From: Octopus vulgaris
Taxonomy: Eukaryota
Assembly (NCBI GenBank): GCA_951406725.2
Contig: OX597831.1
Span: 62,248,001 to 62,312,000, forward strand
DNA length: 64,000 nt
Direction of reading: 5' to 3'
Part shown: positions 1 through 64,000 of the stretch, piece after piece
Numbering within the stretch: the stretch's first letter is position 1
Layout of the letters: each line of letters begins with the position of its first letter
Position numbers and translations under genes: made by a program
Notes under the pieces: generated by a model
The model's database searches: none
The model's input: only the letters and a program-made list of their open reading frames with translations
What the model was told of the DNA's origin: nothing

Positions 1-12249: not shown

Positions 12250-12300
12250 AGCTTCCTGAAGATTTCTCTTGAATGAAACAGTACTAGTCCTGTAGAAGCT
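12250..12300 (+). ncRNA. Type I hammerhead ribozyme
   Basis: AGCTTC-CTGAAGA-tTTCtcttGAAt-GAA-ACAG-tactagtc-CTGT-A-GAAGCT: 6-bp stem I, 4-bp stem III, GUA site, weak stem II. Confidence 0.75.
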
Positions 12301-12383
12301 CCTTCTATATAATAAATTAATTTTACTCTGCTATGTATTGAGTACCTTACTTACTGTGGTTAACCCCGAATCACCCCGGGACC

Positions 12384-12418
<35 letters not shown>

Positions 12419-12489
12419 TTATATAAACATATATATATAAACATTTATATATATATATGTAAACGTATATGTATGTGTGTTTAGATTGT

Positions 12490-13900
12490 TGTCAGAAATT
12501 ATTCCAAGGTCTCTGGTGTTTTTGTATTACACTAGGGAGCAGCCCGATGGAAGAGAATATGGTAATGTCAGAGTATTCTCTTTTGCAAAGTGGATCAAAT
12601 CAAACTTATCTTCTTTTAGAAGCATATTGTCTTTTTCCGTCCATTGGTCAACAAAAACAAATGCCGTTTATGGGTTTCTGGAGTTTGGAATCATCTGCAA
12701 AGATTTTCAATGTAGAATGTTTGATGACATCTACAATGTCATTGATATAGATAATGAAGAAGATTGGGCCCAACACAGAGCCTTGTGGAGCACCACTACT
12801 GACTCTGGCTGAGCTTGATTGTTTTTCCTCAAAAACAAAACATGCTGGGTTCTGTTCGTCAAGAAACACTTTATCCATTTCTGCAGCTTTCTACGGACTC
12901 CAATATGGGACAGTTTCTTCAGCAGGCTTTTGTGGTCCACTGTGTCAAATGCCTTCCTGAAATCAAGTTATATGCCGTCAGTGTTGGAGCCTTCTTGCAA
13001 TGCTTTTAAGATGTATCAAAATGACGCAGAAGCTGCGACAGGCAATCCCTGCCATCACGGAAACCATGCTGGTTGGGGTTCAGCAGATTGTTGTCTTCGA
13101 GGAAGTGTGTTATTCGCAATCTCACCACCCTTTCAAATACTTTAACGATATGAGGGGTGAGTGAAATCGGACGGTAGTTCACTGCAAGAGATTTGTTTCA
13201 TTTTTGAAAACTGGAACGACAGACCGGGAAACAAAATGATCAGGAATGTAGCCTGCATCAAGTGACATTCTCCAGAGCTCAGCGATAGGGGGTGCAATTT
13301 AATGTCGACACGTCTTCAGGAGAGAGGCCGGGAACTTATCGGGACCTACTGCCGAGATCTACTGGATCTTATCTATTTCTGCTAGGATATCAGAGGCACC
13401 AACATTTGTCAGATATAATTAGTTGAGGTTTTACATCACTGATACTAGCCAGATCAACCGCATGAATGTTACAGAAAACAGTGCAGTATTGTCTGTCTAG
13501 TATCTCGCACATAGATTTTGCCTCATCATGTAGAGTGTTGTACTCATCAACCAGAGGACCAACAGTGGAAACGGCGTCTTTATTATTTTTTTTTTTTTTG
13601 CAAATGAAAAGAGCACTTTGGGATTGAGTTTTATATTCTCATTGGCCCAACTCTCCTCATCTGCTGTGACAGTCGCATGGGGGCGTTGCTGCCGGGAGTA
13701 TTTAAGTTGGTTGATTTTCTTGCTAATTCTTTTTATTTTTCTGATAATTGCTCTTGTATTTCTAGGGATTTTGCATTTAAAATTGTATACTGATCTTAAT
13801 GGAGTTTGTTTTGCGATGTATGTGTTACAGCATCTGCAAATGTATGCCACGATGTGTTTATGTTGGTGGTGGTGGTGTGTGCGTGCGTGAAGGCTCAATC
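12490..13900 (-). mobile_element. Degenerate CR1-like LINE RT region
   Basis: Minus-strand fragments DHKSLLKKL...WIKCFLTNRTQ and SGAPQGSVLGPIFFIIYINDI...KIFADDSKL, with frameshifts. Confidence 0.85.
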
Positions 13901-15032
13901 AACTTGTGAAAGATCACGATTAATCACGTCCCAGTCTGCAAGAGCTACCTTACACAGCTCTTGTAGCATCAGGACTGGGTGCTAAAGCAGCCGCTTAACA
14001 ATTCAAACATGGACGTGATATACCTCGTTTTTGAAAAAGTATTTGACCATGGCATGATGTTTCCGAAATCTTAGCATATTTGAAAAACTTGAGGAATGGT
14101 TACATAACTTTCTAAAACATAGAAGTCAATTAGTGGTGCTTAATGGGTCCATCTCCTATAAAACACAAATAACGGGTGGTGTGGATAGGGCACTGTCCTG
14201 GGGCCACTACTTATTATAGTGGCCTTCTCTGACATACCCTCAGATGCTCAAGTAGCTAACCTTGCTAGCTATGCAAATGATACGAAAGTCTCTCATAGGA
14301 TGCAGAACCCTGGAGAGGTTGTGCATCGGCAACGAGAGTTGGACGCAATATACAGGTGGACTGAGTAAATTAACATAAATTATAACGCTGGAAAATTCCA
14401 AGACCTGCGCTAATTACACAGGAAGCTCAATGAAAAGCAAGTAGGAAACACTGGAACACGAGGATTCTAATCCCTGTATTAAAATCATTGCGTGACGTGG
14501 GCGTTGACATGAATAATGATGCATCTTTCCAGAAGCGCGTTTCTAAGCTGGCAATAAAATGGGCGGGTGGATCCTTCGAACTTCCATAACAAGAGAAAAG
14601 GAAACCATAGTGGTTTTCTGAAGGATTTTCGTTCTCAGCCGTCAGGATTAGCTCTCCCAACTGTGGTCACCAAACAGTGTAAAATTAACGAGTGAACTCT
14701 TGACGAAGCAGCGAGGCTACACAAAGAGAATCGATACAATGCGAGATATCAGCTACTGTGCGAGAATGAAAGGGTTAAGACTCTACTCTCTGGAAGGAAA
14801 GTGGAACAGATATAAATCTACAAAATCCTCGAAAAGATTGTTCTAATCTTTGGGATAGTCACTTACAGAAGCAGCAGGACGGAGTGCTACTGCATGTTAC
14901 CAAAGGTGTGAAAATTGCCGTCAGAATACAGGACCAGATACTGCAACAGCTTGTGCTTCAAATATCCTCTCACAAAGCTTGAGAGGCCTGCATGGCATGA
15001 ATGTATGCTATTTGAAAACAAAACTAGATCGC

Positions 15033-15227
15033 ACAGTTCTATATTTAAGAGATGAGGAATTATGTACGTTATTTATATTATCTATATTACTTACATTTCA
15101 CGAATATTTGTCCTCATCTTGTTCGAAATTTCCCCAAGACACCTGAGGATGGCTGGAAGGTATATCAGCCGAAACGTTGTGGGGACAAATATCCGTCAAA
15201 TGTAAATAATGTAAATAATGTAAATAT
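15033..15227. mobile_element. 195-bp inverted mini-PLE with HHR and 13-bp TSD
   Basis: TSD aaaactagatcgc at 15020-15032 and 15228-15240. The left part has the same orientation as 20121-20200; the right part is the opposite strand of 20160-20272. Confidence 0.85.
15140..15181 (+). ncRNA. Minimal type I hammerhead (dimer-type stem III)
   Basis: CAC-CTGAGGA-T-GGCTG-gaaggtatat-CAGCC-GAA-AC|GT-T-GTG; palindromic AACGTT. Confidence 0.7.
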
Positions 15228-15564
15228 AAAACTAGATCGCCTTCTGTTAAGAGTTCCGGATGAACCTACCTCTAGGCAAGAAACACAGATGAAGGCAGCA
15301 ACGTCGAACGCCCTCATTCACCAACTGTCACATACAAGAAGAGGTTTAATGTAAATGTAGCATATTAAACAGTGGTGCCCCAGCATGGCCGCAGTCCTTG
15401 GACTAAAACTAAAAATAAGAGAATAAGTAAACGTGATACACACACATATATAATGCAAAATAACTTGCATTATTTTGTGTTTAAAAAACAGTTGGAACAT
15501 ATATATATAAATACATATATATATATATATGTATTTATACATGCATATATAAGTATATGTGTGC

Positions 15565-15640
<76 letters not shown>

Positions 15641-16877
15641 CATGTGTACATATGCACATACATACATAAGAATACGGAAAAATAATTATTTACGGTTTTC
15701 CTCATTGAAAATAGCTAAGAATCTTTAGCAATAATTTCCACAAATACAAAACAAAAATGGTTCCCAAATATTTAGGGAAAAAGAAATGATTGTGGACCTT
15801 TTTACTGTAAACGCTTAATATATAATAAAGCCTAGTAAAATAAAGACAGTAATAAAAGAAGATGACGAAAGACACGATAGGAAAACCTTTTAGTAAATGC
15901 TTAAACATAAATTTGATGTCAAATCATAAGTGCTTCTGCCAAAATTCATATTTCTGCCAAATCGTATTTCCTCAATAAACATACGTGTGTTTCCAACTGC
16001 TTTCAGTTAATAAATACAAGGCCGGATATTTTATGTATCTAACATATTTTACTTCTGTGATAAATCTTTCTTCGTAAAATTTTGATGTCAGCATTAAGTC
16101 ATGCGTTATAATCATATTTTATATTTTCTGAAACATAAATTTATCAAAAACTCAACAAGCAAATGCGTTTTGTTCTCCGCAGTAACAAGAAGTTGTGACT
16201 AAAATGTCTTTAAACATTTTGTCGTTTTAATAATAACGTACGATATAATTTAATCATGGATATATTATGGAGAGGAAATTTTGAAATGTCACAACTAATG
16301 CGGTTGTCGAAAGATGAAATGTTTGCATACATATTATTGACAAATTACTTTTAGCTTACACCTATACATTCGTAGCCGAATTGCTCAATACTCTTTGCTC
16401 AATTTTGACTTGGCTCGGCCGAGACAACCTAGATTTTAACAATTCCACATGTTTCCAACCATGATCTGTATACTACATAAACAATAATTACCTTATCATA
16501 AGACAATGAAAGAACTTTACGTTGTAATGTACATCAAATATTATGTCCCCTAGATATACTGTAATATATTTTGTAAAATAAAATATCACGGGAAAAAAGA
16601 CTTCCATCATAGAATTATTCGGTCAGAGTAACACATTTTGCTTAAAATTTTAAAACAAGCAATAACATCAGGATTATTTAAAAATTAACATTCCTATAAA
16701 ATCATATTGTTCATCCATAACAGCTTGATTTCTACTCTGTCATCGCATTCATCAAAGGAGAGAAAACCCAAGGAATCAAGAAAACTGATCTTGGGGTGTG
16801 ATAATGTTATTGCTAATGAAAGCGATTGTGTTTTGAGTGAAAATGAAGAGCGAAATTATTTTTTGGTACTACATATA

Positions 16878-17283
16878 CATTCGGTCATCCCATAAATAAT
16901 GCGATTTTTTCACTTGCATGAACTACACATCGGAGTTCGACGGGATAAACTCCCTGTGTCAACTTGCTATAACAGCAGGTTGTAAATTTACATTGTACTT
17001 ATTTTTAGTGAAAGTTTGAATGAAAAGTGCAGTTCGATTTTAACACTTATTTTTCAAAGCTACAATGGAAGTGACAAAGGAGCATATTCTGCATATTTTG
17101 CTTTATGAGTTTAATAAAGGCAACAACGGAATGGAAAGTGCGAGAACTATTAATGCAGTATATGGGGATCGGACATTAAGCATAAGGTGGTTCCAGAAAT
17201 TCCGAGCCGGAAGCTACAGCCTAAGATCTGTAAAACACGATGAGGACGTCCTGTAAATCCTTGTGGAACAAAACCCCATTGTA
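16878..17283 (+). mobile_element. Mariner element 5' fragment (TIR region and N-terminal HTH of the transposase)
   Basis: MEVTKEHILHILLYEFNKG....ARTINAVYG......WFQKFRAG.YSL resembles the mariner transposase DNA-binding N-terminus. Confidence 0.8.
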
Positions 17284-17520
17284 TCTTGCCTTTAGGTTCT
17301 AATTGCTAATATGCCACCGTTTTTAATTTATTCTTTACATTTTTACCGTTTTGAAAATCATCACATGTTTTCTTATAAGACTCTGAGAGTTAGTTGTGTT
17401 CTTAGAAGACTGACATGTACCAAGCACATCTGTTAATTTTACCCTGTGGGCCGTAAGAGGTGTTAAGGCATATAATCTTCCTGTTTCTACAACCTTGGCT
17501 GTGTTAAGAGAAGTGAGTAG

Positions 17521-17528
17521 CCACTATA

Positions 17529-17612
<84 letters not shown>
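17521..17612. repeat. (ATCT)n tetranucleotide microsatellite
   Basis: Directly visible; similar (GATA)n tracts at 15603, 19290 and 43305. Confidence 0.95.
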
Positions 17613-18883
17613 GGGGTATTTTTCTGTTTGCGCGTCTGCCTGTTTATCTGTCTGCCTATCTGTCCCTCTGACTTTCTGTCAATCTGTCTGTCTCTTTATT
17701 TATCTCTCTATACTTTTCTACTTGTCTATATCTATGTTTCTGACTATATATGTATACCTGATGGATCTCAACTCATTGGCGAGTATGACCATCATTGAAA
17801 AATCATCATCCGTAGAAATATTAGCACGAATAAAAATTGCACAACTCTTTATAGATTCCCTCCATCCCATTCATATGATCCAGAATTAAGGAGATGCAAG
17901 GTTTTTATTGCCAATATGGATCGTAGTTTCAGGAATATGGGAGCACCATTATCTCAAGCGCATGGAAAAGATCCTCTAAACAACCAATGCTGGCCTTATT
18001 TCATAGTGGACATCTCTTCGAGGCATGCTCTAACGAAGGGTGAAGGATGACTCACTCAAAATAGTCTTCTATGAATCAAAACTGGCTGTTTGAGAATGTT
18101 TACGCTTTTAATCACACGTTAAGGCTCCAATCACTTCAGGCAGGGATTGACCAATTTCTTGCAGCTTCACATCACCGTCTGAATTGTGACTAAGACAATG
18201 TTTAAATTTGGAGGTGGGTGGATTCCTGTGTGCAGACGCAGTTCAAACGCATGCTGTTTCCCTTCCTGTTGCCAACATCTTTATAGTCTCCTTTGTAGCT
18301 ATTTATATCACGTCTTGTAAACAGTACCGTATTCACAAAGAATTGATTAGCAGTCATGAGACCGGTATTTTCATACCCTGTACCTATCATAGTACAAGTA
18401 ATTCTTTTCAATATTCAGGTGACTTCCAGCACCCCATGTTAGCTAAGGCTTCTTAACTATAACTTTAATATTAATTCACTCTAAGGCCATTCATTGTTCA
18501 CCAATAAATCATGATGTTCCTGAAAATGAATATGAGTCATGAATATCATCAAATACAGCTCTAGCACTCAGTATATATAGATGTTTTGGAGACATCTAGT
18601 TTACGTTTCAGGCTCACAGGATGAGAAGCCTAAATTAGATAAGCCAGTGCCAATGAATACAAACAGGGAGAAAATATGTATTATCTGGCATAGATAGATT
18701 AATGGTTTTAAAATATTTAGGGGAAATTCTCTCCTTTTTCAAACATCAGAAAGAAAATAATCTGAGATCGGATAAATAATGCTCTAATTGGCATATCACT
18801 CTAGTGTGTCACAACACATGGCATTGCGCATAGGGAACGTATGCGTATATGACTGTACAATATATATATATATATATAGAGAG

Positions 18884-18938
<55 letters not shown>

Positions 18939-18996
18939 TAAATAAGCATATATATACGTATATATGTATATGTTCATACACACAGCTTTGCATAGA

Positions 18997-19030
<34 letters not shown>

Positions 19031-19034
<4 letters not shown>

Positions 19035-19260
19035 TAAGCCAAACGGGAAAACAGAAAAAACAACAACACGTGGAACAATTACAGTATTATTATTATTAGG
19101 CGCTCAGGAAAATGGAAGAAGGAGGGTATGACGTTTCGATCGGAGCTCTTCGTCGGAAACATAGGAGAAAGAAAGATCCCGAGACGGGAGGACAGAGGAA
19201 AAAAAATTGCAGGTAGTCTTCACGAGGTCACATACTGAAAAGACGGAAGTGGTAACAAAA
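19031..19260 (-). mobile_element. Short HHR-bearing element in (TA)n, related to the 8.5/50.1 kb family
   Basis: Shares gtatta..gcgctcaggaa..acgtttcga..gctcttcg. The minus strand of 19126-19160 reads gttt-CCGACGA-A-GAGC..-GAAAC-GTC-atac (degenerate stems). Confidence 0.6.
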
Positions 19261-19288
19261 AAAAAAAAGAAAAAATATATATATATAT

Positions 19289-19364
<76 letters not shown>

Positions 19365-20120
19365 GACGATAGCTAAATAGATAAAAGGTGTCCATAAATT
19401 ATCTTTTCACCAGCAATTGATTAATCCTCTAGATGCGTTGCGTGCAACCAATGGAGCATTCGAGGACAGAAAAAATAAACGAAGAACAAAGAACGGAAGG
19501 ACGACAGTTTACAACCCAAGAGAAAGAAGCGTGAAGAACAATTTATAGTTTCAGGGACAGAAGCGTATTTCTTCTCAAAAATGAATTCCTTGGGATGAAC
19601 CTAATTTACACATGCACAGTGAATACAGGAACAGGTGTATTTATGTATATTGGAGCCAATGCTGATTCCTTCAAAAATCGATATTGCCACCATGCTGCGC
19701 CTTTCAAAAGCATCAATACGAAACATTGCTCCTCAATGGCCGACAAATTTCGAGACTAAAATGCCAAAGGGTGGAATACACAATAACTTAGTCTGTTATT
19801 TAGAATACGTATTCTTACGCGCGTAATTTTTGTTGTGAACAATCCCTATGCATTTTCTGTAGGTCTAAGAATTTGGCGAACGGGCACTCAGAGAGACTTA
19901 TGACGTACAGCCATGGACAGTAATACTCTTCTACGCAGTCTCATAAGAATAGTTTACATGTCTAAACTATTTGTAAACTCTTTACCTGTAACCAACATCA
20001 ATTATTTATATTTAACTACTTCAATCATTCTCTTTCTCTCACTCTCATACTCTTTCTCTCTCTTTATTTCTCTCACTCTCTCTTTCTCGCTTTTTCAGTA
20101 TGTATATATTGTTTTCTTTT

Positions 20121-20306
20121 CAGTTCTATATTTAAGAGATGAGGAATTATGTACATTATTTACATTATTTATATTTGACGGATATTTGTCCTCATCTTGT
20201 TTGTTTTTAACACAATGTTTTGGCTTATATACCCTCCAGCCTTCATCAGGTGTCTTGGGGAAATTTCGAACCAGGGTTCTCATTCCTAAGGTATTTTTCG
20301 ATGTTG

Positions 20307-20384
<78 letters not shown>

Positions 20385-20465
20385 TCACTGCTTGGAATCG
20401 AACTCGGAATCTTGGGGTTAGTGGCCCGCGCTATTAACTACTACGCCCTATGCCCGTGGGCATAT
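20121..20465 (-). mobile_element. Composite element: tRNA-like segment, (AAT)n, and PLE-like HHR tail
   Basis: Minus strand: GGCGTAGTAGTTAATAGCGC (A box/D arm), GTTCGATTCC (B box), (AAT)n, then GACAC-CTGATGA-A-GGCT..AGCC-aAAAC-aTT-GTGTT (20209-20254, two CpG-type changes). Confidence 0.75.
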
Positions 20466-22719
20466 GACGTAGTGATGCAGATATTGTAATGGTTCGAAAA
20501 TATAACTACAGCGCAAAGAAAGACATGTGTTATGTCATACACAAACTCTGTACACATGATATATCACACCCTCCTTGGGGCTAACATCTTATCTTTTATT
20601 GCATAAAACAGAATCAATGAACAGCCCCACAGATTTCTTTATAAAATAAAGCTACACAAAGAAAGAATGTTTCGGTCATTTTACTTTTTTTATATGACAT
20701 GGTATTATATAAAGTCGTAAATAGATGGAGACTATAATGCCGGACTAATTTATCTCTGCAGGGTTTATTTCCTTTTTGATTTCTAAACACAAGGCTCTTT
20801 TAGTTTAGATTCAAGATATTTTCTCCCTTCATTTTAAATCACTGAGTGACATGAAATAGGAGTTAAATACCTGGGATATTCATATCGCTGTGTTAACTTT
20901 TCATTTTTCCATGCATAATGTGAACATTTTGAAGTATATTTTAACTTACAGGAGATTAATTTCATAAATCTCAGTAACTCGCATCACAGCGCGATAGAGT
21001 GGATTAAATGCAAAGTGTGTACAGAAGAAAATCAATACAAAATTTGTAGAAAATGAAAGCAATATTTATATCTCTGTAAGTGGATATGCAGCAAATATTC
21101 CTATGGCTACTGCCTCATAATGCGCTTTAATTAAAATAGGTGGGAAGATAAAGGAGATGGGTTTTTACACAAGTAATTTAGAAGTAACATAACATATGGC
21201 TTGAAGGCATAGAACTTTAAAAAAAGATAGCCAGAGGAATTCTTCAACCGAAATGTTTTACGTATGCTGAAATCTTTTAATACGTAAGTAGAAAAATAGT
21301 AACGTCGAAAACAATATCAGTAATGGTTGCTACGCAAAATATGCAAACGCAACACTAAAATATTACCAAGAAACTAATGCAGTTAGCACTGTAAAAGTTT
21401 TGCTTCAAGAGTTATATTCAGAATTATTTAAGCAGTAACACATACGTTACTATTAGTATCTTGAATAGCATATCTCTACTAAATCACTTGCAGTTTGCTA
21501 ATTGCAATTAAAAATTCGGTTATTTTTTAACGGTGATTTTGTAAAGGAATTTATTGAAATTACTTTGACGTAATTTTAACATCTTTAGTATTTATAACTT
21601 AAAATATTCTGTGGAAATATTTTATTTTACCTCTGGCTAAAAGGCTTATTAATTTTGTCACAGATTTCTTTAATAAAAAATAAATAATGGCATTTAAGGT
21701 AAATATTCTATATCACACACATAACAAAGCATATTATATACGTTTTGCGATTTTTTAAATATCCGTTTCTGAGATAAATGTCTATAAAATGGAAGTAATA
21801 AACCATGTTTCCAAAAATATGTTATAGATATATAAATCAAAATAAATTTTAACATGCTTATATTGTTATACAGACTCCAAGCCTATTACAAAATATGTAG
21901 AACGGATACAACAATTATGAAAGTAGAAAAGCATGGAAGATCAACACAGTTTACTGCAATGGACCTATTTTTTAATTATCTCGAATTCCATGAGCAAAAT
22001 GTTGAGGGAGCAAGAGAGAGTATCGGTTTGTAAGAAAACTTTATGACATTTAAAAAAAATTTAAACCGGGGAAAGTCAGATATTTTTATATTAATGATTC
22101 CTATGAGGATGTCATAGAAGGAAACAAATTGCCGCAAGCGCCTCGGTTTCGCTGTTTTTTCTAGGCGCGTCTTCTACGCTTCAAACACCCGTACGTGTTT
22201 ACTATTGCTACATTCTGACTAAATCCTATCGATTCTGCTTTTATCAGCCTTTTCAAGTCGAAAAACCATTTATTGTTGAAAATTGCACCAGTTAAAACTC
22301 ACTTCACTAATTGTTTCTTCCTATCTTGACAAGAAGCTACAGCCGCAGCTTCCGGTAATTTGATGTTTGCCAATGAAACCTATTTAAGTCGACCGTACAT
22401 ATCATGTCTTCGACATATGTAGCCGATCGAAGATGAATACGACCCGTAGCCTTCGAGGGCGGATCAGAATGCTTGTGCATCCTAAATTATGGTCTCGTTG
22501 AGGGCCACTATTTCTATATGTGGTGACCATATTTCATTGATAAAGTGACTCGGTTTTCAAAGTGGCCATAAGCTACTTGCATTCAAGTGCTCTATTCTGG
22601 GTAAAGCTAGGTTTGTAAAGCTAAGATAGAAGAAACTGTGCAATAACACATTTTTCGTGTGGATGGACAAGTGCTTCCTCCCTCCAACGAGTTGTAGATT
22701 ATTCCACCGCCAGAAAATG

Positions 22720-22943
22720 TTACGGCAGAAATTGTATTCACCTAATTAAAAGTCATTGATTGGTTGAAATTGCCGAAATGCAAGAAATTAAACAACAAAT
22801 AGCTTACAAACTACAGAATTTTCTCTAGAAAGCCAAGAGTAAAAGGATGTTTTATGTAACAAACTACGAGTATACGAAGTTTAAAAGTGTTTAGTTACAA
22901 AGAAATTATTTTAAAAATCTGCTTGTCAAAGCGAAAAGATCCC
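22720..22943 (+). mobile_element. Partial diverged copy of the GGATC-TIR MITE (right end)
   Basis: gtcattgattggttgaaattg...gtatacgaagtttaaaag...gtcaaagcgaaaagatcc matches 29500-29693. Confidence 0.75.
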
Positions 22944-23197
22944 AAATTTCTTTTTTATCCGGAGCTTTCTGTCTGTAAATCCCTCCTCGATAACGTCTCT
23001 AACAGGTAATGGATTCATCGATCTTTAATCGTTTAAAATTACTATCACATATATCGATACTGCGAGGGTAAAAAGTGCTTTGGATATATCATGCTTCTAA
23101 CTAATTCAATTCATATCAATACCTATCCAAATACTTGACAAAACGTATCCCCCACACACTTATATATGCATATAATCTCTCTCTCTATATATATATT

Positions 23198-23520
23198 GTG
23201 AAGGCGCGTGGCTTAGTCGTTAGGGTATTCGGTTCACGACTGTAAGGTCGTGAGTTCAATTCCCGGCGACACGCTGTCTCCTTGAGCAAGATAGTTTATT
23301 TCACGTTGCTCCAGTGCACGCAGCTGGCAAAAACGAGTTGTACCTGTATTTCAAAGAGCCAACATTGTCACACTCTGTGTCGCGCTGAATCTCCCTGAGA
23401 ACTACGTTAGGGGCACACGTGTCTGTGGATTGCTCAGTCACTTCCACGTTAATTTCCCGAGCAAGCTTTTCCGTTGATCGTAACAGGCGGACCCTCGTCG
23501 TCGTAACCGACGGAGTGCTC
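23198..23520 (+). mobile_element. tRNA-derived SINE family B, full length
   Basis: TGGCTTAGTCG A-box-like, GTTCAATTCC B-box-like, tccttgagcaagat motif; homologous to 54042-54370. Confidence 0.9.
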
Positions 23521-23525
23521 CTATA

Positions 23526-23647
23526 TTTATATATTATATATAAAATTATATATAAATATATGCATATATATATACATATACATGTATGTATGTACATATA
23601 TATATATATGCATATATTTATATATAATTTTATATATAATATATAAA
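23526..23647. repeat. ~120-bp AT-rich palindrome
   Basis: tttatatattatatataaaattatatataaatatatgcat is followed by its reverse complement. Confidence 0.75.
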
Positions 23648-23682
23648 TATATACATGTATATGTATATATACATGCATATAT

Positions 23683-23950
23683 GGGTACAAGACATTTGAA
23701 CACAATGAGAAACGAAAACATAAAAACAAAAGCATAGAAACGACCTTTTTTTCGAACAACGAAAAAAACAAACAGAAGAAACGAGACATACAATATAAAG
23801 AATATTCGCCTTCTTCAGTTTTCCTTGTTTCAACTACTCCGCGTTTCGTGCATACGAAGCGCGGCGTAGTTGAAACAGTTGGTTTCTATGCTTTTGTTTT
23901 TATGTTTTCGTTTCTCAATGTGTTCAACGTTTTTTTTATGTCCTGTACCA
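23683..23950. mobile_element. Small double-hairpin foldback element
   Basis: 23696-23741 is inverted at 23882-23927, with an internal hairpin at 23826-23878. The minus strand has cgaaacgcg and ctgaagaagg, typical pLTR words, but no complete HHR. Confidence 0.6.
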
Positions 23951-24063
23951 ATATATGTAGGAATGTACATATATGTATGTATATATGAATATATTTATAT
24001 ATTATTAATGTTATTATATGATCGAACGCCACGCTTATTTTTCCAAGTATATATGTAAGACTG

Positions 24064-24120
<57 letters not shown>

Positions 24121-24149
24121 TGTCTTATTCGCAATATTATAACCAAACA

Positions 24150-24575
24150 TCACTAAAGTGACTACGGGCGCTAGTTAGCACCAGTACTGCTAGAAATAGA
24201 TGTTATAACAACTCATAGTTACTCAGAAGAGAGAACCTACCTTAATGACTGAAAAGGGGGGAGAGGTCCCAATATCATCCGGGAATATTCTTTATAATCT
24301 TCTGTTTTACTATTTATTAAATTAGCGTGTGTTTCTATGCTCATCTTATAAACTGACGAGGCAAGTTGAGTTTAGCCCTAGGCGCTGGGTGAGGGTCCCT
24401 GACAAGCATTAATAAAAATGCGCAACCATTGGTGATCTGGTTATGCCCGGATGTTGTTGGGAGTTTGCCTCCCTTGTCAGTCATTAATATGAGTGCCTTC
24501 TTGTGGCTATGAGTTGTTTTAACACTTACTTCTAGCAATACTGGTACTGACTAGCGCCCTTAGTCACGTTAGTTA
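24150..24575. mobile_element. Foldback element with ~130-bp imperfect inverted arms in (TA)n
   Basis: gtgactacgggcgctagttagcaccagtactgctagaa...catccggg pairs with cccggatg...ttctagcaatactggtactgactagcgcccttagtcac. Confidence 0.7.
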
Positions 24576-24613
24576 CATATATATTTATATATATGTATAT
24601 ATATATATATATG

Positions 24614-24658
<45 letters not shown>

Positions 24659-24667
24659 TTGTGCGTG

Positions 24668-24713
<46 letters not shown>

Positions 24714-24849
24714 GAGAGAGAGAGAAAGAAAGAAAATATATAGATATAGATATAGAAATAAGCTGTATGTCTGGATTAAATTTGATGGTTTGCATAAAAG
24801 GAAAAGAATACCTAATTTCCTATCCAAAATAAACAATTGAAAACAATCC

Positions 24850-25240
24850 AAAATATCAACGAGTTATTTCACTAAGAGTAGTCGCCCCCACCTTCCTCAA
24901 CGGCCTCAAAACGCTGTGGATGTGTGAAGCATGTGTTCCTCTCCGACTCCCTGGGAAGATCTTAGAATTTTTTGATCATGGTCACCAGCTCATCCTAATT
25001 GTTTCAGGCAGAACAGCTTGTGTGTTCCTCAACTGCACCCCACACATAGTAATCCACGGGATTAACATCGAGGGAATATGGTCATCAGAAATTGTGTCTA
25101 GTGAAATCGGAGAAATTCACCGATGACCACTTCTGAAATTTTCCCGAGGTATGGCAAGATACCGAGCCTTGCTGCCACACATAGGACCTTCTAGCATTAA
25201 CCCACTCCAGCCAGGATTTGATTAGAATATATAGCAGCTT
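24850..25240 (-). mobile_element. Tc1/mariner-superfamily transposase C-terminal relic
   Basis: Minus strand YVWQQGSVSCHTS and PYSLDVNPVDYYVWGAVE resemble QQD.AP.H and SPDLNP.DY..WG. Confidence 0.7.
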
Positions 25241-25609
25241 TACAAAGTTGTCTGAAAAGCTCATCGGTCGTTGGATAATCGCCAGCGTGCGTACGCAGTG
25301 AAACCGCCAGCTGTATCTCTTCCTGCTTTCCACGGCTTTCCAGGTCACGTCTTCCAACCTTTGCAGTATTTACAGATCATTGAGTAGCATTGAGTAGCAT
25401 TTTGACCCCTGATGTGAATCAGTGTGATAGAGGTAACAATTTTCCGATATTGTATTAGCTTCTACTTCTCAATGTCAGGTAACTTTTTCACAATAAGAAC
25501 ACGAATCTTTATGTTCCCCAACGCCGCAGATTGTTCAATAGATCAAGCTGTTCCTTGAAAAGGGTAACATAAGTATTTTCATAGTTAGCTCTTGCCTCCT
25601 GTAAACACG

Positions 25610-25688
<79 letters not shown>

Positions 25689-26753
25689 GCACGTATGCAT
25701 GTATGCATATGTATCTATCTATCTGTCTATTTGTGTGTATGTATGTATGTATGTATGTGTACACATACACCCCCATATTTATATATATATCAAACTGTTA
25801 CCAATCACCGATTAAGAAAAAAAAGAATCTGTTGACTTGGGGGCTTACATATTTTCCCATATTTTTCGTTCCTCTCCTTTGAACACTTTCTTTGGAAATG
25901 TTGATCCATTTTTTCTGTAGCATGGCTTCGTAATTGAATTTGTTTGAATTTGTATTGATATTTTTATCTCCATTTATTTATTTATTCATTTATTTATTTT
26001 GCCACTTATTCCTCTGGATTACTTCACCGATGCAGACAAGCTACTAAATTCCTTTGATACAGAATTTGATATTTCATAATATTCAATCACCGAATGAACT
26101 TGCCTCAACCTTACCAGATAACCTCTTTGTATTACTCTTGCTACAATACATCTAGCATGATGGAAACACACCATCGAATTTGTATTGCATTTAGTTACTA
26201 ACATGCTTAGGAACATTTAGTTGGAGTCGTCCTATTTGGTTAGAGTCAGTCTACCTAAATATTTCCTGCATATTTTATTCAATCTTACATAAATAAACTG
26301 AACAAGTCTAGCAAGTCATAATACAGTATATAGTCATATTTTTCTGACATGTCCTTATTCTACCAAATATGTAGATCCATATACTAAGTATATTGTAGAA
26401 TAAATGGTAAGATTGTCAAAGATGAAATCAATTTAACATCATTTCTTCTGCTAATGATATCTTCCCATGATATTAAATTTCGGAATTTTCGTTTGCTATC
26501 TGTTTTGATTAGTATTAAGCAATGAGCACATGGCAGTCAATTAATCTTCATAAATGAAATTTATTTCTCATTATATTATATTCGCAATTCCTATCTGTTG
26601 GCATTGATGATGACACTGCTGGTGTGATTTCCGTCGTTGATCCTTAAATGTTTACTCCAGCTAATGTGTCTAAAGCAAAGTTGCTTGTCAAAGATACCAC
26701 ATATTATTCCATTTCATCAGTCTTATTTTGTATCCATTTTTTTTCTGAGATCA

Positions 26754-27163
26754 TACTCTTTTACTATTTCACTTGTTTCAGTCATTTGACTGCGGCCATG
26801 CTGGAGCACCGCCTTTAATCGAGCAACTCGACCCCTGGACTTATTCTTTTGTAAGCCCAGTACTTATTCTATCGGTCTCTTTTGCCGAACCGCTAAGTAA
26901 CGGGGACGTAAACACGCCAGCATCGGTTACCAAGCAATGCTAGGGGGACAAACACAGACACACAAACATACACGCACACACACATATATATACATATATA
27001 CGACAGGCTTCTTTCAGTTTCAGTCTACCAAATCCACTCACAAGGCATTGGTCGGCCCGGGGCTATAGCAGAAGACACTTGTCCAAGGTGCCACGCAGTG
27101 GGACTGAACCCGGAACCATGTGGTTGGTGAGCAAGCTACTTACCACACAGCCACTGTTGCGCC
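26754..27163 (-). mobile_element. SINE family A, full length
   Basis: Complete reverse-complement match to 36257-36650. Confidence 0.92.
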
Positions 27164-27487
27164 TTTTACCTTTATAACAGAACTCTTTGTTTATACAATT
27201 TTTCTCTCTGCTTGAATGCTTGAAGTGGCTAGAAGCTGTATCGGTTCAGGTTATGAAAACAAATTACTGCGATTAATTATTGAGAGACACCTTTCTTAGG
27301 AAATCTGTTAGAATTAAATATATTTGTTATGTCGATAGACAAACTCTAATCAGCATTTGTTAAACGAATGATATTTCATAATTTTTGTAAATACATTTAA
27401 CGACTAATATTTAATAATTTTACTAAATACAATGCTACAGTAGTATGTACAGCGACTCATATACCAGCGTGTCACATATCAGTTAAC

Positions 27488-27750
27488 ATGGGGTAGAAAG
27501 GGCTCCTTAGCCGTAGTGAAGGCAATCTATCTAGGGAGATAACCTTACAATAAATCACTGGGTCCGTAGCTTAGAAATACTGGGTTGACGTCCAGCGGGA
27601 ACAGCTTTGTTTCATGGAGGAGGAAAGATCTTCTTTAGTACTTGGTTGTACAATGCTTTCCAATGTGTGTAGTAGTGGCGCGCGCACACATTATTAGCCA
27701 TTTGAAAAGACTATGAAAGTCTCGACCACGGTCGAACAATGATGATGATG
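27488..27750 (+). mobile_element. 263-bp retroposed element with (GAT)n tail and 10-bp TSD, RTE-like
   Basis: TSD atcagttaac at 27478-27487 and 27751-27760; terminal hairpin tcgacc-ac-ggtcga before (GAT)4. Confidence 0.6.
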
Positions 27751-29269
27751 ATCAGTTAACCCAGAAACAGCTATGTGAATGCCATGTTAGTACTCAAAAT
27801 CGACCCTTCGGGTAGGATATTATTAGAGATATATAACAGCAAATCTTTTTTTTTATTTGCAAAAAAAAAAAGAAGAATGCTTCGGTAATTCGGACACACA
27901 ACGTTGACTTCTTGTACGCTGCACAGAATTACAGACAACGCAAGACTTTTCTTTTTGCATTAAAAACATCACCTGCATAGGATGGGGATAAGAAAGATTT
28001 GATAGTTGGGGCAAGAAAACATTTATTGTTTTAAGCACAAAACACATGTTCCTAAAGCAAACTATTAACGATAGAATTAAAATGATTGAGTTACTTCTAT
28101 TTATTTGTCGACACCTGAGACTGATATTCAGTTATATAGAAGGTAACACTCATATCGACGTAAGTTAACACCTTAATGTGTTAACACCATATGTTATTTA
28201 CAGGGATGTTCATACCATGTTTTAATAATAACGTATTAACTTGAATACGACAGCGCCCTATAATAAAAGAATATGGACATAATTAGCAAATGTGTTATCA
28301 TTTGAAATATACCATCCGTGTGATGTAAATTAAGTCTTTGTTGCTTCTGACGTAGCTTTGACATATATGATCTATACTAATAGATTTATAGATATCTCAT
28401 GTATATTTTCTTGTTATCATGTATTTTCTTAAATATATTTGTATATGTGTATGTGGGCGATTATATGTGAGAATGTACGCGTAAGTTTACACGCACAAAC
28501 ACACGCGAGCGCGCACATATATGTGTCTCTTAATATATAAATAATTTTGTGTAGGATTCAGGATTTGCATAGATAATATATGAAGCCTATTCATTTATGA
28601 GATAATATAATCTTGAAACTTGAAAAACCTCTAGTGAAATACGGACATATATGTTGCTTAAAATTGCTGGAAATTGTCGTTAAGATAACAACTGAATTCA
28701 GAAACAATAGAAAGCAGAGCAGATAATACTTATATTTCTTTGATTTATCTCTTCACATTACCATATTTCATTCTGTTTCATTACCACATTTTATCGCTAT
28801 TAACGTCGTATATTGAAAAGTTAGAATTTGAATCAACCTAGATTAGAATTCAGTAGACAAAGTAGGCCGCGGTGGTTATAAATTAAGACGATAAAAATTG
28901 CATCTATATGGGCGCTTGGCATACTGGAAATAGCAGTCACATCTTCAAGCCATAATCTACTACCTCAGACTCATTGAACAGAAGGGATTATCATAGATGG
29001 AAAAAAATTGATAATAGTTCTATTCAATCGAAGCTGTGCTCGAAATAAATGATAACAAAATTAACATTCACAGTGCACAGATGACAAAAAAGTGTTTGTG
29101 TAGTTGTCTTTCAGACTACAAGGAGCAACGAATTTCCGCTTAATGAAACGTATCATTGAAAAAAATTAGGTACATTGGACAGTGTGTTCTTGATTTAGAA
29201 GAAAATGAGGGAAAAGAGCGGGTTGTTTTAACTTTAACCTGAGATATACTCAATTAAAAAAAATTGATT

Positions 29270-29693
29270 GGATCTTTTCGGTTTGAACGGCAGTTTTTCT
29301 AGCGGTGTCATATGAAACTGTCACCCATAATTATGACCCTAGTATCGATCTATTGCATTTTAATCTCTTTTAGGGTTAGGGTTAGGGCTAGGGGTGGGGG
29401 GAAGGGTATCTTTTTTTTTCTTCACAAATTTAAATAAACCCAATCTGATTCTTAAACGAGGGACATATTCATACGGCACAGAATATTTTCACCTCAATAG
29501 ACGTCATTGATTGGTTGAAATTGAAGACATTGAAGAATAAAACAACAAATATCTTACAAACTATAGACTTTCCTCAATTAAGCCAAGAGAAAAATATGTT
29601 TTATAAACACATTCTACCAGTATACGAAGTTTAAAAGGTGTTTAGTTACTTGGAAATTATTTTAAAAAACTGCCGGTCAAACCGAAAAGATCC
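29270..29693 (+). mobile_element. MITE with ~29-bp TIR (GGATCTTTTCGGTTTGAACGGCAGTTTTT), 8-bp TSD and internal TTAGGG repeats
   Basis: TIRs at both ends; flanks aattgatt / aattgatc (7 of 8). Confidence 0.9.
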
Positions 29694-32600
29694 AATTGAT
29701 CGACTAAATAACAAGCAACATCAATACTGCATTTGATTTAGTAATTGACCAACAACAGAATATCCATGTATCTTTATTTGTGTAGTATACTTATATTTAG
29801 AAACAGTGTCAGTTCCTTAGAACATAGACAGAGATATAGCCTTGAAATTACAAAAAAAAGTACTTTGTAAATACGTTGGTCCATGTTCGACACAACTGAG
29901 CCGGGCAAGTATATTATCGTCATTGTCGTTGTCGTCGTCGTCGTCGTGGTTGTTGCCGTCATCATCGTCATCATCATGATTATTACTTAACGTGCATCGT
30001 CCGCGCTGGCATGGGTTGGACGGTTTAACAGGATCTGGTATGCAACTGCGTCGCAGCGTGTCGACATTGGCGTGCTTTCATACAGCTTAATGCCTCTCCT
30101 ATCCCCCTATGAATGTATGCATGCATGTATGTGTATGTGTTTGTGTGTGTTTGTGTGTGTTTGGGGAGAGGTGTGTATGTGTTTTTTGTGGGGAAGAAAG
30201 GTGAGGTGTCTTTACACGCTCTGCTGAAAAACTTATACGATTAAAGTTATTGATACAATGTATTCCATGCTAAAGTAAGTACAGATATAAGTAGTAATGA
30301 CTAAAATAGTAATAAGTGGTGTTTCAGCATTGCCCTTGTTTCGCAAGTGAAAGCAGTAAATTCTGAATGTATCGAGATTTGGGAACACTCGCTTAAGTCG
30401 ACAATTGTACTGGACTCTAGCTTTATTTTGTCGATCTTGGTAAGACCAGTCGCAGAACGAGCTACGAGAATAAGAATATACTGTATAAAGAGTAATAGTA
30501 ATATAGACTCAGAACTACATATTAGGCAAATACCTTGATGGATTGTACTAATTAAAGCATTGAGAGTATGTTTTAACTACCTCGAATGGCAAAGTGAATC
30601 TGAGTACTACTTTGAGTACTACTTTGCTAGTGAGCCTTCATGTGTAATATTTGAAGATGGATTTGATTTTAGTGAGCGTTCACAAGACCAAGAATCAGAG
30701 AATAGGGATGCCCAGATGTGACATCACGTTAGAGTCACACAGTAGATATTAATATGAGGCGGAAGATTGCAATCATTGTGGTCCTGGTGATTATAAAGGC
30801 GGCTCACTATTTCTGCAGATTTCATTTATATGACTTTACCATAGTGTAATCAGAATAGTGAATTTATAACACTTGATAGCATAAAATCAAAGACCCAGTT
30901 TCCATAAACGCAAGTAATTACATGGCATTTTGAATAATAATAAGCCTCCCAGTAAAGCCCTGCTGATAAAACGCTGGTCAATTATTTGTTAGGAATACAA
31001 AAACGCTGCCCAACATAATTTAACCCGTGCCTTTGTAGATGGTCAATGAAGGGTAATATTCTGGAGATCAGTTTATAGATTACCTGCAGGCAGATGATGC
31101 AGATTTAATTAGATGGATCAATGGTTGATCTTTTGTTGGCGATTCAATGTTGTCATGCAATAAAAGCTTCTTCAATGTTATTTTAGAGCTTCTTAAAGTT
31201 TGACATTATGCAGCTGTGCATGCTGGAAGAAATAAAATCTAATACTTTAGAATTTTATTAATGACAATACTTTCCGGATTCTCAGAATTATTTAGGATAA
31301 GTTTCGTTTGTATTGCTTTCGAAATATGCGATTCCATATTCTGATGTTCTCGACGCCAGATCCGTTGTAATCTCAAAGAAGAAAACAGCAGCAACTATAA
31401 TACAGGTGTAAGATGAAGACAAAAAGGCAAGCGGAAATCTTACTGAGTGTTGGGATATATTAGGGACCATGGGCAATTTAAAAACACCCGAGAAGGGGAT
31501 CATCGAGTGACTTCGTACCCAAAACAAAAAGAGCGAGAGCGTGTAAAAATATCGATGTAACCCCTAAATCCCAAAAGTCTGTAGACACCAAGCTGAATAA
31601 CTTTGAAAACAGGGCGCCAAGACTCGTAAGCAAAGCGGCAAACCAACAATTTCAGCAATCGCTGAACAACACAAACAACAGCAACAGCACATAAACTAAC
31701 TACAGTAACACCAAGGATTGAAACAGCATTCTCAGCAACAACGAGAGACACTACAAAATTCGCTAGGGAAGAAACTTACGCAAAAGCCACTACAACGACG
31801 ACAACAACTATATCAGTCACAAGGACGATTAGAGCAACATCTCACGGACGAGCCTCATTACACTGTTGTACGGAAGGAAAACAAGGAATTGATGAGTTGG
31901 TAGAGTTTTATATAAAGACACAATTTTGACAACAACTGAAGGTCTTAAGGTTGTAACCATTTCCAAAACCCCACAAGGATGGGTTCTGATATGTACAGCT
32001 CCTACCATGTATTGTATTTTGATTAAACGTTTGCTACAGGATGTTAGATTTTTCAAAAACTTACTAGATAAAAGGATAGTGAAAGGCCCCGCAAAAGAAC
32101 CAAACCAACACTAGGTTAAGTGGCTGTACCTACTTTCGTTTGTCTCCCTCCTCCTGGTTTGATTGCAGCGTGGAAGCAGAATCACTTGCTTAACGATCTT
32201 AGGTCACTTCGTCTGGGTGCAACAGCCATTAGTGAAACTAGAATTTCCGAAACAATGATTTACTCTATGTCTGGACGACAAAAAAGTTTGTCTCCTCTGG
32301 ACCAAATAGTGTTGCTATGCGGTTTAAGAAAGGCCTTGGTGTGATAGTAAGTACGGTTTCCCTAGACCTCGCTGGTGTGTTGTAGGTCTTGAATGTAAGC
32401 AACACGGAAGGTAACGGTGGAGCCTCCAGTAGTGAGGTGATGATATTGCAATATCCTTAGAGCAAAGATCAAAATACTTCGTTGCACTTTTTACATGCAT
32501 TAAATCACTAAATTCACATCTTGCGAAAGTCAAGTTTGCACTCCGTGTTCCGGGATCGATGAAATATAGTGTCACTCAAATACTATCGATGATATCGAAT

Positions 32601-32944
32601 AGACCCTTCCTCGTAAAAGTGTTCTCCTGCCACAATACAAAATCACAACAAAGTATCGAGCAGGCGGAATTGTGAGCGTGGCGAACAAGGTGTTAACTGG
32701 AATTGCTTCCAGATTTTTTACTCACTATTTCAGTTCAAGTACCATTCTGTTTGTTTTTGCATTTCACAGCTATGATACCCAAAAGACATCCGGATTAATC
32801 ACAAGCAACTAAATCAAGTATATCAAAACTATTGCAACAACAACTAGTACATCAACCAGAATGTGCTTCGTTACCACCACACGATTTCATTTAACAATCA
32901 TTGACGTAGACACACAGAATATATTTTTTAAAAAATGTATCCAA

Positions 32945-33143
32945 ATATTGGCACAAGGCTAAAACTTTCTGCCGAGGTGCTATTTGATTATATCGAATCC
33001 ATTGCTCAACATGATACTTATTTTATTGACCTCGAAAGACAAAACTCAACCTCGGGAGAATTTGAACTCAGAACGTAAAACCTGGCGAAATGCACTTATG
33101 AATTTCGAATGGCGTACTAACGATTGTGCTAGCTCGCCGCTTT
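32945..33143 (-). mobile_element. Degenerate SINE family C
   Basis: ttggcacaagg..tacttattttattgacc.cgaaag..gaatttgaactcagaacgtaa..gctagctcgccgc. Confidence 0.7.
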
Positions 33144-33727
33144 AGTGCTCCGATTTATGTTGTTATTATTTTCACTTTGTAACCCATCAATCTCTTTATG
33201 TCTATTTAAGGAGAATTGTTTTTTGATAGCTTTGTGGATAGCTATGCATGGCGTAATAGGCAGATCCCTGTAAAATACAAGAAGAGATTAAGAAAGAGAA
33301 GAGGATTGAATTAAATGTTAGATGGTAAACGGTATATTTTGCAGATTGCATTAGAATGCATGGTATTTGTTTGTAAAATAAATAAATCTTATTTTATTTA
33401 GTCACAAAATTTTATTTTCCGATTACAAATCAAACCATGTCAACTAAGATTTTTCTTCTTATTGTGAATTCAGGAAATAACTGCCTGTGGAGTACCAAGT
33501 TGTTCTAATCGATTAATTTCCCCACAGCTGGAAACCTGTCATTGTCTTTTTCTTGAAAATCTTTATAAATACGGACACTTTTCAAGATTAAATGTTTAAT
33601 TACTCTTGACTAAATACATTTTGGGGAAAAGGATTGGGTATGGTTAAAATATCGAAAGTCAATTGTAAGTTATGTTCTATGATATTGAGTTTTTAAGCCA
33701 ATTTTTATATGCTGTGTTTAAGGGAAA

Positions 33728-33980
33728 CCTTACCGTGACGGATATGCTATTCGTTTCATCTTCCTCTACGTCCTTCCCTCCAGTCTTACCGCAGTCAACT
33801 TTACTATTTGCTTTATTTTCCTCTATATCCTTCCTTCAAATCCTACTGCAGTCAACTTAGCTATTCGCTTTATCCTCCTCTATATCATTCTCTCAAATCT
33901 TATCGCAGTCATCTTTGCTATTCCCTTTATCTCCCTCTATACATTTCCCTCAAATCTTACCACAGTAAATATTGCTTCTT
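33728..33980. repeat. Diverged 57-bp minisatellite, about 4.5 units
   Basis: The (g/a)cagt anchor recurs at 33791, 33848, 33905 and 33962. Confidence 0.85.
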
Positions 33981-35011
33981 ATACTTCTACAATCAAGAGA
34001 AATAAATCCTTAATAAATTACAGGGAATAGATTTAAATCTGTGGGCTCAATTTTACATTTCACATCTTGTTTAGTAGTTTGTAGTCATTTAACTTACGGC
34101 CTCGATTCAAACCCCACTTGGACTGATTTAATTTTCCTCTTTCACCGATCAATAAAACAGTACTTGTTGACATTAATTGCACAACACTTCCTCAACGGTT
34201 TTGACCTCAGGCAGAATTTACAAATGACTATTATAAAATATCGGCAAATTTTATAATGAATTAATGAAACACTATTATGATAGTATAATTAGAGAATTTA
34301 TTAATGTAAGGTGTGTCCTTGATCATTCCTCTATTTAAAAAAAGAAATTTTTTGACGTTTTCTTGATTTCGTGTCTTCCAAATTTTCTTCATTTCTCCTT
34401 ATGTCTGCTCTTATTTAAAAGCATATAATATTAAAATGGAGATACTAGTGATTAATGAGTGAAACAAATTAAAACATTTCAAAATAATCAATATGTCAGA
34501 AATATAACAGAAATGTGTTTTAATCACATGTTACAGAAAAATGGGAGTGTTTTGAGTAGCAATTCAGATTTGATAAACCATAACAAAAAGAAAAAAAAAG
34601 ACACACAGACACACAAAAGCTAGCAACAACTTGAATGACATCATTCAAAAATATGAATCTGGAGAGTTTTAAAAGACCTTTTGTTTCAGTTGCTTGAAGT
34701 GTCATATGTCTATTGTCAAATCATTTATTTACTGCTGTATGAAGTTGTTTATAAGATGGCTGAATGGAAGTGTCACTAGGCCATTGGAAATTTTACCGTG
34801 CAAAATTTATTCACTCTATGTGACTTAAGTTCAAATATCCTTGTGTTCGGCTTTACCTTTTACTCCCTCAGTTTCGATAAATAAATTATCAGACCGGTTG
34901 ATTAGCGTAACTTTTAATGCATCAGACGGGAAGCTATGCTTTAACGCATCTTTTCCGGCTGTCCGCTCTCTGACGATGGCTCTAGCGAAAACATTATTGC
35001 CAAGATGTATC

Positions 35012-35245
35012 TGTTTCTTTACTACCCACAAGGGGCTAAACAAAGAGGGGACAAACAAGGAAAAACAAACTGATTAAGTCGATTATATCGACCCCAGTGC
35101 ATAACTGATACTTAATTTATCGACCCCGAAAGGATGAAAGGCAAAGTCGACCTCGGTGGAATTTGAACTCAGAACGTAACGGCAGACGAAATACAGCTAC
35201 GCATCTCGACCGACGTGCTAACGTTTCTACCAGCTCGCTGCCTTG
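35012..35245 (-). mobile_element. tRNA-derived SINE family C, full length, 10-bp TSD
   Basis: TSD aagatgtatc at 35002-35011 and 35246-35255; B-box-like GAGTTCAAATTCC on the minus strand; near-identical to 57272-57499. Confidence 0.9.
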
Positions 35246-35583
35246 AAGATGTATCGTGATGCACTTCCCCTTTGACAAAACTGCTGGCATAAAATGTGAA
35301 GATTTGCATGCTTGCAGAACAGCTGGTCGTCCATAGAGACTAAATCTTCTCAAAATATGCACCTTCGAGAGGGGTCTACCAAGTGTGAAACTATAACAAG
35401 TGGGAAAATTAACGAATCTATGAATACATTAGCTGGTTTTTGATGCACAAAAAAATTTCCGTATATAGCGGTAGAAATTTATGTCGTCTTATATTCTTGT
35501 GACACGTAATGGAAGTAGGTGGGTGGAGAGGTAAATACAAAAAAAATTAAGTGAGAGTCGGCCGAAATAATCTTGGTTATACC

Positions 35584-35740
35584 CAGGAGTGACTGCGTGG
35601 TAAGTAGCTTGCTTACCAACCACACGGTTCCAAGTTCAGTCCCACTGCGTGGCACCTTGGGCAAGTGTCTTCTACTATAGCCTCGACCAACCAAAGCCTT
35701 GTGAGTGGATTTGGTAGGCTGAAACTGAAAGAATCCCGTC

Positions 35741-35822
<82 letters not shown>

Positions 35823-36028
35823 ATGTATGTTTATGTGTCTGTGTTTGGCCCCCTAGCATTGCTTGGCAACCGATGCTGGTGTGTCCCCGTCCCTTAGCGG
35901 TTCGGCAAAAGAGCCCTATAGAATAAGTACTGGGCTTACAAAGAATAAGTCCCGGTGTCGAGTTGCTCGACTAAAGGCGGTGCTCCAGCAGGGCCGCAAT
36001 CTAATGACTGAAACAAGTAAAAGAGTAA
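35584..36028 (+). mobile_element. SINE family A
   Basis: Head, internal (AT)n(GT)n and tail all present. Confidence 0.92.
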
Positions 36029-36256
36029 TAAGATGATGTTCAGATTTTGATTACATTATCTTTGCGACAGATGATGAAATTTACTTTGCAAATTATGACA
36101 AGAATCTGAGTAGTCACGCACCGTTCGTCATCAAGTTCCATAGACATGCACTATTTGCAAACAATAGGCTTTCGTTGCATTAATTAAAAGATACTTAAAA
36201 ATGCTTCTAATGTGAACAGAAAGAGCAGGGTATAACGTCTAATTTTTTTTATTATA

Positions 36257-36650
36257 GGCGCAGGAGTGGCTGTGTGGTAAGTAGCTTGCTTACCAACCAC
36301 ATGGTTCCGGGTTCAGTCCCACTGCGTGGCACCTTGAGCAAGTGACTTCTACCATAGCCTCGGGCCGACCAAAGCCTTGTGAGTGGATGTGGTAGACGGA
36401 AACTGAAAGAAGTCCGTCGTATATATGTATATGTATATATATATATATGTGTGTGTCCCCACAGCATCGCTTGACAACCGATTGCTAGTGTGTTTACGTC
36501 CCTGTAACCTAGCGGTTCAGCAAAAGATACCGATAGAATAAGCACTGGGCTTACAAAGAATAAGTCCCGCAGTCGAGTTGCTCGACTAATGGCGGTGCTC
36601 CAGCATGGCCACAGTCAAATGACTGAAACGGGTAAAAGATTAAAAGAGAG
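36257..36650 (+). mobile_element. SINE family A
   Basis: Runs from ggcgcaggagtggctgtgtgg to cagtcaaatgactgaaac. Confidence 0.92.
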
Positions 36651-38691
36651 ATACCCTATCCACCAATATATATGTAAAAATCCACATACACCATAAATGG
36701 GGATTAACTTCGTACATGACCACCGACGTTTAGTGCTGATTTTCAGGAAACAATAGTATCCATATTAGAGTACGTATGGGTTCGGAATAACGCTGCACTG
36801 ACATGAAAATAGTTCATCCATATGCTGTTCCAAAAGAGGTGATAGGGTAGTACCACTAGCCTAACTCGGATGTTTTATCTCTATCTCACTCCCTACCTCC
36901 ACCTCTCTCTACCCGCCTCCCCCTCTCTTTCTTACTACCGACGTTGAAACAACTTCTGCTTTTTCTGCACTTATATGCTACACCCATTTTGTCCGGTCTA
37001 ATGCTACAAAGTTTCTTAGCTTCAATTTCTTTCTCTAATACATAAAATCTTCTCTAACAACTTGGGTAGTCATTTGTTCCGAAACATAAATATCTATGTG
37101 CGTAATTTCAAATGTAATATCAAGCGAGTCCACAAAGTGTATGTATGAAGGGCGAATCTTGATGTACTGAAACATGAAACAAAACTTATCACAATATAGA
37201 TCAACCACACATTTTGAACTATTGTTTGTATTAAATATATAATGAGTAGCGTACCCCGTAACCTATAGAGTTGTACGGAGAGAGACAAACCTCATATATC
37301 CTTTTCGCTTTGTTACGCGTACTATTGTTTACTAGCTAATCACAGTCTATCCATCTCTGTGATATATCCATTGAAGCTAAGCTCTGAACTGTAAATCAAC
37401 GAACGAATCTCATGTTTATTTTACAGTGGGGGCTCGATTTGACTGACCTACAGTCAGTTAAGAATGGGATAATTAAAACTTAATTACTTCGGATATATAG
37501 TGAGACTCTGATAGTACTCAGGTCGCATGGTGACCATTATCGTCGGTGTTGTCGTCATCACCACAACAACCACCACCACACTATCGTTCATTTTCTCCAC
37601 TTCTCCTTCCCCTCCTCCTCATTATTATTATCATTCTTGCTTTTTCTTTGTTCATCTTTTCTTTTTCTCTCGATCACTCTCTCAATAAACGTTTGCATGC
37701 CTGTTTTGCTATCAGCTCTAGCTTAAACAATTGTTTAGAGCTTGGAAATGATGTAGAAATGTAAACAAATAAATTAATATTTCACTAAATAGAAAATGCA
37801 TTGCTGGGGAGTATAAAAATATAGATAAATAATTTTGCGTTGTATAAATTATACCAATTTAAAAAAAACACATAACAGAGCCCAAGGACACCGTTAGGAT
37901 CAGTGTACGAGCAAATCCTCTTTGTTTGTTCAATAGAACCGATGGATATGAACTGAAATTAGTTCGGGTTTGGAAGAATTTCTTCCTACTCTCTTGGCAC
38001 GAATATTTTGCTGCAGGCAAAATGTTCCAGGTCTTTCGGCTAAGTTTCAAAAGGCAAAGAGAAATATCACTGTCTCTATCTCTCCCTCCCTACTTCTTTT
38101 TCTTTCTTTCGCTTTCTCATTTTCTGTTTCCCCTTCCTCCTATACTCCCCCATCTCTTTTACGAATGGCTTGGTCCAAGAATTTAGGAAGAATATTTGCC
38201 AAGGACATGCAATCAAACTATTTTACACTTCGCATACACATACATGTGCATACATACTTACAAACATAAATACATATATACATGTGTGTACCTATGTATT
38301 ATGGTATTATGTATAGGTAAGTATATACGCATGCGTGTGTAAATCTCCACTATTTACTCATTCTTTCTGGAACATGCATAACATGAACTGTTCGTACAAA
38401 ACAAAAATCATAATTACAAGCAGATATATCCCGGGAATATATATATGAATGTGTGTGTGCGTGTGTCTTTTGCCCGTGCGTGTATCTGTGTATGTGTGTG
38501 TGTGTGTGTGTGTGTGTCTGTATGAGTGTGTGCCACAATGTTGTCGTTGGACATTTTTGCCAATAGGTAATTACTTCTCCGTGGTAAACTGAAACACTGT
38601 TATGTCCCAAACATATTTGAACTGGCCTAACGTATGTTTATTTTCCAACACTATTTTATTTCTCTGCATCTCACATACGTTATAACATCTC

Positions 38692-38880
38692 CAAGGCGGC
38701 GAGCTGGCTGAATAATTAGCGCGCTTGACGAAACGCTTAGGGGTGTTTAGCCCGTTGCTACATTCATGTTTCAAATTACGCCATGGTCGACTTTGCCTTT
38801 CATCCTTTCGGAGTCGATGTTATTGACTATCACCCTACCAAAATTTCAGGCCTTGTGCCAATATTAGAAAGGGTTATAAT
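38692..38880 (+). mobile_element. SINE family C, diverged
   Basis: aaggcggcgagctggc...ggtcgactttgcctttcatcctttcggagtcgat...ggccttgtgcc. Confidence 0.75.
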
Positions 38881-40827
38881 ATCTGCAATCATATGCAATG
38901 TAAAAAAAAACAATGCAGCAGCTTATCAAGATAAAACCTGATCAAAAGTATATGGAAAGCTTCAATTATTGAACTAGATCAACTAGAAGTAGGGATTTTA
39001 GTCTAAAATACTACTACCAGAATCATTTTTGATTCATAACAAGAGCAATACCTCTTAGTTTGACGTCACAAATGTAGAATCTACTGCTGTTTCGTTCTTG
39101 GATTCCTTCTTCGAAGTTTTAATACCATATATATTAAGACGATAACAAGTTAACTACAGTATATGTATAGGGGCAATCGACTTGTTAGAAAAAGCGAGCA
39201 AGTTTCTTTTAATTTAAACGCCTATATGTAAGACAGTATGTAGTTAGAGATACACGAATCAGGGACATATTTTATGAAAACTCTGCTCGGTTAGGATTTA
39301 ACAGGGGCGTAACAGAGGCACCAAATTCATAATTAAAGAAGATCCGATACAGGAAATTCGACAATTGGCTCAATCTATTAAAATTAGTTGGCGCAACATC
39401 GTTAAAGTACACATTTAAATAATCTAAAAATGCTCGTGTGCTCATGTGACAAATAAAGGAAGCATACAGATAATTACAATGCAATAAGATAATAATATGT
39501 GTCGAGAAGCTTGCCGCTACTTAGCCTTCAACTTTCTAAGAAGAACATCAAAATCGCCATCAGGTTATATCATAGCGTCTTAAATAATGAAAGATACAAT
39601 AAATGACATTCGAAAAGCTGTGTTGGAAAGCATTCGACTATAAGCAAGATTAATCTGGCTTTACATGAGACTAAAAGATAACAAATAGAACAACAGCAAA
39701 GTGAAATTTGATATCCCTTTATAGTAATGGCGGATATAAATTCTGATTTGTTGATTTCTTCAGTCTCGCTGCATATGGTATGGACAGTGAGGACCGATCA
39801 TGAAAGAGAAATACAAGGAGAGATATTACAAGAAATGGAGGGTGTGTGCAAATACTAAACTTGGTGGAAGGAATGCTACGCTGAGAGAAAAAATCATAGA
39901 GACTGAGGGATTAGGTGTAGGTAAGACAGATTAGGTAGAAGAGGCATTACAGAACGGAAAACCTGTTTTACTTGATTTTATTTCAATGTAATAAACATTT
40001 TTCCTTTGAAAATAGTATTCTTTCCATTACATTGTAAAATTATGGTTTAATTTAGATAGGAGCTAAATCATAATTATTATAATTATGCTATATTTCCTTA
40101 TGTTACTTATAGTGGCAAAAGAATGCTTCCAAAGTTACCAATCATAGGACGTATAACTCTCGTTAGTATTATTTAAAAAATTCCTTTTACAAAGTCGTAT
40201 TTCCGAAATAGATTTGCTATGTTCTACGAGACTCTGGTTGCTAGAATTATTGTCCTATTACTAGAATTAATTCTCTTTATTAAAAACAAAATACAAGTGA
40301 ATATTTGCTCCTGGGAATCTACGTATATTTCGTTGTGCTTAGTTTCAATACATCTGCGTCGATTTTCATGTAATTATAAGTAATTGTATTAATACCTTCA
40401 ACATAATAGTGTGCAAAGAAGGTGAGAGTTTTTAAAAATCTTTTTAGGCTGTTTCCCATATACGTATTGAATTGACGTTCAACTTAAGGTCATGCAGCCT
40501 AATGCATTTTTAAAACACCATTAGCGGCTTCATAACTACTTCAATAACATGTTCGAATGAGTGTTAAGAGGGAACACTGCATGAATATCGATTGTTGGAA
40601 AGGTAAGGAAGCTTATGTGGTACACACAGTGATAATGTATCCCTCGGTGCCAACGATTCTCCCAGCTCCGTAACACATTGAATTCGTTATAATATTGTCA
40701 GAACAGAAATATAGAGGATGCACTAGTGGTTGTAGTAGGCTGTGGAGTGAGATATTTCACACAAATCAGATGGTCTAATGCCTACGTTTTAGAGGAGTGT
40801 TCTGTAGGCTCTTTTCTCTGGAAACAT

Positions 40828-40862
<35 letters not shown>

Positions 40863-40866
40863 TTTT

Positions 40867-41058
40867 TTTCAGCAACATTGAGGAACGGCCCCGATAGGCT
40901 ATTCGACCCACTAGAAAGAGCAGCCAAGACTCAAACCGCTAAATAGTAGTAATTCAGAATTTAATTTCTGAATTACTCCTATTTAGCGGTTTGAGTCTTG
41001 GCTGCTCTTTCTAGTGGGTCGAATGGCATATCGGGGCCGTTCCTCAATGTTGTTGAAA
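40867..41058. repeat. 192-bp near-perfect hairpin (93-bp arms, 6-nt loop)
   Basis: 40867-40959 is the reverse complement of 40966-41058 with only a few mismatches. Confidence 0.92.
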
Positions 41059-41202
41059 TTATATACATAGTCTGTGACTATTTTCTCTTTCTCAATAGAC
41101 CGCTGGTGGCAAAAAATTTATATTGAATTTTTTACTACCCTTATATTGATTAATATATATATATATATATACGCGAGAATGAAGCAACAAGAATGGATAG
41201 GT

Positions 41203-41293
41203 TTTTAGTACAATCGTTTCATACAAGGACAGGTTTTATTAAAAGTTGCAAAGATTACAGCATATAAACGTGTCCCGTACTCATCAGCTAAAA
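41203..41293 (-). ncRNA. Mirror copy of the hammerhead at 42149-42239
   Basis: Reverse complement within the left arm. Confidence 0.85.
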
Positions 41294-42148
41294 TACATGT
41301 GAGTTCTCTAGACATCCTAGTGCTTGAGGCTATACTCATGAAGTAATGTAGATAATTAAGTAACATAAACAGATTTCAAAAGTTCATTAAAGTTCTTTTT
41401 CTTTTTCTTCTTTTTCTTTTTTCCCTTCCTTCCCTATTCCTTTTCTTTTTCTTTCTCTTTTTCTCTTTTTTTCTTTTTCTTCTTCTTATTCTCTTTTTCC
41501 TTTTCTCTTCTCTTTGAGTCCCCCTTTCCCCCCCCCTTTTTGCCCCCTCCTCTTTTATTTTATTTTATTTTCTTTCTTTTATTTTCTCTCTTTTCTTCTA
41601 TGCCCCTCCCTTTTCTATTCTATACAGCTCCAGTAAGCCCTTCAGCCTTTAAAAGTTAAATAGCTACAGCCTCTTGTAAATAGCAGTAATGTGATTAATG
41701 TGGCAAATACCTAATCATATAGCAAGAATTGATACCTACCTCATTGTGTTCAACCATTGATAAATTTATCGCCTGTGAATATGAAATTCCTTGAAATTTA
41801 CACCTACACCATTGGAAATTGTGCATCTATACAAAGGATTAATTCACCCTCTCTGTAATGCTAATAAGCAGGAATTGAAACCCACCTCGTTGTAATTAAC
41901 AATGGATAAATTTGCCTTCTGTGAGTATGTAATCCCTCATCATATCTCTGGAAATTCATATGTGCACTATGGATTGGGTCACCTTCTCTGTGATGCTAGT
42001 AAGACTTTTTTAAAATTCTGTGATAAGACTGTACATCATCTTTAAAGAACTTTAATGAACTTTTGAAATCTGTTTATGTTACTTAATTATCTACATTACT
42101 TCATGAGTATAGCCTCAACCACTAGGATGTCTAGAGAACTCACATGTA

Positions 42149-42239
42149 TTTTAGCTGATGAGTACGGGACACGTTTATATGCTGTAATCTTTGCAACTTT
42201 TAATAAAACCTGTCCTTGTATGAAACGATTGTACTAAAA
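42149..42239 (+). ncRNA. Type I hammerhead ribozyme with long stem II loop
   Basis: TTTTAG-CTGATGA-GTACGGGACA..TGTCCTTGTAT-GAA-AC-gatt-GT-A-CTAAAA. Confidence 0.85.
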
Positions 42240-42386
42240 ACCTATCCATTCTTGTTGCTTCATTCTCGCTTATAATCACCCCACATTACTGTATTGTTAA
42301 ATCAGTATAGTTTTTTTTGGTGCATCTAAGTTAGGTACCATATTCAAGTAAATTCATTTAAATTAACTTGAATCTTTATTGCTTTT

Positions 42387-42456
<70 letters not shown>

Positions 42457-42466
42457 ATGTGTGTGT

Positions 42467-42977
42467 AGAAGGTACAAAAATAACACACGTGTGGATATGT
42501 GTAAGGTAAATAAGACAAAGATAGGAAATGCTAAAATAATTTTCTCATAACACACGTTTTAGTACGGGTTTCCGTCTTTTAAACTTTTTCAACTAAGAGT
42601 AAAATAAGGAAAAACAATTAAATTGGAGAAAAAAGTAAGTGAAATATTTTGTAGATATTTCCATAGTTTTAAATAGGTATATGTTTCCATTGTTTTCAGA
42701 TAGCCTCTCTTACTCTCTTTCTCTCTCTCCTTCTCTCGCTCTTTTCTTTTGTAAGGCATTCACAAAGAAATACAGGGAGAGGCTATCTGAAGATAATGGA
42801 AATATTTACCTATTGAAAGACTACCGAAATATATGCAAAACGTTAATTGTTTCTCCAGTTTAATTATATCTCTTATTTTACACTTCGCGGAGAATGTCTG
42901 AAACGTAGAAACCGGTACAAAATGTACTTGATGATGGAATTATTTCAGCCTTTACTACCTTGTCTTATTTTCCTTAT

Positions 42978-42982
<5 letters not shown>
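42467..42982. mobile_element. Old foldback element with ~200-bp diverged inverted arms
   Basis: aataggtatatgtttccattgttttcagatagcctctc pairs with gagaggctatctgaagataatggaaatatttacctatt, and ataagacaaagatag pairs with ctaccttgtcttat. Microsatellite flanks. Confidence 0.7.
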
Positions 42983-43055
<73 letters not shown>

Positions 43056-43220
43056 TATTGTATGTATATAGGTAACTTCTAAGCAGTGTTTCGTAATTTC
43101 CTAATAGCAAGTGCTGTCATAGCTGAATTATGAATGTTGAATTACGACTTGCAACGTTCTTTTTCATAAGAACTATTTCTGTTACTGCATTCTATCTATC
43201 TATCTATCTATCTCCTTCGC

Positions 43221-43309
<89 letters not shown>

Positions 43310-43360
43310 TATATAGATAGATACATAGATAGATACATAGATAGATAGATAAATATATAT

Positions 43361-43401
<41 letters not shown>

Positions 43402-43406
43402 TAGAC

Positions 43407-43456
<50 letters not shown>

Positions 43457-46075
43457 ATAGAATTATACTACTTCCATATGGGTTGAAATACTGCAAGTGC
43501 ATACCAGAATAACATTTGACGTTTTAATGCTGTCCTTCTTTCCTGACTCGATAGAAGTGTCTCTAATTTCATGATGTCTAATTCTTAAAATAACCTTCAA
43601 AGCCTATTATTTTTATAATCAAGCATTCGACAAAATTATCCGAAGATGGTTTCCTTAGAAACACATTTCTGTATAACACACAAAAAAGAAACTGATTATT
43701 CATACAAAATAGATATTGCAGTGGCATGTTATAAACGTGATATTTAACAGGTTTATGGTAGAGGTCCTTAAAAATTCAAATATCGAAAAGAGAAAGAGAA
43801 CTATGTTTTTTTTTATATATATTATCAGCTAAGGGGAAAAAAATTCAGAACGATTTTATCAGAAACGCCTTTTTAAATCACTGTTTCTTTTAAAACAATA
43901 TAACTCTTTCCACCATTTCATAACAAACGGCGACTAAATATTAAACAAATTTGAAACGTCAGTGCCTAAAATAATACAATGTTTAATATCATTCTGTCTG
44001 CATAGAGACATTAAAACAATGCATATATAATTTAAACATTATGTGCAACTAACGTCTTGTATATAACCATCATTACGTTCTTATATAATCTCTAAACGCT
44101 TCAATAACTGACTATAATCAATCTCTTTTCATGTTTTCTTTTTCAACAGCAGCTATCACTAACCTGTCAACAATGTCTTCGCCTCAGACACACGTGTTTT
44201 CACTCATCTCATAGTCAAAACTTATTACTATTGATCTTTCTCTTCTCTGTTAATTTCTTCTCAGACATAAGATGCGATAATATTCAACAATGTTCTAATT
44301 TCAAGAATACAATATTGTGCGTTAACTGTAATAACAGAACTGATGTTATCGTTAAACAGGTGTTTGAAATTGAACTTCTATAAGCTTTTACAAATGATAA
44401 TATTCGCAATATTTTCAAATATACTCTTTTGCAGTTTGCTCCAGATGACAACAGCATGTATCATACCAATTTGTAAACTAATATTGACATTTCAAATCCA
44501 AAAAACTCATCAGATATATTAAAGATATGCAAATAAATAGATACGCCCACAGATCAGATACATACCAATTCATCTATCTCCATTTTACAACCATAATCTT
44601 CATAAGAAAATAATGATGGATGAAGGCATGTAAGATTACATAATATTATCATCAATACTTGCAATTCAGGGTGGATAATATATAGTTGTACAATCAGTTT
44701 AAGAATTTTGTGCGCGTTTGGAACCAGCTACAACACCCGCGAGAAATACCCTGATTCACCACACAAATTATTTCATATTTGAAGCATCATATTTCTGTTT
44801 CCTCAGTTGTATATGATGGTATAGTTATAATCATGACACTTGATACGAACTCGTTTTCAATACTTTATACACGTGTCGTCTCTAAGAGTTGTAAATATTC
44901 GCGTACGTTTATATCAATATCATTAGATTAAATCACAGCATGTTTAAAGTCATATCTTTTTTATAAACTTCTAATCTGTATTTGTTGAGGTATATAATTA
45001 AGCTTTATATTATATTTTATTACGAGGCTGTAATTAAATATATTACTGGAAAAATTTGTATATTTTTAGTTACTACAACCAATGGAATGAAACGCAAGTT
45101 ACTAACTTATTAATTTTTTATGTGAAAACTTTAGCAATTTATGAATGTCTTTCATCAGATGAAAGAGAATCTCAAGAACTTATGGCATTATGGCTGCGAG
45201 GATGCGTCAAGTAATTCATTCTCAAGACACTTATCTTTCTTTGATTTATCTGACTAACTTATCAATCTCCTATAACTTCTTAATTCCGTGGCGAAAATCT
45301 TGCCAAATCGAATAAAAAGCTTTAGTAACACTCACAATATTACGATATCAAACGCTGTGCCAACATTTTACATTAACTGCTCTTTTTAATCAAATACAGA
45401 TGGAATCATATATCGAGATTCGATTTTGCACTTGATTTCGACGTACATATACCCAAATTGGTACAATGTTCTCTTGTGTGAATTATTTATACGTTTCTCT
45501 AATTTCTTTATCTAGCGAATAATACAAGACTTTTGATGGCATCTTCCAACAGCGCTGCCAAATTTTAGTAGTTAAATGCAACCAATCGACATGTTATAAA
45601 AATTTAAGTAGCATTTATCAGCTGATGCAACACCTTAGAAGAAATGTATCGAAAACTATAGAACAAGGATGTCTATGTTATAAATATATTTTACAATATA
45701 TTTCAATGTTATTCTGCAATTTATCGTTTATCATACATATCTTACACCACGACAATTTCGTTTGATGACAATTGCAGTTTTTTTTTAAAGCAGGATTATT
45801 CCTTTTTGAGAAGTGATTGTTACACGTAGCTTCCGTTTAAAAAAAAATGAACAATGAAATATATCTCCTGTACATTGGATTGATATATATTCCTACACGC
45901 ACACACACACACACACACACATACGCGCACTCACACACACACACATACGCGCACTCATACACACACACACACACACATACACACATATAAATAAAGACAA
46001 TTATAAGTATATATGTGTTTGCATGGATAAATCACTCCTTCTTTTCCGTCCAGCTCCTCAAACTTTATTACTGGT

Positions 46076-46509
<434 letters not shown>

Positions 46510-48246
46510 TTTTACAATTACTCTCCTTAGCATGTTTTTCGTCGTTCCATGAGTTTTGCGATGTAGTGTTACTTATTTACCATATTAGATATATTTCGTA
46601 TAAACTCTTGTCGTGGTGTTTGTTATGGATTTTTTTTTGTCGTTCAGTGAGACAAACTTAATTCAAAACATTACGAAATATATTTTTCCGAAGAACTGAA
46701 AAGAAAATAATAATGGTAACGGTTGTATCCACAAGTAAGTAACAGGAACGCGGTTTGATCAAAAGTATCGGAACTGGTGCTGAAAACTGCAATTCATATC
46801 AATTCGTCATTTAATCTACTTCGAAGTAATTCCCTTCTGAAACCACACACTTTATCGAACGTCGTTTCCATTAATAGAAGCGTATCAGAAACACCTTTTT
46901 ATGGGTTAGTCAGCGGAAGAGTACAAACTAAATTTCCGATTGTCTTCGTTCGATGTTTCTTTTATTTGCTGTTTTTTAGCACAATTTCGCCTGTTATATT
47001 TGGCACCTCCACTCCTCCCAAGGAGCAGAGAACATGAATATCGTTAAATAACTGCTGAAAAGCATTTTGTTCATCGCTATCAAAATTCTAAGAATTACAC
47101 TTGCTTGAGTGGTGATATCTTTTGTCGAACGCAGAAACAAAATGAACATAATATTGACAATATTGGAAATAGAACTCAGCACGAGAGGAAATGCAAAGCG
47201 CATATTGTATGGAAATTTGTTCTGCGATGTATCGTTCGTCCAGTTCGCTACTTTCCTTGTGAAGCTCAGCTGAAAACACAGTAGCATATATTCTGTGATA
47301 TAAAGCATGTATTTTCTGATTTAACATGTAGAAAATAAGGACAGAGGAAGGGGCAATAAGGAAGAGTCAGCAGAAAAATAATTAAAGGAATTCACAACTC
47401 AGCGGAATTCACAACTCAACTATAACGAACGTATAAGGTGTGTATAGGCTGCGTTATGATGCGAAGTGGCAAATGAATAATTGATTAAATATTGGATATC
47501 GTAGCCTTCGTCTACCAATGAAAATCAGACCAAGGATCTTTCAGCAATGACCTACTTACTAGGTGAGTTATATATGATTTGAACAAAATTGACACAGAAT
47601 ATAGGTATTTTTTTCTATATAAATTATGTCGAAAAAGCATGAGATCTGTATCGGGTTTAGTCAACAGCGATAAAGAGCTGAAAGTTCAGTTAGAAATATA
47701 GATGATAATTGACAACGCGCACTTTCGTAATATACTCGAGTTCGTTCATTAGACACTAAGATGGAAATATAATTTGTGATATAAAGCAGTAGCATAGTTC
47801 TTAATCACGTTATATTACCAATCATCAAATGACCCACTTCTCCCAAGAAAGTAGAAGTGGATAAAACACCTAATTGCTAATATCTCAGTTACAGCCTTCA
47901 TGAAGATCAGCTATAACTACAATGTCAATATCAAGTAAGGCTGCTGCAAAGACTTTATAAACTTCACAACTTCAGCAAAATGAATTAGTCAAATTAGCAC
48001 TATAGCCATCAAAAAGATTGTTAGTGTATTGAGGATTGTCACCATTGAGACAAGCAGCATCACAAGAATTGTATAGAATATTTTTCTTTCTTCACCTTCC
48101 CTTAAAGTGACGAAACCGAGTAGGCGGTTACATACTAATATGTATTTGTGAGGCAATCTGACAAAATTCCCGAGGGACGTCTAAAATTATAAGGTGTTTT
48201 GCTAAGCTTCAAAATTAACTAAGAGCCATCCAACTACAACCATGGC

Positions 48247-48659
48247 GGATCTTTACGGTTTGAACGGCAGTCCTTTAAAATAATTTCCACGTAACTAAAC
48301 ACTTTTAAACTTCGTATACTGGTAGAATGTGTTTATAAAGCATCTTTTTCACTTGGCTTTATTGAGAAATTTCCATAGTTTGTAAGATATTTGTTGTTGT
48401 TTTTTCTTCAATTTCTGCAATTTCAACCAATCAATGACGTCTATTGAGGTAAAAAAACATTCTGTGCCGTATGGATATGTCCCTCATTTAAGAAACAGAT
48501 TGGGTCTATTTACATTTGTGAAGAAAAAAAGATACCCTTTCCCCCACCCCTAACCCTAAAACAGATTGAAATATAATAGATCGATACTGAGTTCATAATT
48601 ATGGGTGACAATTTCATATGATACCGCTAGAAAAACTGCCGTTCGAACCGAAGAGATCC
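48247..48659 (-). mobile_element. Second full copy of the GGATC-TIR MITE with perfect 8-bp TSD
   Basis: TSD accatggc at 48239-48246 and 48660-48667; reverse complement of 29270-29693. Confidence 0.92.
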
Positions 48660-49789
48660 ACCATGGCTACTATAATTTCAAAACTAACGTACAGCGAAAA
48701 TTTTGAAGAAGTTCCCCCGTTCTGAAATTAAATCGATAAATTCGACATCGGCTACAGCAGAAATGAGATTAACAGCTTAGGGAAAAAACAAAGCCTCTAC
48801 CACAACAGCCAGAACAAAGCAGCACCTGTAGATAAAAAAATTATTATTATACATAATGGCATGTAAAGACGAAATTATATAAACAAACTCGTCCCCAGAA
48901 AGGGGTGAGGTAGATTTCTTTTGTTCCCCATATCTGCAATCTATATAGAATTATTGAAAATACTCGCAGGGAAGTTGGAATCTGAGCAGGCAACACAATT
49001 ATAAATTATTAAGATATTAAATAATATATGATATTCAAGGCTGACAGTGTATATGTTTTTTTGTTTGTTTTTTTTTTTTTGTTCGATCAGTGAATGGGAA
49101 ACTCTAGCAATATTGAACGTCACACTTAAACTAGGTTGTTCCTTCCTACTTTTACTACTTAGTAAACGCTGATACATACATACCATGCTAACTTTTTCCT
49201 TTGAAAATACTCCATTTCAATGCGCTTTTATAATCGAGTGCAGCTCGATTGCATGTATACGTAGATTTAATATTACTCTATAGATGACACATTTTTTCAT
49301 CCTACAGACAAATAGTCGCTGTTTTTATTCATGAATATTATAAAGATGAAATAATACACAAAAGAATATAATAGGATCTCTGCGAATTGGAGAGAAAATC
49401 AATAATGGATCTCATAACAGAAGAAATAAAATAACATTTCTATACACTTTCTCCATTTTTTTTCTATTTAAACCGTATAGGCGGGTGTAAAGTATCTCTC
49501 ATGTATTTTTAAAATAATTATGCGGTAGCTGTTATGTTACTTTGTAACCAAACATAGAACAGTATTTGTTTTAATAAATATAGATTATGGGTATTTGTAC
49601 GCTAAAATTAGATGCGTTGGTAAACGTTAGGAACGAAAAAGTTTGAGTTTCAACAGGAGAAAATGTAATCTCTCCTTCGAATGCAAACAGAAAACTCTAC
49701 TTTATGAATCGACCAATTTTTTACCTCTTTCTTTCATTCTTTCGCCAGCATAAATATATAAATGCATACATACAAATATATACATACAT

Positions 49790-49837
<48 letters not shown>

Positions 49838-49957
49838 CTATAAATATCTGTAAATATAAACCATCCGATCTTCTGATTACCTCATTTGTTCTAATATATA
49901 TTACCTGTACATCATCTCCAAACCTTCCAATATCTCTCTCTCTCTCTCTCTCTCTCT

Positions 49958-50490
<533 letters not shown>

Positions 50491-50539
50491 TATATACCTG
50501 CACACATATATATGCATGTAAATATTTATGTATTGCCTT

Positions 50540-50975
50540 ATTTGAATTCAGTGATTTAACTGCGGCCATGCCGGAGCACCGCTTTTAAGTGTTTTTGTCC
50601 AATAAATCAACCCCAGGACTTATTTTTTAAAGCCTAGTACTAATTCTATCGCTGTTTCTTCTGAAGAGCTAGGTTACGGGGACGTAAATACACCAGCATC
50701 GGTTGTAAAACTATGTTAGGGGGACAAACACAGACATATAATCATATACACACACATGAACACACACACATACACACACATACACACATATATATATATA
50801 CGTACATATATACGACGGGCTTCTTTCAATTTCCGTCTACCAAATCCACTTAGAAGGCTTTTGTCAGCCCGAGGATATAGTAGAAGACACCTGGCCAAGG
50901 TGCCATGCAGCGGGACTGAACCCGGAACCATGTGGTTCGTAAGAAAGCTACATACCACACAGCCACACCTATGCC
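50540..50975 (-). mobile_element. SINE family A, diverged
   Basis: Tail, internal microsatellite and head recognisable. Confidence 0.85.
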
Positions 50976-51083
50976 TATATATGATGTATGTATATGCATA
51001 TATTTGCGTGTATATACTTATATATATGCATACATACACATATATATATATATAAATATATATATATATGTATGTATATATGT

Positions 51084-51151
<68 letters not shown>

Positions 51152-51233
51152 GTATACATATATACATATATACACATACATACATACATACATATATACA
51201 CACACACACACACATACACACATATATATATAT

Positions 51234-51790
51234 ATAGGTTGGTTGCGAAAACATTTTTAAAAAGACACCACGTATAGTTTTTATATTTTCTAATCGTCTT
51301 ACGTTTTATTTCGTATTCCCCCAATGACAGGTCCCTTGACTGTTCAGGAGCGGCCGAAGATTGCAGCACGCCATGAAATGTGGAATCCCATCGTTTTGGC
51401 ATGCATGGAAAGGTAAGCATGCAAGACTACGTCCGGAGACAATTAAAAATTTGTTATGCAAAGCTGATGACGACAGGTTTTGTGAACGATACAAGAATTG
51501 ACCATCCAACCACACACCAATCACCAACAGTGCAGGAAATGCATAATCGCAGCCCGGAAATATCAACACATCAAGCAGCTCGTGAAAGTGGAATAACAAG
51601 ACATACAATAAGTATGATGTTGCATAAATAATTGAATGCTCGTGCGTGGAAATCCCATTACGAGGAGGAGATAAAACCTGAGGACTGTGACCGTAGATAT
51701 CCAGAAGTGCAGAACTCTAAGAAGTCCAAATCTCACGACGGGAGATTTTACCTGTGGGGTTACAAGAAGGTGTACACGACAAAACCTCAC
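51234..51790 (+). mobile_element. Internally deleted Tc1/mariner-superfamily relic
   Basis: [17 protein letters not shown] (HTH-like start) and RSPNLTTGDF.LWGYKKVY, resembling RSPDLTP.DF.LWGY.K..VY. Confidence 0.65.
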
Positions 51791-51791
51791 A

Positions 51792-53067
<1,276 letters not shown>

Positions 53068-53399
53068 TATATATATCATAATACGTGTTAGGCAAAAGAA
53101 TTTGCTTCACCACACACCAAATTTTAGAAATAGCAGCCAAAAGAAACTAGCTATTTCTTCTACTGTAAGAAACAACTCCCAGACAATATATGCTCAAACA
53201 CATATCACGTAGATAGAGAAAGAAAATAGGGAAATTCATCTGGCATTAGATTAAGCGTGAACGCGTTCCGAAATTGGATAGATATGAAAAATGCAAGAAC
53301 CGGACTTCCATTCTGATCACTTTTCTCGTCAGCACAGTATTTCCATATACTTTAAATTTGGTAGCACTGAAAAAACCTGAACATACCTATCTGATTCTA

Positions 53400-53571
53400 G
53401 TAACACCAGACAAATTGTATCCATGGCCAGTACTGCCGATAGTAAACCACAGGTTTCTTCTGTAGAAATTTTGATTAACAACACACGTGGGTGGACGGGG
53501 GAATGCGAGACCTCATTCGTATGTCTTGAATTCGGCAGTACTGGTCATGGATACAATTTGTCTGATGTTAC
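53400..53571. mobile_element. 172-bp MITE-like element with 40-bp TIRs
   Basis: gtaacaccagacaaattgtatccatggccagtactgccga (53400-53439) is inverted at 53532-53571 with 2 mismatches. Confidence 0.75.
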
Positions 53572-53740
53572 ATACTATCTACGTACGTACGCTTTCATGT
53601 CGAGTTATGAGTAGACATATCTAGACATTTCCTTGATTCATCAATGACCTTGAATTGTGATAGTGGACCTATGTTGTATACGATACTTACCCACGATACT
53701 TTATACTATATATATTTCATAATGCTTCTTAGCAATTATC

Positions 53741-53844
<104 letters not shown>

Positions 53845-53857
53845 TTATATATGTATG

Positions 53858-53906
<49 letters not shown>

Positions 53907-54041
53907 ATGCAATACTAGAGTATTGCTTTCCAGTAAAGAATAGCCCGTGAGGGAAAAATATACAAAGAAGTAAATATATGGCACAACGAAGTACCCATAT
54001 TTACTGGAAATAACGAACGTAATACTACGACGCTAATGTAT

Positions 54042-54370
54042 CTTTTTAAGACTCCGCCGGTTACGACGACGAGGGTCCCAGCTGATACGATCAACGGAAC
54101 AGCTTGCTCGTGAAATTAACGTGCAAATGGCTGAGCATTCCACAGACACGTGTGCCCTTAACGTAGTTCTCGGGGATAATCAGCGTGACACAGAAAGTGA
54201 CAAGGCTGACCCTTTGAAATACAAGTACAACTCATTTTTGCCAGCTGAGTGGACTGGAGCAACGTGAAATAAAGTGTCTTGCTCAAGGACACAACGCGTC
54301 GCCGGGAATCGAACTCACAACCTTACGATCATGAGCCGAATGCCCTAACCACTAAGCCACGCGCCCTCAC
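54042..54370 (-). mobile_element. SINE family B, full length, 18-bp TSD
   Basis: TSD act(a/g)cgacgctaatgtat at 54024-54041 and 54371-54388; minus-strand A box TGGCTTAGTGG and B box GTTCGATTCC. Confidence 0.93.
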
Positions 54371-54497
54371 ACTGCGACGCTAATGTATAGCTTCACCGCG
54401 TATATACTGGCAAAAATGCGTGAGTGCAACAAACTTGAAAAAAATTGTCTTACCTCCAGGGAGAACATCTGAAAGATGAAATACCCAGAAAAGGATA

Positions 54498-54577
54498 ATG
54501 TGGGACCGGCGTCGGTTTCAGATTTTTCAAGATATGCCTGCACACATATACTTGATCTATCTTCATCAGCCAAACAT
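54498..54577 (-). ncRNA. Type I hammerhead ribozyme, canonical core, GUC site
   Basis: atg.tt.TGG-CTGATGA-AGAT-(tcaag.atatg..catat.cttga)-ATCT-GAA-ACCG-acgc-CGGT-C-CCA.cat. Confidence 0.85.
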
Positions 54578-55109
54578 ATACCACGACAACATTTCAGATG
54601 TTACCACATTAATGCCAATACACTCGACTGAAACGCCGAAACGCTAACAGAACGAGAACGGTGAAGAAGTTTCAATAAATTAGTAATGGAATACTAGAGT
54701 ATTGCTTTCCATTTTTGCTAGTACATACGCAGTGAAGCTATACATTAACGTCGCATTATTACGTTCGCTATTTCCAGTAAATATGGGTACTTCGTTGTGC
54801 CATATATTTACTTCTTTGTATATATATATATATATTAAAAGAAATGAAGTAATCAGAAGATCGGATGGTTCATAGTTACAGATATTTATTTATATATTAC
54901 ATCTTTTACATATATATATCATTCAGATCATATCATTCAGATCATAAGCCTGTTTGGGGTCTGGTTCTGTTCCATTCTTTTCAATGATTTCTGTATTTTT
55001 GTTATCTTCTGTTTGTGGATCTATATATATGTATATATATATATATATGATAAAGACTTTGTTCCAGCATGGCCACAGTCAAATGCCTGAAACAAGTAAA
55101 GGAGTAAAG

Positions 55110-55149
<40 letters not shown>

Positions 55150-55318
55150 ACTTTATCAATGTTTAGCAGAAGCAACAGACTGCTTCCAGGTTCGAGAATT
55201 TCATGTACACACACACACACACTCGCGCGCGCACGATTGATACCTTATAATTAGTATTCAACACTTTTCATTTTATTCCTACACACTGGACAACACTATA
55301 ACCGACAGATTTCCAGTA

Positions 55319-55453
55319 AGCGCAGGAGTGGCTGTGTGTTAAGTAGCTTGCTTACCAACCACATGGTTTCGGGTTCAGTCCCACTGCGTAGCCTCGGACC
55401 GACCAAAGCCTTGTGAGTGGATTTGGTAGGCGTAAACTGAAAAAGGCCTGTCG

Positions 55454-55529
<76 letters not shown>

Positions 55530-55736
55530 TGTCTGTGTTTGTCCCCCCAACATCGCTTGACTACAGATGCTGGTGTGTTTACGTCTCCGTAACTTAACGG
55601 TTCGGCAAAAGTGATCGATAGAATAAGTACTAGGCTTACAAAGAATAAGTCCTGGGGGTCAATTTCCTCGACTAAAGGCGGTGCTACAGCATGGCCGCAG
55701 TCAAATGACTGAAACAAGTAAAAGAGTAAAAGAGTA
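55319..55736 (+). mobile_element. SINE family A with a short internal deletion
   Basis: Lacks the ggcaccttgggcaagtgtcttctacta segment; otherwise complete. Confidence 0.92.
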
Positions 55737-56046
55737 CTTTTCTAAAAAAAAAAAACTTTCTCTGCATTTCCCACGGCTAAAAAGCCAATGATAACCAGAG
55801 CGGATCAAGCAATTCCAGTACCTAAATTAAACACTTTTCTGACGACGTTTCAGCAGTTATTCGTCTCACACATGTTCTGCCTTTTATACCCCTTGTTACT
55901 ATGACATCCTCCGAAGCTTGAAGATTTTTGATATTTGTTGTTTTGTGAAACTTTTGGCTTCAGTTAATATTGTATTTAATTCATTTTACACGAAAATAAA
56001 GAGTGGAAATATCTCTGAATTTTAAATGGTTATATGGAATATGTGA

Positions 56047-56536
56047 CCTTCTTCGGTCATGAATGACCATGGAATTGCACCTAGAACGTTACCTTCCGAG
56101 GTTGTTTATGGAAGACCAGCAGTCGCCCAAACATACCAGCCTCCCTTCTCCACGCCAACGATGTTATCCAAGGGAAAGGTAAAGGCCGATACAGCTTGGC
56201 ACCATTGACGTCGCAGCTCATTTATTAACGAGCAAGTGGCTGAGCACTCCACAGACACGTGTAACCTTAACGTAATTCTCGAGGAGATTCAGCGTGACAC
56301 AGAGTGTGACAAGGCTGGCCCTTTGAAATACAGGTACAACAAAAACAGGAAGAAAGAGTTAGAGAAAGTTGTGGTGAAAGAGTACAGCAGGGTTCACCAC
56401 CACTCCCTGCCGGAGCCTCGTGGAACTTTAGGTGTTTTCGTTCAATAAACACTCACAATGCCCGGCCTGGGAATCGAAACCGCGATCCTATGACCCTGAG
56501 TCCGCTGCCCTAACCACTGGGCCATTGCGCCTCCAC
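56047..56536 (-). mobile_element. Chimeric tRNA-SINE: variant head, family B central domain, different hairpin-ending tail
   Basis: 56225-56340 matches the family B body. The head (TGGCCCAGTGG..GTTTCGATTCC) and the 56047-56222 tail with a ggtcat-gaa-tgacc hairpin differ from family B. Confidence 0.75.
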
Positions 56537-57271
56537 TCTATGAAATATAATGATGTAATGAGAAGGACGAACTATGACATACATACATATATACAGACAT
56601 CGATACGTAAATACATATGAGTGATGCGCACATATGACAGTGAATCATTGTGTGTGTGCGGTTGACTATAAATTGATGTGCACGGCAGGAAGGCTTGGAA
56701 ACTATAATTCTGTGTTTACTCCTAATTGCTGATATTACGTTATCTACGCATTGTATTCCTGAAACTGGAATATATTAAACGAAATTACAGGATTAAATAG
56801 CGTCATATCAATTGTTATGCAGTTTTTCAAATGAAATTTGTCATAGAATCTTAAGACATTTCATTTGCTACATGATAATATCATTTTTTAAGGAATGTTC
56901 GGAGTCTTATTTAATGAAGTGAGAAAAAAAAAAACAATAGAAAGCAGGAACAGAATTGAAATCATCTATGAAGAACAAGATTAAATTTGTACATTAGAAG
57001 CAGTAAAACAACTTAATCTTTTTTGCAACACTATAATTCCTGTCCACACTACTGAAGATTATGAGAATGAATACTAGGATTTTAAAAAAATATGCTTTTC
57101 TGTTAAATTAATGACGAGAAAGTATCCACCAACAAGTTACGCGACAGTCTAGATATAGCAGCCAGTTTTGTCTCAAATCAGACCGTAGGTTTAATAACAT
57201 AATAATGGAGGAGTCTCACTCGATAATGTATAACTTGGAATACAATATGTTTAAACGAAATGACTTATACA

Positions 57272-57499
57272 TGTTTCTTTATTACCCAAAAGGGGCTAAA
57301 CATAGAGGGGACAAACAAGGACAGACAAACGAATTAAGTCGATTACATCGACCCCACTGCGTAACTGGTACTTAATTTATCGACCCCGAAAGGATGAAAG
57401 GCAAAGTCGACCTCGACGGAATTTGAACTCAGAACGTAACGGCAGACGAAATACGGCTACGCATTTCGCCCGGCGTGCTAACGGTTCTGCCAGCTCGCG
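57272..57499 (-). mobile_element. SINE family C
   Basis: Near-identical to 35012-35245. Confidence 0.9.
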
Positions 57500-58224
57500 A
57501 AAAGACATATATAGTCCCAGTTGGATTGTTTTTCATCATATGTATCTTTTAAACAATGCAAACAATTTTTGGGGAGATTCCATTATCACATTGCTAAAAT
57601 GGATGATAACGAATGCTTGACATAAAACTTTGCTTTGAATTTCTATTGACAATTATTCCATAAAACTTTCAAGGCTACAATATAGGTGGAATTTTGAGAA
57701 TATCTTAAACATAGACAGCTTTCAAATTTAAAACTGCACTATAGTCAAGGGGACTGCGTTTCGCGCCAGCTTGACAATGGAATAAGCATTCTATACGAAA
57801 TTATAAAAAATGATGCTCCATTTGACTTGCTATCTACATTGCCTCTGTTGTTGATATTTCTGTTGTTGAGTATAATAATGACAACCATAATGAAACCAAC
57901 CAGACGACCAGACGAATTCAAATCTTAATCATCCCATATGAAGTGGATGCCAATGAATACGTAATTTTCCGTGCTCTTCCTTTATACACTGATGTCAAAA
58001 GATGAACTAATTTAACGTAGGATATAGTTTCTTGCAAATTTACCCATGACATGATATATGTGATAAGTATGAGACAACATAAAATTCGGAATAACATCTT
58101 TGCTGTTAAATTCCGTACATGAAATCTGAATGGAAATAATAATAACACTTGCTCTAACATGTACATGCTTTTCCTTGGCTTATAAAATGAGCTAAGAAAA
58201 ATATTCTATTTAGTACTACTAGCA

Positions 58225-59775
58225 ATACGGTAGAAAATTACAGGCCGATATTCCGTTTGCCACTTATGTGAAAATTATTGATTGAAAATAGTCGCAGAGT
58301 CAATGTACGAACATCTGGAAAAAATGTGCCACATGAGCAGAAGGGTTGCAAGCGTAAGTGCAGAGATACCAGGGATCAACTCCTGATAGACAAAATTGTT
58401 CTTAGAGACTGCAAGAGGAAGAAAAGTAACGTGGGCATATCATGGATCGACTATCGTAAGGCGTACGATATGATCCAACATAACACGGATTCTGAGGAAA
58501 GCAAAAGCTGGGTGTACATTCAAAAAGTCAACCATTAGTTATTCATGGATGACTTCAAATTTTATGGTAAAGATGAAGCCTAGGTCAGTTCCCCCGTTGA
58601 TACGGTGTATACTTTCAGTGCTGATATCATAATGGATTTGGGACTGAGAAAGTGTGCTGTGTTAGTCTCGAAGAGGTGTAATCGCATGGATGATAGACGA
58701 GATCAACAACTTAGACAGAAAGACAAGGAAGTTGCTAACTGGATATGGGACACTCTACACAAAAGGTGACACAAGCAGACTGTATGTACCAAGAAAAATA
58801 GGGGGAAGAGGGTTTATTGGATGCGAACATAGTATTAGAGCAGAAGAAAACGACATAGCATAGTATGTAAAAAATGCCACAGAACCGGTATTATTAGAGG
58901 TAAGAAGGTCAAGATGAATGATTGCAAAGATAAAGCACTGTATAAGCAATTGGAAATTAATAAATTTGAAAATAGTTTGGTAAAGAAAAGAATGTACGGA
59001 CAATTTCATAGGGATGGACATATCAGACAGAGAAAAGAAGATGGCTGTGGATGACTAAAAGTGATTTAAAACCGGAAACGGAGGCTCTAACATGTGCTGG
59101 CCAAGAGCAAACATTAAGAACAAACTGCATAAAATACAGAGTTGACACACCAGAAAGTGATAAATGCAGAAGTTGTGGACAAAATTGTGAAACCATGTGG
59201 CATATTAACAGCCAATATACGCCCTTAGCCCAAAGGAATATAAGAGACGCCACGACAATATGGACACTTTTCAACAAGTTGACATAGCAAAATATTGGTA
59301 TGACCACAAACCCGCAATTCGTCATCGGAAATGATAATGCAAATATCCTGTGGGATTTTATGATTTAGTGTGACCATGAGACAGAGAATAGGAAGCGAGA
59401 CATAGTTTAATTGAGAAATAAAGATGTTGGATCAATGATACAACATGCCCAACTGACAAGTTATTCGATAAGGAAGAAAGAAAATCGATAGATATGACAG
59501 GTTATGTTAGGAGGTTAAGCAGTCGTGGTCAATGAAAAAGGTGGTAATAGTAACAATAATTGTAGGAACCCTGGGAACAGTGAGTAAAAGTCTTGAGAAG
59601 TACATGGAACAACTAGAGGTTATAATAGGCGTGGAGCACTTGCAGAAAACAGCACTGCTTGGAACCGATCGTATACTCCTGAAGGTGCTCGAAAAATAAG
59701 GGGTGTTAACTTAGTTCACTGGTAGTGATCAGCTGACCGTAGCACATCTCCAGCGTTAGAAGCTTTTCAAAGGCA

Positions 59776-59850
<75 letters not shown>
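58225..59850 (+). mobile_element. Degenerate R4/Dong-like non-LTR retrotransposon (RT, zinc knuckle, RLE, 3' UTR, (AAT)n tail)
   Basis: NYRPI, EQKGC..DQLLID..WIDYRKAYD, LFMDD, LYVPRKIGGRG, ETEAL..AGQEQ.L.TN, CRSCG...ET..HI, ILWDF, LQKTALLGT; many stops and deletions. Confidence 0.88.
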
Positions 59851-59851
<1 letters not shown>

Positions 59852-60188
59852 CAACAACAATATTGTTAATGTCATAAGAATTAAAAAACCTCGAACCCCA
59901 AGGGCAATCTTCGATTTTTCTGGCCAAATAGGAATTTTTGTGAGCCTAATTTTGACAAAATAATATGATCATTAATTCCATCAAGATTCCACCAGTTTAT
60001 ATCAAATTTTGCGACTAAATGCTCCCTATGTTCCTGATTCAAATGCAGAAATGTCTCTTGTGGATGTACATTGTGTTTTGATATTGCTTGAACTTTTCCT
60101 AATAATGAGGTTTGTTTTGTTGTTTCTGCTGTTTATCATGTCACTGTACAAATAATGAGCAATACTGTGTTACTTGTATGATGAATAA

Positions 60189-62341
60189 CACAACGTAACA
60201 ATTAAAAAAAACTGTTTATTGTATTTTTTCTATTGTTTATCGATCCAATTTTCTCTGCTGATTCCAAAAATGAAATTATTTTTTGTGTATCATCAACAGA
60301 TAAGAAAATATGTCGACTATCAATATTATTATGTATTCGGTATCGTTATAATGTTCTACTACTAAATGTATGTCTAATATTCTCTTTGAGACCAATTACT
60401 ACGTTCTGCTACTTTCAGCATAGCTACTAAAGTATGTAAAAAATATCCAGATACATTTTTCTCTGTGTGTAGATATTCTATTGGAAAAAAGCAGGCATTA
60501 CATAAGATCGTAAAAGGTGCCAAATTGTGGATAACGTACAGACTATTTCGGAATGCCCATGGGTGACTAGAACAAACCATGGGCGCCACATGTGATATGT
60601 GGAAACTGTCGATCTACTCTAGAAGGTACAGGAAGGTCAATGCCTTTTGCCATTCCAAGGGTATGGAGAGAGCCAAAGAACCATCACGATGACTGTTACT
60701 TTTGTATGATCGATTTGACAAAGTACAGAAAGGTGATAGGAAGACAAGCTCTTCAATATCCAGACATACTATCATCTACAGAACCTGTCCCACATGGTGA
60801 CAGTTTACGTGTATCACTACTACCAGAATATATTTCATCTGAAGAGTCAACATGTGGCAGCAGCCAAGAATTGGAGGACGATTTCGTACCAAGAATGACT
60901 TCGGAGTCTCAATTTCCAAATCAAAGTGAGCTAGATGATTTAATCAGGGATCTGGGTCTTACTAAGTCAGGAGCTGAACTTCTTTCATCAAAGTTGAAGG
61001 AATGGAATCTACTGGGGGAAGACTGAAAGACATCTTTGTACTGGAAACACCATGAAGAATTTAAAATTTACTATGAAAATATTAATGATCTGTGTTATTG
61101 TAAAGATGTGATTGGTTTCTTTACTGCTATTGGACTCATGCATGATTCTGCAGAATGAGGACTCTTCATAGATAGCTCAAAGCAGTGTTGCTCCACTATG
61201 GAAATAAATATCCTTCTTTGCCTCTTGCACACCACTCCAATGTCAAAGAATTTTGGGTACAAGTGGGATGTTTGTAGTGATTTCAAGATGCTTGCCTTGT
61301 TACTTGGCTAACAAGGGGGATACACAAAGTATTCATGTTTCCTTTGCTTATGGGACTGCAGAGCTGATGATCATCATTACAAGAGAGTACATTGGCTCCC
61401 ACGAGTGGAACTGCAGTCAGGAATGTTAAATGTTCTCAAACAGCCTCTAGTAGATTCCAACAAAATCTTATTACCCCCACTTCATATCAAACTCGTATTT
61501 GTAAAACAGTCTGTGAAGGCCTTAGATTTTAGAGGAGAAGCTTTTCAAAAAATGTGCCTTATATTTCCAAAGCTATCTGAGGCTAAGATCAAGGGTGACA
61601 TATTTGTTGGGCCCCAAGTATATGCAATGTTAAAGTCGAAGAAACTGCAAAGAGCGATGACAAAAGTTGAAAAAGAAGCTAGGTGTGCATTTCGTGGTGT
61701 AGTTCGTAGATTTCTAAGAAATCACAAGGATCCTAATTACAAACGGCTGGTAGCAAAGCGTATTGAAAACCTCAAGAACATGGTTGTCGTATGTCCTTAA
61801 AGGTTCGTTTCTTGCACGCTCACCTAGATTTTCCCCCGAAAACTTGGGTGATGCCAGTGAGGATCATGGTGAAAGATTTCATCAGGACATCGCAACCGTG
61901 GAAATAAGATACCAAGGACGATGTGATAGTGCTATGATGGGAAATTATATATAGTCTCTAGTTCAGAAGAGATGAATGTATACACCCCAGAAAATCTCGC
62001 TCGTCAAAGCACTTCTCATCTTAAGAAAAGAATTATCAAGGCATTTACAGTGCAGAGTTTTATTGCTTTCGTTTTGTTCTAACTAATAATATACTTCCTA
62101 TATACCTTTCAATATATGAAAAAATACTAAATGTTGTGTAATTATCCTTACAATACTAGACTAGATTGGACCAACAAAGTGCTGTAGAGAAAAGGTACAA
62201 ATATAACGTGCAAATATGAAATTAAGAATAAATAAATAACTATCGATGTTATGTCAAAATGAATATGATTTTAAAATTTAGTGGAAAAGAATGCATATAT
62301 AAACATTAAAAATACGAAGAAAGAAAACATGTTACATTGTG
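60189..62341 (+). mobile_element. Chapaev3-like DNA transposon relic with transposase pseudogene (~60580-61990)
   Basis: MPFAIPRVWREPKNHHDDCYFC, QSELDDLIRDLGL.K..AELL.S.LKEWNLL, RLFIDSSK, DFKM..LLLG.QGGYTKY.CFLCLWD.RA, PPLHIKL, FPKLSEAKIK..IFVGPQ, ENLG..SE.HGERFHQDI...E.RYQG. Ends cacaacgtaaca / tgttacattgtg. Confidence 0.8.
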
Positions 62342-64000
62342 AATCGCCGTTAAGCATTTTAAAATCGAGAAATGATTATAAAGTGCGTGCGTTGTGTTTT
62401 GTGTATTACATTAATGAAGTGTGTGGGTGTGCATTGTGCGAGTTGTCGGTGTAATATAATTACATATATAAATTTTGTATATATAATTTTGTGTTAAGCG
62501 TCCGATGTTATATGAAACAGTGAGTTGCGATGAGAGCGTACCGTTTTATTTATTATTTATTTGTTGTCAAATGCAAACATTTATTCTCCTATTGACCGTA
62601 ATGTTCTTGCTACGTAGCATAAGGTCAGCAGTGGTCGAGCAAGCCTATGATCAAATGCATTCCAGCTTTAGCAGTTTCGTCTTTTCCTTTTTTATATCAG
62701 TGACAATCCTGCTCGATATACCTTCGTTTATGTGATAGCAAGGTATGTAATTTGGGAGAGCTTTCACAATATGTAACGGGTTATATTCCTTATTGAAACC
62801 TATTTATTTCATTGTTACTTGTTATGCGCTTGAGAATGTTGAATTTAATGAATATTTATTTCTCTTCTGTGAGCATTCGCATCATGTATTTAAGTAATAT
62901 ATCAACATGCTAGATGTTGTTTTAAAGACATTCACACAAGTAGCTACATGTCAATGCCCGGTCTAAGACAATGGCAATGTCCAATATGGTGGATTCAAAT
63001 AGGGCTTTATTACACATCCTTCGTAGCCATAACATGATTGCTCATTAGCTTCTGACTAATGTCTTCTTCCGTATCAAATTATGTACATTGTATTTGTGTG
63101 CTCAATAATGATATTATCATTCCTCCTTCTGCTCATTTTTTTATTTCATTTTCTTCTTTCTTCAAGTTTATATCGAATGAGGTTGGTCAAGTTGTATTAC
63201 TTCATAATACTTGGGACGTGAAACAGAAAATATTAGGAATGGCAACAACCTCACGAATAAAAAAATCTATATGAATAACATAATTTGCTTCGTAATGTCT
63301 CTAAAACAATACAAATTATTCAAAATACCATCAGCTTAAGAAACTGCGAGGAAATATGTTCCATTAGCTAATACACTCATAAGGAAATCTAATGCGTAAT
63401 ACTGTAATAATTTGTATTAAATAATTACCTTTTAGAATCGCCAGAATAAATAGCCATTTTAATTTCATAGAAGTAAAATTGTTCTTCGTAATATTAGCTC
63501 ATGTGTTTTTGAGTGAATGCGCCCATTGATTCAGATGGAAGCAGAAATAATTCAAATGTGATTAACATCATCTGAAATGTCTAGTTAAATTTGGCATATA
63601 GGTCTCATTCTCTCTTTCTTACATGATACCTCATCAAGAAAAGGTAACTAGAAATATTATGTATAGCTAAAGAGATTGACACAACCTTAAATTTCGGGAT
63701 AATAGCATTATATCTAATCCAACCTTTAGTTCTATGCCTTGTCAAATTCATTTACAACCATGCAATGTCTTTGGTCGTGTTTTATGCGAGATGTTCAAGT
63801 TTATTCGATATAAGACGGAAAGTTTCCATAACACATGATAGTATTATTATGGTCAACATGCTGTTATGAGAAATGTATCGACGAGAATCGGATGCAACGA
63901 ATCAGTCAACCGAGAGTAATTTACTGAGCAGCTAAGAAGCTAAGTATAATATAAAGTGCGAGGAATACGTCGAATTGTGCAAGTAAGTTAAGAAACAAAT

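What the first reader, a model, noticed from the sequence alone, without database searches (positions are those of the whole stretch)
53902..54823. Retrozyme-sized monomer with a strong hammerhead, terminal redundancy and an inverted segment
Seen: after removing the SINE and one TSD, the distance between the 31-bp direct repeats is about 432 bp, with one canonical GUC hammerhead inside. The inverted segment lacks the SINE, so the SINE came later. Inference: a monomer plus a short terminal overlap is what reverse transcription of a circular or tandem RNA would leave, as proposed for non-LTR retrozymes.
Basis: partly seen in the sequence, partly recalled or inferred. Interest (0 to 1): 0.72.

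Follow-up and report, generated by a model that had tools for sequence, protein, structure and literature searches.

The report
Hammerhead-bearing non-coding Penelope-type retroelement copy
A 432-base non-coding repeat unit carrying a self-cutting 'hammerhead' RNA motif sits in a TA microsatellite with the insertion marks of Penelope-like retrotransposons; it is an aged copy of a known kind of animal parasitic repeat (retrozyme-like), and neither cutting nor an RNA circle has been shown.

Summary
The anatomy is real: 31-bp direct repeats 432 bp apart once a later SINE and its target duplication are removed, one type I GUC hammerhead on the minus strand (0 of 2000 shuffles), and a 114-bp SINE-free inverted arm. 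The unit is a repeat family in other sequencing runs, and one DNA contig runs head-to-tail through the 31-bp junction, so that repeat is not a locus-specific TSD. The unit folds far better than chance (z -5.6), and family variants tend to keep its pairs (P 0.007).

The hammerhead is not 'strong': helix I has 3 contiguous pairs and the active fold is 2-7.5 kcal/mol disfavoured. A circle is not needed: (TA)n target, 5' inverted truncated copy, one-sided tail and partial tandem are the published insertion signature of Penelope-like elements (PLEs), and two other inserts in this window, one an RT/GIY-YIG Hydra-type PLE, show it too.

Best reading: an old, single-hammerhead copy of a non-autonomous, PLE-mobilised, retrozyme-like family. 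Known kind; its modest value is as a sequence-level link between retrozyme-like units and PLE machinery.

The parts
53745..53903 (.). (TA)n microsatellite, left flank (target)
   Evidence: sequence
53902..53957 (-). 56-nt one-sided 3' tail of the long arm (the part beyond where the inverted arm ends)
53902..53932 (-). 31-nt terminal repeat = first 31 nt of the next unit; holds a 7-bp hairpin (53926-53909) ending 7 nt before the insertion end
53927..54010 (-). 3' structured domain: 10-bp helix 54010-54001 with 53936-53927, which spans the unit junction 53933/53932 (119-nt fold z -5.3)
   Evidence: prediction
53933..54041 (-). 3' part of the 432-nt unit (unit positions 324-432)
54025..54041 (+). 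SINE target-site duplication, left copy
54042..54371 (-). tRNA-derived SINE, later insertion; very high-copy
54372..54388 (+). SINE target-site duplication, right copy
54389..54711 (-). 5' part of the 432-nt unit (unit positions 1-323); forms a long imperfect rod with the hammerhead at its tip
54465..54479 (-). downstream stretch predicted to pair with the hammerhead core and helix I 5' arm (low pair probability, 0.26-0.32)
   Evidence: prediction
54498..54577 (-). type I hammerhead: core 54569-54563, helix II, GAAA 54519-54516, helix III, predicted cut after C54504, short helix I
   Evidence: family variants
54606..54613 (-). upstream 8-nt complement of the helix I 3' arm; competes with the active fold
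   Evidence: fold strings
54681..54711 (-). 5' copy of the 31-nt repeat; start of the long arm at the inversion junction (2-nt overlap at 54710-54711)
54710..54823 (+). inverted, 5'-truncated duplicate (unit positions about 292-407), no SINE, no hammerhead, ends in the TA tract
54820..54835 (.). (TA)n, right flank
   Evidence: sequence

Best explanation
An aged genomic copy of a non-coding, non-autonomous retroelement family with a ~432-nt unit and one type I hammerhead per unit (retrozyme-like), inserted by the RT/GIY-YIG protein of an autonomous Penelope-like element. SHOWN: unit size, hammerhead motif, repeat-family status, one head-to-tail junction in DNA, PLE-type insertion anatomy, later SINE. 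PREDICTED: rod-like RNA fold that tends to block the hammerhead, and a structured 3' domain across the unit junction. INFERRED: a source locus with head-to-tail units is transcribed; a PLE protein nicks a (TA)n tract and starts reverse transcription inside the RNA at two sites 56 nt apart (unit position 407, and position 31 of the next unit), giving a short inverted arm and a long arm with a tail; the long arm stopped one unit plus 31 nt upstream, which is the 'terminal redundancy'. Because the copy spans an intact GUC site and no end lies at it, the template was uncut tandem RNA (which I think likelier, about 2:1) or a ligated circle, not a cut linear monomer. The hammerhead probably cuts weakly or only as a dimer / with protein help. 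This copy then decayed (arms 94% alike) and was hit by a SINE. A TA-targeting, hammerhead-bearing Hydra-clade PLE is the leading candidate helper, but no sequence link to it was found.
For: Geometry and statistics. Family: every non-SINE bin is covered at summed depth 2.0e4-2.8e5 in both DNA-type runs, against 43-110 for the single long contigs listed (not a copy number); 6 of 24 listed runs hold half or more of the sampled words, under two organism labels. Junction: X1 record 1 runs 54573-54679 then 53901-54010, i.e. 107 nt on one side and 78 nt beyond the repeat on the other. Fold: circular MFE -116.5 vs -88.1 +/- 5.0, z -5.6, 0 of 60 shuffles; 0 of 44 microsatellite-free control windows reach z -5 (lowest -4.3). 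Of 32 distinct variants 8 break a predicted pair against 14.2 expected with matched base changes (P 0.007), 5 are offset by a partner variant (P 0.003). Helix III: a compensatory pair 54508/54513 at equal depth in a single X11 contig, a majority allele at 54512 (38813 of 41852 in X1) that makes helix III palindromic, and a 6-nt deletion that leaves a minimal palindromic helix III, as described for dimer-acting PLE and metazoan hammerheads. PLE signature in print: partial tandems, adjacent inverted 5'-truncated copy, one-sided tail, (TA)n targets (PMC8557442); two internal RT start sites define the tail and uncut RNA is the main substrate in vitro (PMC11167929). Same anatomy in two other inserts here: 4304-7671 (RT plus GIY-YIG, Hydra-type motifs) and 41173-42388.
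Against: No autonomous partner shares sequence with the unit among the two in-window candidates (best local match E 0.02, pyrimidine-rich), and no genome was available to look further. Only one contig proves the tandem junction; it is 85-90% like this copy, and a 31-nt repeat equals the word length of the assembly index, so a chimeric path is not excluded; the X4 joint has only 19 nt on its short side and could be a mere allele; 381 joints were not shown. No contig spans two hammerheads. The tail (56 nt) is longer than the 30-40 bp cited for PLEs. The variant test used only the 26 non-SINE rows shown (89 rows of all kinds not shown) plus the inverted-arm differences, the structure was derived from this copy, and only one compensatory pair is linked on one contig. 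The in vitro PLE work is on a Poseidon-clade element and found no homology between primer and RNA; it is an analogy. Rfam hammerhead models do not hit.
Confidence: 0.7

Rival explanations
1. 5'-truncated end of an autonomous PLE whose 3' region (pLTR/UTR) contains the 432-nt hammerhead unit in tandem; no separate non-autonomous family exists.
For: Identical insertion anatomy is expected; most PLE hammerheads lie in truncated copies, some in opposite strands 100-700 bp apart (PMC4209133); depth is about two- to three-fold higher toward the 3' part of the unit; X11 record 15 has 71 unaligned letters upstream of unit position 18.
Confidence: 0.2
2. Sub-model of the best explanation: tandem transcripts are cut at successive hammerheads, ligated to ~432-nt circles, and the circle is the template; RT ran once round plus 31 nt.
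For: Circles are shown for coral, mussel and axolotl retrozymes (PMC7229834); the unit is highly self-paired, the cut site lies at the tip of a rod so cut ends would be held close, and a 10-bp helix spans the unit junction; the copy spans an intact GUC site.
Against: All of this fits uncut tandem RNA equally; closing the circle adds no predicted stability (circular -116.5, linear forms -121.4 and -122.2); the active hammerhead fold is disfavoured by 2.2-7.5 kcal/mol in all five contexts tried; PLE protein uses unprocessed RNA in vitro.
Confidence: 0.25
3. A MITE or foldback DNA element with 114-bp terminal inverted repeats inserted at TA; the 31-bp repeat is a duplication scar and the hammerhead is incidental.
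For: Inverted repeats and TA flanks are MITE traits (general knowledge); size fits.
Against: The left arm starts 56 nt inside the element, so the repeats are not terminal; both contexts of the 31-nt sequence are deeply covered in other runs and joined head-to-tail; the hammerhead is beyond chance and covaries; a true PLE in the window has the same asymmetric build.
Confidence: 0.03

Closest known systems
Metazoan non-LTR retrozymes (Cervera and de la Pena 2020, PMC7229834; mussel units ~350-390 bp; Li, Clavereau and Pollet 2026 preprint 10.64898/2026.07.22.740005)
   Same: Non-coding unit in the 150-450 bp range, GC under 50% (38%), one type I hammerhead per unit, head-to-tail junction, highly self-paired RNA; monomer copies are a recognised class.
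   Different: One hammerhead at this locus; array and circle not shown; hammerhead predicted blocked, whereas most metazoan circles leave it free (some mussel ones excepted); microsatellite target and inverted arm are not mentioned in PMC7229834's main text (0 hits for 'inverted' and 'microsatellite').
Hydra-clade Penelope-like elements, including Hydra-1_Obim (Craig et al. 2021, PMC8557442)
   Same: (TA)n target, type I hammerhead some 100-250 nt from the 3' end, inverted 5'-truncated copy, one-sided tail.
   Different: No ORF; longer helix III and long helix II extension; none of four short motifs of this unit found in a Hydra entry of that paper's supplement; no similarity to the in-window Hydra 3' end.
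Non-autonomous Chlamys PLEs such as MRC1 (PMC8557442, passage)
   Same: Non-coding, pLTR-forming, head-to-tail, moved by PLE machinery.
   Different: Green algal; that clade mostly lacks hammerheads; they share 3' sequence with an autonomous partner, which is not shown here.
Poseidon PLE of Anolis (PAc; Frangieh et al. 2024, PMC11167929)
   Same: Model for two internal RT start sites in a stem-loop, tail between them, AT-rich target, weak protein-assisted hammerhead.
   Different: Autonomous; its ORF starts in hammerhead helix II and its RT start lies within the ORF.

Membership tests
non-LTR retrozyme | type I hammerhead motif | tested here: met
   covarying helix III; no Rfam hit
non-LTR retrozyme | unit of about 150-450 bp, GC below 50% | tested here: met
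   432 nt, 38% GC
non-LTR retrozyme | no protein-coding capacity | tested here: met
   longest stop-free frame 112 aa, P 0.06; no Atlas hit for 70 aa of it
non-LTR retrozyme | tandem units with two or more complete hammerheads at the locus ('active' by the 2026 preprint) | tested here: not met
   one hammerhead; 1.07 units plus an inverted arm without hammerhead
non-LTR retrozyme | family occurs as tandem arrays elsewhere | tested here: inconclusive
   one DNA contig crosses the head-to-tail junction; none spans two hammerheads
non-LTR retrozyme | highly self-paired monomer RNA | tested here: met
   z -5.6; beyond all 44 control windows; prediction only
non-LTR retrozyme | self-cleavage of the transcript | not testable with these tools
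   folding predicts a weak or blocked monomer
non-LTR retrozyme | circular monomer RNA in vivo | not testable with these tools
   only assembled contigs were on offer
non-LTR retrozyme | no PBS or PPT | not tested
   no dedicated search made
Penelope-like element insertion | microsatellite (TA)n target without clear TSD | tested here: met
Penelope-like element insertion | inverted 5'-truncated copy adjoining the 5' end | tested here: met
   54710-54823
Penelope-like element insertion | tail at one end only (30-40 bp typical) | tested here: met
   56 nt here, about 61 and 120 nt in the two other window inserts; longer than typical
Penelope-like element insertion | partial tandem (pLTR-like terminal repeat) | tested here: met
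   31-nt repeat; junction contig
autonomous PLE | ORF with telomerase-like RT and GIY-YIG endonuclease | tested here: not met
non-autonomous PLE | 3' similarity to an autonomous partner | tested here: inconclusive
   none to the two in-window candidates; whole genome not held
MITE | inverted repeats at both termini | tested here: not met
   left arm starts 56 nt inside

The most novel reading that the evidence does not exclude
A dispersed animal retrozyme family, abundant in several related species, that makes ~432-nt circles in which the hammerhead is blocked by self-pairing (as in plant retrozymes and viroids) and whose genomic copies carry the full PLE-specific integration signature. That would be direct sequence evidence that PLE RT/GIY-YIG proteins retrotranspose retrozyme RNA in trans, rather than retrozymes only expanding locally from PLE ends, and would give a short natural substrate with a defined junction-spanning 3' structure for studying PLE priming.
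Probability: 0.25. Interest if true: 0.55.

Novelty: new member of a known kind. Interest (0 to 1): 0.35.

Why it matters
PLE mobilisation of animal retrozymes is a standing hypothesis resting on shared hammerheads, co-occurrence and pLTR similarity (PMC7229834; 2026 preprint, which calls the mechanism unresolved). A non-coding hammerhead unit bearing the PLE-only marks (microsatellite target, inverted arm, two end points) supports that hypothesis from insertion anatomy and makes it testable by cataloguing copy ends in one genome. Otherwise this is one decayed repeat copy among many, with no sign of a host function.

Tried and rejected
Rfam at gathering and E-value thresholds: no hammerhead family hit. 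No whole genome is held, so copy ends, arrays and a partner could not be surveyed. Exact-motif scans of metagenome contigs (two patterns) and viral contigs (one) found 0 loci. Expression: no RNA holder listed; X11 and X13 are RNA only by guess and are contigs; they cover 29 and 28 of 30 bins, one X13 contig runs 54462-54711 across the GUC site uncut, and no head-to-tail joint is listed for them; none of this counts for or against expression or circles. Fourteen runs holding under half of the words (two of them laid, X11 and X13) were not used as evidence of range. No SINE-skipping joint is among the 15 joints shown (381 hidden). Pfam found nothing for four window frames, including the PLE protein. 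A 112-aa stop-free frame across the junction was considered and dropped (P 0.06, no Atlas hit). TSD and MITE readings rejected. Earlier-findings look-ups by sequence, by a long word list and by place were empty. One search was in the wrong frame and is not used.

Full report
1. What is in the sequence. The element lies between two (TA)n tracts. Its sense is the minus strand. Read that way it has an inverted arm (54823-54710), then a long arm from 54711 to 53902. The long arm begins and ends with the same 31 nt (30 of 31 identical, starts 779 bp apart). A tRNA-derived SINE (54042-54371) sits in it with a 17-bp target duplication spaced 347 bp, which leaves a unit of 432 nt, 38% GC. The inverted arm matches unit positions 294-407 over 114 nt with 7 mismatches and no SINE, so the SINE came later. 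The long arm runs 56 nt beyond the point where the inverted arm ends in TA, so the inverted repeats are not terminal.

2. The hammerhead. A type I motif lies at 54577-54498 with core, helix II, GAAA, helix III and GUC. My descriptor finds no hit in 2000 shuffles of the region or 30 shuffles of the window; Rfam does not report it. It is not 'strong'. Helix I has three contiguous pairs, then a bulge. The hammerhead-constrained ensemble is 2.2, 3.0, 7.5, 7.1 and 4.2 kcal/mol above the free ensemble in five contexts, and an upstream 8-mer (54613-54606) can capture the 3' arm of helix I. These are secondary-structure predictions without tertiary contacts. Contigs of related copies show a majority allele at 54512 that makes helix III a perfect palindrome, a compensatory pair at 54508/54513 (equal depth, one X11 contig) and a 6-nt deletion leaving a minimal palindromic helix III. 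Palindromic helix III is the mark of hammerheads that cut as dimers (PMC4209133 passages; PMC6765202 passages).

3. It is a family, and the 31-bp repeat belongs to it. Of 24 runs listed, 20 hold part of 54378-54712 and 6 hold half or more of the 32 sampled words, under two organism labels. I laid four runs on 53896-54740 at 85% likeness. In the two DNA-type runs all 30 bins are covered; non-SINE bins have summed depth 2.0e4-2.8e5, the single long contigs listed have 43-110, and the SINE bins reach 1e6-1e7. This shows a repeat family but is not a copy number. Both contexts of the 31-nt sequence are deeply covered. A joint 54679 to 53901 ('goes back 779') is listed for X1 (2 contigs) and X4 (1 contig). 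X1 record 1 carries 107 nt on one side and 78 nt beyond the repeat on the other: a head-to-tail junction in DNA. Limits: it is a single contig, 85-90% like this copy; the repeat is as long as the index word, so a chimeric path is possible; the X4 joint has 19 nt on its short side and proves nothing; 381 joints were hidden; no contig spans two hammerheads.

4. The unit looks like a structured RNA. Folded as a circle the sense unit gives -116.5 kcal/mol against -88.1 +/- 5.0 for 60 shuffles (z -5.6; antisense z -3.1). None of the 44 microsatellite-free 432-nt control windows (of 148 tiles) reaches z -5; three reach -3 (12 shuffles each). The fold is a long rod with the hammerhead at its tip, plus a 3' domain in which a 10-bp helix spans the unit junction and a 7-bp hairpin ends 7 nt before the insertion end. 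Of 32 distinct variants (26 non-SINE rows shown plus the inverted-arm differences, one shared) 8 break a predicted pair against 14.2 expected (P 0.007) and 5 are offset by a partner variant (P 0.003). The list is incomplete (89 rows hidden), the structure comes from this copy, and only one offset pair is linked. Circular closure adds no stability over linear forms. No coding trace was found.

5. [quoted passage not shown] Craig et al. 2021 (PMC8557442; abstract, passages, section 11 and parts of the supplement seen) describe PLE insertions as 5'-truncated partial tandems, often with an inverted truncated copy at the 5' end and a 30-40-bp tail at one end; Hydra-clade PLEs target (TA)n and carry hammerheads. 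Frangieh et al. 2024 (PMC11167929; parts 1-2 of 4 read) show for an Anolis Poseidon element that RT starts at two internal sites in a stem-loop, that the tail is the sequence between them, that AT-rich DNA is nicked, and that uncut RNA is the main substrate. This window holds two more inserts of the same build. One, 4304-7671, is a 3.3-kb palindrome (99.5%) with a tail of about 61 nt and a hammerhead variant in each arm; its 5'-truncated ORF has RT- and GIY-YIG-family neighbours in the Atlas (Pfam itself found nothing), the CxCx5C, CxxC and CxH motifs of the Hydra clade, and by eye long stretches like Hydra-1_Obim. The other, 41173-42388, has 223-nt arms (99.6%), two opposed hammerheads and a tail of about 120 nt. 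Neither shares sequence with the unit. The host is an animal, probably an octopus; that rests on the Hydra-1_Obim likeness and recalled genome texture and is not established.

6. Mechanism. Best reading (0.7): a non-autonomous unit transcribed from head-to-tail source loci and inserted by a PLE protein. Two RT start sites 56 nt apart give the two arms; the long arm covers one unit plus 31 nt. The copy spans an intact GUC site and no end lies there, so the template was uncut tandem RNA or a ligated circle. The main rival (0.2) is the truncated end of an autonomous PLE with a tandem hammerhead unit in its 3' region; only a genome survey can exclude it. A MITE or TSD reading is rejected (0.03). 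The circle figure is a share within the best reading, not an addition to it. This copy is old (arms 94% alike, against 99.5% in the other two inserts), SINE-interrupted and has a single hammerhead, so it cannot itself release a monomer.

7. Relation to what is known. It works like a metazoan non-LTR retrozyme (PMC7229834; parts 2-4 of 6 and a term search seen; supplement not seen) and meets the size, GC, hammerhead, non-coding and self-pairing criteria. It fails the two-hammerhead criterion at this locus, and arrays, cleavage and circles are unshown, so I file it as a monomer-type copy of a retrozyme-like, PLE-dependent family. Those authors name PLEs as the likely helpers. A 2026 preprint (10.64898/2026.07.22.740005; parts 1-3 of 5 read; supplements closed) argues that animal retrozymes derive from PLE ends; its sample has no mollusc. 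Non-autonomous PLEs are already described in Chlamydomonas. Searches for octopus with retrozyme, and octopus with Penelope and hammerhead, listed no description of such a family (other searches); the giant squid paper only counts 235 hammerhead loci (PMC6962438 passages). The library is partial, and Repbase, Dfam and the unseen supplements may already hold this family. An earlier, unchecked note of this scan (e1-7810660) describes another non-coding unit with the same PLE pattern in TA tracts, which suggests the pattern is not rare.

8. Verdict. Observation confirmed; interpretation partly supported. New member of a known kind, interest 0.35. The boldest open reading, a self-blocked circle-forming retrozyme moved in trans by PLE proteins, has probability about 0.25 and would merit 0.55.

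Noticed in passing
window 4304-7671: Hydra-clade PLE inserted as a 3.3-kb near-perfect palindrome (99.5%) in (TA)n, 5'-truncated RT plus GIY-YIG ORF in each arm, one-sided tail of about 61 nt, hammerhead with a variant core at 7578 (+) and 4458 (-). Looks recent; candidate helper clade.
   Followed up: partly
window 41173-42388: Second hammerhead insert in (TA)n: 223-nt inverted arms 99.6% alike, opposed hammerheads at 42155 (+) and 41287 (-), structured tail of about 120 nt (z -4.6), internal degenerate ~146-nt tandem; no clear ORF.
   Followed up: partly
window 53400-53571: Small MITE-like element with 40-bp terminal inverted repeats (95%) just left of the finding.
   Followed up: no
window 54828-54900 and 49869-49901: Short TA-flanked repeat directly right of the finding, with a related inverted copy near 49.9 kb; possibly another truncated element end.
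   Followed up: no
window 50163-50213 and 50372-50422: Two 51-nt direct repeats whose minus strand resembles a decayed minimal hammerhead end (by eye, recalled motif).
   Followed up: no
window 54600-54389 and onward through the junction (minus strand): Stop-free 112-codon frame that crosses the unit junction and ends inside the 31-nt tail; P 0.06 in shuffles, no Atlas hit for its first 70 aa.
   Followed up: yes
window 3345-3989 and 60571-61800: Decayed coding fragments that look like a LINE 3' end and a DNA-transposon-like protein (by eye); no Pfam hit for the three frames scanned.
   Followed up: no
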